Notes under the pieces: model-generated
What the model saw: only the letters and a program-made list of their open reading frames with translations
Told to the model about the DNA's origin: nothing
Database searches by the model: none
Part shown: one piece after another, positions 1 to 64,000 of the stretch
Numbering within the stretch: the first letter of the stretch is position 1
How the letters are laid out: each line of letters starts with the position of its first letter
Assembly (NCBI GenBank): GCA_964435115.1
Contig: CAYSYM010000003.1
Location: forward strand, 66,421-130,420
Direction: 5' to 3'
DNA length: 64,000 nucleotides
From: an uncultured Chloroflexota bacterium
GTDB taxonomy: Bacteria; Chloroflexota; UBA6077; CF-72
Position numbers and translations under genes: made by a program

Positions 1-689
1 CAGGGTGGCCAGCTCCTGCAGGTGGTTGAAGCTCGCCGCGTCGCCCATGCCGCGGCCGCCCGAGACGAGCACCTCGGCATCTTCGATGTCCACCTCGCCG
101 CCACTCTCCTCGGCTTCTTCGGCGACCAGCTCCACCCGCAAGGAGGCGACATCGAGCGTCGCCTCGAACGCGGCGATCTCGCCACGGCGCGCGTCGTCGG
201 CGGTGGCCGGGTCGACCGAGCGCTGGCGCAGGGTGAACAGAGCCGGTGGGCCGGCCGGGGCCAGGAGCGCCACGAGCTTGCCGCCGTAGATGGGCTTGAT
301 GCCCCGCAGCTCGCCCTCCTCGAACAGCACGCTGGTGCAATCGCTGGCGAGCCCGACCCCCAGGCGGTCGGCCAGGAGCGGCGCCAGGTCTCGCCCCAGC
401 CAGCCGTGGGCAAGCAGCACCACGGCCGGCTGGCGCTCGGCGCAAAGCTGGCTGAGAGCGGCCAGCGCCGCCTCCTGGGGGAAGCGGGTGTAGCGCTCGG
501 CCTCGGCCCAGCAGGCCGCGTCGGCCCCGTAGCGAACCGCCTCGGGCGCGGCGGCCCGGGCGCCCGGTCCGAGCACCGCCGCGACCAGCCGGCCGCCCAC
601 GCCGTCGGCCAGGCTCCGTCCCAGCCCGAGCAGCTCCAGCGCTGAGCGGGCCAGCCGCCCCCCGCTGATCTCGGCGTGGATCATGACGT
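1..689 (-). CDS. etfA: Electron transfer flavoprotein alpha subunit; N-terminal about 229 aa, with the 3' end running off the window start
   Basis: Minus-strand translation from the ATG at 689 gives MIHAEISGG...VLVSGGRGMG, the EtfA FAD-binding signature. It lies immediately downstream of etfB. The ORF track omits it because it has no stop inside the window. Confidence 0.8.
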
Positions 690-711
690 CACGGGTCACG
701 GCGTCCCCCGG

Positions 712-1527
712 CTAGATCGCCCCCGCCTCCCGCAGCGCGAGCGCCAAGAGCTCGCCGGACTGCGCGTCGGTCTCGCCCCTGACGAAACGACAGCTGCCGC
801 CGCGCGTCGGCACGAAACAGCGCACGGTACGCACGCGGGCAGCCGGTGGACCGGCCAGCCCGAGGTCCGCCAGGCTCCAGACCGGGATGCGCTTCTTGAG
901 CGCCGCCATGACGCCCTGGACGGAGGTCAGGCGCGGCCGGTTGATCTCACTCGAGACGCTCAGCACGGCCGGCAGGCGGACCCGCAGCGTCTGCTTCCCG
1001 CCACCCGTCGACCGCTCGACGGTGGCCGTGCCATCGGCCGCGTCGATCCGGCGGACTGCTCCAACGAACGGTAGCCCCAGGCGCGCGGCGAGCAGGGCAC
1101 CGACCTGCGAGGCATCCGTATCGGCGGCCTGGCGGCCGCAGATCACCAGGTCAGCCCCGCCCAGCTTCCCGACTCCGACCGCCAGCACCGCGGCGGTCGC
1201 GGCGGCGTCGGCATCGCGCAGCGAGGGGTCCTCGATCAGGGCAGCTTCGTCGGCACCCATGCGTAGCGCTCGCTTGCCCACCTCGATGGCCGTGGGCGGG
1301 CCGAGCGTGAGCGTCGCAACGCTGCCGCCCCGCGCCTCGCGGAGCTGCAACCCCGCCTCGATGGCGTGCTCGTCGAACAGGCTGACCACCTGCTTCACGC
1401 GCGGGTCGGCGGTGGCCCGGCCGTCCGGGCCCACGCTGAAGAGCTCCGGGACGGCGTCCCAGTCGGCGACCTGCTTCGCGCAGACGACGATCCTCACCGT
1501 TACGTCCCCACGCCTTCGCGGGCTCAA
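712..1527 (-). CDS. etfB: Electron transfer flavoprotein beta subunit
   Basis: 271-aa ORF with EtfB-like sequence (VVCAKQVADWDAV...); typical acyl-CoA DH–etfB–etfA order. Confidence 0.88.
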   Translation of the reverse strand: MSPRRRGDVTVRIVVCAKQVADWDAVPELFSVGPDGRATADPRVKQVVSLFDEHAIEAGLQLREARGGSVATLTLGPPTAIEVGKRALRMGADEAALIEDPSLRDADAAATAAVLAVGVGKLGGADLVICGRQAADTDASQVGALLAARLGLPFVGAVRRIDAADGTATVERSTGGGKQTLRVRLPAVLSVSSEINRPRLTSVQGVMAALKKRIPVWSLADLGLAGPPAARVRTVRCFVPTRGGSCRFVRGETDAQSGELLALALREAGAI

Positions 1528-2717
1528 TCGTCCTGGATCAGCATCCGCTGTACGGCCGCGAGCTGGACCTGGTTCGCACCGTCCGAGTGCAGGAAGGTGA
1601 CCGCGTCGCGCAGGTACTTCTCCAGCGGCAGGTCTTTCATGATCCCCGAGCCGCCGTGGATCTCCATCGCCCGGATCGCCACGTGGACCGCGGCCTCGGA
1701 GGCGTACACCTTGGCCAGCTTCGGTAGCTTGTAGTCCGGCGGTTCGCCGTGGTCGATGCTCCAGGCTGCCTTCCAGATCAGGAGCCGGGCCGTCTCCAGG
1801 CGGGTCAGCATGTCGGCCAGCATGAAGGCAATCGCCTGGTGCTCGATGATCGGCTGGCCACCCTGGACGCGCCGCTTGGCGTAGGCGAGCGCGGCCTCGT
1901 AGGCCGCCTGGCCTACGCCAAGGGTAGTGGCCGCCGCTTCCAGGTTGCTCCCGCGCATGACCCGCAGCAGCGCCGGGTGGAACTGGCCCTCGCCAACCAG
2001 CAGGTCATCCCGGTGGATGCGGCAGTTATCCAGGAAGATCTCGCCGTTGTTGATCAGCCGCTGGCCGATCTTCTCGTGGATACGCCCGAAGGTCATGCCC
2101 GGCGTGCCCTTGGGGACGAGGAAAGCCGACAGGCCACCCTCCGAGTAGCGCTTCTCGCGGTCGGTGCGTGCCAGGATGACGTAGAGCCTGGCCTCCGGCG
2201 TGGTCGAGATGAAGTGCTTCCTGCCGTTGAGGATGTAGTGGTCGCCGTGCTTCTCCGCGAACGTCTGCGCGCCGGCGCCCGGCGCGTCGTACGGTAGCCA
2301 GGTGTCAGAGCCAGCCTCCGGCTCGGTCCCGCCGAGCGCCAGCAGGAACTCGTGGTCGACCAGAAAGGGGCGCATGTGCCGCTGCAGCTGCTCCGGCGTG
2401 CACAGGGCATAGAGCATGGTGGTGAACTTCCAGGTCTGGTCGAAGATGACGGCCACGCCGAGGTCCGCCTTGGCCAGCTCCTCGCCCACCACGCACAGCG
2501 TGAGGTGGTCGGCCCCGGGGCCGCCGTGCTCCTCCGGCACCGCCAGCGTACGCAGGCCGAGCTCAGACCCCGCCCGCACGATGTCCCAGGGGAATCGCCG
2601 GGCCGGATCGGCGATGGCCTCCCGCTCCTTGATGGTGGGGCGGACCACCGCGTCGGCAAACTCGCGCGCCAGCTCCTGGAGCGCGCGCTGCTTCTCGTTG
2701 AGCGCGAAGTCGACCAT
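1524..2717 (-). CDS. Acyl-CoA dehydrogenase
   Basis: 397-aa ORF with ACAD family signatures (GGTEPEAGSD, IHGGSGIMKDLPLEKYLRDA); a 4-bp overlap with etfB suggests an operon. Confidence 0.88.
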   Translation of the reverse strand: MVDFALNEKQRALQELAREFADAVVRPTIKEREAIADPARRFPWDIVRAGSELGLRTLAVPEEHGGPGADHLTLCVVGEELAKADLGVAVIFDQTWKFTTMLYALCTPEQLQRHMRPFLVDHEFLLALGGTEPEAGSDTWLPYDAPGAGAQTFAEKHGDHYILNGRKHFISTTPEARLYVILARTDREKRYSEGGLSAFLVPKGTPGMTFGRIHEKIGQRLINNGEIFLDNCRIHRDDLLVGEGQFHPALLRVMRGSNLEAAATTLGVGQAAYEAALAYAKRRVQGGQPIIEHQAIAFMLADMLTRLETARLLIWKAAWSIDHGEPPDYKLPKLAKVYASEAAVHVAIRAMEIHGGSGIMKDLPLEKYLRDAVTFLHSDGANQVQLAAVQRMLIQDD

Positions 2718-2885
2718 CCCGTGTCACCCCCTTCTGCCACGCGACCTTCTGGCCCTCGATCTCGCCGCGCGGCGCACGCCCGATGCGTGGGAGGCCGGGC
2801 GCGGCGCGGCGCCGCGCCCGGCCCGGCGATCGCCTTCAGCGGGCACGAGGGTAGCACGGCTCCGCCCGACGGGCGCACGGACCTG

Positions 2886-3125
2886 CTAGCTGGCCAACGG
2901 GATCGCGCGCTCATCCCCGAGCGCCTCGTTCACCACGACCAGGCGCCCCTCGTCTTCCGCTCGTAGCTGCGCGTTGGCGTTCAGCAACTCGATGCCATAC
3001 ACGGTTCCGTCGGGTGCCACGTCAACGTTCAACTCGTCGCTCACGCGGACAGTCTGTACCTGAGCGCCCTTCGCATGGAGGCGCAGGTACGCCACGTTGT
3101 AGCGCGGGTCGTAGGTCAGCTTCAT
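2886..3125 (-). CDS. DUF2283 family protein (antitoxin-like partner of DUF4258)
   Basis: MKLTYDPRYNVAYLRL matches the DUF2283 N-terminal pattern MKIxYDxExDxLYIxL. I chose the internal ATG at 3125 with a GAGGAGGAG RBS; the GTG at 3146 is an alternative. Confidence 0.6.
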   Translation of the reverse strand: MKLTYDPRYNVAYLRLHAKGAQVQTVRVSDELNVDVAPDGTVYGIELLNANAQLRAEDEGRLVVVNEALGDERAIPLAS

Positions 3126-3147
3126 CGACTCCTCCTCGGGTGACACG

Positions 3148-3408
3148 TCACAAGTACCGCGCGATCACGGTGATGACGAGCCATCCATCCTCCTCCTCCT
3201 CCACGGCATACGCCTCCACCTGCTTCGTCCCATAGCGGCGCCCACGCCACTCGACCTCGAACTGAAAGTTGCGGCGGAACCCGGTGCGCCCGAACTTCGC
3301 CGGGAACCGTTCGCCACCGTGGACCGTCGCAATGACCTCGGCTTGAGTAGAGCCGCGCTCAGCGAGACGTGCCAGAGCATGGGGATGCAGCCGGACCGTA
3401 TCAGCCAC
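3148..3408 (-). CDS. DUF4258 family protein (toxin-like)
   Basis: 86-aa ORF immediately upstream of the DUF2283 gene; this pairing is widespread. Confidence 0.55.
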   Translation of the reverse strand: MADTVRLHPHALARLAERGSTQAEVIATVHGGERFPAKFGRTGFRRNFQFEVEWRGRRYGTKQVEAYAVEEEEDGWLVITVIARYL

Positions 3409-3514
3409 GCGGAGTCGTTAAGCGCCCGTATCGGCCACCTGGCATCCGCCAACCCATGTCAGGAAGGTCCGGGGGAGCACCCCGAGGGGGCGACGGACGT
3501 TCGGCCGGGGCCCC

Positions 3515-5215
3515 TCAATCCTCACACAGGATCTCGAGCAGGCGGTTCAGGAGAAGCGTAGCCACCGGGTCTTGGCCGTACGATTCCGCGAAGCGGAAGG
3601 TGGTCACCAGGAGCCGGCCGTGGCCCAGGGTGCGTTGCAGCGCGAAGATGCCAGCGTTGGCCAGCCACCCCTCGAACCAGCCGGTGAGCTGCTCGTCCCC
3701 CTCCTGGAGGCACGCCGCGTCCACGGCTACGAGCGGGAACAGGTCCGCCACTTCCCAGCCGAGGTCGGGCAGGATCGGGCACGGAGCAAACCGGTCGGAA
3801 CGGGCCCACGCCGAGCCGCCCGCCATGCGCCAGCTCTCACCCGCCGGCAGGTTGCGGAACCGCAGGTCCAGGCCGTTCGGGGCTAGGCTACCCCCTTCGG
3901 CCAGCCACAGCAGTCGGCCGCCCTGGCGGACGAAGTCGTCCATCCGCTCGTCGTAGGACGACGTGATCGCGAGCCCCAGCTCGGGCGTGAAGCTGCGGGG
4001 AATCAGGTAGCCCTGCCGCTCCAGGCGCTGCCGCAGCGCGCGGTCCAGCGCGTGCCCGTTCGTCGACCTACCATTTCCCAGGCCCGCCTGGCGGGGGACC
4101 CACGCCAGCTCGGCGTACGTCCGAGCGAGCACCTGTCCGTCGTCGCACAGCTCCAGCACCAGCCGCCCGTTCCCCGGCCGGTCGTCCGGGGCCACGAAGC
4201 GAGTGGTGGTCGGATGTTCCCGCGTCTCGAAGGCGCCGATGGTGGCGGGAATCTCGCCGGAGAGGCCTGTCCCCTCGAGTCGCCATACGATCGCCCCCGA
4301 TACGGGATGGGCCGTGTAGTTCGAGAGCCAGACGGTGACCTGCACCTCCTCACCGCCCCACACGTTCGGGCGTCGCGGCAGCGCGATCATCGACAGGTCC
4401 GCGTTGACGTCGGCCAGGTCGCGGGTGAACACCTTCGGCTGGCGCCAGTAGTCGAGCCAGCCGTTCGCCTCCCACTCGATGTCCGCCAGCTCCGTCACCA
4501 CCCAGCCGTGGATGAACGGCCGACGACGCATCTCTTCGATCTGCCCCTTGAGGGAACGGAATGCCCGTCGCTGCACGTGTTCGACGAGGCGCTCCGGCGT
4601 GCCGAAGACGGCCGCCAATCCAAGCTGCTGGAAGCGATGCTCGAAGCCCGCGATCGTCTTGATTCGCTCCGTCAGGGGACTCTCGGCGGGTGCGGGAGGT
4701 AAACCCTCCGGCCGTGCGTAGCCGCGGTCGTACCCGAACCAGGCCGGATCCGTCCCCCCGTTGCGCTCGCGCGCGTGCTGCGGAGGTGGCAGCGCCCAGT
4801 TACCCCACTCGGAAACCAACACCGGCTCGCCGCCTCGAGGCACCTGCCCTGTGGCGTAGTTGTCCTGCGGGTGCCGCTCGATGTGCCCCAGCCGCTCCCG
4901 GAAGCGGGTGGCTCGATCGGGCAGCGAGAAGTACTCGTGGTAGTCGTTGATGTCAGTAACGACGTGGGCCCAGCCGGAGTTGTCACAGATGAGGCGGGTT
5001 GGGTCGAGCGCCTTCACCTCCCGATACAGCTCCCGTAGCCACGCCTGCCGGTCGGGCTCGCTCCACAGGCCAGGCAGCCCCCAGTCCTCGTTGTACAGGC
5101 TCCACATCACGACACTCGGGCGGTTGAAGTCACGCGCGATCATCTCCAGCAGGTCGCGTCGGAGCGCCGCGCGGGCCGCGGGCGTGAAGGCGTTCGGGTT
5201 GCTGGAGAACCTCAG
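3515..5215 (-). pseudogene. Glycoside hydrolase family 2 (beta-glucuronidase-like), missing its N-terminus
   Basis: EMIARDFNRPSVVMWSLYNEDWG and ALDPTRLICDNSGW match GUS/LacZ catalytic-barrel motifs (ELIARDKNHPSVVMWSIANE, DPTRPITC). In GUS these lie about 350 aa from the N-terminus, but here only about 80 aa precede them. The upstream DNA is transposase-derived. Confidence 0.6.
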
Positions 5216-5449
5216 CATCCACACGCCCAAAGGCTCGCGGCTCCTGCGCGTCCTACTGGAGGAACTCCGAGGGCAGTTGGTGCTGTCTACACGTCGCCAT
5301 ACGACCTGGAGGCCAACCGCATCGAGTGGCTCTGGCGAGCGCTGCGGCGCGCCGTCGCCCACGCCCACGCGCGGGAGACGCTCCCGCCCTTGCTGGAGGA
5401 CGCCGACACCTGGGCGCGCGCGATCACCCCGACCGAGGTGCTCTGCTAG
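5180..5449 (+). mobile_element. IS630/Tc1-mariner family transposase remnant (C-terminal DDE region, frameshifted)
   Basis: Plus-strand frames give LLENLSIHTPKGSRLLRVLLEELRGQLVL followed by a frameshift and then VYTSPYDLEANRIEWLWRALRRAVAHAHARETLPPLLEDADTWARAITPTEVLC*. These are the DNASIH...LPPYSP(D/E)LNPIE-W block and tail of IS630 transposases. No intact N-terminus is present. Confidence 0.55.
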
Positions 5450-5530
5450 ATCGGCAGCCTCTGCGCGAATGCCGCCGACCCCGCGGCGGATGAGGGACTC
5501 GCTCGTGCGGCATCACCAACCGGGAAGCCT

Positions 5531-6709
5531 CTACCGGACTCCGAGCAACAGGTCCATCACGAGCTGGTCCAGCTCCTCGGCATGGCGGCCGCGGCCCGAG
5601 AGCGCGGCGATGTCGAACGCGGCCTGCTTGAACTGGGCGGCTCGCTGCGAGGTGTAGCCGTCGCTGGCCTGCGGACCCTCGTACTCCTGGTCCCGGGCGC
5701 GCAGCTCCTGGAGCAGCGCCTGGATCTCCTGGTCGGCCGCGAAGCGCTGCGCCTTGTCCTTGAGGATGAGGTAGGTGCGCATGCAGCCGCGGGCGAAAGC
5801 CCAGACGCCCTCCTCGTCCTCAGTACGGTGCGCGTGGGCGTCGAAGTGACGCGCACCGTCGTAGCCGCTCTCTTCGAGCAGCTTGACCAGGAAGAAGGCG
5901 CGCTTCGGGTTCTCGGCGCCGAAGCGGAAGTCCTGATCGTAGCGGCCAATCTGCTGGTCGTTTAGGTCGATGTGGTAGAGCTTGCCGGCCTCGAGCGCCT
6001 GGGCGACACCATGGACGAAGTTGAGTCCAGCCATCGTGTCGTGGGCGAACTCGGGGTTCACGCCGACCATCTCGGGGTGCTGAAGGGTCGAGATGAAGTG
6101 CAGCATGTGGCCGATAGTCGGGAAGTACAGGTCGCCACGGGGCTCGTTGGGCTTCGGCTCGAGGGCGAACCGCATCTGGTAGCCCTGGTCGCGGACGTAC
6201 TCGCACAGGAAGTCGATCGCCTCGCGGAACCGCTTGATGGCCTCGCGCGGGTCGCGGTAGGCGTCGGTCTCGGCGCCCTCGCGGCCACCCCACAAGACAT
6301 AGGTGGTCGCCCCGAGCTCCGCACCGAGGTCGATGGCACGCATGGTCTTCTGGAGGGCGAAGGCACGCACGCTGGCGTCCGAGGCGGTGAAGGCGCCGTC
6401 GCGGAAGATGGGGTGGGTGAACAAGTTGGTCGTGGCCATCGGGACGACCATGCCGTTCTCGGCGAGGGCCTGTTTGAAGCGAGCGACGATGCGGTCGCGC
6501 TCTGCAGGGGTGGCGTCGAAGGGAACGAGATCGTTGTCGTGGAGGTTGACGCCCCAGGCGCCCAACTCCGCGAGCTTCTTCACCGTGTAGACCGGGTCGA
6601 GCGGCGCCCGGACCGGGTCGCCGAAGGGGTCGCGGCCGATATTGCCGACAGTCCACAGGCCGAAGCTGAACTTGTCGCTCTTCTGAGGAACGTGGCTGCT
6701 GGCTGTCAC
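5531..6709 (-). CDS. xylA: Xylose isomerase (class I, actinobacterial/Thermus type)
   Basis: 392-aa ORF: FSFGLWTVG..., [18 protein letters not shown]. Confidence 0.92.
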
Positions 6710-6776
6710 GTTGCTCCCTTTCTGTTGACTGGCGGTGAGGAGCGAAGGGCGCCCCCGCCGGGTGCCCCGGCAACCT

Positions 6777-8240
6777 TCATACCTGGCTCTTGATGGCGAG
6801 CTCCCGCAGGCGGGCGGCGCGCTCGCGGGCTTCGCTCAACGCGTCCTGGCCGCGAGGCTCGAAGCAAGCCTCGACGATCGAGCCGGGCTGGGCGGGCGTG
6901 CCGTCCACGGCCCAGCGCGCCTGGAGCGCCGCGCCGAGCGCTCCGGCCTCAGTCCCGGGAGGTCGATTCACCCTGAGTCCCACCGTGTCGGCGCACAGCT
7001 GCGCCCAGCCATTTGACTGTGCGCCACCGCCGACCAGCGTGATCTCGCTGGCCCGCACGCCTGACCGCTGGAGCGCCTCGAGGGCGTACTGGAGCGCGAA
7101 CGTTACGCCCTCGATCACGGCGCGCACCATGTCGGCGCGATCGTGGCTGGCGCGAAGGCCCGAAAAGACGCCGGCGCCGGTGGGGCAGTTGGGCGTCCGC
7201 TCTCCTTCCAGGTGCGGCAGGAAGGTCAGGCCGCGAGCCCCGGACGGCGACGCTTCCAGCGCCGCCTCCAGGCCGGCGTAGTCCAGGCCGAAGAGCCCGC
7301 GGATCCACTCGGTAGCGACGGTGCAGTTCAGGGTGCAGACCAGTGGCAGCCAGCCTCCGGTGGAATCGCAGAACGCCGCCGCCTCGCCGAGCGGGTCGAC
7401 GGCCGGGGCACTGCGGTAGGCAAAGGCCGTCCCGGACGTCCCCAGGCTGACGACGACCGGGCCCTCGGCGACGGCGCCGACGCCAATCGCGGCCATCATG
7501 TTGTCGCCCCCACCACCGCTGACCGGTACGACGGTCGGCAGCCCGAGTGCCGTGGCCGGCTCGGGGCGGAGGCCCCCGACCACCGAGAGCGAAGGCACGA
7601 TCGCAGGGAGGGTGGCCGCCCAGTCGCGGCCGGTGTCGAGCGCCGCGAGCACGGGCGCGCTGTACTGGCGGGTGCGCACATCGAAATAGGCGGTGCCCGA
7701 GGCATCGCCCGGCTCGGTGAGGAACGCGCCAGTCAGCCAGAAATTGAGGTAGTCGTGCGGCAGGCACATGGCCCGGGTGGCGGCATAGCTCTCCGGCTCG
7801 TGACGCCGCAACCAGGCGACCTTCGGCGCGGTGTACCCGGGCAGGAAGCTGTTGCCGGTGAGCGCCAGCGCCGCCTCCAAGCCGCCCACCTGCTCTGTCA
7901 GGAAGGCGCACTCCGGGGCGGCCGTGGTGTCGTTCCAGAGCTTGGCGGCTCGGACCGGGCGGCCGTGCTCGCCCAGGCAGACGAGGCCGTGCTGCTGGCC
8001 CGAGACGCCGATACCCGCGACCTCGACCTGGCCGGCCTGCTTCAGCGCCCGGCGGGCGGCGGCGACCAGCGCCTCCGTCCACCAGTCCGGGTGCTGCTCG
8101 CGCGTCCCGTCAGCGCGCTCGACGATGTCGTGCGGGACTCGGCCGAGCGCGATTACCTGGTCGGACGCCGCGTCCATCACGAGCGCCTTCGTCGACTGTG
8201 TGCCGCAGTCGACGCCGAGGAACACTCTGCGTGCGCTCAC
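6777..8240 (-). CDS. xylB: Xylulokinase
   Basis: FGGY kinase ([14 protein letters not shown]..., GGGAQS). The GTG start at 8240 overlaps the GH31 stop as GTGA. The upstream extension of the 698-aa ORF overlaps the GH31 C-terminus and is rejected. Confidence 0.85.
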
Positions 8241-10584
8241 GTCGCCCACACCGGGATACTGCCCGCTCCCTCGACGCGGTGCGCCGTTACCTGGGCCATC
8301 TGCCCGGCCACTTCCACGACGTACGTCCGCGCCTGAACTGCCCCGGGATCGGAGCTCACCCACAGCGCGCCGTCGGCGAACGAGTAGCGAGTGGTGCCTC
8401 CGTCCTCTCTGAGCTCGGAGGATGCCTTTCCACCGCGCGGGTAGACCCGCAGGGTGAGCTCGTCGGTGCCCTTCTCTCCCACGAACTGCTCGACGGGTCC
8501 GAGCGGCAGGACGGTGCCTGCCTTGACGAAGAGTGGGATCGTATCGAGCGGCGCGGGCACGGTCACCCACCGGCCGCCCTGGTACGGCGTGTCCGTCCAG
8601 AAGTCGTACCACTCGCCCTCGGGCAGGTAGAGCTTCTGCTCCGTGACCCCGTAGTCGAAGATGGGGGCGACCAGCAGCGCCGGACCGAGCGTGTACTGGA
8701 GGTCCACGCCGTGGACGGTGGGATCGTCCTGGTACTCCAGGACCAGCGGGCGCAGGACGGGCATGCCCGTCCGATGGGCTTCGTGGGCCAGGCTGTAGAG
8801 GTACGGGATGAGCCGATAGCGCAACTCGTCGTACTTCTTGAAGATGCGGAGCGCCTCTTCGCCCTGCGACCACGGCTCGCGGTCGTGTGTGCCGTGTCCG
8901 CGGCTATGGGAGCACAGCAGCCCCCACTGCGCCCAGCGGGCGTACAGCTCGGGGTTCGTCTCGCCCTGGAAGCCGCCGATGTCGTGGCTCCAGAACGCGA
9001 TGCCGGAGAGCGCGAACGACAGCCCGCTCCAGAGGGTGCAGGCCATGGAGGGGAAGTTGCACAACATGTCCCCGCTCCACGAGACGGGGTAGCGCTGGAT
9101 GCCGGCCCAACCCGAGCGGCCCCAGCACACCATCTCGCCCGCGTGGCCGCTGCGCTCGAACGCCTCGTAGTACGTGGCGTTGTAGAGCAGCGGAAACATG
9201 TTGTGCATCTCCCTGCCGCGCATGCCATTGGCGAAGACAGCGTCCTCGGGGATGGCCTCGCCGAAGTCCGTCTTGAAGGCGCGCACACCCTGCTCGATGA
9301 GCTTCAGGATCTTGCCGATGTACCACTCGCGACCGCTCGGGCTGGAGAAGTCCACGATGCCGCACCGGTTGGGAGTTTGGCCCGGGATCGTCGGCGTGTA
9401 GAAGTAGACGCCACCGTCCTCGCGTCGGGCGAAGGCGTTCGCCGCGAGTCCCTCCTGGAAGACCTCGCTCTGCTCGGGAATCCAGGGCTGCACCCAGACG
9501 CACACGCGCACGCCCTGCTCACGCAGGCGCGCCATGTTACCCGCCGGGTCCGGGAAGCGGTCCTCATCCCACACCAGGTCGGCATACATGCGGTCGTGCT
9601 GCCAGTACGGGTCCAGGTGAATGACATCCACGGGCACCTTCAGCTCGCGCGCCTTGCTCACCACGCTCCACACCTCGTCCCAGCTTGTGTAGCCGTACTT
9701 GGACTGCCAGTAGCCGAACGACCAGCGTGGCGGCACTGGCGCCCGACCCGTCAGCGCCGTGTACCGCTCCAGGATGTCTGGGATGCGCGGGCCGTGGATC
9801 AGGAACAGGTCAAGCCGGTCATCCTCGGTTTCGAACTGCGTGGAGATGGAGCTTGCCGCGCCGCTCCCGATATCCCAGGTCGTCTTGAAGGTCGTGTTCA
9901 GGAAGACCCCGTAGCCGCGCGTGGAGAGAAAGAACGGGACGTTCTTGTAGGCCCGCTCGTTGGTGGAGCCCCATGTGTTCCAGTTCCAGGTCTCGACTCG
10001 TTGTCCGCGGCGGTCGGGTGGCGTGAATCGCTCGCCTAGCCCATAGATGTGTTCGTCGGGCGCAAGATACAGCGCGTTGAACGTCCCCGCTACCCCGCCG
10101 TGCTGATCCCGCCGATAGCCTATCCACGTCGGGCGACGCCAGCCCCGCAGGTTGGTGTCAGCTCGGTGCTCGCGGCAGACCAGGTTTCCGTCTCGATCGC
10201 GAAGGACCAATTCATACGGAGCGCGCCGTACCTCGCACACCAGGTTGCCGAAGCGGACGACCAGAGCTTCTGGGGCTTCCTCGACGTCGAAGGCAATTCG
10301 GGGAACGTCCTGGCTCTCCAGGCACGGCGTGGGGCGTGGGGTGAGGGGAACCGACTGGGGGTAGAGCGTGACCCGCAGCACGTCCTCGTTGACGGGCGCG
10401 ACTGCGATCGTCGCCTGCTCCATCTTGTTGGTCGCGCAATGGATCAGGACGCGGTCGGGCTGGACCACGTAGCCGCGAATCCCCTCGAGGAACTGCAGGT
10501 CCTCGTCCATCCGCCACGGGCGAAGGAGACCGCCGAGCTGCATGTTCGGGTTCCCGACGAGGTTCTCGTTTGCCAGACTCGCCA
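8237..10584 (-). CDS. GH31 alpha-xylosidase (YicI-like)
   Basis: FKTDFGEAIPED, WSHDIGGF and GH31 catalytic-region motifs. GTG start at 10584, 7 nt after GGAGGAG. Confidence 0.8.
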
Positions 10585-10708
10585 CAGGTGCACTCCTCCA
10601 CAGCCAATGTCCTTTGCGGGGCCAACTTGAATCAGGCCCGGGCGCTGCGCGCCCGCGCTGGGTGAGTTGTTCTCCTCGCACTCCGATGAGTGGTCCGTTG
10701 GAGCGTGC

Positions 10709-11542
10709 CTATCCCTTTACCGCTCCCATAGTGAGCCCGCGGACAATGTGGCGCTGCAGCACGAGGGCCACGGCCACGACTGGCAGCATGATCGAGACGG
10801 CTGCCGCGCTGAATTGACCCCACAGGATGCCGCGGTCTGTCTCGAAGCCGGCCACCATGACCGGCAGAGTGCGGCTCTCGGGGCCGGATAGGATCAGGGA
10901 GAAGAGGAACTCGTTCCATCCCAGAAGGAAGGCGAAGATCGCCGTCGTCGCCAGGCCTGGAGCCACGAGCGGCATGACAATGTTCGTCAGGATCTGGTAC
11001 CGCGAGCAGCCATCCACTGCCGCGGCTTCTTCCAGGTCGATCGGCAGTTCTTGGAGGAACCCGATCATCATCCAAATACCGAAAGGCAGCGCGAACGCGG
11101 TGTACGACACGATGAGCGCGGTCTTCGTGTTGAGAATTCCCGCCCAGGTGGCAAGGCTGTAGAAGGGGAGCACCAGGCTGATCCGGGGAACCATGCGCAC
11201 CACGAGGTAGAAGAGCGGCAGGAAGGTCGAGCCGCGATACCGGAACCGCGTGAACGAATAGGCCGACAGGAAGCCGATGGCGGAAGCGAGCAGGCTGGTG
11301 ACGCTGGCGACGATCAGCGTGTTCACTAGGTAGCGCGAGAAGTCGGGCGACTGGATCAGCGCCTGGTAGTTCTGGAGGGTGGGGGCGAAGAACAAGACGG
11401 GGGGCATGGCCGAGACGATGTTGTCCGGCTTGATGCTGGTGATGAACAGCCAAAGCACGGGGCCGATGGTCCACACCAGCATGATGACCATGACGAGAAC
11501 GCGCGCGGCCTTGGTTGCGATCTTGTTCATGGCCGGCCTCAC
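10709..11542 (-). CDS. Carbohydrate ABC transporter permease (MalG-like)
   Basis: 277-aa polytopic membrane protein with an EAA-like loop (IDLEEAAAVDGCSRYQ). Confidence 0.85.
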   Translation of the reverse strand: MRPAMNKIATKAARVLVMVIMLVWTIGPVLWLFITSIKPDNIVSAMPPVLFFAPTLQNYQALIQSPDFSRYLVNTLIVASVTSLLASAIGFLSAYSFTRFRYRGSTFLPLFYLVVRMVPRISLVLPFYSLATWAGILNTKTALIVSYTAFALPFGIWMMIGFLQELPIDLEEAAAVDGCSRYQILTNIVMPLVAPGLATTAIFAFLLGWNEFLFSLILSGPESRTLPVMVAGFETDRGILWGQFSAAAVSIMLPVVAVALVLQRHIVRGLTMGAVKG

Positions 11543-12492
11543 TCGACTCGCGACTGCTGCATCTGTCGCACGAACACGAGGCTCAGCACGAAAACGACGG
11601 CGAAGATGACGTATGAAACGGCCGAGCCGAGACCCATGTCGTAGTTGCGGAAGCTGTAGCGATAGGTGGCGAGCGCGATGGTTTCGGTGGCGTTGCCTGG
11701 ACCACCGCCCGTCATGATGAAGATCGTGTCGAACTCACGCAGCGCGTCCATGCCGCGGATGATGAGCGCCACCAGGATGAGAGGCTTGAGCAGCGGAAGC
11801 GTCAGCCGAACGAATTTCTGCCAGGGATTCGCGCCGTCGACGTCCGCCGCCTCGTACAGCTCGGAAGGGAGCGACTGCATCCCCGCAAGAAACACGAGGA
11901 ACATGAACGGCGTGTTGCGCCAGATGTCGACGAGCATCACGGACACCAGCGCCAGCGACGGTGTGCCGATCCAGACCGGGCCCGGGAGTCCGACCGAACG
12001 GAGCAGGTAGTTCATGATGCCGAGGTCGCCGTGGAGGATGAACCGCCAGGTGAAGGCGACAACCGCAGGGGTCATGAACATCGGGATGAGCATGGCCGTG
12101 CGCAGGATGCCCTGGCCCCGCGTTAGGCCCGTGACGACCACGGCAAAGGCCATCCCGAGCACGAGCTCCACCGTGACGACGCCGACGCCATAGATGACCG
12201 TGGTTCTGAGCGAATCGGCGAACGTGGGATCGCGGAGCGCGCGCGCGTAGTTGGCGAACTGGTCGAAGTAGATGTTCCTCGGCTGCGTCAGGACGTAGTG
12301 GTAGAAGCTGACGCCGAACGAGAAGGTCAGCGGCACGACGATGACCGCGATCGTCGCCAGGAGCGCGGGGAGGAGAGCGGCGTAGTGGAACGGGACCAGG
12401 CCCGACACCCAATGGGTGAAGGCCGCCAACGGCCGGCGGGCCGGCCCACGTGGGCCGGCCCGTTCGCTCGCCACTAGCACGGGCTGGGACAT
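11539..12492 (-). CDS. Carbohydrate ABC transporter permease (MalF-like)
   Basis: 317-aa membrane protein with SELYEAADVDGA (EAA motif); 4-bp overlap with the downstream permease. Confidence 0.85.
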   Translation of the reverse strand: MSQPVLVASERAGPRGPARRPLAAFTHWVSGLVPFHYAALLPALLATIAVIVVPLTFSFGVSFYHYVLTQPRNIYFDQFANYARALRDPTFADSLRTTVIYGVGVVTVELVLGMAFAVVVTGLTRGQGILRTAMLIPMFMTPAVVAFTWRFILHGDLGIMNYLLRSVGLPGPVWIGTPSLALVSVMLVDIWRNTPFMFLVFLAGMQSLPSELYEAADVDGANPWQKFVRLTLPLLKPLILVALIIRGMDALREFDTIFIMTGGGPGNATETIALATYRYSFRNYDMGLGSAVSYVIFAVVFVLSLVFVRQMQQSRVE

Positions 12493-12502
12493 TGCTACGA
12501 CT

Positions 12503-13828
12503 TCAAGTCAAGTACTGCGCCATCTGCTCGTTCGCGGCCTTCACGGCGTCAGCCGTGCTCTTCTGGCCGGAGAGGACGGCCGTGGCCATGTCGACGATGA
12601 TAGTTTCCATCGCCAGCCAGTTCGGCGTCTGGGGGCGATTGCGGGAGGCCTCCAGGGCCTTGATCAGATCGGGCGCCCAGGGGTAGGTCATCTGGAAGTC
12701 CGCCGACTGGAGGACATCGTAGCGCGGGGAGTGGCCGCCGCCGTACTTGGTGAAGAGCTGGCTGCCCTCGGTGCCGTCCAGCCACTTGACCAGCTCCCAC
12801 GCGGCATCCCGCTGCTTGCTGCCCGTCGGGATGCCGAGCGTCCACACACCGCGCATGCCGTTGGGCACGCCGGCCCAGCCGACCTTGTCCGCGACCTTGG
12901 ACTTGCTGGGATCAGTGGCGTTCGGGCCGATGGAGGCCCAGTAGAAGACCATGGCCGCCTTGCCGTTGTAGAAGGCGTCGAGTTGCTCGGTCGGACCGTA
13001 GCCGAGGACGCCCTTCGGGGCGTAGTTGAGCAGGTCCTTGTACGTCTCCAGGGCCTTGGTGCCCTCCGGCGTGTTGAAGCCGAACTTCCCGTCTGAGGTG
13101 ATGATGTCCTGACCGAGGTTCCAGAGCAGGACGATCGAGGTCGTCGCGAGCTGGGCGTCCTTCTTCGCCGAGAGGGAGATGCCCGCGACGTCACTCGCCA
13201 GATCGTTCAGCTTCTGGGCGTCGCCGATGATCTCCGCCATCGTCGTCGGCGCGCTCAGCCCCTTGGCCTGGTAGAGGTCCTTGCGGTACCAGAGCATCAT
13301 CACGTTCGGGTCGAGCGGCATGGCAACCCGCTGCTTGTCGATGACGCCGGCCTCAAGCGCCTTGGGCACGAAGGGCTTGATGTCGAAATTGTCGCGCTTG
13401 ATCAGGTCATCTAGGTTGACGAGGTAGGAAGACAGGCCTGAGACCCACGGTTCGTCCATCATTGCCACGTCGTAGTCCGGGTTGCCGCTGGCGAAGGAGA
13501 CAGCCAGCTTGCCGGAGAGGTTGCTGGCAGGCAGCTTGTCAAGGGCTACCTTAATGCCGGTCTTCTTCTCGAAGTCGGGGATGGCCTTCTCGAGCGCATC
13601 ACCCTTGTAGTTGGCCAGCACGCCGAACTTGACCGTGGAGCCGGATAGCTTGCTGGCGGCGCGTGCCGCCTGCTGGCCGGTGGTCGGCTGCGAGGCGGTA
13701 GTCGCCGCCGGGGCGGCGGGCTGCGACGCAGGCTGGGCACAGGCAGACAGTGCCAGCCCGGCCGCAATCAGAGTGAAGCCGCGTAGGGCCTCTCGGCGCG
13801 TTAGGGAGGGCGAATGCAGTTCGCACAT
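12503..13828 (-). CDS. Extracellular solute-binding protein, family 1 (sugar ABC transporter); lipoprotein
   Basis: 441 aa, N-terminal RREALRGFTLIAAGLALSAC lipobox/TAT-like signal, followed by a low-complexity linker. Confidence 0.85.
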   Translation of the reverse strand: MCELHSPSLTRREALRGFTLIAAGLALSACAQPASQPAAPAATTASQPTTGQQAARAASKLSGSTVKFGVLANYKGDALEKAIPDFEKKTGIKVALDKLPASNLSGKLAVSFASGNPDYDVAMMDEPWVSGLSSYLVNLDDLIKRDNFDIKPFVPKALEAGVIDKQRVAMPLDPNVMMLWYRKDLYQAKGLSAPTTMAEIIGDAQKLNDLASDVAGISLSAKKDAQLATTSIVLLWNLGQDIITSDGKFGFNTPEGTKALETYKDLLNYAPKGVLGYGPTEQLDAFYNGKAAMVFYWASIGPNATDPSKSKVADKVGWAGVPNGMRGVWTLGIPTGSKQRDAAWELVKWLDGTEGSQLFTKYGGGHSPRYDVLQSADFQMTYPWAPDLIKALEASRNRPQTPNWLAMETIIVDMATAVLSGQKSTADAVKAANEQMAQYLT

Positions 13829-13929
13829 GAGATTTCTCCTCTTGAACTCGCGTGCCGGATTTCGGGCGTAGCTCTCCTCAAGAATCGAGCCGTCTCAAGA
13901 GAAACGCGGCCGGACCGGTATGGCGGACT

Positions 13930-15867
13930 TCACGTGTTCGAACCTCGGGGAATCCAGACACGCATAGCCCCGGCCCCTCTGTTCGCCCAAGCGTAGTAGG
14001 GGATGGCAACGAGGTCCGTAGGCGCGCGGATCCCATCGCCCACCCGGTCCGCCCGCTCGTAGAGATGCCCCTGCCAGGCGCTGGAATCTCGGGCGAATCC
14101 CCGTGCTTTGATCTGCACGAGCCCGCCCAGAAGGTCGGACCGCCAGACCGACTCGAGCGGGCCTCGTGGATCGAGCTCCAGGTCCAGGACGTGGTTCGAG
14201 CCCTGGTCGGCCTGTTCGATGCAGTACACGATCGGACCGCGTTCGATGGCCAGGTGGCCACGCGAGGACTCGATACGCGGATGGGGAGCGATGAGCCACG
14301 GGCCCATGTCCAGCCGCATCTCCACGCGGTCGCCCGTCTGCCAGGTCCGCGTAAGGCTGACGTAGGTGTTGGGCCGAGGCTCCGCTCCGGCCGGCGAGCC
14401 GTTGACGTCGATCTCGGTGCCTTCCGCCCACGACGGGATCCGCAGGGACACCGTGAAACTGCCCGCCGGCGCTTCTTCGATCCGCAGCACGACTCTTCCG
14501 TCCCAGGGATGGTCCGTCTCGACGCAGGCCACGACTCGCCCGCCGGCAGCGGTCTCGGCGGCGAGGCGGATGGGCGCATACTGGTGGATCTGCACGCCGT
14601 CGTCGCCGGAAGTCGCGAAGAAGTCGTCGAGAGACGCGAGCGTGCGCATGACGTTCGGCGGGCAGCAGGCGACCTGGTGCCACTCCATGCGCTCCGGAGT
14701 GGTGCGGCTCAGGACTTCGGCGGAGCCCTGGCTGGTCAGCGGGTTGACGTAGAAGAAGCGGCTGCCGTCGAGCGAGACGCCGCTGAGGAAGCCGTTGAAG
14801 AACGCGCGCTCCATGAGGTCCGCAAAGCGGGCCTCGCCGGTCGCGAGCAGCATGCGCCAGTTCCAGTGGATGCTGCCGATGGTGGCGCACGTCTCGCAGT
14901 AAGCGGCCTCGCTGGGCAGCTCGTAGGGCTGGCCGAAGGCCTCACCGAGGTGGCGCGAGCCGAGGCCGCCGGTGATGTACATCTTGCCCGCCACCATGTC
15001 CTGCCACTGGCGCTCGAGCGCGTCGAGGAGCGTGCGGTCTCCCGTTTCCAGGTAGATGTCGGCGACACCCGTGGCCAGGTACATGGCGCGTACGGCGTGG
15101 CCCTCGAGCGTCGACGCTTCGCGGACGGGCACGCGATCCTGGTAGTACGCGCTGCTGTTGTAGCGGCCGGGCCCGAGGAGACCGTGGCCGCGCTGTTGTA
15201 CCAGGAACTGGGCCAGGCGCAGGTAGCGGGCCTCGCCCGTCTCTCGGTAGAGCTCGACTAGCGCCATTTCGATCTCCGGATGGCCCGGCGTGGCGATCCG
15301 TCTTCCGGGACCGAAGGTGGCGTCGATGTGGTCGGCCAGGCGTCGCGCCACCTGGAGAAGCCGGTCGTCGCGCCTCGCGCGGTGGACGGCGACCGCCGCC
15401 TGGAACAGGTGGCCCGCGCAGTACATCTCGTGGCCGTGAGCGATGTCCGTCCAGCGGTTCTCAGGTTCCGCCACGGTGTAATAGGAGTTGAGGTAGCCGT
15501 CGTTCTGTTGGGCGGCCCGGACCAGCTCGATGACGTCGTCCGCCGTCTGCTGCCATTGCGGCGCCGGGCGGCGCATCATCTCGTACGCCAACGCCTCGAG
15601 CCACTTGTAGACGTCCGAGTCCATGAAGACTGGGCCTTGGTAGTGGCCCTGGACCCGACCAGCGGCGATCCGCAGGTTGGAGAGATTCCCAGCCTGCTCG
15701 AGCATGCGATAACCGTGAGCGAGACCGACGTCGCGGTTCACGCTCTGGCGCCGCGCCCAGAACCCGCCCTGGATGGTCACAGCGCGCGAGGGCAAGGCCT
15801 GCCAGCGAGCGTAGGGGCTCTTCCGCACATCGACCGCTCCCGTGGTCTGGGCCGTTTCAACCGCCAT
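13930..15867 (-). CDS. GH127 beta-L-arabinofuranosidase (DUF1680/HypBA1-like)
   Basis: HGHEMYCAGHL and CCPPNVMR, with Cys-rich zinc/catalytic motifs. I place the start at MAVETAQ (ATG 15867); the 5' extension of the ORF is rejected. Confidence 0.8.
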   Translation of the reverse strand: MAVETAQTTGAVDVRKSPYARWQALPSRAVTIQGGFWARRQSVNRDVGLAHGYRMLEQAGNLSNLRIAAGRVQGHYQGPVFMDSDVYKWLEALAYEMMRRPAPQWQQTADDVIELVRAAQQNDGYLNSYYTVAEPENRWTDIAHGHEMYCAGHLFQAAVAVHRARRDDRLLQVARRLADHIDATFGPGRRIATPGHPEIEMALVELYRETGEARYLRLAQFLVQQRGHGLLGPGRYNSSAYYQDRVPVREASTLEGHAVRAMYLATGVADIYLETGDRTLLDALERQWQDMVAGKMYITGGLGSRHLGEAFGQPYELPSEAAYCETCATIGSIHWNWRMLLATGEARFADLMERAFFNGFLSGVSLDGSRFFYVNPLTSQGSAEVLSRTTPERMEWHQVACCPPNVMRTLASLDDFFATSGDDGVQIHQYAPIRLAAETAAGGRVVACVETDHPWDGRVVLRIEEAPAGSFTVSLRIPSWAEGTEIDVNGSPAGAEPRPNTYVSLTRTWQTGDRVEMRLDMGPWLIAPHPRIESSRGHLAIERGPIVYCIEQADQGSNHVLDLELDPRGPLESVWRSDLLGGLVQIKARGFARDSSAWQGHLYERADRVGDGIRAPTDLVAIPYYAWANRGAGAMRVWIPRGSNT

Positions 15868-15994
15868 TCCGGTCTTCTTCCGCGCGCGATGTGTGGACCG
15901 CCACCCCAGGCACTTTCCGACCTTGCCCTCCCGGGCTTCGAGCCGCGGCAACCTCGGGGGACCCGCTAGCCAGCGGCCGGTCTCCCCGGTGAGC

Positions 15995-16030
15995 CACGCG
16001 ATGAATACGTATGCTACCATCCGTATGCAG
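15995..16030. promoter_or_regulatory. Candidate LacI-family operator in the divergent GH127/LacI intergenic region
   Basis: gaATACGTATgctaccatcCGTATGCagcatgg: an 8-bp perfect palindrome ATACGTAT with a central CG, plus a direct repeat of CGTATGC. Confidence 0.25.
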
Positions 16031-16136
16031 CATGGTCAAGGATGCCCGAACCATGACACCACACCGCCGGGCGTCTCGTGTTTCGCCAGACGGCAGGCCC
16101 CCGCCCCGTGCCGATGCCACGGCACGTCCGCTGACG

Positions 16137-17147
16137 ATGCGGCAGATCGGTCAGCTCGCAGGCGTCTCGCAGAGCACGGTCTCGCGCGTACTGAGCGGTG
16201 CCCCTTTGAGCATCCCGGTCTCACCCGAGACGCGTGAGCGCATTCTGAATGTCGTGAGCGAACTCGGTTATGTGCCGAATCCCCTGGCGCGCGCGCTGCG
16301 CGGGGCGCGAACGGCCCTCGTCGGCTTGATCGTGCGCGACATTGAGGATCCGTTCTTCGCCATGGCGATCGCGGCCATTACGGCTGAGGCGCGGCGGCAT
16401 CACTACAACGTTGTCCTCGGGCATGCCGGGAGCAGTGGTCACCAGGCGGTGGCGCTGCGCGAGGTCCTGGAGACCGGCCACTGTGACGGCAGCATCTTGC
16501 TCGGCGACCTGCGAGATCAGGCGACGCTGTGGGCGGACCTCACCCGGCGCCCGATGCCGCTCGTTGGCCTCTGGCAAGGCGCACGCGCGCCCCAGATCCC
16601 GGTGGTCAACGTCGACAACCGCCAGGGCATCTATCTCGCGCTCGAGTACCTGCTCGGGCTCGGGCATCGCCGCATCGCCTTCATCCAAGGCGGTCGGACC
16701 GGGGACGGTCTCGAGCGGCGGGACGCCTACGTCAGGTTTCTCCGCGAGCACGAGCTCACCGTCCCTGACGGATACGTTCGCGTCGCGTCGAACACATTCG
16801 CGGAGGGCGCCGCGACCATGCGGGACCTCGCCACGCTTCGCGAGCCGCCGACGGCCGTGCTTGCCTCCACCGATGTCATGGCAGTCGGCGCCTTGAGCGC
16901 CGCGTCACAGATCGGGCTGCGTGTCCCGTCGGATCTTTCTGTGGTCGGGTTCGACGACATTCCGCTCACCGCGTTCACGGTCCCCGCTCTGACGACCGTC
17001 CATCAGCCCATGGGGCAGATCGCCCGGCTGGCGGTCGACATGCTCCTCCAATCACTTGATGGGGCGCCCCACAGCCGCGCCCGACGGCGCTTGGTCGAGC
17101 CGTCGCTGGTGGTCCGCCAGTCCTGTGCGCCCCCTCGCTTGACGTGA
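16137..17147 (+). CDS. LacI-family transcriptional regulator (likely arabinose/arabinan repressor)
   Basis: [24 protein letters not shown], then a periplasmic-binding-fold effector domain. Divergent from GH127 and upstream of araBDA. Confidence 0.8.
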
Positions 17148-17151
17148 AGGT

Positions 17152-18927
17152 GTGTCTGAGATGTCCAACCCAACGTCACGGCCCCGGTTCGCCCTGGGCG
17201 TCGATTTCGGCACCGAGTCCGGCCGCGCCGTCCTCGTCGACGTCCGCACCGGAGAGGAGCGCGCCTCCGCGGTGTACCGCTACGCCAACGGCGTGATCGA
17301 CGAGACCCTGCCCTCCAGCGGCGCGCCGTTGCCGCCTGAGTGGGCCCTCCAGGATCCCGCCGACTATGTGCGCACGCTGACGCACGCCATCCCGGCAGTC
17401 CTGCGCCAGGCGGGTGTGGATGGCCAGGACATGATCGGGCTGGGTATCGACTTCACCGCCTGCACCATGCTGCCCGTGCTGGCTGACGGCCGGGCCCTCT
17501 GCTTCGAGGAGCGTTTCCGCGCCGAGCCGCACGCCTGGGTCAAGCTGTGGAAGCACCACGCGGCCCAGCCAGAGGCCGACCGCGTGAACCACGTTGCGCA
17601 GGAGCGCGGCGAGACGTTCCTCGCCCGCTACGGCGGCAAGATCTCGTCCGAGTGGCTCATCCCGAAGATCCTGCAGATCCTCCGCGAAGCCCCACACGTC
17701 TACCGCGCGGCCGATCGTTTCATGGAGGCGGCCGATTGGGTCATCCTCCAGCTCACCGGCCTGGAGTGCCGCAATGCGTGCACCGCCGGCTACAAGGCCC
17801 TGTGGAACAAAGCGGCCGGCTACCCCTCGCCCGACTACTTCGCTGCGCTCCACCCGGACCTGCGCAACGTCGTGGCCGAGAAGCTGGCCACGGACATCTA
17901 CCCGCAGGGCCAGCGCGCCGGCGGTCTCACGCCCGGGATGGCCACGCAGCTCGGCCTGCGCCCGGGGACCGCCGTCGCCGTGGCGAACGTCGACGCCCAC
18001 GTCTCGGTCCCCGCCTGCACCGTGACCGAGCCGGGCAAGATGGTCATGGTGATGGGGACCTCCATCTGCCACGTGGTGCTCGGGACGGAGCAGCGCCTGG
18101 TGCCGGGCATGTGTGGCGTGGTTGAGGACGGCGTGCTGCCCGGATACTTCGGCTACGAGGCCGGCCAGTCGGCGGTGGGCGACATCTTCGCCTGGTTCCT
18201 GGACACCTGCGTGCCGCCCGCTCACCGGGCAGAGGCGGCGCAGCGGGGGCTCGATATCCACACGCTGCTGATGGAGAAGGCCGCCCGGCTGAAGCCGGGC
18301 CAGACCGGACTGCTGGCGCTCGACTGGTGGAATGGGAACCGCTCGATCCTCGTGGACGTCGACCTCACCGGCCTGCTGCTCGGCGCCACGCTGAACACGA
18401 AACCCGCGGAGATCTACCGCGCCCTCATCGAAGCTACGGCGTTCGGCACCAATCTCATCATCCGCAACTTCGGCGAGCACGGGGTACCGGTGGACGAGTT
18501 GTACGCCTGCGGCGGCCTGCCCGAGCGGAACCCCCTGCTCATGCAGATCTATGCGGACGTGACCGGTATGCAGATCAAGCTGTCGGCTTCGAGCCAGACT
18601 CCCGCCTTCGGGTCGGCGATGTTCGGCGCCCTCGCCGCAGGCTCGGCGGCCGGTGGGTACGACGACATCGTCGAGGCGGCGCGCTGCATGGCGCACCTGA
18701 AGAAGGAGGCGTACCACCCCAACCCGGACGCGCACGCAGTCTACCAGCGGCTGTACGCCGAGTACGTCCGTCTCCACGACTACTTCGGACGGGGCGAGAA
18801 CAACGTGATGAAGCGGCTCCTGGAGATCCGCGATCGAGCGATCGGCAGCACGTCGAACCCGGACACGAGCCTTGGGGTTGAAGCGAAAGCGGCCGGCTTT
18901 TCGGGCGTCGGAACAGCGGGAGCGTAG
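17152..18927 (+). CDS. araB: L-ribulokinase
   Basis: 591 aa; strong similarity to E. coli AraB remembered ([26 protein letters not shown]). Confidence 0.9.
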
Positions 18928-18931
18928 CCGC

Positions 18932-19588
18932 GTGCTGTGCGAAAAGCTGCGCCGCGACGTGTGCGCCATGAACCTGGAGCTCCCGCGCCAGGGCCTGGTC
19001 ACCTGGACGAGCGGCAACGTCAGCGGCCGGGATTCCGAGACCGGGTATGTGGTCATCAAGCCGAGCGGCGTCCGCTACGACGACCTGGCCCCTGAGAATA
19101 TGGTGGTGGTGAACCTCGAGGAGAACGTCGTCGAAGGTCCGCTGCGGCCCTCGGTCGACACCGCCACCCACCTGTACGTCTACCGCCACCGCCCGGACGT
19201 GGGGGGAATCGTCCATACGCACTCCCCGTATGCCACGAGCTTTGCCCTGCTCGGCCAATCGATCCCTGTGTACTTGACAGCGATGGCGGACGAATTCGGC
19301 ACCGAGATCCCATGCGGCGCGTACTGCGAGATCGGCGGCGAGGCGATCGGGCAGGAGATCGTGCGATCGATTGGCGGGTCAGTGTCCATCCTGATCAAGA
19401 GCCACGGCGTCTTCACCATCGGCGCCAGCCCGAGCGCTGCCGTCAAAGCGGCGGTCATGACCGAGGACGTCGCCAAGACAGTCCACCTGGCTCTGCTGCG
19501 CGGCACGCCCGAGCCACTCCCGCCCGACGAGGTCGTCCGCGCCCACCGCGTCTACCTCGAGTACTACGGCCAACCATCGCGGCGCTGA
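18932..19588 (+). CDS. araD: L-ribulose-5-phosphate 4-epimerase
   Basis: Matches AraD ([26 protein letters not shown]). GTG start at 18932, 9 nt after GGGAG, immediately after the araB stop. Confidence 0.85.
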
Positions 19589-19619
19589 GCCGCGCCCGCT
19601 TCCCGCACGGAGCCCCTGT

Positions 19620-21125
19620 ATGGAAGACCTCAAGCAGTACGAAGTCTGGTTCGTCACCGGCAGCCAGAACCTGTACGGCGAGCAGACGCTGGCCCAGGTG
19701 GCGGAGCACGCGCGACAGATCGCTCGGGCGCTATCCGACGCGCCCAGGATGCCCGTACGCGTGGTCTTCAAGCCCGTCCTCACGACCCCCGAGGCGATCC
19801 GCCAGGTGTGCCTGGAGGCGAACGCCGCCCGGGACTGCGTCGGCGTGATCGCCTGGATGCACACCTTTTCGCCGGCCAAGATGTGGATCAGCGGTCTGCA
19901 GGCCCTCCAGCAGCCGCTCGTCCACCTGCACACGCAGTTCAATCGCGAGATTGCCTGGTCCAGCATCGACATGGACTTCATGAACCTCAACCAGTCGGCC
20001 CACGGCGACCGAGAGTTCGGGTTCATCGTCACCCGCCTGCGGAAGAACCGGAAGGTGGTCGTCGGCCACTGGCAGGACCCCGACGTGCTCGAGCGACTGG
20101 ATGTCTGGGCCCGCGCCGCGTGCGCCTGGTACGACGCCCAGGAGTTGAAGGTCGCCCGCTTCGGCGACAACATGCGCCAGGTGGCGGTCACCGAGGCGGA
20201 CAAGGTCGAGGCGGAGGTGCGGCTCGGTTTTGCCGTCAACGGCTACGGCGTGGAGGACCTCGCGTGCCTGGTGAACGCCACCCCCGACGCCGAGGTTGAC
20301 CGCCTGGTGGCCGAGTACGACGACAGGTACGCGATGGCGCCCGCGCTGCGGCAGGGTGGTCCCCGCCGCGAGTCGCTGCGCGACGCCGCCCGCATCGAGC
20401 TCGGTCTGCGCCGCTTCCTCGACGATGGCGGCTTCAAGGCATTCACGGACACCTTCGAGAACCTCCACGGCCTGAAGCAGTTGCCGGGCATCGCCGCCCA
20501 GCGCCTGATGGCGGATGGCTACGGCTTCGGCGCCGAGGGGGATTGGAAGACCGCCGCGCTCGTCCGCCTGATGAAGGTGATGAGCGCCGGGCTGACGGGC
20601 GGGACGTCGTTCATGGAGGACTACACCTACCACTTCGACCCGGACGGCGCGAAGGTGCTCGGCGCCCACATGCTCGAAGTGTGCCCCAGCATCGCCGGCG
20701 CCACGCCCTCCTGCGAGATTCACCCGCTGTCGATCGGCGGCAAGGAGGATCCGGTGCGCCTCGTCTTCACCGCCCCGCCCGGCCCCGGCATCGTCGCGGG
20801 CCTGCTCGACATGGGCACGCGCTTCCGCCTGGTGGCCAACGTCATCGACGTCGTCCCACCCGACGAGGCGCTGCCCAGGCTGCCCGTCGCGCGGGCGCTG
20901 TGGCGGCCTCGGCCCGACCTCAAGACCTCGGCCGAAGCCTGGATCCTGGCCGGTGCTCCGCACCACACCAGCTTCAGCCAGGCTCTCACCGCGGAGCACC
21001 TGGAGGACTTCGCCGAGATCGCGGGCATCGAGCTGCTGGTGATCGATGAGCGCACGCGCGTTTCCACCTTCAAGAAGGAGCTACGCTGGAACCAGGGCTT
21101 CTACCACCTCGCAAGCGGTCCCTAA
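19620..21125 (+). CDS. araA: L-arabinose isomerase
   Basis: 501 aa, near-colinear with E. coli AraA ([47 protein letters not shown]). Confidence 0.95.
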
Positions 21126-21297
21126 CCCCAAAGACCAGTCGCAACGGTCGGGGTGGGCCCGGCGGGAGGCCGCCTTCCTGCACCTTCTGGTCGCGCGCCC
21201 GAGTGCAAGAGCACGCTCGGGAACCAGACGTCAAGCTGGTAGCATGGCGCTCGCCGGCGAGCCGGCGGGTCTCAGGCTGGAGAGTGGCGTGGCGACG

Positions 21298-22335
21298 ATG
21301 AAGGCGCTGGTCTTGGACGAGTACGGCGGCCCCTTGCGGGTGGCGGAGGTCCCGCGCCCGGAGCCCGGCCCGGGCGAGGTCCGGGTCCGGGTCGAGGCGT
21401 GCGGCCTCGGGCTGACCGTGGCCAACATCATGGATGGGCGGCTGCGCGCGGGACCCCCGCGGCTCCCTCTCATTCCTGGCCACGAAGTCGCCGGAGTGGT
21501 CGAGGCGCCGGGCGAAGGCGTGGTCGAGCCACGGCCCGGCGACCGGGTCATTACCTCCTTCTACGTGACCTGCGGACGCTGCCGCTTCTGCCGCGCGGGC
21601 CGCGAGCCGCTCTGCGAGCGCTTCGGCGGCTACGTGGGCGCCGACAGGGACGGTGGCTACGCCGAGTACCTGGTCGTCCCCGCCGCCAACGCCCTGCCGC
21701 TGCCAGAGACGATCCCGTTCGTCGCGGCCACCGCCATCCCTGACGCCATCGGGACGCCCTTCCACGTCTGCCACACCCGGGCGCAGCTCCGCCCGGGCCA
21801 GCGTGTGCTCGTTACCGGCGCGGCGGGCGGCGTGGGCATCCACATGGTCCAGATGGCCCACCTCTTCGGCGCCGAGGTCGTGGCCGCCGACCTGGACGAG
21901 GAGCGCCTTCAGGGTGTGCGCGAGTATGGCGCCCAGCGGATCGTGCGCTTCCCGAGCCTGCCCCGCGATGCCAGCGGGCGCGTGGCCACCCTCGACTCGA
22001 AGGTCGATGTCGCCATCGACCTCGTCGGCACGGCCGAGACGCTGGCCTGGTGCTACGACTCGCTGGATCGCGGGGGCACGCTGGTGAACCTGACCACGCA
22101 CCGCGGCCTGGCCGAGCTGCCCGTGCCGCCGGCGAGCCTGGTCGTCAAGGAAGCCACCGTGATGGGCTCGCGCTACGTGGCGCGCTGGGAGCTGCTGCGA
22201 GCCATCGACCTGGTCGCCGGCGGACGGATCCGCCCTGTCGTGAGCGAGACGTGCTCGCTCGCGGAGGCGCCGGCGCTCTTCCAGAAACTGCGCGAGCAGC
22301 GCCTGCTGGGCCGCGGGGCGGTGATCCCCGGCTGA
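21298..22335 (+). CDS. Zinc-dependent alcohol dehydrogenase (MDR family)
   Basis: MKALVLDEYGG..., GHEVAGVV, a Cys-rich structural-Zn loop CGRCRFCRAGREPLC, and GAAGGVG. The upstream 84 aa of the ORF are rejected. Confidence 0.75.
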   Translation: MKALVLDEYGGPLRVAEVPRPEPGPGEVRVRVEACGLGLTVANIMDGRLRAGPPRLPLIPGHEVAGVVEAPGEGVVEPRPGDRVITSFYVTCGRCRFCRAGREPLCERFGGYVGADRDGGYAEYLVVPAANALPLPETIPFVAATAIPDAIGTPFHVCHTRAQLRPGQRVLVTGAAGGVGIHMVQMAHLFGAEVVAADLDEERLQGVREYGAQRIVRFPSLPRDASGRVATLDSKVDVAIDLVGTAETLAWCYDSLDRGGTLVNLTTHRGLAELPVPPASLVVKEATVMGSRYVARWELLRAIDLVAGGRIRPVVSETCSLAEAPALFQKLREQRLLGRGAVIPG

Positions 22336-22467
22336 GCGGCCTCGCCGCACCCGCCCGGCAGACCCCCGCCGCCTGCTCAGCCCGTGGGCCGACGTCTGGC
22401 GCGCAGCTGCGGCCCAGGGGCTTGAGCCCCCAGGCAACGAACGCGCAAAGCGCCTCGGCGGATCGGC

Positions 22468-22968
22468 TCAGGCCTTCAGCGGCGCGGCCGCGCCGTCCGG
22501 CTCCCGCGCGTCGCCGCGGAAGACCGGCTCGGTGAGCTCCAGCAGCCCCAGGTCCTTCATCAGCGCCCGGAACGTGCGCATCGCCTTGATCATGCGCGGC
22601 ATGCCCGCGTAGACCGCCGAGTGGAGGACGACCTCCTGGATCTCCCGCGGCGTGGCGCCCACCCGGAGAGCGGTGCGGATGTGGTTCGGCAGCTGCACCT
22701 GCTCGTCCAGCACGCAGCACTCGCCGATGATGATCAGCACCCGCGTCTTGTCATCCAGCACGCCACGGTTGTAGATGTGGTCGTAGATCCAGGTGAGCCA
22801 CCCCTGGGTCCAGGCTTGGTCCAGCTCGTCGAACTCCTCCACCATGCGCAGGAAGAACTCGCCCTGCAGGCGCATCCCCGTCTCGAGCGCCCGGTTGTTG
22901 TAGCGCTCGAAGAGCCGCCGCTTCTTCGCCGCGCGCGCGTCCAGGCCGGTCGGTTCAGTCGTCGTCAC
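22468..22968 (-). CDS. Carboxymuconolactone decarboxylase family (AhpD-like) protein
   Basis: 166 aa; CMD-fold hallmarks (GATPREIQEVVLHSAVYAGMP). Confidence 0.7.
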   Translation of the reverse strand: MTTTEPTGLDARAAKKRRLFERYNNRALETGMRLQGEFFLRMVEEFDELDQAWTQGWLTWIYDHIYNRGVLDDKTRVLIIIGECCVLDEQVQLPNHIRTALRVGATPREIQEVVLHSAVYAGMPRMIKAMRTFRALMKDLGLLELTEPVFRGDAREPDGAAAPLKA

Positions 22969-23001
22969 GCTGGTGCTCCTCTCCTCAGGTGGCAGACCCG
23001 G

Positions 23002-24273
23002 TCAGCAGGCTACGCCCGGGGTGTCGCCGTGCTCGACCCGACCCGGCAGCCAGAAGCTGCGCGCGGATGCGCCGTAGGGCCCTGCTCCGCTCCGCTCGGG
23101 GACGAGCACCTCACGGCGGTAGCCGGCCGGGAATCGCCCCGCGAGCGCGTCCCGGATCCAGTCGGCGAGGAACGGGAAGGCCGGCAGACCTCCCAGGTTC
23201 CGGCAGCTGAACGGGGCGTGGAAGTCGTTCTCCAGCACCCACAGCTCCTTGGGCCCGGGGATGCTCTCGTACACCGCGTACGCGTCCTCCAGGTGGCACA
23301 GCGGGTCGTATTCGCCGACGACCTGGAGCGAGGGGCACCGCACGTGCGCTGCCGCCTCGTCCAGTGTGAGCTGCTCGGCCAGGCGGTCAAAGGCGTCCTC
23401 GTCGTGGAGCCCGGCCATGTACATGAACATCTGCTTGAAGCGCGGTGAGGCCTCCTCGAAGATCGCCCGCTTGCTCCCGTAGCACGCGGCCGCCGTCGCG
23501 ACGGCCTTCACCCGCTCGTCGTGGGCGGCGAGGCGCATGCCCCAGAACGAGCCCATGCTGAAACCGGACACCGCGATCCGATCCGGGTCGACTTCGGCCC
23601 GCCGCGCCAGCCAGTCGATGCAGGCGCTGCCCGCCCGTTCGTAGTTGTCCGCCGTCACGCGGATCTTGCGCAGGTTGCTGATCCCCTGCCCCGGCCCGTC
23701 GATGGTGAGGAGGTGCATACCGCGCGCCAGGAACGGGTTGTTGGCCGGGTCGGGGAATGCCTCCTTGGTCATGTCCATGCCGGGACAGAAGAGCACCGCG
23801 GGCGCCCGGCGGCGATCAGGCAGCAGGTGCAGCAGGCCGGCGATCGTCACGTCCCCCCACGGGATCTCCACCCGCTCGATCGGGTGCTCGCTCAGGGCGA
23901 TGAGGCGGCCGTAGCAGGCCTCCAGGCGCCCGTACAGGTAGATCTTCTCGGGGTGATCGTCCTGGAAGATGGCGTGCTGGGCGTGGCGGTACGTCTCGCT
24001 GGCCCGCCAGTACAGCTCGCGCGCGGTCTCGGCGTGGCCGCGCTCCTCGGCCGCCCGGGCCAGCTCCTCCTGGTGGCGCCCGATCTTCTCCATGACGCGC
24101 GGGATCATCCGGTAGCTCTTCACTTCCGGCGGGAACCGCCGTTCGTCGTAGGCGAAGTTCTGCTCCCGCCCGGTGACCTTAACCAGGTAGTCCAGCAGCC
24201 ACTGCTGGTTATCGCGGCGCCGCTCGAGCTTCAGGCTGCCGCTCCGCCGCGCTGCTGCTGCCACGCCTTCCAT
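23002..24273 (-). CDS. Alpha/beta hydrolase (DHPON-hydrolase/dienelactone-hydrolase-like)
   Basis: GFSMGS nucleophile elbow and a C-terminal His region. Start placed at MEGVAAAA; the 5' part of the ORF is uncertain. Confidence 0.6.
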   Translation of the reverse strand: MEGVAAAARRSGSLKLERRRDNQQWLLDYLVKVTGREQNFAYDERRFPPEVKSYRMIPRVMEKIGRHQEELARAAEERGHAETARELYWRASETYRHAQHAIFQDDHPEKIYLYGRLEACYGRLIALSEHPIERVEIPWGDVTIAGLLHLLPDRRRAPAVLFCPGMDMTKEAFPDPANNPFLARGMHLLTIDGPGQGISNLRKIRVTADNYERAGSACIDWLARRAEVDPDRIAVSGFSMGSFWGMRLAAHDERVKAVATAAACYGSKRAIFEEASPRFKQMFMYMAGLHDEDAFDRLAEQLTLDEAAAHVRCPSLQVVGEYDPLCHLEDAYAVYESIPGPKELWVLENDFHAPFSCRNLGGLPAFPFLADWIRDALAGRFPAGYRREVLVPERSGAGPYGASARSFWLPGRVEHGDTPGVAC

Positions 24274-24411
24274 CCGTCCTCCCGTCCCGTTCAACCCACC
24301 GCCCACCGCCCGCTTCGGCGCCTCGACCGCCCCCTTGACAGGCCGGGCCGTCCTCCGTAGACTCGTTTCGTCGACGGTATACTGTCGACGAAGCATCGTA
24401 GAGGAGGGTGC

Positions 24412-25392
24412 ATGGCCCGCGCAAGCGTCGTCGTCACGGACACCGTGTTCCCGTCCCTTGATCCCGAGCGCCGCGTGCTGGCCGACCTGGCCGAGGTCGT
24501 GCTGGCGCCCGCGTCGGATGAGGCGACGCTACGCCAGGTCGCCGCGGACGCGGACGCGGTGCTCAACTGCTACGCCCCGCTCTCTGCCGACCTGATCCGT
24601 TCACTGCGACGCTGCCGGATCATCGCCCGCTACGGCATTGGCGTGGACACGGTCGACCTCCCCGCCGCCACCGCCGCGGGCATCCTGGTGACCAACGTCC
24701 CCGACTACTGCATCGACGAGGTGTCCGACCACGCCCTGGCGCTGATCCTGGCGCTCAGCCGCGGGCTCGCCCGCGCCCGGCCCGCGACGCGGGCCGGCAC
24801 GTGGGACCTGGCCAGCGTCCGGCCGCTCCACCGGCTCCGCGGCCAGACCCTGGCGCTGCTCGGCTTCGGCCGCATCGCCCGGGCGCTCGCCGCCAAGGCG
24901 GCTCCCCTGGGCGTGCGGATCCTGGCGTACGACCCCTACCTGGCGCCGGAGGCCATCCGGGCCGGTGGAGCCGAGCCGGCCGACCTGGCCACCGCGCTCC
25001 GCGAGGCTGACGTCGTCTCCGTCCACGTGCCGCTCAGCGCTGAGACGCGCCACCTCATCGGCACCGCCGCCCTCGAGCAGATGAAGCCGACCGCGTTCCT
25101 CGTGAACACCGCCCGCGGCGGCCTGGTCGACACCCAGGCGCTCACCGCGGCGCTCCAGGCGGGCCGGCTCGCCGGCGCCGCGCTCGACGTCCTGGAGAGC
25201 GAGCCGCCACCGGCGGACCTGCCGCTGCTCCGCCTCCCCAACGTCATCCTGACCCCGCACGCCGCGTTCTACTCGGAGGAGTCCCTCGTCGAGTTGCAGA
25301 CCCGCGCCGCCGAGGAGGTCGCCCGCGTGCTGCGCGGCGAGCCGCCGCGCTCGCTGGTCAACGCGGACCTGCTGGCGAGCCGCGCCGGATGA
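24412..25392 (+). CDS. D-isomer-specific 2-hydroxyacid dehydrogenase
   Basis: GFGRIARALA NAD-binding motif and FLVNTARGGLVD; 326 aa. Confidence 0.85.
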   Translation: MARASVVVTDTVFPSLDPERRVLADLAEVVLAPASDEATLRQVAADADAVLNCYAPLSADLIRSLRRCRIIARYGIGVDTVDLPAATAAGILVTNVPDYCIDEVSDHALALILALSRGLARARPATRAGTWDLASVRPLHRLRGQTLALLGFGRIARALAAKAAPLGVRILAYDPYLAPEAIRAGGAEPADLATALREADVVSVHVPLSAETRHLIGTAALEQMKPTAFLVNTARGGLVDTQALTAALQAGRLAGAALDVLESEPPPADLPLLRLPNVILTPHAAFYSEESLVELQTRAAEEVARVLRGEPPRSLVNADLLASRAG

Positions 25393-26141
25393 GCGCCGCC
25401 ATGCCCCGGGCTGCCATTCGCGACCACCCCTCGCTGCGGGAGGTGGTCTACCGGCAGATCAAGGAGGCGATCTTCAGCGGGCGCCTCGAGCCGGGCAGGC
25501 GGATCGTGGAGCAGAACCTCTCGGACGAGCTCGGCGTGAGCCGCAGCCCGGTGCGCGAGGCGCTGCGCCGCCTGGAGCGGGAAGGGCTGGTGGAAGCCTC
25601 GCCGAGGCGGGGTGTCTCGGTGGCCGCCCCGACCGTGCGCGAAGTCATGCACGTCTACACCATTCGTGAGGTGCTCGAGGGCCTCGCCGCCCGCCTGGCG
25701 GCGTGCAACGTTGACGACGACGCCGTGGCCGCGATGGCGCGCATCCTCGTGCGCATGGAGGACGCCGTCCGGCGCGGCGACATCAAGGCCGCGTCGCGCG
25801 CCGACACCCAGTTCCACGCCCGGCTGCTCGACGCCACCGACAACGAGCGGCTGGTCGACCTCACCTCGCAGCTCGCCGACCTGGTACGGCGGGTCCGCGC
25901 GGCCGTGCTGGCCGAACCCGGCCGTGCGGAAGCGGTCGTGGGCGAGCACCGCGCCATCCTCGAGGCGCTGGCGGCGCGCGACCCGGAGTCCGCCGAGCGC
26001 CACATGCGGGCCCACGTGCGGCGGGCCCGCGATCACATGCTACGAATCCTGACGCGGGACGCCGAGTCGGGAGTGAGACCCAGGGAGGGTGCCGGCGGGC
26101 GCGCCCCGGTGATCCGCCGGAGCCGCCTGGAGGCCTCGTGA
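25389..26141 (+). CDS. GntR-family transcriptional regulator (FadR/FCD subfamily)
   Basis: N-terminal winged HTH (RIVEQNLSDELGVSRSPVREALRRLEREGLV) and a C-terminal FCD domain; 4-bp overlap with the upstream dehydrogenase. Confidence 0.8.
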   Translation: MSAAMPRAAIRDHPSLREVVYRQIKEAIFSGRLEPGRRIVEQNLSDELGVSRSPVREALRRLEREGLVEASPRRGVSVAAPTVREVMHVYTIREVLEGLAARLAACNVDDDAVAAMARILVRMEDAVRRGDIKAASRADTQFHARLLDATDNERLVDLTSQLADLVRRVRAAVLAEPGRAEAVVGEHRAILEALAARDPESAERHMRAHVRRARDHMLRILTRDAESGVRPREGAGGRAPVIRRSRLEAS

Positions 26142-26187
26142 GCGAGTAGCCACCCGAGATGGGGGAGTACAGCAGGGAGGGCAACAG

Positions 26188-27294
26188 ATGACACGCGTCC
26201 AGACCGGGTGCCGCGTCGCCGCGCTTCTCGTGATTGCGCTCGTCGTGGGAGTCGGCTGCACCACCGCGCCGCCAGCGGCTCAGCCAGCCGGGGCCAAGCC
26301 TGAACCGGCCGCGCCGCAGGTCGCACCGGCGACGGCGCCCTTGAGCGCCACCATGGCAGTCGGCAACAACCTCAACCACGTGCCGGCGTTCGTCGGGGTG
26401 GAGAAGGGGATCTTCCTCAAGAACGGGCTCGACCTCAAGCTGAAGGTGCTGAACACCGGCGTCGAGATGAACAAGGCGATGCAGGCCGGCGAGGCGGCGT
26501 TCGCCGGCGCATCGGTCACCAACACCCCGCTCGCCCGCGAGGAGGGCATCCCTCAGGTGGCCGTCGTCGGCTACATGAACGACGCCACCACGGCCCGCGG
26601 CGATAGTCCGCTGGCGGTGGTGGCGCGCAAGGAGGCCGGGATCGGCGAGGGCAAGATCGAAGCGCTGGCCGGCAAGAAGGTCGGCCTCGCCGTGGGCGGC
26701 ACCGGTGACGAGTACCTGCGCCTCCTCTTGAAGACGCGCGGCGTGCCGGATAGCGCGGTCACCTTCATCAACGTCGCGCCCGGCAACCAGCTCTCGGCGA
26801 TCCAGAACGGCAGCGTCGACGTCATCTCCACCTGGGAGCCCTACGGCACCCAGATCCTCGAGAAGCTCTCGGGCTCGGTCCTCGTGATCCGCGGCGGAGG
26901 CTACCTCGGCTACGTCATCATGGCCTCCAGCACCGAGGAGATCATTAAGAACCAGCCCGAGCTGGTGAAACGGTTCGTGGCGGGGGTGGCCGAGGCCACC
27001 CAGTACGCGCGCCAGAACCCGGACGAGGCGGCCGAGATCTCGACCCGCTGGATCCCCGGCCTCGACGTGGAGGTGGCCAAGAAGGCGATTCGGTTCATGC
27101 CGTTCGATGCCCGCATCAGCAAGTACTCGATCCAGGCGTTCGAGGACTCCGTCAAGGTCCTGCTGGACCAGAAGAAGCTCAAGCAGTCGGTCTCAGTCGC
27201 AGACGCTATCAACACGACCTTCATCGAGCAGGTGATGCGCGAGCGCCCGGAGCTCTTCAGCGACCTCAAGCCGATCCCCTCAGCGCGACTGTAG
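26188..27294 (+). CDS. NMT1/THI5-like ABC substrate-binding lipoprotein (NitT/TauT family)
   Basis: 368 aa with a lipobox (VGVGC) and the SsuA/ThiY-like fold. Its last 16 nt lie inside inverted-repeat copy 1. Confidence 0.75.
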   Translation: MTRVQTGCRVAALLVIALVVGVGCTTAPPAAQPAGAKPEPAAPQVAPATAPLSATMAVGNNLNHVPAFVGVEKGIFLKNGLDLKLKVLNTGVEMNKAMQAGEAAFAGASVTNTPLAREEGIPQVAVVGYMNDATTARGDSPLAVVARKEAGIGEGKIEALAGKKVGLAVGGTGDEYLRLLLKTRGVPDSAVTFINVAPGNQLSAIQNGSVDVISTWEPYGTQILEKLSGSVLVIRGGGYLGYVIMASSTEEIIKNQPELVKRFVAGVAEATQYARQNPDEAAEISTRWIPGLDVEVAKKAIRFMPFDARISKYSIQAFEDSVKVLLDQKKLKQSVSVADAINTTFIEQVMRERPELFSDLKPIPSARL

Positions 27295-27506
27295 CCGTTC
27301 AGGCGGCGTAGCAGCGGGTGGTGGTGAGGCGGTCCACGCGGGGCCGGGGGAGGTGTCCCCGCTCGCCCTCGGGAGCGGACGTGCCGGGAACCTCGTGCGC
27401 CCCCAGCTCGCGGCGGACCAGCGCCAGCGCATCGACGCGGGTCGGGTGGGCCTTGCGCTCCCGGGCGGCCTGCCGAAGGGCGGGGCGCGGCGTGGGCAGC
27501 CGCCGG
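27279..27506. repeat. Inverted repeat copy 1 (228 bp), identical to the reverse complement of 32405..32633
   Basis: I compared both copies directly. ctcagcgcgactgtagccgttcaggcggcgtagcagcgggtggtgg...ggcgtgggcagccgccgg matches the reverse complement of the second copy with no mismatch that I could find. Confidence 0.85.
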
Positions 27507-27587
27507 TGGGAGGGTACGCGGCGGCCTCGTCCCTCCTGGACAGAGCGGGGATGCCGCCTACCCTACCGTGCTTCCCGGCTCAAAGGG

Positions 27588-28046
27588 CTAAAGTCGAGAG
27601 AAGACGAGATTGACTAGGAAGAGGAAGGCCAGCGGGAGGGTGTCCACGATGCCGAACAGCGCGTACGCGAACGCCACACCACCGTGCAGGAGATTGGTCG
27701 CCACGAGCGTGGTCCGCCTGTCCCAGCGGTCCACGTAGACGCCCGCCGGAGCGCCGATGAGCACGCTGGGGAGAATGAGCGTGAGCACTGCGAGGCTCAA
27801 CTGCGTGCTGGAGCTGCTCTTCTGGTGGACGAGAATGACGATCCCATACCAGATGGCGTTCTGTGCCGTCTGACTGATCGCTTGAGCTAGCCACAGCGAT
27901 TCGAAGGCACGGTTTCGCCACGGTACGGCATCGGCCGCGGTGGTCGTCGGCCCCCAGGGCGCTGCCACCGCCGCGTGGGACTGAGGCGTAACGTGGCGCC
28001 TGACGCCCTGCCCACTTCGGCTGTGAGACACGAGGTGATGCGCCAA
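27588..28046 (-). pseudogene. MFS transporter N-terminal fragment (about 135 aa; C-terminal two-thirds missing)
   Basis: RNRAFESLWLAQAISQTAQNAIWYGIVILV...YVDRWDRRTTLVATNLL is a typical MFS TM1–TM3 region (RNRNFRLLWAGQ...DRWDRRR). A stop follows after about 135 aa, 80 bp from repeat copy 1. Confidence 0.55.
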
Positions 28047-28608
28047 CGGGACAGACCCCTACGCACGAGGCGAAGGCGCGAACACGCAGCGTGAAGGACA
28101 GCCGTCCCACCCGTGGCCCGTCGTTCCGCCTTCGAAACTCCTGGACGCGTCAGCGAACGAAGCTCCGCGGCCCACTCGAGACCAGAGCCGTCTCAGCAGC
28201 CTGTGCGACGCCGACACGTTCCGATGGCGGCGGCAATCAGCCGCCTGGTTCACTCCGGCGTTGCCCTACCTCGCCTGTGCCTCCCCAGGCGCCCCACCAT
28301 CCGTGGGGCTCCCGCAAGTCACATGTCAGGGGGGCAGTGAGAAGCTGGGAGCCAGGCGCAGTGGGGTGCAACCCGACGACACCACGATTGGGGCACTCAG
28401 GCGCGCCGCCGCACGAAGGAGCGAGACGGAGGCAAGGGAGTGGCCTGGCTGCTCGCCGAGGCAGCGCGGAGCGGTGGCTCGGACTTCTTGAGGGTGGCCG
28501 GATGCGTGCGATGCATGGGAGTGGGGAATGGGACGGTCTGTCGTCCCGTCGAGGGGCGCATCCACGGCAGCCCAGTGGACATGACCGTGGCACGCGGGCC
28601 GAAGCGAC

Positions 28609-29010
28609 TCATGGTGCGTGCCGTCGGATGAGCTCAAGCAGGGCGTCCAGATCAAACGGCTTCTCGCCGAAGCCCGCCGCGCCGAGCTCGGCCATCCGCC
28701 ATCGCGCGGCACGGTCGGTGGTGAACGCGATGATCGGGGCGTGCGGCCCGGGTAGGCGCTCGTACAGTGCAGCGAAGCCACAGCCATCGAGGATGGGCAT
28801 GTGCACGTCCAGCAAGATGCCGTCAGGACCGTGCGCCCGGACGCGCTCGAGTCCGGTCCGGCCATCTTGCGCGGTGGCCACCTCGTACCCCTCGTCGCGT
28901 AGCGCGGGCGCGACCACCTCGCAAATCTGGGTGTCGTCGTCCACGACGAGGACGCGCCGTGGCGGTTCGCAGGCAGGTCCCGCTGCCGCTGGGCTGACCT
29001 GGGCCTGCAG
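28609..29010 (-). CDS. Response regulator receiver domain protein (standalone, CheY-like)
   Basis: RVLVVDDDTQICEVV...GILLDVHMPILDG...PIIAFT. The N-terminal boundary is uncertain; the ORF extends to 29283. Confidence 0.65.
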   Translation of the reverse strand: MQAQVSPAAAGPACEPPRRVLVVDDDTQICEVVAPALRDEGYEVATAQDGRTGLERVRAHGPDGILLDVHMPILDGCGFAALYERLPGPHAPIIAFTTDRAARWRMAELGAAGFGEKPFDLDALLELIRRHAP

Positions 29011-29768
29011 CGTGTGCCCTCGACCGTCCCGCCTGTTTCGCCCCTGAGGCTTCTCCAGAGGCTCTACCGGTCGCACGGAAATCGTGTGGTCTCGGGTGCG
29101 CACCTCCAACGCCACCATGGGGAGCGTGAGCGGCAACCGGCGTGCCACACGCCTGGAAATCGCGGACGCATAGCAGAGCATCGGCGGGCACGGCCGAGGG
29201 TGGCGGCCCGGCCGCCGCCGACCAAGCAGCTGCCTCGACGGCCGAGGCGGGAGGTCTTCAGATCCCTTGGCCAGGCGGTCCAATCACGCGGGTGGTCTGC
29301 ACCGTCGCGCCCATCCGTCTCGTCCCGGATGACACGCTTCTCCGCCGCCGTCTGCTCGACGAAGGGCCTGGCGCCCGGGATCGCAAGCGTCCTCGCGGTC
29401 CGCCCGCGGACGTTCGCGTACGGTACGGATGTCATCAACCGGATTACCACACGCCGGCGACCGGGAAGCCGTGTTTGCTCGCGATGCTTGCCCCTCGGCT
29501 CGCGCGCCATCACGGGAGTTCGCGCGCGCCATCGCGGGAGACAGCGGAGCCCGCGGCGCCGATCGGGCGTGGCGCTTCCGAAGCGGAGCGATCCAGCCCT
29601 GCTGTGCCGCCTGACACCGAAGCGCGCGCACGACCTGCCGGACCCGGCACTCCGCGAGACGAACCATCGCGGGACGTTGCCCGTGGCCGCACCAATACTT
29701 GGGCCACGCACGGCTAGCCTCTAGAATCGGGTGCGGACCCGCCCACGCGCCAGTCTGGCCCGACGGAG

Positions 29769-31037
29769 ATGCTGATGACGCCGCCGAACGCCGATGCCGA
29801 CGCCGATGCGAACGCACGCATCGCGCCGCTGACGCAGCACGCTGAGCTGGGTGAGGTCGCCGCGGCGCTCACCCGCGAGCGCGATGCCATCCTACACGCG
29901 TGGCTCGAGGCCGCGCGCCTTCAGGCGTTCCACGTCGGCCGGCGCGAACGTGCGGTGGCGGACAACATCCCGATGCTGTTCGATGCGCTCGTGGCGCTCC
30001 TGCAGCGCAGCGCCCCGCGCTGGGTCGAGCCGGGGCCGCCCCTCGAGGACCCCGCGATCTTGCGCGCGGCCCAAGAGCACGCGCGGGTCCGCTTCGAGCA
30101 GGGCCTGCAGCCGGCCGACGTGGTCACGGAGTTTCGCTTGCTGCGCCAGGAGATTGGGCGAGCCCTCCGGTTCCACCTGGCCGATCGTGCCCCGTTGAGC
30201 GACGTCCTGGCGGCCGAGCTGCTCGTCCACGACGCGCTGGACGGCGCCATCTCGGTGGCGCTCGACGCCATCACGACGCACATCGAGGAGGTCCGCGAGG
30301 ACTTCCTCGCCACGACGCTGCACGACGTGGGCCAGCCCTTGACGGCCGTCAAGGGCAGCATTGGCCTCGCCCTGCGTGAGCTCCAACACCCCCCGCTTGA
30401 CCGCGAGCAGCTCGCACGCACGTTGGGTCGGGCGGCGGCCGAGACGGAGCGTCTGTGGGCGCTGTTGGCCGACCTCGCGGACCGGTCGCGCCTGGCGCTC
30501 GGACGCCACGACGTGCACCTCGACGCTCTGGACCTGAGCGCGCTGGTGCGCGCGGTGGTCGAACGGGTCGACCCGGAGGAGGCCCGACGCGTCGTCATCG
30601 TCGACGCGGTGCACCCCATGACGGTGCGGGGCGATGCCCGTCTCCTCGCGCGCGTGCTGGACAATCTCCTCTCCAATGCGCTCAAGTACTCCGCGCCGCT
30701 GGGGCGGGTGACGGTCGCGCTCGCGCGCGAGGCCGACCGCGCGCAGGTGGCGGTCCAGGATACGGGCATCGGCCTGACGGCCGACGAGCTGGAGGGCTTG
30801 TTCCGGCGCTACGCGCGTGCGGGCTCCGCCGTCGCGCGCGGGGTCCCCGGAGATGGGCTGGGCCTGTATCTGTCGCGCGGCATCGTGGAGGCACATGGCG
30901 GACGGCTCTGGCTCGAGTCGCCCGGACGCGACCAGGGAACGACAGCCCACCTCGTCCTCCCCACCGCGCCCATCGATGCGAGCGACGTCCCGCTTTCCCT
31001 GACGGCGCAGCCTGGAGCACGCGGCCCCAGCAACTAA
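29769..31037 (+). CDS. Sensor histidine kinase (cytoplasmic; RsbR-N/globin-like N-terminal domain plus HisKA plus HATPase_c)
   Basis: H-box ATTLHDVGQPLTAV, N-box LLSNALKYS, and G-boxes DTGIGL and GDGLGL. No transmembrane segments are evident. Confidence 0.8.
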   Translation: MLMTPPNADADADANARIAPLTQHAELGEVAAALTRERDAILHAWLEAARLQAFHVGRRERAVADNIPMLFDALVALLQRSAPRWVEPGPPLEDPAILRAAQEHARVRFEQGLQPADVVTEFRLLRQEIGRALRFHLADRAPLSDVLAAELLVHDALDGAISVALDAITTHIEEVREDFLATTLHDVGQPLTAVKGSIGLALRELQHPPLDREQLARTLGRAAAETERLWALLADLADRSRLALGRHDVHLDALDLSALVRAVVERVDPEEARRVVIVDAVHPMTVRGDARLLARVLDNLLSNALKYSAPLGRVTVALAREADRAQVAVQDTGIGLTADELEGLFRRYARAGSAVARGVPGDGLGLYLSRGIVEAHGGRLWLESPGRDQGTTAHLVLPTAPIDASDVPLSLTAQPGARGPSN

Positions 31038-31125
31038 CGGACCTTCTGGAGCGGGGTCCCCTGGCCGCAGGTCCGTATCATGATCAGGCGGCGACGGCGT
31101 CCACGGTGCCCGGGAGGGAGGCCGC

Positions 31126-31563
31126 GTGTCCGAGCGCTTGACGGTTGACCACAGCCTGGTCACGGAGCTCGTCCTGCTGCGTGCCCGCCTGGAGCTTGCG
31201 GGCGCGCGCCTGGAACTGGAGCGTGACCAAGCGCAGGAGCGCGCCGACAAGGACGCGATCGGCGCGCTCACCCAGGGACTGGTGATCCTGACGCGCGTGC
31301 GGAACGACGTGCAGGCGGCGCTGAAGGACGCAGCGGGCGACGAAGCCTCCCTGGACCTGCGATTGGAGGGCCCGGCGGTCGTGAAGGCGCTGCGTGGGAT
31401 GCGCGAGACGGTCCAGCAGCGGGTCGGGAGCCCGGCGGGCGGGGCCTCCGTGCGAGCGGAGCTCGAGGTGGTCTGGGCCGAGCTCGAAGCGTTGCGGCAG
31501 TCGGAGCAGGGCGCGCTGAAGCGCCTGGCCGAGCTCCAGCGCCGGATCGCGGACGCCGACTGA
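31126..31563 (+). CDS. Hypothetical coiled-coil protein
   Basis: 145-aa ORF with heptad-like Leu/Glu/Arg-rich sequence; only weak coding evidence. Confidence 0.35.
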   Translation: MSERLTVDHSLVTELVLLRARLELAGARLELERDQAQERADKDAIGALTQGLVILTRVRNDVQAALKDAAGDEASLDLRLEGPAVVKALRGMRETVQQRVGSPAGGASVRAELEVVWAELEALRQSEQGALKRLAELQRRIADAD

Positions 31564-32049
31564 TCAATGCGCTGAGCGTCGGTGACCCGGCCTTGCCGGT
31601 CGGGGGGCAGGCGCGGGCCGGCGCCGCCGCTTGAGCGTGCCTCGGCTGGTGCGACCGTCCTACCACCACCCACCTATGCATGCGCATTCTGTGTCCGTGG
31701 GCCAAGAGGCCGAGCTGTTGGGACCGTCTCGCGCCAGGCGGGACGGGTGGGAGATCAGGCTCCTGTCGGTCCGGAGCGCGGCAGCGACCGCAATGCACAG
31801 CGACGGTGATGAGCAGGCGTGGCAAGGCGGGCCGACGGAGGGACGCCTCGTCAACGGCCACCGTGGTGCCGCTTGGTGCGCGGCGCCTGTGGCGGGAGAA
31901 GCGCCGGCAGCCAGGGCGCTGCGCATGATTGTGCGTTGCCACAACCGTCCCCTTGCTTCACCGCGCCTGGACGCTGTCTTCTCTTGGATCACCCTCGTTC
32001 CCGGTGAGGCCCCCTTGCCCGAGTGTACCGACTCCCTCCCGCGCGCCTC

Positions 32050-32393
32050 CCGCCGCGTGCGCGCCGCCTCCGCCGCGCTACTCGACGCCGACTCTGCCAC
32101 ACTGCTGGCTCGCGTGCAGGACATGCTCTGCGAGACCACCCGTGCGCAAATCGTTCGTGCCCTCTCGGCGACGCCGCTGAGCGTCTCGGAGTTGGCGCAC
32201 GTGATCGGCCGCGGCAAGTAGTCCACGAGCCGCCACCTGCGCGTGCTGTGGGAGGCCGGGCTCATCGTCGCGAGGCGGCGCGGGCGCTTCATCTTCTACA
32301 GCCCGTTGGACGACCCCGCCGTGGCGTCCGCGCTCGTGTCCCTCGACGCGGTCGCCGCTCAGAAGGGCGGGGATGGCGCCTGAGCGCGCCGCG
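32050..32393 (+). pseudogene. ArsR/SmtB-family regulator with an in-frame TAG inside the recognition helix
   Basis: TTRAQIVRALSATPLSVSELAHVIGRGK*STSRHLRVLWEAGLIVARRRGRFIFYSPLD aligns to the ArsR HTH ...LGLSQSAVSHHLRVLREAGLV.RREGRWVYYRL. The amber codon at 32219-32221 sits where Gln/Ser is expected (CAG to TAG). Confidence 0.55.
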
Positions 32394-32404
32394 CTGCGCG
32401 CTCG

Positions 32405-32633
32405 CCGGCGGCTGCCCACGCCGCGCCCCGCCCTTCGGCAGGCCGCCCGGGAGCGCAAGGCCCACCCGACCCGCGTCGATGCGCTGGCGCTGGTCCGCCG
32501 CGAGCTGGGGGCGCACGAGGTTCCCGGCACGTCCGCTCCCGAGGGCGAGCGGGGACACCTCCCCCGGCCCCGCGTGGACCGCCTCACCACCACCCGCTGC
32601 TACGCCGCCTGAACGGCTACAGTCGCGCTGAGA
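32405..32633. repeat. Inverted repeat copy 2 (reverse complement of 27279..27506)
   Basis: Direct comparison, as for copy 1. Confidence 0.85.
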
Positions 32634-32835
32634 TGGCGGCCAGGATCGAGATCCAGCCGCTGCGGCACGACTACGTCGACCCGTACTCGGGTGACGTAAC
32701 TACTCAGACTCGTGTCACCGGACGTGGTCCGTGACCACGGGGTGTGGTGGGTCCCCGGGGCTATCTACCACCGGTTGACGCGCGATGCCTCACAGGGCCA
32801 GTTCTGCGCATGAGTGTGAGTAGTTACCGGGTGAC

Positions 32836-33651
32836 GTGGTGCTGACACTGGGCGGCGTGGACCTGGAGATCCAGCCCGGCGAGCTGCTGGCCCTGGTGGG
32901 CCCCTCAGGCTGCGGCAAGTCCACGCTGCTGGCCATCGTCGCCGGGCTGCTCCGGCCAACCCAGGGTGAGGTCCGCATCGACGGCCGGCCGGTCAGCGGC
33001 CCGGGCCGCGACCGCGGTGTCGTCTTCCAGGAGCTGGCCATCCTCCCCTGGCGCACCGTCGCCGGGAACGTCGGCCACGGGCTCGAGATCCAGAAGGTCC
33101 CGCGCCCGCAGCGCGAAGCCACCGTACGGCGGTTCGTCGAGCTCGTCGGCCTGGACGGCTTCGAGCACAAGTACCCCCACGAATTGTCCGGCGGCATGAA
33201 GCAGCGTGTGGCCGTGGCGCGGGCGCTGGCGGCCAACCCCGACGTGCTCCTGATGGACGAGCCGCTCGCCGCCGTCGACGCGCAGATGCGCATCACCCTC
33301 CAGGAGGAGCTGCTCCAGATCGCCGCAGCGACGCGGAAGACGATCATGTTCGTGACGCACAGCGTCGACGAGGCGGTCTTCCTGGGCGACCGGGTGGCCG
33401 TCTTCAGCGCGCGGCCGGGGCGCGTAAAGGAGCTGGTCGAGGTCCGCACGGCGGTCACGCAACGCGCGCTCCAGGACGTCGTCGTCACACTCCAGTTCCC
33501 ACCCGAGCAGTTCCACATCAAGCTCTTCCAGTCGTACGGCACGGTGAGCGGCGTGCGGGGCGACGCGGTGATCATCCGGCGGGTCCCGCCGGAGGCCGTG
33601 TCGGAGATCGCCAGGCTCTACTGGGTCCGCCAGATCGAGCCACTCCGATAA
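32836..33651 (+). CDS. ABC transporter ATP-binding protein (NitT/TauT family), apparently missing its 5' end
   Basis: Walker A GPSGCGKST, signature LSGGMKQRVAVARAL, Walker B LLMDEP. Only about 12 aa precede the EIQPGE motif where about 30 are expected, and an in-frame TAG lies 4 codons upstream. Confidence 0.7.
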   Translation: MVLTLGGVDLEIQPGELLALVGPSGCGKSTLLAIVAGLLRPTQGEVRIDGRPVSGPGRDRGVVFQELAILPWRTVAGNVGHGLEIQKVPRPQREATVRRFVELVGLDGFEHKYPHELSGGMKQRVAVARALAANPDVLLMDEPLAAVDAQMRITLQEELLQIAAATRKTIMFVTHSVDEAVFLGDRVAVFSARPGRVKELVEVRTAVTQRALQDVVVTLQFPPEQFHIKLFQSYGTVSGVRGDAVIIRRVPPEAVSEIARLYWVRQIEPLR

Positions 33652-33669
33652 CAGCGAGGAGACAGTACA

Positions 33670-34095
33670 GTGGCAACAGTGATCAAGGCCGACGGCCTGC
33701 CCAAGGATCTGACCTACGAGCCGCCATTGCGGATCGAGTTCGGCGTGAACAGCCACACCTGTGGCGCCAGCAGGATCACGAACGGGCGGACGGTCGTACC
33801 GCCCGGGGCCAGGAACACGCCCCACATCCACCAGCACTGCGAGGCTTCTATGTACGTGATCAGCGGCCGGATGCGGGTGGTCACCGGCCCGCCCGAGGGG
33901 CCGTGGGCCGAGCAGGATGTGGAGGCCGGCAGCTTCTGCTACGTGCCGCGCGGGGAGGTGCATGGCCTGCAGAACCTGAGCGACACCGAGCCCGTGGTGC
34001 TGATCTTTGCCTACGGCGGCGTTGCCAGCAAGGAGGCGGCTGGCACCGTCGAGTGCCCCTACCCCGGCGCGCTGGCGCAGACGGCGGCGCGCTGA
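33670..34095 (+). CDS. Cupin domain protein
   Basis: 141 aa with cupin motifs (PHIHQHCEASMYVISG, VPRGEVHGLQN). Confidence 0.6.
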   Translation: MATVIKADGLPKDLTYEPPLRIEFGVNSHTCGASRITNGRTVVPPGARNTPHIHQHCEASMYVISGRMRVVTGPPEGPWAEQDVEAGSFCYVPRGEVHGLQNLSDTEPVVLIFAYGGVASKEAAGTVECPYPGALAQTAAR

Positions 34096-34109
34096 GAGGA
34101 ACAGGACTG

Positions 34110-35114
34110 ATGACCGTCGACATCCACGCCCACGTCCTCACCGAACGGGCCGCGGCCCGCATGCAGCGCGTCTCACCCGAGCACGCCCCCCGCATCCTGA
34201 GCTCGGGGGCGGCGTGGTCGGTCCTCGAGATGGGCGACTTCCGCTACCAGCCCTTTCCGCGGGGCGGCTGGGACGTCGAGCGCCGCCTGGCCGACATGGA
34301 CGCGGCGGGCATCGACGTCCAGGCGCTCTCGGTGGTGCCGTTCACATTCGGCTACCACCTGGAGCCCGGCGTCGGCGCGGCGTTCGCGCAGATCCAGAAC
34401 GAGGAGATCGCCGGCCTGGCGCGCGAGCGGCCCGACCGGTTCGTCGGCCTGGCCACGCTGCCGCTGCAGACGCCCCAGGCCGCGGCCGACGAGCTGCGGC
34501 GGGGCATGGGGGAGCTCGGCCTGCGCGGCGCGTCCATCGGCACGCACGTCGCCGGGCGCAACCTCGACTGGCCGGAGCTCGAACCTCTCTGGTCCGCCGC
34601 CCAGGAGCTGGGGGCGTTCCTGTTCCTCCACCCCGAGCGCGTGGCGGCCGCCGAGCGGCTGGCCGACTACTACCTCGTCAACCTGCTGGGGAATCCCATC
34701 GACACCTCCATCGCCATCGCCTCGCTGGTCTTCGGCGGCGTGCTCGAGCGGTTCCCCGGCCTCACCCTGTGCTTCGCCCATGGCGGTGGCTTCATCCCCT
34801 ACCAGCGGGGGCGGCTGGAGCACGGCTGGCAGGTGCGGGCGGAGCCCAAACGCGTGATTCGTGAATCCCCTGAGGCGTCGATCAGACGGCTCTACTTCGA
34901 CACCATCCTGCACTCGACCCCCGCCCTGGAGTACCTGGTAGCCACGGTCGGCCCCGGCCAGGTCCTGCTGGGGAGCGACTACCCGTTCGACATGGGGCCG
35001 GCCGACCCCGTTGGCGCGGTCGCGGCTCTGGCGACCCTCGACGCCGGCGACCGCCAGCGCATCCTGGGCGCGACCGCCGAACGGCTGCTCGGCGCCGGCG
35101 TCGGGACGCGTTGA
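34110..35114 (+). CDS. Amidohydrolase-2 family protein (ACMSD-like metal-dependent hydrolase/decarboxylase)
   Basis: MTVDIHAHV, HPERV, FAHGGG, GSDYPFD. Start at ATG 34110 with a GAGAGGAA RBS; the upstream part of the ORF overlaps the cupin gene. Confidence 0.75.
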   Translation: MTVDIHAHVLTERAAARMQRVSPEHAPRILSSGAAWSVLEMGDFRYQPFPRGGWDVERRLADMDAAGIDVQALSVVPFTFGYHLEPGVGAAFAQIQNEEIAGLARERPDRFVGLATLPLQTPQAAADELRRGMGELGLRGASIGTHVAGRNLDWPELEPLWSAAQELGAFLFLHPERVAAAERLADYYLVNLLGNPIDTSIAIASLVFGGVLERFPGLTLCFAHGGGFIPYQRGRLEHGWQVRAEPKRVIRESPEASIRRLYFDTILHSTPALEYLVATVGPGQVLLGSDYPFDMGPADPVGAVAALATLDAGDRQRILGATAERLLGAGVGTR

Positions 35115-35194
35115 GGGTGTCCACTTCGCCGGGCGCCGCGCCGGTGTAGCCTACACCCTTGGCGACCATACCTCGGTAAGGGAGACAGCTTGGC

Positions 35195-36430
35195 ATGGGC
35201 AGTTTTGGGATGGTCGGCGTCGACTGGCAGCAGCGAATCAACTGGGACCGCCTGCGGAGCTACCGGCTGACCCGGGCACGGGAGCGGATGCGCGAGCACG
35301 GGCTCGGCGCCCTCCTGCTGATGTATGACGAGAACGTCCGCTACGTCACCAGCACGCTCACCCCGGGCTGGAATCGCCTCAAGCCGGGTCTGCGCTACGC
35401 GCTCCTGGTGGAAGGCGCCGACCCGATCCTCTACGAGCAGGGGGACATCGGCTTCCAGATCCAGCGCCACGCCCCGTGGATCCCCAGGGAGAACGTGCGC
35501 TACTCCTACGCCTGGATCAAGGGCGCGGCGGGGCCCGCCTCCAGCCAGCAGGTGAAGAAGTTCACCGATGCCATCGTCCGCGAGCTGAAGCGGTACGACG
35601 TCTTCGACCGGCCGCTGGGCGTGGACTTCGTCGACATCAACATGCTGCGCGCGTTCCAGGAGGCCGGCCTCACCTGGACGGACGGGATGACGCCCATGAT
35701 GCAGGCGCGCGCCATCAAGAACGAGGACGAGCAGGAGGCGATGCGGATCGTCGGCGCGATCGGCGATGCGGCGCACTGGGAGACGATGCGGTTCCTGAAG
35801 CCGGGCCTCACCGAGAACCAGGTCACCGCCCACATCATGGAGTACCTGTACAACATCGCCGGCATGGAGGACGTGGAGGACGTCATCGTGTCGTCCGGGC
35901 CCAACACCTGGCCGAACTGGCGCAACTTCTCCGATCGCATCATCAAGCCCGGCGACATCGTGTTCATGGACCTCGCGGCGCTGACCTGGAACGGCTACAA
36001 GTCCTGCTACTACCGCACGTACTGTGTGGGCAAGCAGCCGACGGACGAGCAGCGGCAGGTCTACGAGATAGCCCTGAAGTGGCTGTACGACTCCATCGAG
36101 GCGGTCAAGCCCGGCGCCACCACCCGCGACATCGCCCTCAAGTGGCCCTCAGCGAAGGAGGCGTGGGGGTATGAGGAGGAGGACCAGGCCGCCGCGAACC
36201 TGTGGGGCCACGGGTTGGGGTTGGCCCAGTACGACCAACCCGTGATCTCGCGCATCTGGTCGCTGGATCACCCCATCGAGATCAAGCCAGGGATGGTGTT
36301 CGCGCTCGAGACGCAGCACGGCAAGATGCTCCAGTGGGGCGTGCGCATCGAGGAGATGCTGATCGTCCACGAGGACCGCACAGAGATCATCAGCAGCTTC
36401 CCGGTCGAGCAGATCACCGTCGTGGACTGA
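35195..36430 (+). CDS. M24 family metallopeptidase (creatinase/Xaa-Pro aminopeptidase-like)
   Basis: Creatinase_N region followed by a pita-bread domain with metal ligands (DIVFMDL, HGLGL, ETQHG). Confidence 0.78.
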   Translation: MGSFGMVGVDWQQRINWDRLRSYRLTRARERMREHGLGALLLMYDENVRYVTSTLTPGWNRLKPGLRYALLVEGADPILYEQGDIGFQIQRHAPWIPRENVRYSYAWIKGAAGPASSQQVKKFTDAIVRELKRYDVFDRPLGVDFVDINMLRAFQEAGLTWTDGMTPMMQARAIKNEDEQEAMRIVGAIGDAAHWETMRFLKPGLTENQVTAHIMEYLYNIAGMEDVEDVIVSSGPNTWPNWRNFSDRIIKPGDIVFMDLAALTWNGYKSCYYRTYCVGKQPTDEQRQVYEIALKWLYDSIEAVKPGATTRDIALKWPSAKEAWGYEEEDQAAANLWGHGLGLAQYDQPVISRIWSLDHPIEIKPGMVFALETQHGKMLQWGVRIEEMLIVHEDRTEIISSFPVEQITVVD

Positions 36431-36519
36431 TCCTGCATGCTTCATGGCGTCTCCGAACTAGATCATGTCTCCCGGCACCCACCTCGCGCTCCCCGAGGCC
36501 GGGGCGCGGGCGGGGTGTG

Positions 36520-37935
36520 ATGGGCGCTCACCGGCCGCTCTTGCGGTCCTTGCGAGGCCTCGCGGAGGAGGCGCAGGCTGGCGGCAAGGGCGCGGCCGTG
36601 GCGAGGCTCGCGCAGGCCGGGCTGCCGGTGCCGCCCGCGTGGGTCCTGCCTCGCGCCGTGCTGGACGACCACCTCGCCCGCCTCGGGCTCACCGCCCTGG
36701 CGCAGCAGGTAGAGGATGCCGCGCCCACTGCTTCCAGCCTGGAGGTGCGGCCCGGGGCCGATCTCCCTCTCCCTCCGGGAGAGGGTGGGGGTGAGGGCGT
36801 CTGTCCTCAGCACGGAGCACTCAGCACCCAGCACTCCGTCCTAGGCGAGGGTGCGTGGCAGCCGGCGGCGCGCCGGCTCCGCGCGGCCATCCTGCAGGCG
36901 CCGCTCCCGCCGGCGCTGGGGGAAGCCGTGGCCGGCCTGCTCGCCCGCCTCCGGGCAGCCGACCGGGATGCGACCCTGGCGGTCCGCTCCTCAGCCACCT
37001 GCGAGGGCCTCCCGGGCGCCTCATTCGCCGGGCAGTTCCAGACCTTCCTCAACGTCCACGACGCTGCTCAGGCGCGCGCGGCGATCCGCTCCTGCTGGGC
37101 GTCGCTCTGGTCGACCGCCGCGCTGAGCTACCGCGCCAGCCTGGAGCGGGGCCCGGCGCCGGGGATGGCCGTGCTCCTGCAGCGGTTCATCCGGGCCGAC
37201 GCGGCGGGCGCCGCGCACGTCGACGAGGCCGGCGTCAGCGTGGAGTCGGCCTGGGGGCTCGGCGCATCCGTGATGAGCGGCCTGGTGCTGCCGGACCGCT
37301 ACGACTTCGACCGCGACGGGCAGCTGCTGGCGGCGCGGCCGGGGCGGAAGCCCACGCGGGCCGACGCCGGCGGCGGGAACCTCGAGTGGCGCTCGGTTCC
37401 GACTGAGGCGCAGGAAACGTTCAGCCTCGACGTCGAGTGCGCCGCTCGCGTAGCGCGGCAGGCCATGCGGGCAGCCGCGACCATCGGCCTGCCAGCCGAG
37501 GTGGAGTGGGCTGTGGCGGACGACACGGTGTGGCTGCTCCAGGCGCGGCCGGCCGAGCGCCGGCAGGTGGCGGCGAGTGGCGCGGCGGTCGGCGCCGAGC
37601 TTCGCGGCATCCCGGCTGCCCCGGGCGAGGTCGAAGGCCCGGCCCGCGTCGTGCGCGACCCGCGCGACCTGGACGCGGTGGGCCCGGGCGATGTGGTCGT
37701 CGCGGCCTACGCCAGCGCGGCCGTCGCCACGTGCTTCCAGGGTGCGGGGCTCGTCACCGAGATGGGGGGTAGCAGCGCGCACGCGACGTCCATCGCCGCC
37801 GAGCGCGGCCTGCCGATGGTCGCCGGCGTACTGGGGATCACCCGACGCGTGCGCGACGGCCAGTCAATCCGCGTGGACGGCACCCGCGGCACCGTGCGCG
37901 TGTCCCCCTGGTTCGAGGCGGACCCTGCCGGTTGA
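36520..37935 (+). CDS. PEP-utilizing enzyme (PPDK_N ATP-grasp-like N-domain plus phosphohistidine mobile domain)
   Basis: AEEAQAGGKGAAVARL (PPDK_N start), CEGLPGASFAGQFQTFLNV, and a C-terminal GGSSAHATSIAAERGLPMVAGV phosphohistidine motif. Contains an internal low-complexity G-tract segment. Confidence 0.7.
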   Translation: MGAHRPLLRSLRGLAEEAQAGGKGAAVARLAQAGLPVPPAWVLPRAVLDDHLARLGLTALAQQVEDAAPTASSLEVRPGADLPLPPGEGGGEGVCPQHGALSTQHSVLGEGAWQPAARRLRAAILQAPLPPALGEAVAGLLARLRAADRDATLAVRSSATCEGLPGASFAGQFQTFLNVHDAAQARAAIRSCWASLWSTAALSYRASLERGPAPGMAVLLQRFIRADAAGAAHVDEAGVSVESAWGLGASVMSGLVLPDRYDFDRDGQLLAARPGRKPTRADAGGGNLEWRSVPTEAQETFSLDVECAARVARQAMRAAATIGLPAEVEWAVADDTVWLLQARPAERRQVAASGAAVGAELRGIPAAPGEVEGPARVVRDPRDLDAVGPGDVVVAAYASAAVATCFQGAGLVTEMGGSSAHATSIAAERGLPMVAGVLGITRRVRDGQSIRVDGTRGTVRVSPWFEADPAG

Positions 37936-38011
37936 CGCGCTCGGAGACCGTTCCTAGCATGCCTGTACGGATAGAGATCAGCTCGTTGGTTCAACAGGTG
38001 AGGAGGAACAC

Positions 38012-39256
38012 ATGGCGGTAACACAGTTCGAAGGGCCGTGGCATACAGACCGGTGGTTCGTGAGTCCTTGGAACTACCAGCCCGACGCGCGGGCGAGCTT
38101 CCACTTCGCCCCGCAGATCCGCTTCCACGACGTGACGCTGCGCGACGGTGAGCAGCAAGCCGGGATCGAGTTCACCCGGGATGAGAAGGTCCGCATCGCC
38201 GAGCAGCTCGCCGCGGCCGGGGTCCAGCGCATCGAAGCGGGCATGCCGGTCGTGTCGAAGTCGGATGAAGAGGCGGTCAGGGCGATCGCCCGGTTGGACC
38301 TGGGCGACACCGAGGTCTTCGCCTTCTCACGCTGCATGGTGGAAGACGTCAAGCGAGCAGTCGACTGCGGCGTCAAGGGCGTCGTGGTCGAGATCCCCTC
38401 CAGCGAGCACATCATCCGCACGGCCTACCGTTGGGAGCTGGAGAAGGCGATCGACCTGTCGATCAAGGCCACCCTCTACGCGAAGGAGCAGGGCCTCTAT
38501 GTCGTCTGGTTTCCGATCGACGCGTCCCGGGCGGAGATGACCTGGCTGCTCAAGCTGGTCGAGCGGGTCATGACCGACGGACACATGGACGCGCTGGCGC
38601 TGGTGGACACCTTCGGCGTGCTCAACCCTCAGGCGTGCGCGTACTTCACACGCACCTTCAAGAAGCGCATCAACAAGCCGCTGGAGACCCACTTCCACAT
38701 GGACTTTGGGCTCGGCGTCGCCAACACGATCGCCGCGCTCTCGGAGGGCGCGGAAGTCGTCCACACCACCGTCACGGGGATCGGCGAGCGGGCCGGGAAC
38801 ACCCCGATGGAAGACGTCGCGCTGGCGCTGCTGACGATGTACGGCGTCTCGCCGGGCCTCAAGACCGAGGCGTTCACCGAGCTGTCCGAGCTCGTACGCC
38901 AGCTCGCCGACCTCCAGGTGCCGTCGAACCGCCAGGTCGTGGGCGACCTCCTGTTCGCCGTCGAGTCTGGCATCGTCGCGAGCTGGGTCAGGCACTGCGG
39001 CGACGAGTACCTGACCGAGGTCTTCCCCTTCCGGCCCGAGCTCGTCGGCCAGCAGCCCGCCCGCGTGGTCCTGGGCAAGAACAGCGGGATCGACTCCATC
39101 GGCATCTGGCTCGACCGGATCGGCGTGGACGCGACTGACGAGGAGCAGCTCGAGCTGCTGCAGGCGGTCAAGGCGAAGTCGCTCGAGAAGAAGGGGCTGC
39201 TCACCGAGGACGAGTTCCGCGATCTCGTCTACCGCCTGGTGAAGGTCCCGGCCTGA
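38012..39256 (+). CDS. HMGL-like / pyruvate carboxyltransferase (DRE-TIM metallolyase; IPMS/homocitrate-synthase family)
   Basis: HDVTLRDGEQ and the HxH metal motif ETHFHMD; 414 aa. Confidence 0.75.
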   Translation: MAVTQFEGPWHTDRWFVSPWNYQPDARASFHFAPQIRFHDVTLRDGEQQAGIEFTRDEKVRIAEQLAAAGVQRIEAGMPVVSKSDEEAVRAIARLDLGDTEVFAFSRCMVEDVKRAVDCGVKGVVVEIPSSEHIIRTAYRWELEKAIDLSIKATLYAKEQGLYVVWFPIDASRAEMTWLLKLVERVMTDGHMDALALVDTFGVLNPQACAYFTRTFKKRINKPLETHFHMDFGLGVANTIAALSEGAEVVHTTVTGIGERAGNTPMEDVALALLTMYGVSPGLKTEAFTELSELVRQLADLQVPSNRQVVGDLLFAVESGIVASWVRHCGDEYLTEVFPFRPELVGQQPARVVLGKNSGIDSIGIWLDRIGVDATDEEQLELLQAVKAKSLEKKGLLTEDEFRDLVYRLVKVPA

Positions 39257-39262
39257 GCCAGT

Positions 39263-39297
39263 GGGCAGCGTCCTCTCGCCCGCGGGCGAGAGGACGC
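39263..39297. terminator. Bidirectional intrinsic-terminator-like hairpin between convergent genes
   Basis: cagcgtcctctcgcc-cgcg-ggcgagaggacgctg: a perfect 15-bp stem with a 4-nt loop. Confidence 0.55.
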
Positions 39298-39316
39298 TGC
39301 CGGGGCCCGGCCCCGG

Positions 39317-40627
39317 CTACTCGGCCACGCCCAGGTAGTCCATGAGCGCCGCCGCGTAGACCTTGGCGGTCTTCACCACCGCCTCGGCGGGGATGCGCTC
39401 GTCGATGCTGTGGTGGAAGTTCAGGGTGCCGTAGGCGAACGTGACGACGGGGATCTTCTGGAGGGAGATCATCTGCGAGATCCCCGTGGCGGCCGGGATG
39501 CCGGCGATGGTCGGCACCTCGCCCTGCGTGTCGCGGATGCCCTCCACGAGCGACTGCACGAGCGGGTGATCGGCCGGCACCTCGTTCGAAGGCACCTCGC
39601 GGAGCAGCTCCGCCGAGACGTACAGGTCCCTGGCCGGGTCAGAAAGCTCCGCGCACAGCTTCTTCAGTTCCGCGAACGCTTGCCGCGAGTCCACAGTTGG
39701 GTCGATACGACGGTTGATGTAGAGCTCCACGACATCCGCCGGTCGGTTGGCCGCGCGTTGCGCTGTCTTCACGTTCATCAGCCGCATCGGTGGCTTGCCA
39801 GTGCCGACCACCGGGTCCACGTAGCTGTTCACCTGGCCCATGTGCGCCTGGATGGCCGGCATCACCCGGGCGAGGTTCTCGATCGCCGTCACCCCGTGCA
39901 GCGGCGTCATGCTGTGGTAGTTCTTGCCGTGCACGTCCACCCGGTACTGCTGCATGCCCGAGAAGGCGCGCACCACGTTCGTGTCGCCGATCGCCGAGAA
40001 GTAGGGCCGCGAGACCTTCGAGAACTCGGTGGTCGTCCCGAACAACGCCACGTCCACGTCGAACGTGCGGGTGCTGGCCAGGTGCCGCATGCCGGCTACC
40101 CCGCCAGTCTCCTCGTCCACGTCGTTGATGACCAGCAGGTCGCCACGCAAGCGGATGCCCGCTGCCTGGAGCGCCTTCACCGCCCAGATCAGCGAGACAG
40201 TCGGCGACTTGTGGTCGCAGGTGCCCCGCCCGTAGACGTAGCCATCCTTGAGGATGCCGCCGAAGGGGTCGACGCTCCAGTCCGTCTTCGTCTCACCCGT
40301 CTCCGGGTCGATCCAGCTCTCGCCGTCCTTGACCGCCACCGTGTCGACGTGGGCATTGAAGAGCAGCCGTGGGCCGCCGCCCGCCCCCTTCCACTCGGAG
40401 ATCGTGTTGGGCCGCCCCTTCTCCGCCTCCACCTGCTCCACGGCGAAACCGAGCGCTTCCCACTCGGCGCGCACGAGGTCAGCCATCTCCGCCTCGCCCG
40501 GCGAGCTAGGGTCCAGCCGCACGTTGACGCTCCTCGTGCGCACCATGCGCTGGAGCAGCGCCACCACGTCGGCGTGATGCTGGTCGAGGTACGCCACCAC
40601 CGCCTGCTTCTGCTCAATCAACGTCAT
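39317..40627 (-). CDS. M20 family peptidase (ArgE/DapE/dipeptidase-like)
   Basis: 436 aa from MTLIEQKQ, with NAHVDTV, GRGTCDHK and DEETGG. The cat codon at 40625-40627 was verified and there is an AAGGGAA RBS. The 5' 296 aa of the 730-aa ORF are rejected. Confidence 0.8.
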   Translation of the reverse strand: MTLIEQKQAVVAYLDQHHADVVALLQRMVRTRSVNVRLDPSSPGEAEMADLVRAEWEALGFAVEQVEAEKGRPNTISEWKGAGGGPRLLFNAHVDTVAVKDGESWIDPETGETKTDWSVDPFGGILKDGYVYGRGTCDHKSPTVSLIWAVKALQAAGIRLRGDLLVINDVDEETGGVAGMRHLASTRTFDVDVALFGTTTEFSKVSRPYFSAIGDTNVVRAFSGMQQYRVDVHGKNYHSMTPLHGVTAIENLARVMPAIQAHMGQVNSYVDPVVGTGKPPMRLMNVKTAQRAANRPADVVELYINRRIDPTVDSRQAFAELKKLCAELSDPARDLYVSAELLREVPSNEVPADHPLVQSLVEGIRDTQGEVPTIAGIPAATGISQMISLQKIPVVTFAYGTLNFHHSIDERIPAEAVVKTAKVYAAALMDYLGVAE

Positions 40628-40653
40628 CTCAGATTCCCTTTCGCGCGAGTGGG

Positions 40654-41472
40654 TTAGCGCTCCTTGAGGCGTGGATCGAGGGCATCGCGGATGCCGTCGC
40701 CCAGCAGGTTGAACGCCAGGACCGTCAGCATGATGGCCACGCCCGCCGAGAGCGCGATCCAGGGCGCCTTCTCCAGTTGCTGCGTGCCGCCCTGGATCAT
40801 GCCACCCCAGGTGGGCGTGGGCGGCGCCACACCGAGCCCCAGGAAGCTCAGACTGGCCTCGGTGAGGATCGCGGCGCCGATGTTCAAGGTAGCGATCACC
40901 ACGACCGGTGAGAGGATATTGGGCATCACGTGGCGCGCCAGGATGCGCCAGTCCGGGGCGCCGATCACGCGGGCGGCGCTCACGTACTCGGTCTCGCGAG
41001 CGCTCAGTGTGGAGGCCCGGACGACGCGCGCGAAGCGGGGGACGTTGGTCACCGCGATAGCGGCGATGACGTTCCAGAGCCCGGAGCCCGCGGCGGCGAC
41101 GATGGCGATGGCCAGCAAGATCGGCGGGAAGGTCAGCAGAACGTCCAGGAGGCGGACGATCAGCGCATCCACCCAGCCGCGATAGAAGCCAGCAAGCAGC
41201 CCGAGGAGCAGCCCGACAATCGCGCCGATACCGACCGCCGCCAGGCCGACCGCCAACGATACCCGAGCGCCCCACAGCAGGCGGCTGAGGAGGTCGCGGC
41301 CGAACTCGTCGGCGCCCAGCACGTAGCCGTTGCTGCCGGGGGCCGAGAGGCGGCGCAGGAGCGATTGGGCCGTGGGGTCGCGTGGGGCAAGCAGGGGTGC
41401 CAGCACCGCCACCAGCAGAATCAGGGCCGCCACCACTCCGCCGATCACCAGGCTTGGGTGGCGGCGCAGCAC
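40654..41472 (-). CDS. Peptide ABC transporter permease (DppC/OppC-like)
   Basis: Polytopic; ABC TM domain with LSARETEYVSAARVIGA. Start placed at GTG (VLRRHPSLVIGG); the N-terminus is uncertain. Confidence 0.72.
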   Translation of the reverse strand: MLRRHPSLVIGGVVAALILLVAVLAPLLAPRDPTAQSLLRRLSAPGSNGYVLGADEFGRDLLSRLLWGARVSLAVGLAAVGIGAIVGLLLGLLAGFYRGWVDALIVRLLDVLLTFPPILLAIAIVAAAGSGLWNVIAAIAVTNVPRFARVVRASTLSARETEYVSAARVIGAPDWRILARHVMPNILSPVVVIATLNIGAAILTEASLSFLGLGVAPPTPTWGGMIQGGTQQLEKAPWIALSAGVAIMLTVLAFNLLGDGIRDALDPRLKER

Positions 41473-41549
41473 CTGCCGCCAGCGGGCGGCGGGTATCAGC
41501 CCAGGCCACGGCGTGGGCCTCAGCGCCAGGAGGGCGGCCCGCGGACGCT

Positions 41550-42491
41550 CTAGCTGTACTTGATGCGCGGGTCGAGCCACGTGTAGACGAGGTCGGTCAG
41601 CAGGTTGATGAGGATGAAGAGGGTCGCCACGGCGAACGTAACACCCTGGACCACCGGGTAGTCGCGCGCCAGGATCGCGTCCACCAGCAGCTTGCCGAGG
41701 CCCGGGCGCGCGAACACCGTCTCGGTCACCACCGCCCCGCCAACCAGGTAGCCCATGTTCAGCGCCGCCACCGTGGTGAGCGGAATTGCCGCGTTCTTCA
41801 GCGCGTGCACCCACAGCACCCGGCGCTCGCCGAGCCCCTTCGCGCGGGCGGTGCGGATGTGGTCCTGGGCGAGCACCTCGAGCAGACTGGAGCGGGTCAT
41901 GCGCGCCAGCAAGGCCGCGGTCGCCGCGCCGAGGGCGATGCTAGGCAGGATAAGGTAGCGCGCCAGCGACGAGGGGTCATCCGGCTGGCCGGCGCCGATG
42001 GCCGGCAGCCAGCGTAGCGTGACCGAGAACACCAGGATGAAGACGATGCCCAGGAAGAACACCGGGGTGGACGTGCCGACTGTGGCCAGCAGCATGCTGC
42101 CGAAATCCCAGGCCGTGGCGCGCCGCACCGCGGCGACGACCCCCAGCGGCAGCCCGACGAGCGTCGCGAAGAGCATCGCGCCGAACGCGAGCTGCACGGT
42201 ATAGCCGGCCCGTGCCACGATCTCGTCGAGCACCTGCCGCCTAGTCAGCAGCGACTGGCCCAGGTCGCCGCGCGCGTAGTCGAGGAGGAAGACGGCATAC
42301 GCCTCGAGGAGCGGCCGGTCCAGGCCGAGCTGGGCCCGGAGCTGGGCCAGCGCCTCGGGCGTCGCCAGGTCGCCGAGCATCAGGCGCGCGGGGTCGCCAG
42401 GCGTCAGCCGGATGATCAGGAAGACGAGGCTGACCACCCCGAGCAGCGTGATGGCCGCCAGCCAGAGCTGGCGGAGGAGGTGGTGGAGCAA
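41550..42491 (-). CDS. Peptide ABC transporter permease (DppB/OppB-like)
   Basis: 313 aa, ending in the typical YTWLDPRIKYS. Confidence 0.85.
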   Translation of the reverse strand: MLHHLLRQLWLAAITLLGVVSLVFLIIRLTPGDPARLMLGDLATPEALAQLRAQLGLDRPLLEAYAVFLLDYARGDLGQSLLTRRQVLDEIVARAGYTVQLAFGAMLFATLVGLPLGVVAAVRRATAWDFGSMLLATVGTSTPVFFLGIVFILVFSVTLRWLPAIGAGQPDDPSSLARYLILPSIALGAATAALLARMTRSSLLEVLAQDHIRTARAKGLGERRVLWVHALKNAAIPLTTVAALNMGYLVGGAVVTETVFARPGLGKLLVDAILARDYPVVQGVTFAVATLFILINLLTDLVYTWLDPRIKYS

Positions 42492-42492
42492 G

Positions 42493-44154
42493 CTACTGGC
42501 TGACAGACACCGAGTACATCTTCATCGAACGGAACGGGTCGGTCACGTAGCCCTGCACCCGCTTCTGCATGGCGTAGATCTGCTTCTCGTGGTCGAGGAA
42601 GCCGTAGTAGGCGCCGTCGAGCACGACCTGCTGGATCTTCTTGGAGAGCTCCTTGCGCCTGGCCAGGTCACCCGTCTGGCGGAACTCGTCGATCCAGCCA
42701 TCCACCTCCTTGCTCTCCACGTAGGCCCAGTTCTGGCCCGGCGGGAAGCTGGCCGAGGCGAACCAGGTGTAGAGCAGGCGGTCAGCCGTTGGCTCCTGGC
42801 CGCGGCTGAGGATGAACATGGGCGCCTCCCCGTTGCCGATGGCCGCGAGCAGCGAGCTGGCCTCGAGGACCTTGATCTCGGCGTTGATGCCGACCGCCTT
42901 CAGGTCCTCCTGGATCACGGTCGCCGGCTTGGTGAAGCGGTCGATGTTTGGCACGTAGAACTGGAAAGAGAAGCCGTTGGGCAGGCCCGCCTGCGCCAGG
43001 AGCTGCTGGGCCTTGCCCGGGTCGTAGGCGCGCTGGGAGAGGCCGTCCACGTTCGCATCCACGCCGGGTGCCACCGCCTGAGTAGCGATCTCCGACATGC
43101 CCTTGAACAGGCCGTCCACCAGGGCCTGGCGGTTCACCGCGTACAGGACCGCCTCGCGCACCGCCTGCTTGTCGAACGGAGCGGCACGGCTGTTCATGCC
43201 GAAGAAGCGGGTGATCAGCCCCGCTTTCTCGGAGATGGTGTACTTGTCCGACTCCTTCGTGTACTTCTCGTACTTGTCCGGGTCGGTCACCTGGATGATG
43301 TCCACGCTGCCGGCCTCGAAGGCGGCGTACATCGTGCTCGGGTCAGGGATCGGCTTGTAGACGATCCGTTCGAGCTTGGGCGCGCCGCCCCACCAATCCG
43401 GGTTGCGCGCCAGGACGAGCTCCGTGCCAGGTGTCCAGCGCTCGAACTTGAAGGCGCCCGTTCCGACCGGCCGGTCGAAGAACTTGTCGCCCTGCTCCTT
43501 CACGCCCTTCTCGGGCACGACCCAGCCGCTCGCACCGGCGAGGGTGACCAGCAGCGAGGGGTCAGGAGCGGACAGGTTGAGCACCACCGTCTGGTCGTCC
43601 GGCGTCTCGACCGACGTAACGCCCTTATACAGCCCGGCCCACGACGACTTGGTGGCCGGATCCTGAATGCGGGCGATGCTGAACTTGACGTCGGCGCTGC
43701 TGAGCGGCGTGCCGTCGTGGAACTTCACGCCCGGGCGAAGCTTGAAGGTGACCTTCTTGCCGCCGTCGGCCATCTCCCAGCTCGCGGCCAGCGCCGGCTC
43801 GATCTCGGTGGTGCCGAGCTTGTAGCGCACGAGCCCGTCGAACACGTTCCCCATCTCCTGCTGGTCGCCCACCGAAGTCAGCGTGGCCGGGTCGCGGATC
43901 GAGCTGTCGTACTGCATGGCGGCGACGATCTGGCCGCCAGCCTGCGCTGGCTTCGGCGCCGTCGTGGCGGCCGGCTTGGCGGCGCCACCTGAGGTGGCCT
44001 GGGGTGGCGCGGTGGTCGCGGCGGGCGCGGCCGGCTGCGCAGCCTGCTGGCAGGCCGCCAGGAGAGAGCCGCCGGCTGCTACGCCGCCCACCGCGAGCAA
44101 GGCGCGCAGGAAACCGCGGCGTGAAACTGACTGCGACGGATGGCTGGAGGTCAT
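42493..44154 (-). CDS. ABC substrate-binding protein family 5 (peptide/nickel), TAT-secreted
   Basis: Start MTSSHPSQSVSRRGFLRALLAVG (twin-arginine). The cat codon at 44152-44154 was verified and there is a GAAGGGGGAG RBS. The upstream 213 aa of the ORF are rejected. Confidence 0.85.
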   Translation of the reverse strand: MTSSHPSQSVSRRGFLRALLAVGGVAAGGSLLAACQQAAQPAAPAATTAPPQATSGGAAKPAATTAPKPAQAGGQIVAAMQYDSSIRDPATLTSVGDQQEMGNVFDGLVRYKLGTTEIEPALAASWEMADGGKKVTFKLRPGVKFHDGTPLSSADVKFSIARIQDPATKSSWAGLYKGVTSVETPDDQTVVLNLSAPDPSLLVTLAGASGWVVPEKGVKEQGDKFFDRPVGTGAFKFERWTPGTELVLARNPDWWGGAPKLERIVYKPIPDPSTMYAAFEAGSVDIIQVTDPDKYEKYTKESDKYTISEKAGLITRFFGMNSRAAPFDKQAVREAVLYAVNRQALVDGLFKGMSEIATQAVAPGVDANVDGLSQRAYDPGKAQQLLAQAGLPNGFSFQFYVPNIDRFTKPATVIQEDLKAVGINAEIKVLEASSLLAAIGNGEAPMFILSRGQEPTADRLLYTWFASASFPPGQNWAYVESKEVDGWIDEFRQTGDLARRKELSKKIQQVVLDGAYYGFLDHEKQIYAMQKRVQGYVTDPFRSMKMYSVSVSQ

Positions 44155-44170
44155 AAGGCTCCCCCTTCGG

Positions 44171-44935
44171 CTACTGGCTGGCGGCGGCTGTGCCGTCGCT
44201 GGGTGCTGGATGGCGGAGAGGTGACGAGGAACCAGCCGATGACTCGGCGCCATCGGCCTGGGGCGTGAGCTGCTCGAGCGCGCGCAGCCCACGCTCCCGG
44301 TCGCCGTCGATGTGCGCCCGCGCCGCCGTGGCGGCCGCTTCCGGATCGCGGGCGGCGACGGCGGCGTAGATGGCCCAATGCTCCCGCTCCGTGGCCTGAG
44401 CCCCTGAGCTGTTGGCGAAGATGATGCCTCGCAACGGCAGGACGGGCGCGCGGATGAAGCCCAGCAGCTCCGCGAGCAGCCGGTTGTGGGTGGCTGTGGC
44501 GAGCGCATTGTGGAACTCCACGGTGGTCCGCGCCGCCGCCGCGGGGTCGGCACCGTGCAGCGTCCTGGAGGATCGCTCCAGGCTGGCAGCCAGGGCCTCC
44601 AGCTCGGCCGGTGTTGCGTGCCGCGCGGCCATCGCGGTCGCCTCGGGCTCGAGCAGCTCGCGACAGGCGCAGAATTCCAGGAACACCACGCGGTCAGGCC
44701 GGGCCACGAAGAAGCGGCCACCAACATCGGTGTCCACCAGGCGGTCGCGGACGAGCTGGCGGAGCGCATCGCGGACCGGTGTGCGGCTGACACCGAGCTG
44801 GCCCGCGAGGCGGGTGTCGAGGAGCCGCTCGCCGGGGCGCAGGTCGCCGGCCAGGATGCGCGCCCGCAGCCGGTCGTAGGCGCGCTCGTAGAGCGGCGGG
44901 GCCTTCTCCAGCTCGGGCCCGGGGGCAGTCACCAC
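44171..44935 (-). CDS. GntR-family (FadR-like) transcriptional regulator
   Basis: PLYERAYDRLRARILAGDLRPGERLLDTRLAGQLGVSRTPVRDALRQL HTH plus an FCD domain. GTG start approximate. Confidence 0.7.
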   Translation of the reverse strand: MVTAPGPELEKAPPLYERAYDRLRARILAGDLRPGERLLDTRLAGQLGVSRTPVRDALRQLVRDRLVDTDVGGRFFVARPDRVVFLEFCACRELLEPEATAMAARHATPAELEALAASLERSSRTLHGADPAAAARTTVEFHNALATATHNRLLAELLGFIRAPVLPLRGIIFANSSGAQATEREHWAIYAAVAARDPEAAATAARAHIDGDRERGLRALEQLTPQADGAESSAGSSSPLRHPAPSDGTAAASQ

Positions 44936-44991
44936 GTCGCGGGTACAGTATTCTGCATCCTGCACTCTCGTCAAGGCCGCTGGAGCACTCG

Positions 44992-46701
44992 ATGCCGCTC
45001 TTCCCGCTCGCGTCGCACGGCTGCCACGATCTCGTGGCGGCCGGTGGTCTCTCCTCCTCGTCTCACCCACTCGCGTCCGCCGCCGGGGCCCAGATGCTCC
45101 TGCGTGGCGGGAACGCCGTGGACGCGGCGCTCGCCACCGCTTTCGCGCTGGTGGTCTGCGAGCCGGCCATGTCCCACCTGGGCGGCCAGGGCACCATGCT
45201 CATCCAACTCGAGGGCGAGAGCGAAGCCACCGGTATCGACGGCTACCCCACCGCGCCCGCCGCGGCTCGCCCGGACATGTACGAGTGGATCGAGAGTCCC
45301 ACGCAGGGTGGCTACCGCTTCTGGACTAAGGGTGACCTGAACACGACCGGCGCGCTCGCGGTGGCCGTCCCCGGCGCCATCGCCGCCTGGCTGTACGCCC
45401 ACCGCCGCTGGGCGACGCTCCCGCTGCAGACTCTCGCCGCCCCGGCCGTCGCCTACGCCCGCGAGGGTGTGCCCATGACCCGGCGCATGGCGCTCTTCAC
45501 CGCCGAGGCGCGCGAGCGACTCGCCCGCTTCCCGGCGTCGGCCGCGCTGTTCCTCCACCCCGATGGAAGCCCGCTCGAGGAGGGCGACGTCGTCACCCAG
45601 CCAGACCTGGCTCGCACGATCGACCTGATCGTGGATGGTGGCGAGGCGGTCTTCCACCGGGGTGAGATCGCCCGGGCGATCGTCGACTGCGTGCGTGGCG
45701 AGAGCGGCATCCTGACGCTGGACGACCTCGACCGTTACCCGCGCGAGCAGTTTCGGGTGCTGGAGCCGCAGTGCGCGCCCTTCCGCGAGTACGAGGTCGT
45801 GGTGAGCCCACCCTCCAGCAGCGCCACTCTGCTGCCGCTCCTGCGGCTGCTCGACGGATTTCCACTCGTGGCGTACGACCCGCTCGACTCGGCGCGGCTC
45901 CACCTGCTGGCCGAGTGCATGAAGCGGGCGTTCGCCGACCGTGTGCCCTACACAGGCGACCACGCCTTCGTGGACATCCCGCTGGAGGGCCTGGTCTCGG
46001 CCGCCTATGCCGACCAGCGCCGGGCGGAGATCGATCCGGGGCACGCCACGTTCCCCGGTCCGGGGGACCCGTGGGCGTACAGCCGGACCAGACGGCCGGG
46101 GACGCCAGCCGGCGCCGGGCTAGTGGACAACCCCTCTGCCTGCACCACCCACCACGTGCACGCCGACCGCTGGGGCGGCCTGGTGTCCTGGACGCAGACG
46201 CAGGGCGACGCCTTCGGGAGCGCCATGGTGGTCCCGGGCTACGGGTTCCTGCTGAACAACGCCATGAAGCTGTTCGACCCCCGACCGGGCGGGAGCAACT
46301 CCATCGCGCCGGGGAAGCGCCCGGGCACCGCGCCCTGCCCGACCCTGGTGCGTAAGGGTGGGCGTCCCGTGATGGCGCTCGGGAGCCCCTCGGGCACCCG
46401 GATCATCAACGCCATCGCGCAGACGCTGGCCAACGTGCTCGACCACCACAGGTGCTTGCAGGCGGCCGTCGAGCTGCCGCGCATCCACTGGTCCGGGGAC
46501 GAGTTCGAGGTGGAGGCCGACATTCCCACCGCCACGCTCGACGCCCTGCGGAGCATGGGCCACACCCTCGAGGTGCGGAACGCGAAGTCGCCCTGGTTCG
46601 GCGCGGTGCAGGCGGTGGCCTGGGAGCCAGACCTGGGCATCGCCCACGGGGCGGCTGACCCTCGGCGCCAGGGCGCCGTGGCTGGCGTGGCGCTGCTCTG
46701 A
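44992..46701 (+). CDS. ggt: Gamma-glutamyltransferase family protein
   Basis: 569 aa with a catalytic Thr region ACTTHHV; typical GGT large and small subunits. Confidence 0.85.
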   Translation: MPLFPLASHGCHDLVAAGGLSSSSHPLASAAGAQMLLRGGNAVDAALATAFALVVCEPAMSHLGGQGTMLIQLEGESEATGIDGYPTAPAAARPDMYEWIESPTQGGYRFWTKGDLNTTGALAVAVPGAIAAWLYAHRRWATLPLQTLAAPAVAYAREGVPMTRRMALFTAEARERLARFPASAALFLHPDGSPLEEGDVVTQPDLARTIDLIVDGGEAVFHRGEIARAIVDCVRGESGILTLDDLDRYPREQFRVLEPQCAPFREYEVVVSPPSSSATLLPLLRLLDGFPLVAYDPLDSARLHLLAECMKRAFADRVPYTGDHAFVDIPLEGLVSAAYADQRRAEIDPGHATFPGPGDPWAYSRTRRPGTPAGAGLVDNPSACTTHHVHADRWGGLVSWTQTQGDAFGSAMVVPGYGFLLNNAMKLFDPRPGGSNSIAPGKRPGTAPCPTLVRKGGRPVMALGSPSGTRIINAIAQTLANVLDHHRCLQAAVELPRIHWSGDEFEVEADIPTATLDALRSMGHTLEVRNAKSPWFGAVQAVAWEPDLGIAHGAADPRRQGAVAGVALL

Positions 46702-46775
46702 GCGCCCGGCTGCGGCGCGCCAGGACGGCTGCCCCCGCCGACTGGGGGGCAGGGGCGCGCGCTCCGCGCTGGTTG

Positions 46776-47345
46776 CTACGCAGCGGGCGCCAGGCCCTCG
46801 TAGATGTCGGCCAGCGACAGCTCGAGCGCTGGACACGGGAACGGTACCCGACCCTCGCCCTCCACCTCCGCCTGCCACCAGACGCCCTGCTCGTCCCGCC
46901 AGTGTCGGGCGACCCGGCACTCGTCGCGATAGACGACGACGTACGCCTTGAGGCTGGGGAGGCGGCGATAGGCCAGCAGCTTCTCGCGCCGGTCGATCGC
47001 CTCGGTGCTCGGCGAGAGCACCTCCACCACCAGGCAGGGGCGGCTCTTGTACCACTCCTCGGTGTCCTCGGGGTCGCACACCACCTGGATGTCCGGGTAG
47101 TAGACGGCGTCGTCCGCCACGCGCAGCTTCATGTCGCTGCCGTAGACCCGGCACGGCCCGCCGCGAGCCGCCATCCACAGGTGCGCGGCGAGGTTCATGG
47201 CGATCCGGTTGTGGCGGTCGCTGGCGCCGGCGAGCGCGTACAGCTCGCCGCCCACGTACTCGTGGCGAACCGAGCTCGCCTCCTCCAGGCGCAGGTACTC
47301 CTCCACGCTGAGGTACGGGTGAGGTGTTGCGGCGTGGAGCGCCAT
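46776..47345 (-). CDS. Uma2-family endonuclease (DUF820)
   Basis: 189 aa from MALHAATPHPYLSVEEYLRLEE..., with restriction-endonuclease-like-fold motifs (EVLSPST). The cat codon at 47343-47345 was verified. Confidence 0.7.
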   Translation of the reverse strand: MALHAATPHPYLSVEEYLRLEEASSVRHEYVGGELYALAGASDRHNRIAMNLAAHLWMAARGGPCRVYGSDMKLRVADDAVYYPDIQVVCDPEDTEEWYKSRPCLVVEVLSPSTEAIDRREKLLAYRRLPSLKAYVVVYRDECRVARHWRDEQGVWWQAEVEGEGRVPFPCPALELSLADIYEGLAPAA

Positions 47346-47413
47346 GTGGACAGTGTACCGCTCCCTGTCCACCTCTCCAGGCGGGCGAGAACGCGTGCGG
47401 ACCTGTCGCGCCG

Positions 47414-48463
47414 CTACGTGGGCGGGCTGCCGAGGCGGAAGGCGCCCACCTGCTGCGCCCAGGCGAGCGTGGCCGGGACGTCCACGACCCACGGCCCGTG
47501 GCGATCGAGCTTCAGACGGACTACGTCCTGGCGCACCTGGAAGCTCCGCTCGCCGTCCAGCGTGACCGTGCCATCGAGCGGCCCCACCAGGACCGTCTCG
47601 CCGGCGCGGACCTCGTGCAGCGGCCCGACCTCCGCCCGCGCCACCATCCCCGGCGCGACCAGCGCCAGCACGCTCGCCCCGGCGCCCAGCTCGGCGAAGG
47701 CGCCCCACGGCTCGGTCGGGTGGATCGTGGTCAGCGCTCCAGCCAGGCTCGAGAGGCCCATGCTCCCCGGGAGCGCCCGCGTCACCATGAAGGCGACCAC
47801 CTGCGCTGGATCCCACACCGCCCGGCTGCCGACCGTCGTGTCGCGGGTGATCGCCGCGTCCACGAGGGCGACGTCCGCCCGACCGTCGGCGGAGACGCGG
47901 ATCAGCTTGTGCCTCACCAGGCAGCCGGCGCGGATGGCGTCGTCCCTCGGCTGGCGGCACAGGAAGCCGGCCGCGAACCCGGCCACGGTAGGTTCCACGG
48001 GCAGGGGGAACACGTTGTTCGTACCAGCGGCGAGGGGCAGGAGGGGAACCTCGCGCGCCGCGAGCGCCACCAGCCGGTTCGTCCCGTCCCCGCCATGGGT
48101 GACCAGCACACGAACGCCATCGTGGACCATCGCCTCCGTGGCGCGAAGCGTGTCCTCGGGCGTATCGCAGACCGTGTCACTCGCCGGCAGCAGCGTGAGG
48201 TCCGCCACGGCCTCGGCGGCGCGGGCGACCAGGGCATACCTGTCGGGCATGTAGCGGACCCGGTGGACACCTGCTGCACGGAGACCGACCAGCAGCCGAC
48301 GGACGAGCTTGACGCGCTCGTAATTGGTGAGGCTGCTGGCCGGTGCCACCAGCCGACGGACGTCCCGCCCGGCGTGCGGGTTGACGACGAGCCCCACGCA
48401 GGGTCCGCCGGGCGCCGGGGGCGAGTCACCCGCCACCCGGCCTCCATCTCCCGGCCCCTCCAC
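47414..48463 (-). CDS. ATP-NAD kinase / diacylglycerol-kinase-catalytic-domain family protein (AcoX-like)
   Basis: GGDGT motif (VLVTHGGDGT). Sits in an acoAB-like cluster, as acoX does in Cupriavidus (I recall this). N-terminal boundary uncertain. Confidence 0.55.
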   Translation of the reverse strand: MEGPGDGGRVAGDSPPAPGGPCVGLVVNPHAGRDVRRLVAPASSLTNYERVKLVRRLLVGLRAAGVHRVRYMPDRYALVARAAEAVADLTLLPASDTVCDTPEDTLRATEAMVHDGVRVLVTHGGDGTNRLVALAAREVPLLPLAAGTNNVFPLPVEPTVAGFAAGFLCRQPRDDAIRAGCLVRHKLIRVSADGRADVALVDAAITRDTTVGSRAVWDPAQVVAFMVTRALPGSMGLSSLAGALTTIHPTEPWGAFAELGAGASVLALVAPGMVARAEVGPLHEVRAGETVLVGPLDGTVTLDGERSFQVRQDVVRLKLDRHGPWVVDVPATLAWAQQVGAFRLGSPPT

Positions 48464-48492
48464 CCGTGACCTGCCACCAGCGCCTGGGTGCG

Positions 48493-48735
48493 CTACTCAA
48501 CGATCGCCAGGTCCTGGCCCGGGCCGAAGGTGCCATCTTGCGGGACGAGGATCTTCGCCAGCGTCCCGTCGGCCGGCGCCTCGACCTCGAGCGTGGCCTT
48601 GACAAGCACGACTTCCGCCACCGGCTCGCCGCGGCGGACGCGTGCCCCCTCCCCCACCAGCCAGCGTGCCAGCAGCGCCTCGGTGCCCGGATCCACGTCC
48701 TGCCAGGCGTCGTCGGGCAGGCGAACCGCTCCCAT
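48493..48735 (-). CDS. Standalone lipoyl/biotinyl attachment domain protein
   Basis: About 80 aa; lipoyl-lysine context VVLVKATLEVEAPADGTL (compare ETDKATMEVPSP). Confidence 0.65.
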   Translation of the reverse strand: MGAVRLPDDAWQDVDPGTEALLARWLVGEGARVRRGEPVAEVVLVKATLEVEAPADGTLAKILVPQDGTFGPGQDLAIVE

Positions 48736-48802
48736 GCCGTCCTCCTCACCAGGGGGCGCCCGACGAACCGGGCGCCCCCACACCAGCCTCGCTCAACCAG
48801 CG

Positions 48803-49831
48803 CTACCGCCGGGGCGGGCCCATGAGCTGGCGAAGAGCGTCCGCGATGTCACGCACCTGCGGGATGACCGCTTGCTCCAGCGGCCGGCTGTAGGGGATGG
48901 GGACGTTGGGCACCCCCAGCCGCTTCACCGGCGCTTTCATCTGCAGGTAGCCGATTTGCTCGGCGACGAGCGCCGCGATCTCGCCCGTGAGGCCGAAGCG
49001 AAGGTAGTCTTCGTCGGCCACGAGCAGGCGGCCGGTCTTCGCCACCGAGCGCAGGATGGCGTCGGTGTCCAGCGGGACGAGCGTGCGCAGGTCAAGCACC
49101 TCCGCGCTCACGCCGTCCCTGGCCACCTCTTCCGCGGCGAGGGTGGCTTTGTGCACCATCTGGCTGAGCGCCACGATCGTGGCGTCCGTGCCCTCGCGGA
49201 CGACGCGCGCCTCGCCAAAGGGGACGGCGTAGCTCTCCTCGGGGACTTCGGTCGTGCTCCCTTCAAAGTAGGCCATCCATGGCAGCCCCATGATGCCCTT
49301 GTGGAAGAAGTACATCACCGGGTTGTCGTCCCGGATGGCCTGGATCATCAGCCCCTTCGCGTCGTAGGCGTTGGACGGCACGACGATCTTGAGTCCCGGC
49401 ACGTGGGCGAAGAGACCGTAGAGGCACTGGGAGTGCTGGGCGGCGTCGTTGTAGCCGCCGCCGATGGCCGTGGTGAGGACCACGGGCAGCCGGACGTTCC
49501 CACCCGACATGTACGTATTCTTGGCCAGGTGGTTGTAGATCTGATCCATGCATACGCCGAAGAAGTCGACGAACATCAGCTCGACGATCGGCCGCATCCC
49601 CTCGGCCGCGGCGCCCGTCGCCGCGCCGATGAACGCGGTCTCGGAGATCGGCGTGTCCATGACGCGCTCCGGCCCGAATCGCTGGAGCAGGCCGGCGGTG
49701 GCGCCGAAGATCCCGCCGTACTTGCCCACGTCCTCGCCCATGACGAAGACGCGGGAGTCACGCTCCATCTCCTGGCCAATCGCTTCGGCGACGGCCTGGG
49801 CCATCGTGAGGGTGCGAGTTGCGACGACCAT
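48803..49831 (-). CDS. 2-oxoacid (acetoin/pyruvate) dehydrogenase E1 component beta subunit
   Basis: 342 aa with a transketolase-like pyrimidine-binding and C-terminal domain (ISETAFIGAATGAA). Confidence 0.9.
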   Translation of the reverse strand: MVVATRTLTMAQAVAEAIGQEMERDSRVFVMGEDVGKYGGIFGATAGLLQRFGPERVMDTPISETAFIGAATGAAAEGMRPIVELMFVDFFGVCMDQIYNHLAKNTYMSGGNVRLPVVLTTAIGGGYNDAAQHSQCLYGLFAHVPGLKIVVPSNAYDAKGLMIQAIRDDNPVMYFFHKGIMGLPWMAYFEGSTTEVPEESYAVPFGEARVVREGTDATIVALSQMVHKATLAAEEVARDGVSAEVLDLRTLVPLDTDAILRSVAKTGRLLVADEDYLRFGLTGEIAALVAEQIGYLQMKAPVKRLGVPNVPIPYSRPLEQAVIPQVRDIADALRQLMGPPRR

Positions 49832-49925
49832 CTCGATCCTCCGCTTCTCTTGCTCGCTCGCTCGTTCTCTTGTCCCCAGCCGGCCGCCCGGCTGGCTGCG
49901 ACACAGTGCCAGCAGCGCCTACGGC

Positions 49926-50939
49926 TCAGGCGGCGACGAAGACGTGCTGGAGCGCTTCGTCCGGGTTGGGGTACGCGCTCTGGCGGGCGAAGACGTAGGC
50001 GTCGGCCACGCGCTGCTGCGCCCGCCCGCGGATCTCCGCCTCGGACCGGTCGTCCAGGAGCCCGCGCTCCCGGAGATGGGCCGCCAGCGCCGGGATCGGG
50101 TCGTGCGCGCGTAGCTCGTCCACCTCCCCCTTGGGACGATAGACCTCTGCATCGCCCTGGAAGTGGCCCAGGTAGCGATCCGTCTTCACCTCGACCAGCG
50201 ACGGCCCGTCGCCGCGCCGGGCGCGCGCCACCGCCTCCCCGGCCACTTCGAACACCTCGAGCGCGTCGTTGTGCTCCACTCGCACGCCCGGAATGCCGTA
50301 CGCCGCGGCGCGGTCGGCGTTCGAGGGGATGGCCGTCGAGACGCTCTTCTCGACGGAGATGGCCCACTTGTTGTCTTCGCAGACGAACACCACGGGCAGC
50401 TTCCACAGGGCGGCGAGGTTGAGCGACTCGTGGAAGGAGCCCTGGTTTGCCGCCCCTTCGCCAAAGAAGGCCACCGACACCCAGTCTTTGCCGAGCTTCT
50501 TGGCGGCGAGCGCCGAGCCGCACGCCGGCGGCAGGCTGGCACCGATGATGCCGCTGCAGCTGAACTTGTGCGCGGGATCGAACAGGTGCATGTGGCCGCC
50601 CTTGCCGCGCCCCAGGCCGGTGGCCTTGCCGAAGATCTCGGCCGCCATCTTGTCGAGCGGCACCCCCTTGGCGATGGCGAAGTGGTGCGGCCGGTGGGTG
50701 CCGACCACGGTGTCCTCCTGGCGGAGATGCGCGCACACCCCGACGGCCACAGGCTCCTGCCCGGCGGCGAGGTGCATCTCCCCGGGCACGGGGCCGCTCC
50801 CGATGTCGAAGGCAAGCCCCTTCTGGATGTTCGGCGGGAGCTTGCCCTCGAGGTAGACCTTGGCCATTGTCTCCTCGAACTCGCGGATCACCAGCATCGT
50901 CTCGTACATCCAGAGGAGCTGGTTCGTGCTCGGCTCCAT
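49926..50939 (-). CDS. 2-oxoacid (acetoin/pyruvate) dehydrogenase E1 component alpha subunit (TPP-binding)
   Basis: TPP motif GEGAANQG...FVCEDN. Start at MEPSTNQLLWMY. Confidence 0.85.
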   Translation of the reverse strand: MEPSTNQLLWMYETMLVIREFEETMAKVYLEGKLPPNIQKGLAFDIGSGPVPGEMHLAAGQEPVAVGVCAHLRQEDTVVGTHRPHHFAIAKGVPLDKMAAEIFGKATGLGRGKGGHMHLFDPAHKFSCSGIIGASLPPACGSALAAKKLGKDWVSVAFFGEGAANQGSFHESLNLAALWKLPVVFVCEDNKWAISVEKSVSTAIPSNADRAAAYGIPGVRVEHNDALEVFEVAGEAVARARRGDGPSLVEVKTDRYLGHFQGDAEVYRPKGEVDELRAHDPIPALAAHLRERGLLDDRSEAEIRGRAQQRVADAYVFARQSAYPNPDEALQHVFVAA

Positions 50940-51269
50940 CGCCCTACCTCCCGCTCTGCAGGCTACGCTCCACACTAGCCCCGGCTCAGGGGGGCGTCAA
51001 GAGAGCAGACGCCTCAGTGAAGCAGCTCCGCCTGGAGCTGCTGGCGCCCGCGGATCGCCGCCCGCCACCACACGGCGGCCAGCCCCGCGTCGAAGGCGCC
51101 GAGACGAGCGCACCCCCATCGTCAGGAGCTACGAGCTGCCCGACACCCTGGCAACCTTCATCTCGCCACATGCAGCGGCATGGACGCTCCAAGAGCAAGG
51201 AATCGCGGGGCTGGTGAGCCTGCTCGGAATGTGACGGCGACCCTCAGGCGGCCACTACGAGGGAGTGGA

Positions 51270-51698
51270 TCAGCGGCCGATCAGGCGGTCCAGGCTCGGC
51301 ATCGCCGGATCCACCCAGGGGAGCTTGGGCAGCTCGCCGAAGGCCCGGTCGGCCGAGACCAGGGCCTCGACCCGCTGGTTGATCGCGACGGCGGCCAGCA
51401 CCGCGTCGAAGGCGCCGAGGGCGGGATAGCGCTCGAAGAGGGCCAGGCCAAGGTCGAGGTGCTCGGCGCGCGTGACCAGCAGGGGGAGGGCCGCCATGTA
51501 GTGGCGGGCGAGGGCGACGGCATCTGGGCGCGACCGCCGGCGCGCTCGCACGTGCACGAACTCCTGGACGACCTCGATGGTGGTCGTGGCCTCGACGCGC
51601 CCGTCGCCGTGAGCCCGGAGCAGCCGGCGACAGGGCTCACGCAAGGGGTGCTCCGCGCCGACGGCGTAGCTGAGCACAGTGGTATCGAGCAGGATCAC
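51270..51698 (-). CDS. vapC: PIN-domain toxin VapC
   Basis: MILLDTTVLSY... with conserved acidic residues; 142 aa. Confidence 0.8.
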   Translation of the reverse strand: MILLDTTVLSYAVGAEHPLREPCRRLLRAHGDGRVEATTTIEVVQEFVHVRARRRSRPDAVALARHYMAALPLLVTRAEHLDLGLALFERYPALGAFDAVLAAVAINQRVEALVSADRAFGELPKLPWVDPAMPSLDRLIGR

Positions 51699-51946
51699 CT
51701 CTGGAACCGGTCGTGGGCGGCATCGAGCTCGCGGCGAAGCTCGGCCGGATCGGCCGGAACGGATGTCGGCTCGCCTGCCAGGATCGCGTCGATGGCGGTT
51801 CGGCGGACCTCGGCGTCGGCCGGGAGCCGGTCGAGCGCCTCGCGGATCACGGCGGCGATGGAGACCCCGCGCCGCTGGGCCTCCTGCGTCACCTTCTGGT
51901 AGCGCTCGTCGTCGAGGAGGATCTGGACCCGGCGCGAACCGTTCAC
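51695..51946 (-). CDS. vapB: VapB-type antitoxin (RHH/CopG-like)
   Basis: 83-aa ORF overlapping vapC by 4 bp; VSIAAVIREALDRL ribbon-helix-helix. Confidence 0.65.
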   Translation of the reverse strand: MNGSRRVQILLDDERYQKVTQEAQRRGVSIAAVIREALDRLPADAEVRRTAIDAILAGEPTSVPADPAELRRELDAAHDRFQR

Positions 51947-52353
51947 GTCGCTACCGACGCGCCATCTAATTCAATCCCGATGGCACCGGCGATGCGGATC
52001 AGGTCCGCGTCAGCGACGAGCAACGCAGCCCCTCGGCGCCACGCGACGGCGGCGATCATGCAGTCGACCACCCCGCGAGGGGTGACGCCGTTCGCCCGAC
52101 ACCGCCGGTAGATGTGCGCGGCACCATCGAAGTCGACCGCCGTGTCAAACGGCAGCCACACGAAGCGCAGGAGCAGCCGACGCAGATCCGACGCGCGTGC
52201 ATCACTGCGGGCACCCGCGAGGACTTCCATCATGACCGGCTCGGTCACCGCAAGCGCACCTTCGGTTGCGATCAGCTCGGTCAGGCGCCGGTCGATTGGA
52301 CTGCCGGTCGCCCGGTCGTACTCGACCCAGGTTGACGTGTCCGCCAGTATCAC
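51943..52353 (-). CDS. vapC: PIN-domain toxin VapC (second copy)
   Basis: MILADTSTWVEY...; 136 aa. Confidence 0.8.
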   Translation of the reverse strand: MILADTSTWVEYDRATGSPIDRRLTELIATEGALAVTEPVMMEVLAGARSDARASDLRRLLLRFVWLPFDTAVDFDGAAHIYRRCRANGVTPRGVVDCMIAAVAWRRGAALLVADADLIRIAGAIGIELDGASVAT

Positions 52354-52562
52354 CCCAGGTCGGGGGGCGCGGTGTCCGGGGGCAGCTTCAGGATGGCGTG
52401 CGCGCCCCGCATCGCCAGGGCCTCTTCGCGCGTCATCGGCTGGCCCACCAAGTGGCGCAGCGCGAGATCAACGGCTTCGCTCTTGGTGCGCACACCGTAG
52501 CGGGCCATGATGGCTCGCACGTAGCTGTCCTCGAGCTCGATGTTCGTCCGCACACGACCCAT
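52350..52562 (-). CDS. vapB: VapB-family antitoxin (second copy)
   Basis: MGRVRTNIELEDSYVRAIMARYG is typical of type II VapB; 4-bp overlap with vapC. Confidence 0.65.
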   Translation of the reverse strand: MGRVRTNIELEDSYVRAIMARYGVRTKSEAVDLALRHLVGQPMTREEALAMRGAHAILKLPPDTAPPDLG

Positions 52563-52695
52563 ACACCAATCATACACCTTCACGCGGCGGACTGGGGGGC
52601 TGTCACCCGCAACTGGGGAATCAAGCCGACCGACGGAGCGGGCGACGAAGCTCCGGTGGCGGGTCGCCAACTACGTGGCTTAGTATGTCTCCAGA

Positions 52696-53243
52696 ATGTT
52701 GGGGAAAATCCAGCCTTACAAAGACACGAATAGGCACGGCCCTGACCGCCAGGCGCTCTTCGATGTCGCCAGCGAGCAGTACGGCTACTTCACCGCGGAC
52801 CAGGCGGCCCGGTGCGGCTACGCGCGCGACATGCTGACCTATCACGCCAGGCGGGGCACGTTCCAGCGGGGCACCGCGGCGTCTACCGCTTCCGGGACTA
52901 TCCCTCGTCCCCCCGCGAGCACGTCGCCGCGGCCTGGCTCGCCGTCGGCAAGGACGTGGCCGTGATCTCCCACGCGAGCGCGCTCGACCTCTGGAACCTC
53001 AGCGACGTCATCCCCGATGCCGTCCATCTCACGGTCCCCCGCGCCCGGCGCTCCCGCGCCAACCGGCCCCCGCCGGGCGTGGTCGTCCACACCACCGCCC
53101 GCTGCTGGGGCGATGGCGAGGTGCGCAGCCACGAGGGCCTCCGCCTCACCTCGCCCGAGCGCACCATCCTCGACGCCGCCCAGGCCGGCACCCAGCCCGA
53201 GCAGATCGAGCTGGCCATCGCGCAGGCCCTCCGCCGCGGCTGA
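52696..53243 (+). pseudogene. AbiEi-family (type IV TA antitoxin-like) transcriptional regulator, frameshifted and orphan
   Basis: Frame 1 gives ...QYGYFTADQAARCGYARDMLTYHARRGTFQRG, and after a +1 shift near 52870 frame 2 gives GVYRFRDYPSSPREHVAAAWLAVGKDVAVISHASALDLWNL. Together they form a colinear AbiEi_4-like N-terminus. No AbiEii nucleotidyltransferase is adjacent. Confidence 0.5.
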
Positions 53244-53300
53244 TACAGGGACACCCGCTGAGCTGGTACAGGAGCCGGAAATGGGGTCGTGCTCGGCCGC

Positions 53301-53840
53301 CTACTCGTTCGCCGGCGGTGACGCCGTAGCGAACAGGGCGCTGATGCGCTCGGCGATCGCCGGGGCGTGGGCGATCGCCATAGTCGGCGGTAGGATGGTT
53401 TGGTCCTGGGGGTGGGAGGCCAGGTTCCTGAGCTGTCTGAGGGTATCCCAGCGTCCGTGCTCGTCGGTCGAAAGGACGCCTTGGTCGCGCAGCCACGCCA
53501 GCCGCTTCTCGAATGACTGCGTCGAGGGCGGCGCGCCCAGATCCATGCAGCGGCGGGCCACCGCGGCCTCGGCGACCCGGAACATCTGCTCCAGGCCCAG
53601 CGTGTAGAGCGGGTAGAAGAAGTAGCCGTAGAGGAGGGCGCCGCGCGCGACCTCGAACAGCCTGTGCAGCTCATCGGGCGCCGCGTCGGATAGGCGGATG
53701 GCCAGGATGCGACACGCCCAGTCCTCTCCCGTGATCGGGCGGGGATACCCCTCGGGTGAGAGACTGGCGATGAGCGTAGTGACCGGGTCAGGCTCCAGCC
53801 AGTTCTCCGGCGTCAGGTCTTTGAATCCCCGGCGACTCAT
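53301..53840 (-). CDS. Hypothetical protein with a HEPN-like Rx4H motif (last gene of the defense operon)
   Basis: 179 aa; RQLRNLASHP (R-x4-H); 9-nt gap after the DUF499 stop. Confidence 0.4.
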   Translation of the reverse strand: MSRRGFKDLTPENWLEPDPVTTLIASLSPEGYPRPITGEDWACRILAIRLSDAAPDELHRLFEVARGALLYGYFFYPLYTLGLEQMFRVAEAAVARRCMDLGAPPSTQSFEKRLAWLRDQGVLSTDEHGRWDTLRQLRNLASHPQDQTILPPTMAIAHAPAIAERISALFATASPPANE

Positions 53841-53849
53841 GACATCCGC

Positions 53850-57185
<3,336 letters not shown>

Positions 57186-57196
57186 GCTGCGCCTCC

Positions 57197-57529
57197 TCAG
57201 CTATCGGGCTCCCGGCCGAGCCGTGCTTGCAGGAATGGGACGTCGTAGTGAACCGTGTCCCAGACCAGATCCCAGTTGACGTTGATGTAGTCGTGCACGA
57301 GGCGGTTCCGCATCCCGACGATATCGGCCCACGGAATATCCGGGTAACGGGCGCGGAATTCGGCGGACAGGCGGCGCGCGGCCTCGCCGACGATCATCAG
57401 CTGACGGACCACCGCGTCCCGCCGGAGGCTGTCGCCGATGAAGCTCGTCTTGTCCAGCCCGCCGACGTACTCCCGGATGAGAGCCAGAGCGTCCAAGATA
57501 TGCGCGCGGTAGACCTCGTCACTCTTCAT
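57197..57529 (-). CDS. hepT: HepT-like HEPN toxin (DUF86)
   Basis: MKSDEVYRAHILDALALIREYV...RNRLVHDY (Rx4HxY). Confidence 0.75.
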   Translation of the reverse strand: MKSDEVYRAHILDALALIREYVGGLDKTSFIGDSLRRDAVVRQLMIVGEAARRLSAEFRARYPDIPWADIVGMRNRLVHDYINVNWDLVWDTVHYDVPFLQARLGREPDS

Positions 57530-57848
57530 ACAGGACGATCCGGTCGGACTCGATATACGGGCGGACATGCCGGCTCAGGCCCTCTTCGGTTGTCAACTCC
57601 ACCGGGTGACCGAGCAGCTCCGACAGCTCGCGCTCCAGGCCGAACCAGCGCAGCCCCAGGGGCGGGCGGCCCTCGCTGGGCCGCAGGCGGAGCAGCAGAT
57701 CGATGTCGCTGTCCGGGCGCTGCTCGCCGCGCGCGAACGAGCCGAACAGCTCGATGCGAGACGCGTACGGCCGCAGCACGGGAACGATTTTCGCGCGGAG
57801 CTCGTCCAGCACCGATTTCGGGGGACCGGTTCGGGCGTTCATGTTCAT
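57519..57848 (-). CDS. mntA: MntA-like nucleotidyltransferase antitoxin
   Basis: LFGSFARGEQRPDSDIDLL (GSxxRG...DxD). 11-nt ATGnnnnnnTGA overlap with hepT; the ATG overlaps the DUF1156 stop as ATGA. Confidence 0.75.
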   Translation of the reverse strand: MNMNARTGPPKSVLDELRAKIVPVLRPYASRIELFGSFARGEQRPDSDIDLLLRLRPSEGRPPLGLRWFGLERELSELLGHPVELTTEEGLSRHVRPYIESDRIVLYEE

Positions 57849-60800
57849 GCGAACAGCTCCGTCTGTGCGGGGCGGTCGGTGCCCGCCCCAGCGGCCAGCC
57901 TGGCGATCTCCGGCCAGGCGACGACCAGACTGTTGTAGGCCAGCGCTTCCTGTGCCCAGCGTTTCCGCTCACAGATGACGTAGAGCCGGTAGGCGAGGTC
58001 CCGCGCCACCTCGCCCAGTCCGCCGACCTTCCCCAGCAGCTCGGCCGCCCCCTGCTCACCGTCCTTCTCCAGCCGGCGGATGAGGTGCTGTGTCACCTCC
58101 CACACCGTCAGGCGCGGGTCCTTGGTGGGGTCCCAGCCGGCCGGCAGCCCCTCACGACCCAGCAGGCGCACCTTGCCGCCCCGCGCCCGTAGGATGCCGG
58201 CATCTTCCAGCACCCGCACAGCGGTGTCCTTGGCCTTCGAGAGCGTCTCGGCCACCCCGTAGGGGCCTTCGGCCACGCCGTAGTGCTCGAACCAAGCGAT
58301 GGCCCAGCGGGTGTGGTTGTCGTACTCGCTCTCCTGCTCGGCCAGCACCTGATCGAGCGCCTGGTTTATGAGCCCCAGCGCGATGCGTACTGAGACGTGC
58401 TCGCCGCTAGCGTCCACAACCTTGGAGTAACGAGAGAACACCGCCATGCCCGGGCCGATCGCTGCCTGGGCTAGGTCAACCGGTGCGATGTTGCCGTGCT
58501 GGAGTTTTCTCAGAGCATCAGGCAGCTCTCTCCTGAGCGCGTCCGTGAACTCGCGTCGTGTGGCGAGCCCGGTGGTCGATGGCCGCGGGCGGCAGACGAG
58601 GACGATGGAGGAGGCGAGCGCGTTAGTGCCGATACCCACGCTCCGTGCTCCGCGCTCGGTCCGCACCGGCCATGTGCCGGTAATCGCAAACCCTGCCTTG
58701 AGCAGGCCTTCCAGCATCGTCTCCCACCCTGTGGAGACAATCACTGTTGAACTGTTGCTGTCCGCACCGTCCTGGTCATCTGCCTCAGCCTGCCTGAAGG
58801 CGTAGAACACGGTCAGCGGGTAATCGGGGTGGCCAGCGGCGCGCATCTGCGCGAACGCTTTGCCCAGTCCCTCCTCGAAGAAACGCTTCGCTGCCTCTTT
58901 GCTACCTCCGAAGCGGTATGGCGTCGCAATGAGCTCCTGTGCCTTGGGTGTGAGGAGCGTGCTGAACAGGTCTGGATAGAGTCTTCCCAGCGAGCGCCGG
59001 AGCCAGACGTAGAAGAAGTCCGCCAGATCTGCATACCCGATATTGTCGTAGTACGGTGGGTCGGTGCAGACGAGTGGGTTCGAGACACTGTCGACAGCAA
59101 CTGTCGCGTCAAGCTGCTTGGCCGTCGCCCTAGCTTGTTTGGCTCTTGGTGCTTCGGCGATGGTCTTCGCCACCCATTCCGTTGCGGCTGTCCAATTCGC
59201 AGTCGATTCGCTGAACGCATTGCATTCAGCAAAATCCCAAGTCATAGGAACTGCTTGTCGAGCAAAGCCATTCCGGATGAACTCGCCACTCTGTGCCCAA
59301 GTCGCAAGTGTGTTCCAGTAATCCACACACTTATCAAGTGCGAATGCCAGATAGGTTGCCACGGCGTCGGCATACGCAGTCGGACCCACGCCGCCGTTGA
59401 CCAACGGTGCGCAGTCATCGGGTAGGCCCGCGGATCTGGCGTCGCGTTGCACCTGCTCTCGGACCTCATCCAGGAGGCTGCTGAAGGTAGTAAGTGCCGC
59501 GAGTTGTCGGGACGTAAAGAGATCGCGATGCTTGGTCATGCCATAGAGCTGCACCCTGAAGCCGAGCGCCTGCTCGGGTAGCTCAGTTTCCGGCGCATCG
59601 GTCGGCTGTGCGTTGGCCGCCGTGCGTTCGTGTTCTTCATTCGGAGCTACATACACGCGCCCCCGCTGGCCCTCGCCCACAATCGCCATGAGCTGAACGC
59701 CCATGCGGCCGGCTTTCCCCTCAGCACGGATGTGGTCGAACGGCACAGGGGCGGTGCAGACGATGCATGTTGCGCCGCGCCGGTTCACCGTGCCGTCGCG
59801 CGGCATCCCCTCACCGGTCCGCACGTCGAAGCGCACCGTCTTGGCTGCCCGGTCCACCACCGGCTCAACCCAGGCTTTCTTCCCCGGTTTGCTCGACAAC
59901 CAGAATGAGCGGACCAGGGGCATCTGGGCGCCACAGGCCGGGTTCGGGCACTTCACCGTCCGCGCCCACAGCCAGGCGATGACCGTAGCCTCGCCGCCCC
60001 CATACTCCTTCGGCAGCTGCACCTTCGGATAGAGGTGGCCAATGCGGCGCTCAGCCTCATCGCGCATCCATTTGCCGTAGTAGCGAACGTCTGCCGCCAG
60101 CCCAGCGGCACCCTTCCAGGTAGGAGGAAATAGGAAATAGGAGGTAGGAGTTAGCGGTGGTCGCGCATCGCGGTCAGGACGACCTCGGTGGTCGCTATTT
60201 ACTATTTTGCTATTTTCTATTTCGCCATTTTCTATTTCCTGTTTTCCTATCTCCTGTCCTCGCGAAAGTTGCGCCGCATCGTCGTCAGCATCCTGCCGAC
60301 CTCGTTCAGCAGGACTCGAAGGCGCTCGGTTTCCGCTGCCGGGAACCAGCCAATCTCCTCGCACAACGTTAGGAATGTCTCCGTCTCCGCCAGCGATCCC
60401 TGCGCGACCGCCAGGAACTGCGCCTTCTCCTTGCCCGACTCCCGCGTCCACCCCTCCGCGATGTTCGCCGGGATCGAGACTGCCGCCCTCGTAATCTGCG
60501 ACCGCATCCCGTAGGTTTCCTCCCGCGGCAGCAACGGAGCCAGCCGGTACACTTCCCTGGCCGCCTCCATCGCCTTCTGCCACACCTTCAACTCCCGGTA
60601 ATGCATCGCTACTTCCTATTTCCTGTCTCCTACTTTCTGGGTTCACCGGCGGGAGGTTGGCGAACTTCGGCGGGATCTCGACCAGCGCCTTGCTGATCAA
60701 CACCGCCACTGGATTGAGGTCGCTCGCGTGCGCCTCCAGGCCGAGACGCTGCGCCTCGAGCGGGATCGAGCCGCCGCCGCAGAAGGGGTCGAGCACCGGC

Positions 60801-61198
60801 GGCGGGTTGCCGCCGGTGGCGGCGTGGATCAGCTCCCGCGCCGTGGTCAGGATCTCCTCGTTGTTGCTGTTCTCCCACGGCACCAGCCGCTCGATGAACT
60901 GGAATAGCTTTCTCCGCCGCTGCTCGCCTACTGGTAGGCTGGCCCACTCCGGACCGCGATCTTCCGGCAGCGGTAGGCGGTCGATGCGCTCGAGCAGCGC
61001 CTGGGGGACGCCCGCCTGGTCGGGATCATCAATCAGCGAGGCGAAGAGCACCGCCCGGCAGGCCGCCAAGGGCCGCCGCGCCCACCACAGGTGCAGCGTG
61101 GAGGGGTGTCCGTGCCGGATGGACTTCTCGCGGGCCGACTCGCGGTTGATCGCCTCCAGCGGCAGCGCTACCTCGATCAGCTTTTGGCGATAGCTCAT
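57845..61198 (-). CDS. DUF1156 domain protein (anti-phage-associated adenine-methyltransferase-like), with an in-frame 171-codon insertion
   Basis: N-terminus MSYRQKLIEVALPLEAINRESAREKSIRHGHPSTLHLWWARRPLAACRAVLF is the canonical DUF1156 start. The reading frame continues through the AT-rich insert at 60122..60634. Confidence 0.8.
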   Translation of the reverse strand: MSYRQKLIEVALPLEAINRESAREKSIRHGHPSTLHLWWARRPLAACRAVLFASLIDDPDQAGVPQALLERIDRLPLPEDRGPEWASLPVGEQRRRKLFQFIERLVPWENSNNEEILTTARELIHAATGGNPPPVLDPFCGGGSIPLEAQRLGLEAHASDLNPVAVLISKALVEIPPKFANLPPVNPESRRQEIGSSDALPGVEGVAEGDGGGQGSVPAGSVAAAGGNLRDAVADYEGGSLDPGEHRGGVDAGVGQGEGAVPGGRAGIAGGDGDIPNVVRGDWLVPGSGNRAPSSPAERGRQDADDDAAQLSRGQEIGKQEIENGEIENSKIVNSDHRGRPDRDARPPLTPTSYFLFPPTWKGAAGLAADVRYYGKWMRDEAERRIGHLYPKVQLPKEYGGGEATVIAWLWARTVKCPNPACGAQMPLVRSFWLSSKPGKKAWVEPVVDRAAKTVRFDVRTGEGMPRDGTVNRRGATCIVCTAPVPFDHIRAEGKAGRMGVQLMAIVGEGQRGRVYVAPNEEHERTAANAQPTDAPETELPEQALGFRVQLYGMTKHRDLFTSRQLAALTTFSSLLDEVREQVQRDARSAGLPDDCAPLVNGGVGPTAYADAVATYLAFALDKCVDYWNTLATWAQSGEFIRNGFARQAVPMTWDFAECNAFSESTANWTAATEWVAKTIAEAPRAKQARATAKQLDATVAVDSVSNPLVCTDPPYYDNIGYADLADFFYVWLRRSLGRLYPDLFSTLLTPKAQELIATPYRFGGSKEAAKRFFEEGLGKAFAQMRAAGHPDYPLTVFYAFRQAEADDQDGADSNSSTVIVSTGWETMLEGLLKAGFAITGTWPVRTERGARSVGIGTNALASSIVLVCRPRPSTTGLATRREFTDALRRELPDALRKLQHGNIAPVDLAQAAIGPGMAVFSRYSKVVDASGEHVSVRIALGLINQALDQVLAEQESEYDNHTRWAIAWFEHYGVAEGPYGVAETLSKAKDTAVRVLEDAGILRARGGKVRLLGREGLPAGWDPTKDPRLTVWEVTQHLIRRLEKDGEQGAAELLGKVGGLGEVARDLAYRLYVICERKRWAQEALAYNSLVVAWPEIARLAAGAGTDRPAQTELFA
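60122..60634 (-). mobile_element. In-frame insertion element (about 513 bp) with terminal repeats, carrying a four-helix-bundle protein gene
   Basis: AT-rich relative to its surroundings. The left end is (GGAAATA)n-like ggaggaaataggaaataggaggtaggag. An internal (CTATTTY)8 tandem repeat forms an inverted partner. CTATTTCCTGT..TCC direct repeats sit at 60228-60260 and 60617-60634 and flank the 4HB ORF. Host-frame translation is low-complexity (QEIGKQEIENGEIENSKIVNS...). Confidence 0.5.
60247..60606 (-). CDS. Four-helix-bundle protein (TIGR02436; 23S rRNA intervening-sequence protein / Avd-like family)
   Basis: MHYRELKVWQKAMEAAREVYRL...ETYGMRSQITRAAVSIPANIAEGWTRESGKEKAQFLAVAQGSLAETETFL matches the family pattern (LxVWQKA...YGLTSQLRRAAVSIPSNIAEG...QFL.IA.GSL.ELET). 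119 aa; GGAAG RBS. Confidence 0.75.
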   Translation of the reverse strand: MHYRELKVWQKAMEAAREVYRLAPLLPREETYGMRSQITRAAVSIPANIAEGWTRESGKEKAQFLAVAQGSLAETETFLTLCEEIGWFPAAETERLRVLLNEVGRMLTTMRRNFREDRR

Positions 61199-61253
61199 GT
61201 GCTCCTCGTCTCTTTCACGGTGCGCCCCGGACGTTCGCTTTTTCGACCAGCCA

Positions 61254-61643
61254 TCACAACCCAAGCTGCCGGCGGACGAAGCCGACCAGGTCGCGGGCGA
61301 GCTGCAGGGCCTGCTCGGCGTCGGCCACTGGCGGCGCAAGCGGCCCACCCGGATAGCGGAATTCGGTCGCCAGTGGGGTCAAGATGCGGGCCGTGGTCGC
61401 GAATTGACTGAACTCCGGCTGGATCGCCTCGCACAGCGGGAGCACGAGGTTCAGGTTATGTGTCAGCGGGAAGGTGCGATCGTGGGCGGCGAGGAACGCC
61501 TTCAACGCCTTCTCGGCGGCCTGCTGCGCATGATAGGCGACCATATCCGGGAGCGGCACTGCCAGCAGGGCCTCCGCCGCCTCGAGGTCGCGCTCCGCCC
61601 GCGCCAGCCAATCCTGTGCCTCGCGCAGCGCTTCAGGCCGCAT
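61254..61643 (-). CDS. HEPN domain protein
   Basis: Start MRPEALREAQDWLARAERDL...; typical HEPN (AYHAQQAAEKALKAFL). 11-nt overlap with the upstream MNT gene. Confidence 0.6.
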   Translation of the reverse strand: MRPEALREAQDWLARAERDLEAAEALLAVPLPDMVAYHAQQAAEKALKAFLAAHDRTFPLTHNLNLVLPLCEAIQPEFSQFATTARILTPLATEFRYPGGPLAPPVADAEQALQLARDLVGFVRRQLGL

Positions 61644-62010
61644 AGAGCAGCCTCCCCTCGCGGAGTATGGTCCCGGGCAGGGACGCGACCGCTGGCGCCC
61701 GCGCGTCGAACTCCGCACGGGTCATGAAGACGACCTCCAGGGGAAGCCTGAGTGGGGTGAGCTCCGCGTAGGCCGCCGAGGCCAGACGATACGTGGGCTC
61801 CGCCGCGGCCGGCACAACGACGAGCAGATCGATATCACTGTCCGGCCCGGCCGTCCCGCGCGCCTGCGAGCCGAAGACGTAAATCCGCTCGGGGCGAAAC
61901 GCTTCCACCAGTCGCTGCACCGCGCGCGCCAGCTCCTCCACCTGGGTCGGCGGCAGGTGGGGCAGCTCGCTCCGGATGTGTCCCTCGAATCCTCCTATCT
62001 CACTGCTCAC
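61633..62010 (-). CDS. Minimal nucleotidyltransferase (MNT) domain protein
   Basis: IYVFGSQARGTAGPDSDIDLLVVV. The GTG start at 62010 overlaps the helicase stop as GTGA, with a GGGGAGAG RBS. The 5' part of the 223-aa ORF is rejected. Confidence 0.65.
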   Translation of the reverse strand: MSSEIGGFEGHIRSELPHLPPTQVEELARAVQRLVEAFRPERIYVFGSQARGTAGPDSDIDLLVVVPAAAEPTYRLASAAYAELTPLRLPLEVVFMTRAEFDARAPAVASLPGTILREGRLLYAA

Positions 62011-64000
62011 TGCTCTCCCCTCGCTCCTCGATGGCAGCGGATCAGCTCGGCGATGTCGAAGATCACGCCCGTGGCCGCGAAGTCGGGCTCGCGCTGGAAC
62101 GGACAGGATAGGTACGTCGGCTGGCTCGCCTGGTCGTCGGCCACCTCGACGAGAGCCAGGAGGAAATCCTCGGGCTTGTTGAGCGCCGTCAGGATCTCGT
62201 TCTTCGTCACGGTGACCGTCCGCGCCCCGGCGGCGCGGCCCTTGACCTCGATGAAGCGCAGCTTCCCCGTGCCGGGGATGCGCGACTCGACGTCGTAGCC
62301 GCACTTGAGGGCGCTCACGTCGCGCGGCTCGAACCCCAGCCGTCGCTCGGCGTCCAGGACCGCCTCCATCGCGAACCGCTCGACGCGCGCTGTCTCTCGC
62401 GCGACCTCGTCAGGTTGCGGTGCTGGCTGCTCGCCCTTCAGGCGGGCCAGAAGCCCCGCCGGGACCACCAGCGCCCCGCCGATCGCCACCGGTGGCAGCG
62501 GCGACAGGCGGCGCTCCTGCTCGAGCTCCTCCAGCCGCTTCTGCAGCCGCGCCTGCAGCTCGTCCGCCCGCTGGCGGGCGCGGGCCGAGTTGAGGCGCGG
62601 CGTCCTGCCGGCCTCCTCCTGCGCCCTCAGCTCGAGGGCGCGGTGGTCCCAGTAGATGATCTCCTTGGTCAGCCGGTCCTGCACCGCCGCCATCGTCTTG
62701 GCGACCAGCTCCTCCTTGCGGCGCCGCACCTCCTCCAAGTGCGGCGGCACGAGCTCCTCCACCGCGTAGGCAAGCGCCTGTTGCTCCAGGCCGGGGCCTG
62801 AACCCGTCGAAGGGTCCTCGCGCAGCCAGGACGCGTCGAGCAGCGGCTCAACCAATAGCTGCTCGTCCTCCGCCAGCGGCCGGTAGTCCAGGTAGGGGGC
62901 GTAGCCTGCCGAGCGTACCGCTCCATGCTGGTCGATCTCGACGAACTGCATCTGGCGCGAGACCACGCGCCGGTTGCCGGCGCCGTCGGTGCGCGCGTCC
63001 TGGATGCCGTGCTCCAGGTAGAACAGCGCCCGCGCCTCCTCGCCCGAGTCGTCGGGGTCCACCAGCACCGCGCCCCGCTTCGGCAGGTCCCGATACCGCT
63101 CCAGGATCAGGTCGATCGTCGCGTCGAGGAGCGGGTGGCCGGGGCAGACGAAGGCGGCGAGCGGCTTCCCGGGGACGCTGATCAGCGCTTTCTCGAAGGT
63201 GATCCGCTCGTAGCGTGGCAGCACCGGGTCCCGCGTGCCGATCAGCCGGGAGCGGTTCCGGACGGCGGCCGGCACGTGCGTGATCTCGTAGCGCTTCGGC
63301 TCGCGCTCCCGCACCGTGCCGCCGAGGAGCTTGAACGCTTCCAGGAAGAAGCTGGCGATGAAGTGCGGCTGCAGGCGGCGCGCCTCGGCCCGCTCCATGT
63401 CCTCGCGGATCGCGCGCACCTGGGCCGCGTCCAGCGAGTCGCGCGCCAGCGCCCGTTCCTCGAGCAGCTCCTGCAGGTGCTCCCGGTCGAGGGCGTCCTC
63501 CACCACCCGCGTGAGGTGTGCCCGCACCTCCGGTTGATCGCCGTAGCGAACCGCCTCGATGAGCAGCTCGCGCAGCGGGCGGCTCTCGAACGTCAGCTTG
63601 CCGAGGATGTCGAAGACCTGGCCGCCCAGGGCCTTCCGCTCCTCCTCCAGCTTGTGCAGCAGCGTGTGGTAGACCTCGCCCTCGCGCGTCTCAGCGGCCA
63701 CGAGGTTCCAGAGGTGGCAGACCTCGGTCTGGCCGATGCGGTGGATGCGGCCGAAGCGCTGCTCGATGCGGTTCGGGTTCCAGGGCAGGTCGTAGTTCAC
63801 CATCAGGTGAGCGCGCTGGAGGTTGATCCCTTCGCCGGCGGCGTCGGTGGCCACCAGCACCAGCACATCTCTGTCCTGGGTGAACGCCTCCTGGGCCTTG
63901 CGGCGCTCCTCGCGCAGCAGGCCGCCGTGGATGGTGACCACCGCCTCCGGGATGCCCAGCAGGGCGCGGATGCGGTCGGCCAGGTAGTTCAGGGTGTCGC
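62007..64000 (-). CDS. SNF2-family helicase C-terminal half with a DUF3883 C-terminal domain; 5' end beyond the window
   Basis: Helicase C motifs (VLVATDAAGEGINLQRAHLMVNYDLPWNPNRIEQRFGRIHRIGQ), then long coiled coils, then a C-terminal RFIEVKGRAAGARTVTVTKNE...DFLLALVEV (DUF3883-like). Confidence 0.7.
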   Translation of the reverse strand, partial: DTLNYLADRIRALLGIPEAVVTIHGGLLREERRKAQEAFTQDRDVLVLVATDAAGEGINLQRAHLMVNYDLPWNPNRIEQRFGRIHRIGQTEVCHLWNLVAAETREGEVYHTLLHKLEEERKALGGQVFDILGKLTFESRPLRELLIEAVRYGDQPEVRAHLTRVVEDALDREHLQELLEERALARDSLDAAQVRAIREDMERAEARRLQPHFIASFFLEAFKLLGGTVREREPKRYEITHVPAAVRNRSRLIGTRDPVLPRYERITFEKALISVPGKPLAAFVCPGHPLLDATIDLILERYRDLPKRGAVLVDPDDSGEEARALFYLEHGIQDARTDGAGNRRVVSRQMQFVEIDQHGAVRSAGYAPYLDYRPLAEDEQLLVEPLLDASWLREDPSTGSGPGLEQQALAYAVEELVPPHLEEVRRRKEELVAKTMAAVQDRLTKEIIYWDHRALELRAQEEAGRTPRLNSARARQRADELQARLQKRLEELEQERRLSPLPPVAIGGALVVPAGLLARLKGEQPAPQPDEVARETARVERFAMEAVLDAERRLGFEPRDVSALKCGYDVESRIPGTGKLRFIEVKGRAAGARTVTVTKNEILTALNKPEDFLLALVEVADDQASQPTYLSCPFQREPDFAATGVIFDIAELIRCHRGARGEQ

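Follow-up and report, generated by a model that had tools for sequence, protein, structure and literature searches.

Mobile insertion cassettes (MICs), for example MIC231 of Bacillus cereus, are mobilised in trans by an IS, in this case IS231. The block described here resembles them in that inverted IS ends bound passenger genes and a transposase gene of its own is absent, but its arms are 224 nt long (without a 4-nt flank), both represent the same (right) end, and both carry a remnant of the transposase gene. Furthermore, the IS family is IS701-like and not IS231, and neither a second copy nor a trans-acting transposase was found for the block. Compound and pseudo-compound transposons, such as Tn10, Tn5 and IS26-bounded units, share with it cargo between inverted copies of one IS, outer ends that define the unit and a single target, whereas here the IS copies are reduced to the last 15%, stop at the same truncation base and are unable to supply transposase. 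Invertible DNA switches (fim, hin, shufflons) also hold a DNA segment between inverted repeats, the known ones combining short repeats with a dedicated recombinase; unlike them, our block shows no recombinase, promoter or gene-fusion logic, and its repeats are ten times longer and IS-derived. Inverted duplications remodelled by deletion, such as the tandem inversion duplications in Salmonella and dup-INV-dup structural variants, offer a possible route to identical inverted copies sharing one inner break, but at this locus the outer edges fall exactly on IS termini flanked by target half-sites, suggesting transposase chemistry at the outer joints, and the parental palindrome is hypothetical. 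Finally, IS701-family ISs (NF049999; De Palmenaer et al. 2008, PMC2266710) have a homologous transposase C-terminus and right terminal repeat, although only the last 68 of their approximately 468 codons are left at this locus.

Within the window, that is, the whole 64-kb stretch of DNA analysed, the only long repeat is an inverted pair of 228 nt, 100% complementary and 4,898 nt apart, while the runner-up inverted repeat is 49 nt at 76%; a repeat of this kind is far above chance expectation. Exact reverse-complement arms had already been recognised in the sequence-only reading of this DNA, correctly except that its right boundary (32633) lies one base too far, and its view that the arms were recently duplicated or homogenised is plausible. 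Both arms are defined by the identity between them, by an HMM match, and by a terminus homologous to the right ends of relatives, and they are composed as follows:

27279-27506, minus strand: arm 1
27279-27282: target half-site CTCA of arm 1
27283-27298, minus strand: IS right terminus of arm 1, GCGCGACTGTAGCCGT
27299-27301, minus strand: transposase stop of arm 1 (reverse complement of TGA)
27302-27506, minus strand: last 68 transposase codons in arm 1
32405-32632, plus strand: arm 2
32405-32609, plus strand: last 68 transposase codons in arm 2
32610-32612, plus strand: transposase stop TGA of arm 2
32613-32628, plus strand: IS right terminus of arm 2, ACGGCTACAGTCGCGC
32629-32632: target half-site TGAG of arm 2
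32373-32612, plus strand: ORF79, 79 aa, codons 12-79 of which are a transposase C-terminal relic (26 relatives, alignment)

ORF79 is listed in public collections as a called protein (P0241, NCBI source only), and its ATG overlaps the end of an ArsR-type ORF.

Each arm is a truncated right end of an IS701-family IS, composed of the final 204 nt of the transposase gene, its stop codon, a 16-nt terminus and a 4-nt flank. The earlier statement that no transposase is present was thus wrong in substance, the arms being the 3′ end of a transposase gene together with the IS terminus. A phmmer search of 1.84 billion representatives returned 26 relatives of ORF79, nearly all aligning at the extreme C-terminus, and the longer ones match NCBIfam NF049999 (IS701 family transposase; 210 bits for P0261 against a cut-off of 170) as well as Pfam DDE_5 and DDE_Tnp_1. 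ORF79 itself stays below the NF049999 cut-off, so its homology rests on the direct phmmer matches and on a family HMM built in this analysis from 35 full-length relatives (468 positions). Scanned against all six frames of the 64 kb, this HMM gave transposase matches only at the two arms, covering profile positions 400-468 of 468 in arm 1 (fragment 27302-27562, minus strand, E 6e-14) and 396-468 of 468 in arm 2 (E 1e-13). Multi-copy relatives have an IS of about 1.45 kb, with roughly 15-21 nt between the transposase stop and the right end, compared with 16 nt of terminus after the stop in the window, and ACGGCTACAGTCGCGC matches the terminus of L048, ATGGCTAAAGTCGAGC, at 13 of 16 positions. By blastn, the similarity of the arm to relatives begins at 27282/27283 and reaches 91% in the terminal 33 nt, against 73% across 200 nt.

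A complete IS would be 1.4-1.55 kb long, its catalytic domain intact and its left and right ends in place; the window holds just 224 nt of right end, twice, with no left IS end and no further transposase remnant within the 64 kb. The arms are relics, not an IS. The relic has also lost residues nearly invariant in relatives (e.g., W to R, Y to E, W to G), which makes the IS look old, though the arms are identical. No full-length copy of it was found; only ORF79 itself matches the relic among 5.8 billion clusters, and a metagenome scan for the IS terminus gave no match.

The place of the block becomes apparent from the flanking ABC transporter operon, where the following features were recognised:

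26188-27294, plus strand: NMT1-type (NitT/TauT) substrate-binding protein gene, intact with four extra codons (SARL); the homologue in L004 ends ...DLKPIP*
27283-32628, no strand: inserted block of 5,346 bp, reaching from one IS terminus to the other, delimited by comparison with syntenic loci L002 and L004
32633-33651, plus strand: ABC ATPase pseudogene, start (32633-32695) intact, resuming at 32836
32688-32835 including target duplication, no strand: MITE-like insertion of 132 bp (32696-32827) with terminal inverted repeats GTAACTACTCA...

The window flanks, CTCA and TGAG, are the half-sites of CTNAG that are also seen around the ~1.45-kb relatives. Among about 48 full elements of relatives, CTNA was present on the left in 35, TNAG on the right in 26, and both in 21; N was the same on both sides in 12 of these 21, consistent with a 3-bp duplication of TNA, and differed in the remaining nine. 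The window carries TCA to the left and TGA to the right, alike in T and A but not in the centre base; this makes the target duplication imperfect, yet the nine natural copies differ at that position too. IS701-family elements are described as producing a 4-bp target duplication (PMC2266710), and this subgroup of relatives, fitting TNA, departs from that description, as do the two window copies. In silico excision of the block and one TNA yields ...AAG CCG ATC CCC TGA G ATG GCG..., i.e., a binding protein ending in ...DLKPIP* as in L004, followed by the ATPase start. This restored ...DLKPIP-TGA-G-ATG junction places the block in the binding-protein stop codon, within a CTGAG that holds the stop TGA one base upstream of the ATPase start codon. 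The native TGA now reads TCA and the C-terminus continues as ...PIP-SARL-stop, in agreement with the previous observation that arm 1 gives the last 16 nt of the gene. Since the binding protein is only 69% identical in the nearest genomes, the empty site is one that we infer rather than observe.

The nearest syntenic loci have the ATPase gene immediately behind the binding-protein gene or overlapping with it. The order in L002 is 2-hydroxyacid dehydrogenase, GntR, binding protein, ATPase, permease, permease, 115-aa gene, cupin, amidohydrolase and M24 peptidase, and the window preserves it except for the block and a deletion of the permeases. As the permeases of relatives follow the ATPase, the block did not displace them. 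Both are deleted in the window, where the ATPase C-terminus is fused in frame, from about 33470, to the tail of the 115-aa gene, and it was a separate deletion, the one that created this fusion, that removed them. The absence of a nearby permease gene, reported before, extends to the entire 64 kb, in which no permease homologue was found. Relatives have the order binding protein, ATPase, permease, permease; the proposal of the sequence-only reading that the segment split the operon holds for the binding protein and the ATPase, parted in comparison with the syntenic loci, and not for the permeases, lost separately. Contrary to the same reading, the ATPase gene has kept its 5′ end: its ATG stands at 32633, directly after arm 2, and the interruption comes after codon 21, from the 132-bp MITE-like insertion flanked by an 8-bp target duplication (CGGGTGAC, at 32688-32695 and 32828-32835). 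When this insertion is removed in silico, the resulting N-terminus aligns with homologues. The operon was hence inactivated three times, by the block, by the MITE in the ATPase gene, and by the permease deletion.

The outer boundaries of the block are two inverted IS right ends facing outward, and between them lies non-transposase cargo:

27588-28046, minus strand: 5′ part of an MFS transporter gene, a stub with about 20% of the full gene (MFS_3 positions 5-106 of 524, E 8e-7)
28609-29283, minus strand: ORF with a receiver domain in its C-terminal 110 residues (~28627-28953; Response_reg, E 1e-20; codon-position GC pattern)
29769-31037, plus strand: histidine kinase with matches to RsbRD_N, HisKA and HATPase_c domains
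31126-31563, plus strand: ORF of 145 aa with a coding-type GC pattern, called as a gene also on Logan contigs
32057-32383, plus strand: ArsR-type HTH pseudogene (HTH_5, HTH_20, E 9e-9) with an in-frame TAG at 32219-32221

The MFS_3/MFS_1 N-terminal stub, the receiver, the kinase, the 145-aa ORF (without any family match) and the amber-mutated ArsR gene thus make up the cargo, with no working transposase. The kinase occurs with identical sequence in two Logan contigs, and the TAG of the ArsR gene recurs independently in L006, a Logan contig of a second run. Much of this content had been read correctly from the letters, including the receiver and kinase domains, the amber codon, and the break of the MFS gene some 80 bp from arm 1 (the stub ends at 27588, 81 nt away), but the ArsR gene ends 21 nt from arm 2 (stop 32381-32383) and not 12 bp.

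Taken together, the structure is a scar left by a mobile element in an operon under decay, not a genetic switch, and it probably consists of two truncated IS701-family right ends bounding a transposase-less cargo block at the binding-protein stop codon. The earlier term "composite-transposon-like structure" came close to this, with two inverted IS ends around cargo. There is about an even chance that the block arrived as one unit, a transposase-less composite element whose two right ends would have been recognised by a related transposase encoded elsewhere. The arms are identical and end at the same internal base, which points to one of them being a copy of the other, made after the IS had been truncated. 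Such copying could reflect a replication template switch or, alternatively, an inverted duplication of the fold-back type that was later cut down by an asymmetric deletion. A long inverted copy of the right end was seen in none of 80 relatives' loci, so the arrangement has no precedent within the IS family. The block is now inert; it could flip only by general homologous recombination between the arms, with no evident functional consequence.

Alternatively, the locus could have been remodelled in situ, which we consider somewhat unlikely. According to this explanation, CTGAG was first hit by a full IS701-family element or by an IS-bounded one that had a normal left end, and the left part of this element was later replaced by an inverted right junction through a template switch or break repair that copied the arm together with its TGAG flank, starting in the CT/AG microhomology and switching back at the inner arm boundary, with the cargo either between the ends beforehand or captured in the same event. 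The four flank bases within the repeat and the complementary centre bases (C on the left, G on the right) would then follow without extra assumptions, the shared inner end base of both arms would be explained, and no active transposase recognising two right ends would be necessary, in line with the failure to find a full-length IS among the 5.8 billion clusters. However, an unexplained step would still have to bring in the 4.9 kb of unrelated genes that lie between the ends, and the block contains no left-end-like sequence or other transposase remnant.

Returning to a cargo block delimited by two right ends, it is unlikely that it is still a mobilisable cargo transposon, one that a related transposase moves in trans and that carries a two-component system between genomes. 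If true, its long identical arms would reflect folding back as a way for a solo IS end to regain two-endedness. Within the data searched, there was no second copy of the block or donor site, and no full-length matching transposase.

An assembly artefact, in which a wrong graph path would have placed an inner segment or orientation foreign to the binding protein-ATPase interval, is quite improbable. The DNA probably comes from a metagenome-assembled genome built from short reads, so that the linkage of the arms to the inner segment and the inner orientation depend on the assembler. Runs SRR5161788 and SRR5161795, the latter a copper-mine tailings metagenome, both contain the sequence, a repeat of 228 bp is longer than typical k-mers and reads, and Logan contigs stop short of crossing the arms. 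On the other hand, contig L001, an independent read-level hint in favour of the main reading, equals window 26016-27308 and ends exactly 30 nt into arm 1, as expected of a graph branch at a repeat edge with k=31. It joins the binding-protein side to 26 nt that match the right end exactly, while left and right ends of relatives agree over only ~13-16 nt. Moreover, the two outer flanks together restore a single clean target site, so that an element with two right-type ends must be located there, whatever its inside, and the two ends of the inner segment both join the same inner arm edge, so that with only two repeat copies a single linear solution exists, up to orientation.

A programmed invertible switch, with the arms as recombination sites and a flip of the segment altering expression, is highly improbable in spite of perfect inverted repeats around regulatory genes (receiver, kinase, ArsR-type), since the arms are IS relics, Pfam scans of ORFs in and beside the segment found no site-specific recombinase (as the sequence-only reading, which had raised the switch, itself noted), no further match to the IS family transposase exists in the 64 kb, no promoter-like site lies in 27000-33000, and the genes beside the arms are a stub, a pseudogene and a dead ATPase.

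The block is ordinary in kind, with some unusual detail. A puzzling perfect inverted repeat becomes a recognisable mobile-element scar, and the 79-aa ORF present in public protein collections is a transposase relic. For the scanning of genomes, long perfect inverted repeats in metagenome-assembled genomes should be checked for IS ends before switches are called. As a by-product, about 48 relatives with a CTNAG target preference are now at hand. The transporter operon should not count as functional in this organism, and for IS research the locus offers a rare case of cargo between two identical right ends of an IS701-like element.

The inverted repeat is exact, as the sequence-only reading had stated: its two arms (27279-27506 and 32405-32632) measure 228 nt each, are 100% complementary and have 4,898 nt between them, and the window holds no other long repeat, the next inverted repeat being one of 49 nt at 76%. 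No match was obtained in an Rfam scan of 26500-33500 with E up to 1, and arm 1 folded as single-stranded DNA was not above shuffled controls (z = 0.6). Through homology of both transposase and terminus, the arms are assigned to the IS701 family, as right ends of an insertion sequence (IS) of which what is left is a relic. The parts on which this assignment rests are as follows.

32373-32612, plus strand: ORF79, an open frame of 79 codons, the last 68 inside the arm 2 repeat, its ATG overlapping the end of the ArsR ORF
Each arm: 204 nt of transposase 3′ coding sequence, a stop codon, a 16-nt IS terminus and 4 bases

An exhaustive homologue search with ORF79 among 1.84 billion representative proteins, at E of 1e-3 or better, returned 26 relatives, in nearly all of which the aligned part is the extreme C-terminus, while the longer ones extend upstream as a DDE transposase. 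One of the latter, P0261, reaches 210 bits against NCBIfam NF049999 (IS701 family transposase; cut-off 170), and Pfam DDE_5 and DDE_Tnp_1 also match it. Scanning of genomes with the alignment of C-termini gave 191 loci, 80 of which were kept, mostly from Chloroflexota, Thermomicrobiales and Rubrobacter genomes. Copies sharing one genome, 99.7% identical in L035/L036/L037 and 97% in L048/L052, delimit an IS of ~1.45 kb with roughly 15-21 nt from the transposase stop to the right end. When a transposase HMM (35 full-length sequences, 468 positions) was run on the six-frame translation of the window, only the two arms were matched, at positions 400-468 (E 6e-14) and 396-468 (E 1e-13). The earlier claim that no transposase is present therefore has to be given up, as the arms themselves contain transposase sequence. 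At the terminus, TGA ACGGCTACAGTCGCGC in the window compares with TGA ATGGCTAAAGTCGAGC in L048, with 13/16 terminus positions equal, and blastn gives 91% identity for the last 33 nt and 73% for a length of 200 nt, the alignment beginning at 27282/27283.

Residues near-invariant among the relatives are gone from the transposase relic (W to R, Y to E, W to G), and because of this loss ORF79 is a transposase C-terminal relic and likely a false gene call; it is present as a called protein in an NCBI-sourced record (P0241). A real small gene coupled to ArsR was ruled out, since ORF79 aligns end to end with transposase C-termini without having their conserved residues, and so was a MITE nature of the arm, whose two ends, by sequence, do not form an inverted pair. 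When a near-identical full-length transposase was sought, ORF79 itself was the only hit, a metagenome scan with the 22-nt IS end gave no match, a left IS end or additional IS ends searched for in the window gave nothing above chance, and exact-protein look-ups of ORF79 and of the first-chosen histidine-kinase start gave no match.

In regard to the insertion site, ~48 full elements in the relatives were compared: 35 have CTNA as their left flank, 26 have TNAG as their right flank, and 21 have both. N is equal on both sides in 12 of these 21 and unequal in 9; the same-N elements are consistent with duplication of TNA (3 bp) inside a CTNAG target, and a preference for CTNAG is strongly evident in this IS subgroup (L011-L090, from Chloroflexota and Rubrobacter genomes). 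The published target duplication of the IS701 family is 4 bp (PMC2266710), in contrast to the 3-bp TNA duplication of the subgroup described here. Matching centre bases were also seen in L036 and L037, identical copies that moved recently. In the window, CTCA lies left of the arm 1 terminus and TGAG right of the arm 2 terminus; the outer 4 bases of the 228-nt repeat are thus target half-sites, and their pairing is due only to the palindromic nature of the target and to a chance complementarity of the two centre bases.

With the block and one TNA taken out, the junction becomes ...AAG CCG ATC CCC TGA G ATG GCG GCC..., and the inferred empty site would read ...GATCCCCTGAGATGGCGG... The restored binding protein ends in ...SDLKPIP before its stop, the same end point as in the homologue at L004, a locus syntenic with the transporter operon, and the ATPase starts 1 base later. 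At L002, the nearest syntenic locus (binding protein 69% identical), the ATPase start overlaps the binding-protein stop, and the gene order is 2-hydroxyacid dehydrogenase, GntR/FCD regulator, binding protein, ATPase, permease, permease, 115-aa gene, cupin, amidohydrolase_2 and M24 peptidase; on either side of the block, the window keeps these genes and their order. From the restored CTNAG site, the L004-type protein end and the L002 gene order it follows that 27283-32628 (5,346 bp) was inserted at the stop codon of the binding-protein gene, where the left target copy now reads TCA, so that the stop is lost and SARL is appended to the binding protein, the last 16 nt of whose gene do come from arm 1, as the sequence-only reading had proposed.

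The window sequence is present in Logan contigs of the runs SRR5161788 and SRR5161795, the latter a copper-mine tailings metagenome from Brazil (PMC7327174), and for this reason the source contig probably comes from a short-read metagenome-assembled genome. Contig L001 corresponds to window 26016-27308; its end falls precisely 30 nt inside arm 1, where a k=31 graph would be expected to branch at the edge of the repeat. L001 crosses the binding-protein joint and continues into 26 nt that equal the right end base for base, whereas the left and right ends of the relatives agree over only about 13-16 nt. Two further contigs match exactly, amber codon included, and fall short of the arms (L006, 29461-32387; L007, 29590-31988). 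Both outer joints of the block are thus well supported, while it is the assembler on which the inner segment's orientation, and in strict terms its placement too, depend.

Between the arms, the block carries the following cargo.

27588-28046, minus strand: MFS stub, matching MFS_3 profile positions 5-106 of 524
About 27900-28600: stretch without clear coding signal
28609-29283, minus strand: receiver-domain ORF
29284-29770: second unclear stretch
29769-31037: histidine kinase
31126-31563: 145-aa ORF
After the 145-aa ORF, last cargo item before arm 2: ArsR pseudogene, with an in-frame TAG at 32219-32221

The truncated MFS gene near arm 1, which ends at 27588, and the receiver and histidine kinase within the segment had all been recognised correctly from the sequence; for the ArsR-like gene the amber codon holds, and the distance of 12 bp from arm 2 does not, the stop being 21 nt away. 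The amber codon lies in the recognition-helix region and is identical at positions 2759-2761 of L006, a contig obtained independently from another sequencing run, and is therefore not one assembly's sequencing error. In the two unclear stretches the codon-position GC signal is weak or absent, and no family, repeat or IS match was found; genes in decay are a possible reading of both. The identity of kinase homologues does not exceed 61%, and they lie in unrelated neighbourhoods, where conserved synteny, sought as the native context of the cargo, was not found. Likewise, the kinase and the arms gave the only significant matches when the stretches that look non-coding were compared with the window (blastn) and 27200-32700 with the IS loci (blastn and tblastx). 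For both the binding protein (69%) and the kinase (at most 61%), the closest homologues belong to uncultured Chloroflexota or Actinomycetota; the collections searched contain no sequenced close relative of this lineage, and tests by synteny are limited accordingly.

The transporter operon has been damaged further. Its ATPase gene, thought earlier to lack the 5′ end, starts at 32633 with MAARIEIQPLRHDYVDPYSGDV and is interrupted shortly after.

32696-32827 (32688-32835 with the duplication): MITE-like element, 132 bp, 61% GC, breaking the ATPase gene at codon 21/22

The terminal inverted repeats of this element (GTAACTACTCA...) agree at 11/11 bases and then at 17/24, and a perfect 8-bp direct repeat, the target duplication CGGGTGAC, flanks it. 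Removal of 140 nt restores the ATPase frame, which then aligns with the L002 and L004 ATPases. The GTAA ends and the 8-bp duplication presumably recall IS66-type elements; a second copy was found neither in the window nor in the 90 fetched loci. Further on, ATPase homology stops near ...RPGRVKELVEVRTA (...VEVRTA), and the last 50-odd residues correspond to the C-terminal end of the 115-aa gene, forming an in-frame fusion of the ATPase with the C-terminal half of that gene (window about 33440-33520), which in L002 lies 3′ of the two permeases. That no permease gene is nearby was confirmed, with zero permease homologues in 64 kb. An 'EVR' motif is present at the breakpoints in both L002 parents, the ATPase and the 115-aa gene, which suggests permease loss by deletion between short direct repeats. 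With the block insertion, the MITE-like element in the ATPase gene and the missing permeases with the fusion, the operon therefore has three independent lesions. The binding-protein gene itself (26188-27294) is intact, with GC3 of 0.90 and a full-length NMT1 match, and its product is an orphan, the ATPase being broken and the permeases gone, with a 4-residue tail that arose when TGA became TCA at the site of insertion. No relatives were found when genomes were first scanned with this protein.

As for the origin of the block, two right IS ends facing outward, family-typical flanks and a single restorable target point to transposase chemistry at the outer joints. Since both arms are identical and end at the same inner base, despite the old look of the relic, we infer that one was copied from the other after truncation of the IS. 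We favour, with even confidence, a two-step route. In the first step, a solo right end with neighbouring DNA would have gained a second end, through, for instance, inverted duplication by fold-back and a later, asymmetric deletion of the centre; in the second, a related transposase acting in trans would have inserted the two-ended block as a unit. Unit insertion mobilised in trans occurs with mobile insertion cassettes. The main rival, in our view rather improbable, is in-situ remodelling, in which a template switch would have placed a copy of the right junction, TGAG flank included, to the left of a resident element; this would account directly for the complementary centre bases. Independent decay of two full IS copies to the same structure is unlikely. 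Searches for the transposase, the IS end and the window's IS ends turned up neither a full-length IS nor a donor site nor another copy of the block, and self-comparison of the 80 relatives' loci found no long inverted right-end copies. Homologous recombination between the 228-bp repeats could flip the segment occasionally, and nothing points to a function as the invertible switch once considered: no recombinase gene was found in the block region, a promoter scan of the region gave zero sites, a terminator scan gave one terminator-like site, below the shuffle mean, and what adjoins the arms is a gene stub, a pseudogene and an inactivated ATPase.

The whole block is alike in its working to a mobile insertion cassette or pseudo-compound transposon, of which it is a candidate member. 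It is a further case of an already known kind of element, useful for annotation and a neat example, and unsurprising to a specialist.

Follow-up and report, generated by a model that had tools for sequence, protein, structure and literature searches.

Eight co-directional genes occupy positions 53301–64000 of the window, the whole 64,000-nt stretch of DNA analysed here, with neighbours that overlap by 4 or 11 nt or lie no more than 55 nt apart (Table 1). The earlier note on this DNA had described just such tight packing (4-nt GTGA/ATGA and 11-nt overlaps, gaps of up to 55 nt), and measurement of the junctions bears it out; every domain it had named (DUF499, DUF1156, DUF3883, HEPN and MNT) is likewise upheld by Pfam and PADLOC profile searches. 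Its 'nine or more' genes reduce to eight cistrons, with a ninth ORF, overlooked at the time, nested in hmaB. The same gene had been taken for a plain DUF1156 gene, and its foreign insert was missed.

Table 1. Features of the locus in order of transcription, with profile matches and the junction to the next cistron
Feature	Coordinates (strand)	Description	Profile matches	Junction
hmaA, 3' two-thirds	62007..64000 (-)	SNF2 helicase with C-terminal NOV_C/DUF3883 PD-(D/E)xK nuclease; cut by window end	Pfam Helicase_C 6.9e-20, NOV_C (=DUF3883) 2.1e-20; PADLOC HmaA 1.5e-270	GTGA overlap, 62007-62010
MNT1 (cargo 1a)	61633..62010 (-)	Minimal nucleotidyltransferase, 125 aa, GTG start	NTP_transf_2 1.5e-13; PADLOC PDC-S09 3e-11	11-nt overlap, 61633-61643
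HEPN1 (cargo 1b)	61254..61643 (-)	HEPN protein of PF05168 type, 129 aa	PF05168 2.7e-23	55-nt gap
hmaB	57845..61198 (-)	DUF1156 N6-adenine DNA methyltransferase, 1117 aa with 175-codon insert counted	DUF1156 2.9e-25; PADLOC HmaB E=0, in two stretches	ATGA overlap, 57845-57848
IVS-like insertion element	60116..60640 (-)	525 nt, 175 codons, in frame in hmaB codons 187-361, GC 0.59		
5' terminal arm	60609..60640 (-)	Purine-rich heptamer repeats; AGGA/GGAG Shine-Dalgarno-like sequence just before IVP ATG		
IVP, nested ORF	60247..60606 (-)	23S rRNA-intervening-sequence protein, 119 aa, +1 frame relative to hmaB	PF05635 3.8e-36	
3' terminal arm	60116..60147 (-)	Pyrimidine-rich, complementary to 5' arm		
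MntA (cargo 2a)	57519..57848 (-)	MntA-type nucleotidyltransferase antitoxin, 109 aa	NTP_transf_2 (PF01909) 8.1e-12; PADLOC PDC-S09 1.2e-20	11-nt overlap
HepT (cargo 2b)	57197..57529 (-)	DUF86 HEPN RNase toxin (predicted), 110 aa	PF01934 4.5e-28	11-nt gap
hmaC	53850..57185 (-)	Swt1-type HEPN fused to DUF499 AAA+/STAND-like ATPase, 1111 aa	HEPN_Swt1 3.1e-32, DUF499 9.1e-33; PADLOC HmaC E=0	9-nt gap
Terminal cargo	53301..53840 (-)	Stand-alone DUF4145-family HEPN protein, 179 aa	DUF4145 3.5e-4, weak, under Pfam's cutoff	

Identical contigs (L170 and L171) carry hmaA complete, with a product of 1181 aa and a match to SNF2-rel_dom. MNT1 is called identically on L170–L172, and an independent gene caller picked the same HepT, which begins with the ATG at 57529. 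Both MNTs match the PADLOC candidate PDC-S09, a candidate whose definition rests on embedding. Translations of the genes contain Rx4-6H motifs in HEPN1 (RTFPLTH), HepT (RNRLVHDY, of the form Rx4HxY), HmaC (RNDWAH) and the 179-aa protein (RNLASH), so the four HEPN-type domains counted by the earlier note stand. GS...DxD motifs are present in both MNTs (FGSFARG...DSDIDL in MntA), motifs I (DPFCGGGS, FxGxG) and IV (DPPY) in HmaB, and GGGKT in HmaC. The 179-aa protein has 319 homologues of about 173 aa, around half of which carry PF13643 (DUF4145), a HEPN family (PMC3710099); by this family membership and its Rx4-6H motif the protein is, on sequence grounds, a member of the HEPN superfamily.

Toxin-antitoxin and mobile-element genes abound around the operon. 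An AbiEi remnant, a VapB-PIN pair and an RHH-PIN pair lie downstream, and a split serine recombinase lies upstream.

The Hma core

Judged from its genes, the locus is an Hma system, otherwise termed a Type-1 DUF499-centred BREX-related (BR) R-M-like defence system, because PADLOC assigns HmaA, HmaB and HmaC, the Pfam domains match, and the genes follow the A-B-C order, which prevails among the 80 related loci surveyed. The three genes form a co-directional cluster with two others in each intergenic gap; HmaA carries NOV_C, HmaB carries DUF1156, and the DUF499 of HmaC is preceded by an N-terminal HEPN domain of Swt1 type. Pfam and PADLOC gave no match in any ORF to PglZ (Type-3 BR) or to HKD or DUF3780 (Type-2 BR).

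An operon of HEPN-DUF499, methyltransferase and SNF2-DUF3883 genes was described as early as 2013 (PMC3710099). It is now established as the Hma system of HmaA, HmaB and HmaC (Payne et al. 2021 and 2024; Liu et al. 2024; NAR 2026, PMC12839542), classed as Type-1 BREX-related R-M-like, with the HEPN-DUF499 fusion in 1370 taxa (PMC12839542). The view that the triad is known only from genomic association and has no mechanism is superseded by this work, and by the requirement for both helicase and nickase activities of HmaA in defence against T4 (PMC11232893). Even for the published system, methylation by HmaB could not be demonstrated.

What we observed directly is the identity and packing of the genes, their motifs and how sporadically the cargo is distributed; every biochemical step we infer. 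From what is known of the families, the DUF1156 N6-adenine methylase HmaB would mark self DNA, the HEPN-DUF499 ORC/STAND-like ATPase HmaC would sense or scan DNA, and HmaA, an SNF2 translocase with a PD-(D/E)xK nickase, would attack invader DNA left unmodified.

Cargo between the core genes

We surveyed the 80 best-matching species representatives of related Hma loci. By crude ORF calling, more than 300 nt separate hmaA from hmaB in 48 of 65 loci, and hmaB from hmaC in 34 of 70. These proportions agree with the embedded genes reported for 62.7% of 1485 Hma systems (bioRxiv 10.1101/2024.01.29.577857) and 66.5% of loci (PMC11232893), indicating that embedding is the rule in Hma loci. The architecture had been held to be undescribed; gene embedding between hma genes is in fact already documented, and what is new here is the cargo combination. 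The embedded families are diverse and include AAA_21/AAA_15, GmrSD, Schlafen, PIN, TIR, DUF4276 and others.

MNT/HEPN is the single most frequent B-C cargo family in the survey: an MNT occurs in seven of 70 B-C gaps, accompanied by a PF05168 HEPN three times and by HepT twice. No MNT/HEPN pair was seen in the A-B gap of the surveyed loci, where MNT is not among the top families, and none of these loci contains two pairs. The PF05168-type pair lies in the B-C gap in three loci (L008, L018 and L045) and in the A-B gap here. The closest HmaB relatives, at 71% (P0002) and 67% (P0004) identity, are accompanied by GmrSD and by a HATPase_c_3 protein, respectively, and neither has B-C cargo. Cargo proteins elsewhere are only 34–48% identical to those described here; the best HepT match (L075) is not within an hma core, and the 179-aa protein has a homologue in none of the 80 other Hma loci.

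The sporadic distribution, the diversity of the cargo and the other cargo in the closest HmaB relatives, along with the deviating GC3 of the cargo genes (below) and the toxin-antitoxin genes around the operon, lead us to regard the MNT/HEPN pairs as swappable toxin-antitoxin or abortive-infection cargo co-expressed with Hma, and this explanation as a whole is likely to be correct. The earlier note had presented the pairs as integral cistrons, which does not fit the lack of conservation of their presence and position over the surveyed loci. If the pairs were integral effector/regulator parts of a separate variant of Hma, the Swt1-HEPN of HmaC might be under the control of the MNTs, or sensing by Hma might free the HEPN RNases. 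Such roles would suit the start/stop overlaps of the pairs with hmaA and hmaB, the recurrence of MNT cargo at B-C, always with HEPN-fused HmaC, and the proposal that embedded HEPN domains, sometimes with MNTs, serve as 'backup effectors' of BREX/BR loci (PMC12839542). The correlation with HEPN-fused HmaC is uninformative, however, since 67 of 70 surveyed HmaC proteins carry the fusion and the comparison has no power. About 90% of related loci do without the pairs, the PF05168-type pair keeps no fixed position, the two pairs come from different HEPN families, and no free-standing toxin-antitoxin module is more abundant than HEPN/MNT (PMC7641770). We therefore consider integral pairs quite improbable. 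Tight coupling at three of the four cargo boundaries, together with the B-C recurrence, could nonetheless reflect a functional partnership with HEPN-HmaC that goes beyond tolerance, and the pairs may act as auxiliary effectors of Hma in a looser sense.

As swappable cargo, the pairs would be passengers of the gaps between hma genes, known insertion hot spots that here appear to hold independent modules: MNT with the PF05168-type HEPN (A-B), MntA-HepT (B-C) and, after hmaC, the DUF4145 HEPN gene, the fourth passenger being the putative IVS-like selfish element in hmaB. The pairs are most likely autonomous, each nucleotidyltransferase holding its cognate RNase inactive. MntA polyadenylylates HepT (PMC7641770), and HepT would here be silenced by AMPylation of the Tyr in its Rx4HxY motif. 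Were the supply of antitoxin to stop, through infection or loss of the locus, the RNase would cut tRNA or mRNA, and its release would result in abortive infection, addiction to the island, or both. The pairs would thereby add a second, RNA-targeting layer, co-expressed with Hma and not required for it.

The start/stop overlaps suggest that the pairs are carried on one transcript with the hma genes and that their translation keeps pace with theirs, and co-expression with Hma is plausible. A scan found no sigma-70-like promoter or minus-strand terminator inside the operon, a result that says little for a host of about 70% GC. Among the observations that the earlier note had named as counting against it are sporadic pairs and their separate transcription from promoters of their own; homologous loci show the former, and the latter is not visible. 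Of the translational coupling it proposed, the tight packing is real and the coupling itself probable.

Pure addiction modules, stabilising a horizontally acquired island against deletion and taking no part in phage defence, would be at home in an island bounded by a serine recombinase, with two VapBC-type pairs and the AbiEi remnant just outside the operon. The GC3 of the cargo genes (0.82–0.87) also differs from that of hmaA, hmaC, the 5' part of hmaB and one housekeeping gene (0.90–0.94). Yet seven of nine tested Hma-embedded cassettes defended against phage (bioRxiv 10.1101/2024.01.29.577857), HEPN RNases are common abortive-infection effectors (PMC3710099), and the roles in addiction and defence are compatible. 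Addiction without defence thus appears unlikely.

The operon as first noted is a well-formed, ordinary case of 'guilt by embedding' in Hma, adding one more cargo combination. As a clean natural construct, it could also help to decide whether HEPN/MNT modules embedded in such loci work together with Hma or alongside it. Its greater value lies in an unexpected part of the locus, the overlooked in-frame IVS-like element.

An IVS-like element within hmaB

The element is bounded by inverted repeats with 32-nt arms, which are 81% complementary (terminal stem fold z = -3.8), and AT-rich 15-nt tandem repeats precede the 3' arm at 60192-60257. IVP belongs to the Avd-like four-helix-bundle family and is called as a separate gene on L170. 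The insert has no stop in the hmaB frame against 8–9 in each of the other two, and its GC3 is 0.87 when it is read as IVP but 0.42 when it is read as hmaB; substitutions in IVP are distributed over the codon positions as 0.23/0.15/0.46. Read in the host frame, the insert peptide contains 78–85% disorder-promoting residues. AlphaFold renders HmaB residues ~195–362 as coil of the lowest confidence, a weak indication from a poor model (mean pLDDT 49, pTM 0.31, 13 sequences).

Most HmaB homologues do not have the insert. Alignment finds the same site occupied in six, and at least four lineages have homologous inserts there. Further homologous inserts, from metagenomes, lie in frame in DNA methylases of other kinds, in LeuRS, in DnaE and in protein kinases. 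An exhaustive search of a representative library with an alignment of the host-frame insert peptides returned 12 matches, mostly to DUF1156 or other DNA methyltransferases; the same alignment run against an index of 5.8 billion proteins returned one and missed known insert-bearing HmaBs, low-complexity words probably saturating the candidates.

Rfam gave no match at gathering score anywhere in the window. An rRNA context was dropped because no 23S rRNA matched in the window or round 19 related IVP loci, and a group I or II intron because no Rfam intron model matched in the window. An intein was likewise dropped, HmaB having no Hint/intein Pfam domain and selection following the +1 frame, as was a pseudogene, the frame being kept in five lineages.

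A broader form of decay, in which the insertion killed hmaB and the small genes are debris of a non-functional Hma remnant, would account for the splitting of the PADLOC HmaB match by the insert, the splitting of hmaB by one gene caller (P0001, 740 aa; L170) and the atypical GC3 of its middle part (0.71). Against this, every ORF is intact with its catalytic motifs kept, and the insert measures exactly 175 codons and leaves only the hmaB frame free of stops, as it does in four other lineages. No frame-broken hmaB occurs among the top 120 homologues, save the mis-called identical one, and loss of the methylase with the nuclease retained should be selected against. We regard such a remnant as very unlikely, although the methylase may suffer from the insert, and the core would then perhaps not function as proposed.

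We are somewhat inclined to assign the hmaB insert to a class of mobile element not described before, one that would be to protein-coding genes what the IVS is to 23S rRNA. In such a class, a PF05635 (Avd-like) gene would lie between inverted arrays of element-specific heptamer repeats, and the element would enter protein-coding genes with its own ORF always shifted to +1 relative to the host frame. Translation of the host protein would run straight through the element, which would form a disordered loop, and the element's gene would be expressed by internal initiation. Invasion would recur at one and the same HmaB loop and would extend to further DNA methyltransferases of defence systems and to genes as essential as leuS and dnaE; gene callers would miss the elements. 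A literature search reaching a minority of subscription journals found no prior account of IVS-type elements in protein-coding genes. If the element is general, the long-unexplained 23S rRNA IVS/S23p elements would represent a single niche within a wider family that also colonises protein-coding genes. Overlapping frames combined with a tolerated disordered loop would then constitute a new route by which selfish DNA persists in essential and defence genes, and annotation would have a systematic blind spot for both nested ORFs and inflated host proteins.

Comparison with known systems

The locus shares with the Hma system its three core proteins, matched by PADLOC at near full length and in A-B-C order, the HEPN-fused DUF499, an SNF2 helicase with a C-terminal REase-fold nuclease, and passenger genes between the core genes. 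It differs in a cargo set, two different MNT/HEPN pairs and a DUF4145 gene, that is unmatched among the 80 surveyed loci, and in an hmaB broken in frame by the IVS-like element. Type-3 BREX has a homologous ATPase (BrxC), nested-TRD methylase (PglXI/BrxXI) and SNF2 helicase (BrxHII) (PMC12839542), and the PADLOC BrxHII profile matches HmaA at 6.6e-38. The present locus, in contrast, has no PglZ, BrxA, BrxB or BrxF genes, its methylase has a DUF1156 N-terminus, and its helicase bears a NOV_C nuclease of active type.

The second pair resembles the type VII HepT/MntA system of Shewanella (SO_3165/3166; PMC7641770) in its MNT gene lying upstream of, and overlapping, an adjacent DUF86 HEPN gene, in the GSx(n)DxD motif of the MNT and in the Rx4HxY motif of HepT, including the Tyr that is AMPylated. 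Unlike that system, the pair lacks the space for a promoter of its own and is fused by ATGA to a defence methylase gene at its stop codon, and the HEPN of the first pair is of the PF05168 type and has no such Tyr.

The element in hmaB resembles the 23S rRNA IVS with an S23p ORF of Coxiella and Leptospira (PMC4990558) in its size (~430–530 nt), in its internal PF05635 four-helix-bundle ORF, in terminal inverted repeats folding into a stem of ~28–32 bp, and in a patchy distribution suggestive of horizontal transfer. It lies in a protein-coding gene and not in an rRNA helix (helix 9, 25 or 45 of 23S rRNA), its length is divisible by three, and it leaves the host frame open. The last two features suggest that it is probably translated through, and not (only) excised by RNase III.

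Selfish insertions that are tolerated in protein-coding genes, even essential ones, by keeping the reading frame are represented by inteins and by the Rickettsia palindromic elements (RPEs), the latter reportedly described by Ogata et al. in 2000. The hmaB element is like both in surviving within a coding gene with the frame preserved. To our knowledge RPEs carry no ORF, whereas the element described here does; inteins are read in the host frame and splice at the protein level, whereas the gene of this element lies in the +1 frame and has no Hint/intein domain.

The Hma operon

The operon is a Hma (helicase/methylase/ATPase) system with embedded cargo, and the system type is already known. Operons of HEPN-DUF499, methylase and SNF2-DUF3883 genes were noted in 2013 (PMC3710099) and later named Hma by the PADLOC group. 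Defence against T4 by the Halomonas Hma needs the helicase and nickase activities of HmaA (PMC11232893), and a 2026 classification describes a 'Type-1 BREX-related' R-M-like system found in 2446 taxa, 1370 with a HEPN fusion (PMC12839542). The statement of the earlier note that this gene triad is known only by genomic association is therefore out of date.

At about 70% G+C, the window contains many spurious open reading frames; coding-type GC3 (0.82-0.94) and strong family matches single out one set of minus-strand genes. Pfam and PADLOC profile searches match the domains previously assigned to the helicase, MNTs (nucleotidyltransferases), HEPNs, DUF1156 and DUF499 genes. The tight junctions are likewise confirmed: GTGA, an 11-nt overlap, a 55-nt gap, ATGA, an 11-nt overlap and gaps of 11 and 9 nt. 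The gene boundaries agree with those called independently on public contigs of 100% identity, and the 5' end of hmaA found there completes a protein of 1181 aa with an SNF2 domain. All four proposed HEPN domains carry the Rx4-6H motif, and both MNTs the GS...DxD motif. The 179-aa protein scores below the Pfam cutoff for DUF4145; its family has members of ~173 aa, half of them with PF13643. DUF4145 is an established HEPN family, frequent in R-M operons (PMC3710099).

Features of the operon, its surroundings and related loci (L-numbers, other genomic or metagenomic loci; P-numbers, HmaB homologues)
Feature	Location	Strand	Evidence or remarks
hmaA	62007 to beyond 64000	-	Helicase_C 6.9e-20, NOV_C/DUF3883 2.1e-20, PADLOC HmaA 1.5e-270
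MNT	61633-62010	-	NTP_transf_2 1.5e-13
PF05168 HEPN	61254-61643	-	PF05168 2.7e-23
hmaB	57845-61198	-	DUF1156 2.9e-25, PADLOC HmaB E=0
IVS-like insert	60116-60640	-	525 nt, bounded by 32-nt inverted arms of heptamer repeats
IVP ORF	60247-60606	-	intact, 119 aa, +1 frame of hmaB, PF05635 (23S rRNA IVS protein)
MntA	57519-57848	-	NTP_transf_2 8e-12
HepT	57197-57529	-	PF01934 4.5e-28
hmaC	53850-57185	-	HEPN_Swt1 3e-32, DUF499 9e-33, PADLOC HmaC E=0
179-aa protein	53301-53840	-	last gene of operon
AbiEi	52746-53240	+	convergent 165-aa ORF, PADLOC 5e-41, profile covered in part only
VapB	52353-52670	-	pair with PIN 51943-52353, just downstream of operon
PIN (VapB partner)	51943-52353	-	
RHH	51698-51970	-	pair with PIN 51270-51698, just downstream of operon
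PIN (RHH partner)	51270-51698	-	
dnaN; divergent serine recombinase split into Resolvase + Recombinase ORFs; 78-aa unannotated ORF	L171:1-3765		upstream of window end
Y1 transposase insertion	P0033		same site as IVP insert
Y1 transposase insertion	P0103 / L088:5178-9008		second site
Nested in-frame IVP, non-HmaB hosts	L100, L108, L119, L120, L124, L127, L132, L160, L168		metagenome loci
IVP homologue ('four helix bundle protein')	L174:3486-3854		Anabaena sp. 90 plasmid pANA02, between cas6 and cas4, type I-D CRISPR-cas operon

Cargo between the hma genes

Both MNT/HEPN pairs had been taken for integral cistrons of an undescribed architecture. Embedding between hma genes is the published norm: it is reported in 62.7% of 1485 Hma systems, with 376 different cassettes (bioRxiv 10.1101/2024.01.29.577857), and in 66.5% by a study terming the locus a 'defence gene insertion hotspot' (PMC11232893). 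The embedded 'backup effectors' of BREX and BR loci include HEPN proteins, some with MNTs (PMC12839542). Both MNTs match PADLOC PDC-S09, a candidate defined by embedding.

We repeated the cargo survey on 80 species-representative loci, in which the commonest core order is A-B-C. Gaps longer than 300 nt occur at A-B in 48 of 65 loci and at B-C in 34 of 70. The main A-B cargo consists of AAA_21/AAA_15 ATPases and GmrSD, Schlafen, HTH, PIN and TIR proteins; the B-C cargo includes MNT in seven loci (with PF05168 HEPN in three and HepT in two), ATPases, DUF4276, DUF488 and others. None of the surveyed loci has an MNT in the A-B gap, two MNT/HEPN pairs, or a homologue of the 179-aa gene. The PF05168-type pair, at A-B here, is found at B-C in L008, L018 and L045. 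The nearest HmaB relatives have as cargo a GmrSD gene (71% identity) or a HATPase_c_3 gene (67%), and both are devoid of B-C cargo. Cargo proteins of the operon share only 34-48% identity with those of other Hma loci, the closest HepT match is located outside any hma core, and GC3 is slightly lower in the cargo genes (0.82-0.87) than in hmaA, hmaC and a housekeeping gene (0.92-0.94). MNT cargo overlaps hmaB tightly in L045 and L071 too; this 'stitching' is therefore a general property of embedded cargo. As homologous loci show sporadic and position-variable pairs, we conclude that the MNT/HEPN pairs are swappable cargo co-expressed with Hma, not integral cistrons. The observation underlying the earlier note stands, and its interpretation is partly supported.

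Some other Hma loci contain short extra DUF1156 N-terminal fragments of 147-226 aa, either within the A-B cargo or on the upstream side of hmaA (L085:3700-4143, L089:3702-4145, L082:968-1648). Such fragments hint that recombination at the 5' end of hmaB, which is conserved, exchanges cargo cassettes.

Judging by family knowledge, HmaB would methylate self DNA, HmaC would serve in sensing or assembly, and HmaA would translocate on and nick unmodified DNA; through its HEPN domain, HmaC may also act as a suicide RNase (PMC12839542). In the HepT/MntA system, MntA AMPylates the Tyr of the HepT Rx4HxY motif (PMC7641770), which reads RNRLVHDY here. Following that precedent, a lapse of antitoxin activity would release the RNase, and abortive infection and/or addiction to the island could result. 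A scan of the operon for internal sigma-70-like promoters and terminators gave none, which is weak evidence.

The neighbourhood, a mobile and toxin-antitoxin-rich island, points the same way as the cargo reading. Upstream lie dnaN and then a split serine recombinase, and the island may represent a mobile element that integrated here. The unannotated 78-aa ORF stops 2 nt before hmaA in L171, a contig identical to the source DNA. The AbiEi ORF has no space for AbiEii beside it and was probably cut short where the Hma island ends, leaving a remnant. Past the VapB-PIN and RHH-PIN pairs follow housekeeping E1 dehydrogenase genes.

An IVS-like element within hmaB

[quoted passage not shown] The terminal arms of the insert fold into a long stem (z = -3.8). 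The typical HmaB homologue, of ~935 aa, has no insert; 6 of the 120 best HmaB homologues have a homologous one in precisely this position, flanked by PPVNPxxR and SWxGAxGLA. Five distinct DNA sequences were compared: each has an uninterrupted IVP ORF, always in +1, within an insert whose length is divisible by three, and each lacks stops in the hmaB frame, against 6-9 in the third frame. The substitution pattern fits the IVP frame (0.23/0.15/0.46 at codon positions 1/2/3), and insert GC3 is 0.87 in this frame versus 0.42 in the hmaB frame. Disorder-promoting residues account for 78-85% of the host-frame insert peptide, which is predicted as coil with the lowest pLDDT in a low-confidence structure model.

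The nearest neighbour of each insert-bearing lineage is insert-free. With a Meiothermus-type locus the window shares 86% identity in IVP but only ~61-65% in HmaB; these sequence identities therefore suggest that the element was transferred rather than inherited from a shared ancestor.

GC3 is 0.71 in the middle part of hmaB (TRD region, 59000-60115, minus strand), directly downstream of the insert, 0.90 upstream of it in hmaB, and 0.92-0.94 in hmaA and hmaC. The low downstream value points to a recent exchange of the specificity region by recombination, whose breakpoint would lie at the IVS-like element or close to it.

HmaB homologues also bear in-frame insertions of an IS200-like Y1 transposase (PF01797), read as HmaB ORF, whose flanks translate as 'ARASRP...' and a duplicated 'GRPRSQEEADA'. 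These seem to be mobile insertions of another type that likewise keep the hmaB frame.

IVP elements in other genes

A metagenome scan with the IVP alignment yielded 80 loci. Fourteen of them have the IVP ORF nested in a long open frame, and that host frame is -1 with respect to IVP in every case, never +1. The hosts are HmaB (five), other N6_N4 or N6 DNA methylases (five), Ser/Thr kinases (two, the Pkinase domain being split in both), DNA polymerase III alpha (one) and leucyl-tRNA synthetase (one); in the non-HmaB metagenome hosts the nested ORF was missed by gene callers. An exhaustive search with the host-frame peptide returned 12 representative proteins, and DNA methyltransferases make up 8 of the 10 scanned. 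The LeuRS host aligns with T. thermophilus LeuRS on either side of a 137-residue insertion that falls between residues 363 and 368. Further short in-frame tracts of this LeuRS (L108:2397-5372) resemble translated heptamer repeats ('GLGTGDWGLG', 'PSPQSPVPSPQTPQ') and are absent from the T. thermophilus enzyme; the heptamer, GGGGACT/AGTCCCC, resembles cyanobacterial STRR repeats.

Of the 73 IVP ORFs that could be tested, nested and non-nested alike, 48 lie between inverted arms of tandem purine-rich heptamers. The heptamer differs from element to element, and the stem is therefore backed by extensive covariation. The 5' arm, rich in purines, may also serve as Shine-Dalgarno sequence for the IVP. 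On cyanobacterial plasmids the IVP gene is annotated as 'four helix bundle protein' or 'S23 ribosomal protein', and its position between cas6 and cas4 in Anabaena sp. 90 indicates that defence operons other than Hma can also harbour IVP elements between their genes.

We infer a selfish element that can persist in a gene whose loss would be lethal, such as an essential gene or the methylase of an R-M-like system, only if it leaves the host frame open; -1 would be the only naturally stop-poor frame of a GC3-rich IVP gene. No description of IVS-type elements in protein-coding genes was found in the literature, coverage of which was incomplete, and novelty is not proven. The operon is one more Hma with embedded cargo; the part deserving follow-up is the in-frame element, which has the same anatomy as the Coxiella IVS, with its 428 nt, 28-bp stem and S23p ORF (PMC4990558).

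What the first reader, a model, noticed from the sequence alone, without database searches (positions are those of the whole stretch)
60122..60634. In-frame, AT-rich 0.5 kb element with terminal repeats, encoding an Avd/23S-IVS-type four-helix-bundle protein, inserted inside the DUF1156 defense gene
The DUF1156 reading frame runs uninterrupted through a roughly 513-bp (171-codon) segment whose composition is very different from its surroundings (GGAAATA and CTATTTY repeats in a 70 % GC genome). In the host frame this segment translates to low-complexity sequence (PESRRQEIG...EIENGEIENSKIVNSDH...YFLFPPTWKG), while recognizable DUF1156 sequence resumes exactly at both edges. A complete 119-aa four-helix-bundle gene sits in another frame on the same strand. 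It is bracketed by direct repeats (CTATTTCCTGT..TCC) and by an inverted (GGAAATA)n/(CTATTTY)n pair able to form a long stem. This protein family is otherwise known from ORFs inside 23S rRNA intervening sequences and as the Avd accessory protein of diversity-generating retroelements (DGRs). The inverted-repeat pair resembles the RNase III-processed stems that bound rRNA IVSs, but here the host is a protein-coding defense gene and the insertion length is a multiple of three. It could be a new class of IVS-like or mobile cassette, or a regulatory interruption of the defense system.
Basis: partly seen in the sequence, partly recalled or inferred. Interest (0 to 1): 0.85.

Follow-up and report, generated by a model that had tools for sequence, protein, structure and literature searches.

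The report
IVS-like gene cassette inside defence gene
A small cassette of the kind known from ribosomal-RNA "intervening sequences" (a four-helix-bundle gene between inverted-repeat arms) sits inside an anti-phage methylase gene without breaking its reading frame, and the same nested arrangement recurs in dozens of unrelated bacteria with clear signs that selection keeps the host frame open.

Summary
The host gene is hmaB, the DUF1156 methylase of an Hma (helicase/methylase/DUF499-ATPase) defence operon on the minus strand. Compared with ~930-aa orthologs it carries a ~0.5 kb insert in a variable linker. The insert has a purine-rich arm (R1), an intact 119-codon PF05635/TIGR02436 gene in host frame +1, a second purine arm (R2), and a pyrimidine arm (Y) complementary to R1.

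A DNA search anchored on the four-helix-bundle (4HB) gene, independent of gene calling, found 80 close relatives in many phyla:
- 40 are nested at the same hmaB site.
- 8 are nested in the helicase gene hmaA, at two sites.
- 32 are not nested and mostly carry the same kinds of arms.

All 48 nested copies have no stop in the host frame. 27 of 32 free copies do have stops there. Insert lengths range from 423 to 561 nt and are always multiples of three. Host and cassette similarities are incongruent.

The arm design (heptamer-type repeats before the start codon, terminal stem) matches the Coxiella 23S rRNA IVS. I read it as an IVS-type, probably mobile cassette that is translated through. How it moves and what the 4HB protein does remain unknown. 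I found no prior description in the searched literature.

The parts
57845..61198 (-). hmaB: DUF1156-type DNA methylase gene of the Hma defence system, the host of the cassette. It is one continuous 1117-codon ORF.
   Evidence: Pfam DUF1156 E=2.9e-25. PADLOC HmaB E=0 in two stretches, profile break at ~210/211. Orthologs.
60116..60640 (-). The whole cassette, including the stem base that overlaps host codons CCA (Pro of NPES) and TGG (Trp of W-K-G). The insert relative to empty orthologs is about 60122-60634.
   Evidence: Alignment A1, repeat search, fold.
60609..60640 (-). R1: 5' purine-rich arm made of ~7-nt units (GAAAGTA GGAGACA GGAAATA GGAAGTA). It carries a Shine-Dalgarno (SD)-like AGGA just before the 4HB ATG.
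   Evidence: Inverted repeat I1. The three TAG triplets are all out of the host phase, and the unit whose junction would fall in phase reads CAG instead.
60247..60606 (-). 4HB gene (S23p / '23S rRNA intervening sequence protein' family), 119 codons, in host frame +1.
   Evidence: PF05635 E=3.8e-36. TIGR02436 116.6 bits. PDB 2GSC E=8e-20.
60192..60262 (-). R2: second purine-rich arm with 15-nt periodic repeats. It is read as QEIGKQEIENGEIENSKIVNS in the host frame.
   Evidence: Direct-repeat family D1. All 7 stop triplets are out of the host phase. It forms a local hairpin with Y: -43.3 kcal/mol, z=-4.4.
60148..60191 (-). GC-rich spacer (loop) between R2 and Y, with a small internal hairpin.
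   Evidence: Fold, sequence.
60116..60147 (-). Y: 3' pyrimidine-rich arm (CTACCTCCTATTTCCTATTTCCTCCTACCTGG), complementary to R1 and to R2.
   Evidence: Inverted repeats I1 and I6-I10, folds.
62007..64000 (-). hmaA: SNF2-type helicase with a NOV_C domain, C-terminal part. The ORF runs off the window end. Its two cassette sites seen in other genomes are empty here.
   Evidence: PADLOC HmaA E=4e-261. Pfam. Empty site 'MQFVEIDQHGAVRSAGYAPYLDYRPL'. Open to the window end.
53850..57185 (-). hmaC: HEPN_Swt1 + DUF499 ATPase.
   Evidence: Pfam. PADLOC HmaC E=0.

Best explanation
This is an IVS-type 4HB cassette: a purine-rich arm, an S23p-family four-helix-bundle gene, and a complementary pyrimidine-rich arm. 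The same kind of unit forms the ORF-bearing intervening sequences of 23S rRNA. Here it is nested in the variable linker after the SAM-binding region of the defence methylase HmaB.

Shown:
- The cassette (arms plus gene) is a discrete unit. It occurs nested in hmaB, nested in hmaA, between hma genes, and in ordinary intergenic DNA in many phyla.
- Its history is decoupled from that of its host genes.
- In every nested copy the host frame (4HB frame -1) is free of stops and the insert length is a multiple of three. Free copies usually have stops in that frame.
- The 4HB frame carries the amino-acid constraint.

Inferred:
- Ribosomes translate HmaB straight through the cassette. This adds about 170 low-complexity, probably disordered residues in a permissive loop.
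- The 4HB protein is made from its own SD and ATG on the same mRNA, in the +1 frame.
- The cassette spreads by an unknown DNA-level route, with the arms acting as terminal inverted repeats. It may also move between hmaB alleles by recombination through the conserved flanks.
- Only copies that keep the host frame open persist in working defence genes. In that sense it behaves as a tolerated selfish element rather than as a part of the Hma machinery.
For: Unit and distribution:
- The search anchored on 4HB DNA found 521 loci in GTDB representative genomes. The best 80 (69-87% aa identity) come from Proteobacteria, Chloroflexota, Deinococcota, Planctomycetota, Gemmatimonadota, Cyanobacteria, Spirochaetales and others.
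- 40 are flanked on both sides by hmaB at the same site. 8 are inside hmaA at two sites. L078 lies between an empty hmaB and hmaC.
- Free copies have the same arm families built of ~7-nt AGGANNN units. They lie next to housekeeping genes.

Selection on the host frame:
- There are 0 host-frame stops in 48/48 nested copies, plus 4 metagenome contigs. There is at least one stop in 27/32 free copies. Fisher p=3e-17, without correction for relatedness.
- The 5' arm has 0 host-frame stops in 44/44 nested copies, against 1.2-1.8 in the other frames.
- Insert lengths are 423-561 nt and all multiples of three, despite arm expansions.
- In the window, all 10 stop triplets in R1 and R2 are out of the host phase.

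The 4HB gene is the constrained product:
- Differences at codon positions 1/2/3 are 0.22/0.15/0.50. Mean identity is 74% in the 4HB frame and 42% in the host frame, which equals the closed +1 frame.
- An ATG sits at the conserved start in 31/44 nested copies and an SD-like motif in 39/44.

Mobility:
- Host and 4HB identities are uncorrelated (r=-0.20 over 231 pairs). WIN (this window's copy) and L012 share 87% 4HB identity but only 57% host identity. The closest hmaB orthologs (72%) are empty.
- Nested and free copies interleave in the 4HB tree, and the arm family follows the 4HB clade.
- Cognate arms pair better than non-cognate arms: -41.9 against -32.9 kcal/mol, with the cognate Y arm ranked first in 7/24.

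IVS likeness:
- The Coxiella IVS has a 28-bp terminal stem, an AG-rich SD and tandem heptamer repeats of variable number before the S23p start (PMC4990558).

Other:
- AF2 gives pLDDT 22-26 and coil over residues 192-362, in a model that is weak overall.
- No promoter-like or terminator-like site lies inside the cassette.
Against: - There are no expression data. Read-through translation and 4HB translation are inferred from selection signatures only.
- The cassette has no transposase, endonuclease or reverse transcriptase. No target-site duplication or near-identical filled/empty pair was found, so mobility rests on phylogenetic incongruence and multiple sites. Recombination among hma genes could explain part of that.
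- The 4HB tree is built on 119 residues and is weakly resolved.
- The 4HB protein is 70-90% conserved across phyla. That argues for a real function, which might include a role with Hma.
- 52 of 84 DNA-anchored loci lie in hma genes. This could reflect more than query bias.
- Most loci are metagenome-assembled genomes, and the nested copies are not phylogenetically independent.
- The AF2 model is low confidence (mean pLDDT 52.9).
Confidence: 0.6

Rival explanations
1. Domesticated module of the Hma system. The 4HB protein is an accessory subunit or regulator (as Avd is for the DGR reverse transcriptase). The R1:Y / R2:Y alternative pairings couple its translation to translation of HmaB. The cassette is kept in hma genes because it helps defence.
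For: - There is a strong association: 48 nested copies plus an intergenic hma copy among the 80 closest relatives.
- The 4HB sequence is highly conserved.
- The SD and start lie inside an arm that can pair with Y, and Y can pair with either R1 or R2.
- It is always on the host strand and has no promoter of its own.
Against: - About 95% of the best hmaB orthologs lack it, including the closest ones at 72% identity.
- Equally conserved copies with the same arms sit beside housekeeping genes with no hma nearby.
- The same design occurs in 23S rRNA IVSs.
- There is no PADLOC model hit.
- The set of 80 is biased towards relatives of nested queries.
Confidence: 0.2
2. True IVS behaviour at the RNA level. 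RNase III cuts the R1:Y stem, so the hmaB mRNA is fragmented. This would be down-regulation, or a split gene.
For: - A long terminal stem is predicted.
- ORF-bearing rRNA IVSs with the same design are excised by RNase III.
Against: - Cleavage without ligation would leave a stop-less 5' fragment and a start-less 3' fragment. Selection would then have no reason to keep the host frame open or the length a multiple of three, yet both hold in every nested copy.
- Arm mismatches show no sense-strand wobble bias: 93 G.U-compatible against 94 antisense-compatible.
- Partial cleavage cannot be excluded.
Confidence: 0.12
3. Not an element at all: a lineage-specific low-complexity linker with a chance ORF, or a decaying pseudogene.
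For: - The host-frame peptide is low complexity.
- High-GC DNA often has open alternative frames.
Against: - The ORF is a strong PF05635/TIGR02436 member.
- The constraint lies in the 4HB frame.
- The same unit occurs free elsewhere.
- Host ORFs are full length in 34/40 hmaB cases and 7/8 hmaA cases.
Confidence: 0.02
4. Avd of a diversity-generating retroelement, or an intein or intron removed after transcription or translation.
For: Weak similarity to Avd models. The insert is in frame, as inteins are.
Against: - The Avd models score below cutoff.
- No reverse transcriptase or template repeat lies in the operon.
- The host protein has no Hint or endonuclease domain, and the 4HB gene is in another frame.
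- No Rfam intron family matches.
- Excision would remove the need for an open frame.
Confidence: 0.02

Closest known systems
ORF-bearing intervening sequences (IVS) of 23S rRNA (Coxiella burnetii, Leptospira, Brucella and others; S23p protein)
   Same: - It is a ~0.4-0.75 kb unit with terminal inverted repeats that form a long stem.
- It has an AG-rich SD and tandem heptamer-type repeats of variable copy number directly before the start codon.
- It has a single PF05635 four-helix-bundle ORF.
- It encodes no mobility enzyme.
- It is patchily distributed across phyla (PMC4990558).
   Different: - The host is a protein-coding gene (or intergenic DNA), not an rRNA helix.
- The host reading frame is kept open through the element, which implies translation through it rather than RNase III excision.
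- The ORF is intact and under purifying selection, whereas the Coxiella ORF is decaying and apparently untranslated.
[quoted passage not shown] 2000; cited in PMC1779305 and PMC10969869, listed)
   Same: A palindromic selfish element inserted in frame in coding genes, translated as an extra peptide segment, and tolerated at permissive sites.
   Different: - RPEs are 100-150 bp and carry no gene. This cassette carries an intact overlapping gene in another frame, giving about 119 codons of dual coding.
- It is found across many phyla and is concentrated in one defence system.
REP elements, REP doublets forming hairpins (REPINs), and REP-associated tyrosine transposases (RAYT; IS200-like Y1 transposases)
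   Same: - The unit is bounded by hairpins or inverted repeats, occurs in intergenic DNA, and could be mobilised in trans.
- A RAYT-like gene with 28-bp REP-like inverted repeats is nested in frame in hmaB of L007 and P0033.
   Different: The cargo here is a 4HB gene, not a transposase. The arms are tandem ~7-nt purine units, not REP palindromes. No link to a RAYT has been shown.
Avd accessory protein of diversity-generating retroelements
   Same: The same superfamily fold: a four-helix bundle that forms a pentameric barrel in solved relatives.
   Different: It scores below the Avd equivalog and bAvd cutoffs. There is no reverse transcriptase, template repeat or variable repeat nearby.
Inteins
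   Same: A selfish insertion that preserves the host reading frame.
   Different: There is no Hint or homing-endonuclease domain. The encoded protein is in a different frame. Nothing indicates protein splicing.

Membership tests
PF05635 / TIGR02436 four-helix-bundle (S23p, '23S rRNA IVS protein') family | Sequence match above the curated cutoffs | tested here: met
   PF05635 124 bits against a cutoff of 33.8, E=3.8e-36. TIGR02436 116.6 bits against a cutoff of 24.
PF05635 / TIGR02436 four-helix-bundle (S23p, '23S rRNA IVS protein') family | Relative with a solved four-helix-bundle structure | tested here: met
   PDB 2GSC (XCC0516) E=8.4e-20 over residues 4-113. The fold of this protein itself was not modelled.
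23S rRNA intervening sequence (IVS) | Located in a 23S rRNA helix (helix 9, 25 or 45) | tested here: not met
   The host is the hmaB coding sequence. Rfam finds no rRNA here.
23S rRNA intervening sequence (IVS) | Terminal inverted repeats that form a long stem enclosing the element | tested here: met
   32-nt arms, 81% complementary, paired in the minimum-free-energy fold. Cognate arms pair better than non-cognate arms across loci.
23S rRNA intervening sequence (IVS) | AG-rich SD and tandem heptamer repeats before an S23p ORF (Coxiella type) | tested here: met
   R1 is made of GAAAGTA/GGAGACA/GGAAATA/GGAAGTA units before the ATG. Related loci have AGGANNN units. The comparison is with PMC4990558.
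23S rRNA intervening sequence (IVS) | Excision from the transcript by RNase III | not testable with these tools
   Indirect evidence argues against obligatory cleavage: the host frame is kept open under selection and there is no G.U bias.
DGR accessory protein Avd | Match to the Avd equivalog or bAvd model above cutoff | tested here: not met
   NF033474 33.7 bits against a cutoff of 80. PF22296 26.7 bits against a cutoff of 40.
DGR accessory protein Avd | Adjacent reverse transcriptase and template/variable repeats | tested here: not met
   All genes within ~6 kb are hmaA/B/C or NTase-HEPN pairs. The rest of the window and the rest of the genome were not scanned.
In-frame palindromic selfish elements (RPE-like MITEs) | Inverted-repeat element inserted in a coding gene with the host frame preserved | tested here: met
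In-frame palindromic selfish elements (RPE-like MITEs) | Multiple copies per genome, non-coding cargo, membership of an RPE sequence family | tested here: not met
   There is one copy in the 64-kb window. It carries a gene. The genome-wide copy number could not be tested.
Transposable element (general) | Encoded transposase, target-site duplication, filled/empty site pair | tested here: inconclusive
   No enzyme gene lies in the cassette. No near-identical empty allele was found. Several distinct insertion sites and tree incongruence are indirect support.
Intein / self-splicing intron | Hint or endonuclease domain in the host frame, or a group I/II intron RNA | tested here: not met
   The Pfam scan of the full host protein finds only DUF1156 and methylase motifs. 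The Rfam E-value scan finds no intron.
Hma defence system (host) | HmaA helicase + HmaB DUF1156 methylase + HmaC DUF499 ATPase in one operon | tested here: met
   PADLOC HmaA E=4e-261, HmaB E=0, HmaC E=0.

The most novel reading that the evidence does not exclude
S23p-type 4HB cassettes, including the classical rRNA IVSs, would be one widespread class of autonomous mobile element. Their only gene would encode a four-helix-bundle protein that acts on the element's own heptamer-repeat arms (as hairpin DNA or RNA) to move or maintain it. The nested copies in hma genes would be a specialised lineage that evolved about 120 codons of dual coding so it can live inside horizontally travelling defence genes. 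It might also gate HmaB or 4HB translation through the alternative R1:Y and R2:Y pairings.
Probability: 0.2. Interest if true: 0.9.

Novelty: new variant of a known kind. Interest (0 to 1): 0.72.

Why it matters
- Origin, mobility and the role of S23p have been open questions since rRNA intervening sequences were described around 1990. This locus shows the same cassette design outside rRNA, with an intact and strongly conserved ORF in many phyla. It gives a comparative handle on what is selected: the protein, arm complementarity, and the open host frame.
- It is a clear natural case of long dual coding in bacteria, about 120 codons. Selection acts on the sequence in one frame and only on openness in the other.
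- It affects annotation. Gene callers merge the cassette into a 1050-1140-aa "DUF1156 protein" and never call the nested gene. They may also split the host, as in the 740-aa cluster P0001.
- It marks permissive insertion sites in HmaB and HmaA. It also shows that defence genes can be habitats for small selfish cassettes, including a RAYT-like one.

Tried and rejected
- I searched the protein database with a profile of the host-frame peptides, to list every host family with an in-frame cassette. It returned only one hmaB fragment at E<=1e-5, probably because of low complexity and database size. Unproductive.
- I searched metagenomes for an empty allele of this exact hmaB (flank-gap-flank pattern). 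There were 0 hits, so exact boundaries and a target-site duplication could not be defined.
- I looked up the window's HmaC by exact sequence to identify the source genome. It is not on record. The source organism remains unidentified.
- A viral-contig scan for the 4HB gene found no relative.
- The Rfam E-value scan of the region found only a sub-threshold CcsR1 hit on the opposite strand (E=0.19).
- I tested for a sense-strand G.U wobble bias in the arms as a signature of a selected RNA stem. There is none: 93 against 94.
- The AF2 model of the full HmaB is weak overall (mean pLDDT 52.9). I used it only to note that the insert is predicted as coil.
- Literature searches for PF05635, S23p, 'four helix bundle protein', and Hma/DUF1156 found no description of nested cassettes.
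- I considered and rejected Avd/DGR, intein, intron, translational bypassing (an open frame would not be needed), and a chance ORF.
Full report
**What is in the window**

All relevant genes are on the minus strand. They form an Hma defence operon:
- hmaA, an SNF2 helicase with a NOV_C domain (62007 to beyond the window end).
- An NTase/HEPN pair.
- hmaB, the DUF1156 methylase (57845-61198).
- An NTase/HepT pair.
- hmaC, HEPN_Swt1 + DUF499 (53850-57185).

PADLOC E-values are 4e-261, 0 and 0 for HmaA, HmaB and HmaC.

hmaB is a single 1117-codon ORF. Most of its best homologs are 925-950 aa. They align on both sides of a gap of about 170 residues between 'PVNPESR' and 'W-K-G-A-A-G-L-A-A-D-V-R-Y-Y-G', where they have only an 8-15-residue variable linker. 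The PADLOC HmaB profile is interrupted at the same point.

Read on the sense strand, the insert has these parts:
- R1 (60640-60609): purine-rich, made of ~7-nt units.
- ATG at 60606, followed by a 119-codon ORF ending at 60247, in host frame +1.
- R2 (60262-60192): purine-rich with a 15-nt period.
- A GC-rich spacer.
- Y (60147-60116): pyrimidine-rich.

R1 and Y are 32-nt inverted repeats, 81% complementary. They close the whole element in the predicted fold. Y can also pair with R2 in a local hairpin (-43.3 kcal/mol, z=-4.4).

The ORF is a clear S23p-type four-helix-bundle (4HB) protein: PF05635 E=3.8e-36, TIGR02436 116.6 bits, PDB 2GSC E=8e-20. It scores below the Avd cutoffs.

Only the arms are AT-rich. 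Residue numbering depends on the start codon chosen. The 'direct repeats' are R1 and R2, not a target duplication.

**The arrangement is not unique**

Six further HmaB proteins of 1053-1276 aa carry an insert at the same site. Their DNA shows an intact 4HB gene in host frame +1 between arms of quite different sequence.

That sample depends on gene calling, so I anchored a DNA search on the 4HB protein itself. It found 521 loci in GTDB species representatives. The 80 best (69-87% identity) come from many phyla. Classifying them by tblastn with the window's Hma proteins gave:
- 40 copies nested in hmaB at the same site.
- 8 copies nested in hmaA, seven between 'MLYVE' and 'YAPYLDYRPL' and one about 15 residues further on. 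Both sites are empty in this window.
- One copy between an empty hmaB and hmaC.
- About 30 copies elsewhere.

The copies elsewhere mostly have the same purine/pyrimidine arms, built of units such as GGAAATA, GGAGTGA, GGACGTA and GGAACGA. They lie 50-110 nt from housekeeping genes. None was found in viral contigs. Four metagenome contigs retrieved through a 29-nt string inside the 4HB gene were again nested in hmaB.

**Selection keeps the host frame open**

- The frame -1 relative to the 4HB gene (the host frame) has no stop in 48/48 nested copies. It has at least one stop in 27/32 free copies, about 2.4 on average. The +1 frame always has stops. Fisher p is about 3e-17, not corrected for relatedness.
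- The 60 nt of purine arm before the 4HB start contain no host-frame stop in 44/44 nested copies, against 1.2-1.8 in the other frames.
- A perfect heptamer array of (GGAAATA)n or (GAGGAGT)n would put a TAG or TGA in every frame once per 21 nt. Nested arms break this exactly where needed. In the window, the unit whose junction falls in the host phase reads CAG, and all 10 stop triplets of R1 and R2 are out of phase.
- Insert lengths between the host anchors range from 423 to 561 nt, with arm expansions in blocks of 15, 21, 45 or 63 nt. Every length is a multiple of three.
- 34/40 hmaB hosts and 7/8 hmaA hosts are otherwise intact or run to a contig end.
- The amino-acid constraint lies in the 4HB frame. 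Differences at codon positions 1/2/3 are 0.22/0.15/0.50. Mean identity is 74% in the 4HB frame and 42% in the host frame, no better than the closed +1 frame.

The simplest reading is that HmaB is translated through the cassette as a sequence-unconstrained loop, and that the 4HB protein is a real product. AF2 predicts coil at pLDDT about 23 for residues 192-362, but the model as a whole is weak.

**The cassette has its own history**

- The window's hmaB is 72% identical to empty orthologs but only 59-63% identical to filled ones.
- Over 231 pairs of nested loci, host identity and 4HB identity are uncorrelated (r=-0.20). WIN (this window's copy) and L012 share 87% 4HB identity and 57% host identity, with higher identity at four-fold sites in the cassette than in the host.
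- In a neighbour-joining (NJ) tree, hmaB-nested, hmaA-nested and free copies interleave, and the arm family follows the 4HB clade rather than the context. The tree is only weakly resolved.
- Cognate R1:Y pairs are more stable than non-cognate pairs: -41.9 against -32.9 kcal/mol, with the cognate Y arm ranked first in 7 of 24.
- Arm mismatches show no sense-strand wobble bias: 93 G.U-compatible, 94 antisense-compatible and 90 transversions. The arms look like decaying DNA inverted repeats rather than a stem held by RNA-level selection.
- P0071/L008 carries an in-frame deletion remnant of the cassette.

**Comparison with what is known**

The Coxiella burnetii 23S rRNA IVS has a 28-bp terminal inverted-repeat stem, an AG-rich SD, tandem heptamer repeats of variable number just before the S23p start, and no mobility gene. 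It is excised by RNase III (PMC4990558). The cassette here has the same design but lies in a protein-coding gene.

It fails the defining 'in rRNA' feature. RNase III excision as its main fate is hard to reconcile with selection for an open, in-phase host frame. In that respect it behaves like the in-frame Rickettsia palindromic elements, but it carries a nested gene.

It is not an Avd/DGR component, an intein or an intron. I found no description of such nested cassettes in the searched literature, including a 2026 analysis of DUF499/Hma systems.

**Verdict**

This is a real, non-chance feature. My best explanation (confidence about 0.6) is an IVS-type 4HB cassette, probably mobile and selfish, that is tolerated in a permissive loop of HmaB because it keeps the host frame open. 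About 120 codons are read in two frames.

The main rivals are a domesticated accessory or regulatory role in Hma (about 0.2) and partial IVS-like RNA processing (about 0.1).

Three things remain unknown: how it moves, what the 4HB protein does, and why hma genes are such a frequent home.

I rate it as a new variant of a known kind, with interest 0.72.

Noticed in passing
L007:3001-6831 (protein P0103); also protein P0033: A second kind of nested element. An IS200-like Y1 transposase (PF01797) is read in the host frame inside hmaB, flanked by perfect 28-bp REP-like inverted repeats (CCTGGGAGCGAGGGCGTCCCGCCCTCG). In P0033 it sits at the same linker as the 4HB cassette. In P0103 it sits at a second site, and that gene also carries the 4HB cassette.
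   Followed up: partly
window 57197-57848 (-) and 61254-62304 (-): Two nucleotidyltransferase/HEPN (HepT-type) toxin-antitoxin-like pairs are interleaved between hmaA, hmaB and hmaC. Other hma loci have different genes in these slots (SLFN/AlbA_2, GmrSD, Macro, GIY-YIG).
   Followed up: partly
L013, L060, L062 (hmaB, ~150 codons after the cassette); proteins P0014, P0059: Extra short in-frame inserts made of the same purine-repeat units (for example '...EIENRKQEIGNRKQEIGNR', 'GGGMRNESGGVRNED...HSSLLS') occur at other positions of hmaB. These are hairpin-type elements without an ORF.
   Followed up: no
L008:541-3519 (protein P0071): An in-frame deletion remnant of the cassette. It keeps R1, the first 16 codons of the 4HB gene (MHYRELTVWQKAMEAA), and then the end of Y.
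   Followed up: partly
L033 (hmaA-nested), L014, L063, L044, L009, L057, L073 (hmaB-nested): These nested loci have a broken host: stops in an expanded Y arm, frameshifts, truncations or an assembly gap. In all of them the host frame inside the 4HB gene is still open.
   Followed up: partly
L040, L043, L047, L048, L054, L056, L059, L064 (Caldilineaceae): These free copies sit at what looks like one syntenic position, after an SBP_bac_5 gene and before an ORF starting MTVYIIQRVMRMIP. Each has a complete hairpin on both sides of the 4HB gene rather than one split pair of arms.
   Followed up: no
L023, L031, L036, L068, L081: These free copies are embedded in long purine-rich tandem arrays on both sides, with no obvious pyrimidine arm. 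In L036 the -1 frame is open for 757 nt upstream, so another host gene is possible.
   Followed up: no
window 58900-59400: GC falls to 0.54-0.58 inside hmaB, away from the cassette. The region aligns normally with orthologs, so it is not an insert. It may be a recombined variable module.
   Followed up: no
protein cluster P0001 (740 aa, 100% identical to the window): On another assembly, gene callers reported only the part of this hmaB downstream of the cassette. The nested 4HB gene is not called in any of the fetched loci. This is an annotation blind spot.
   Followed up: no
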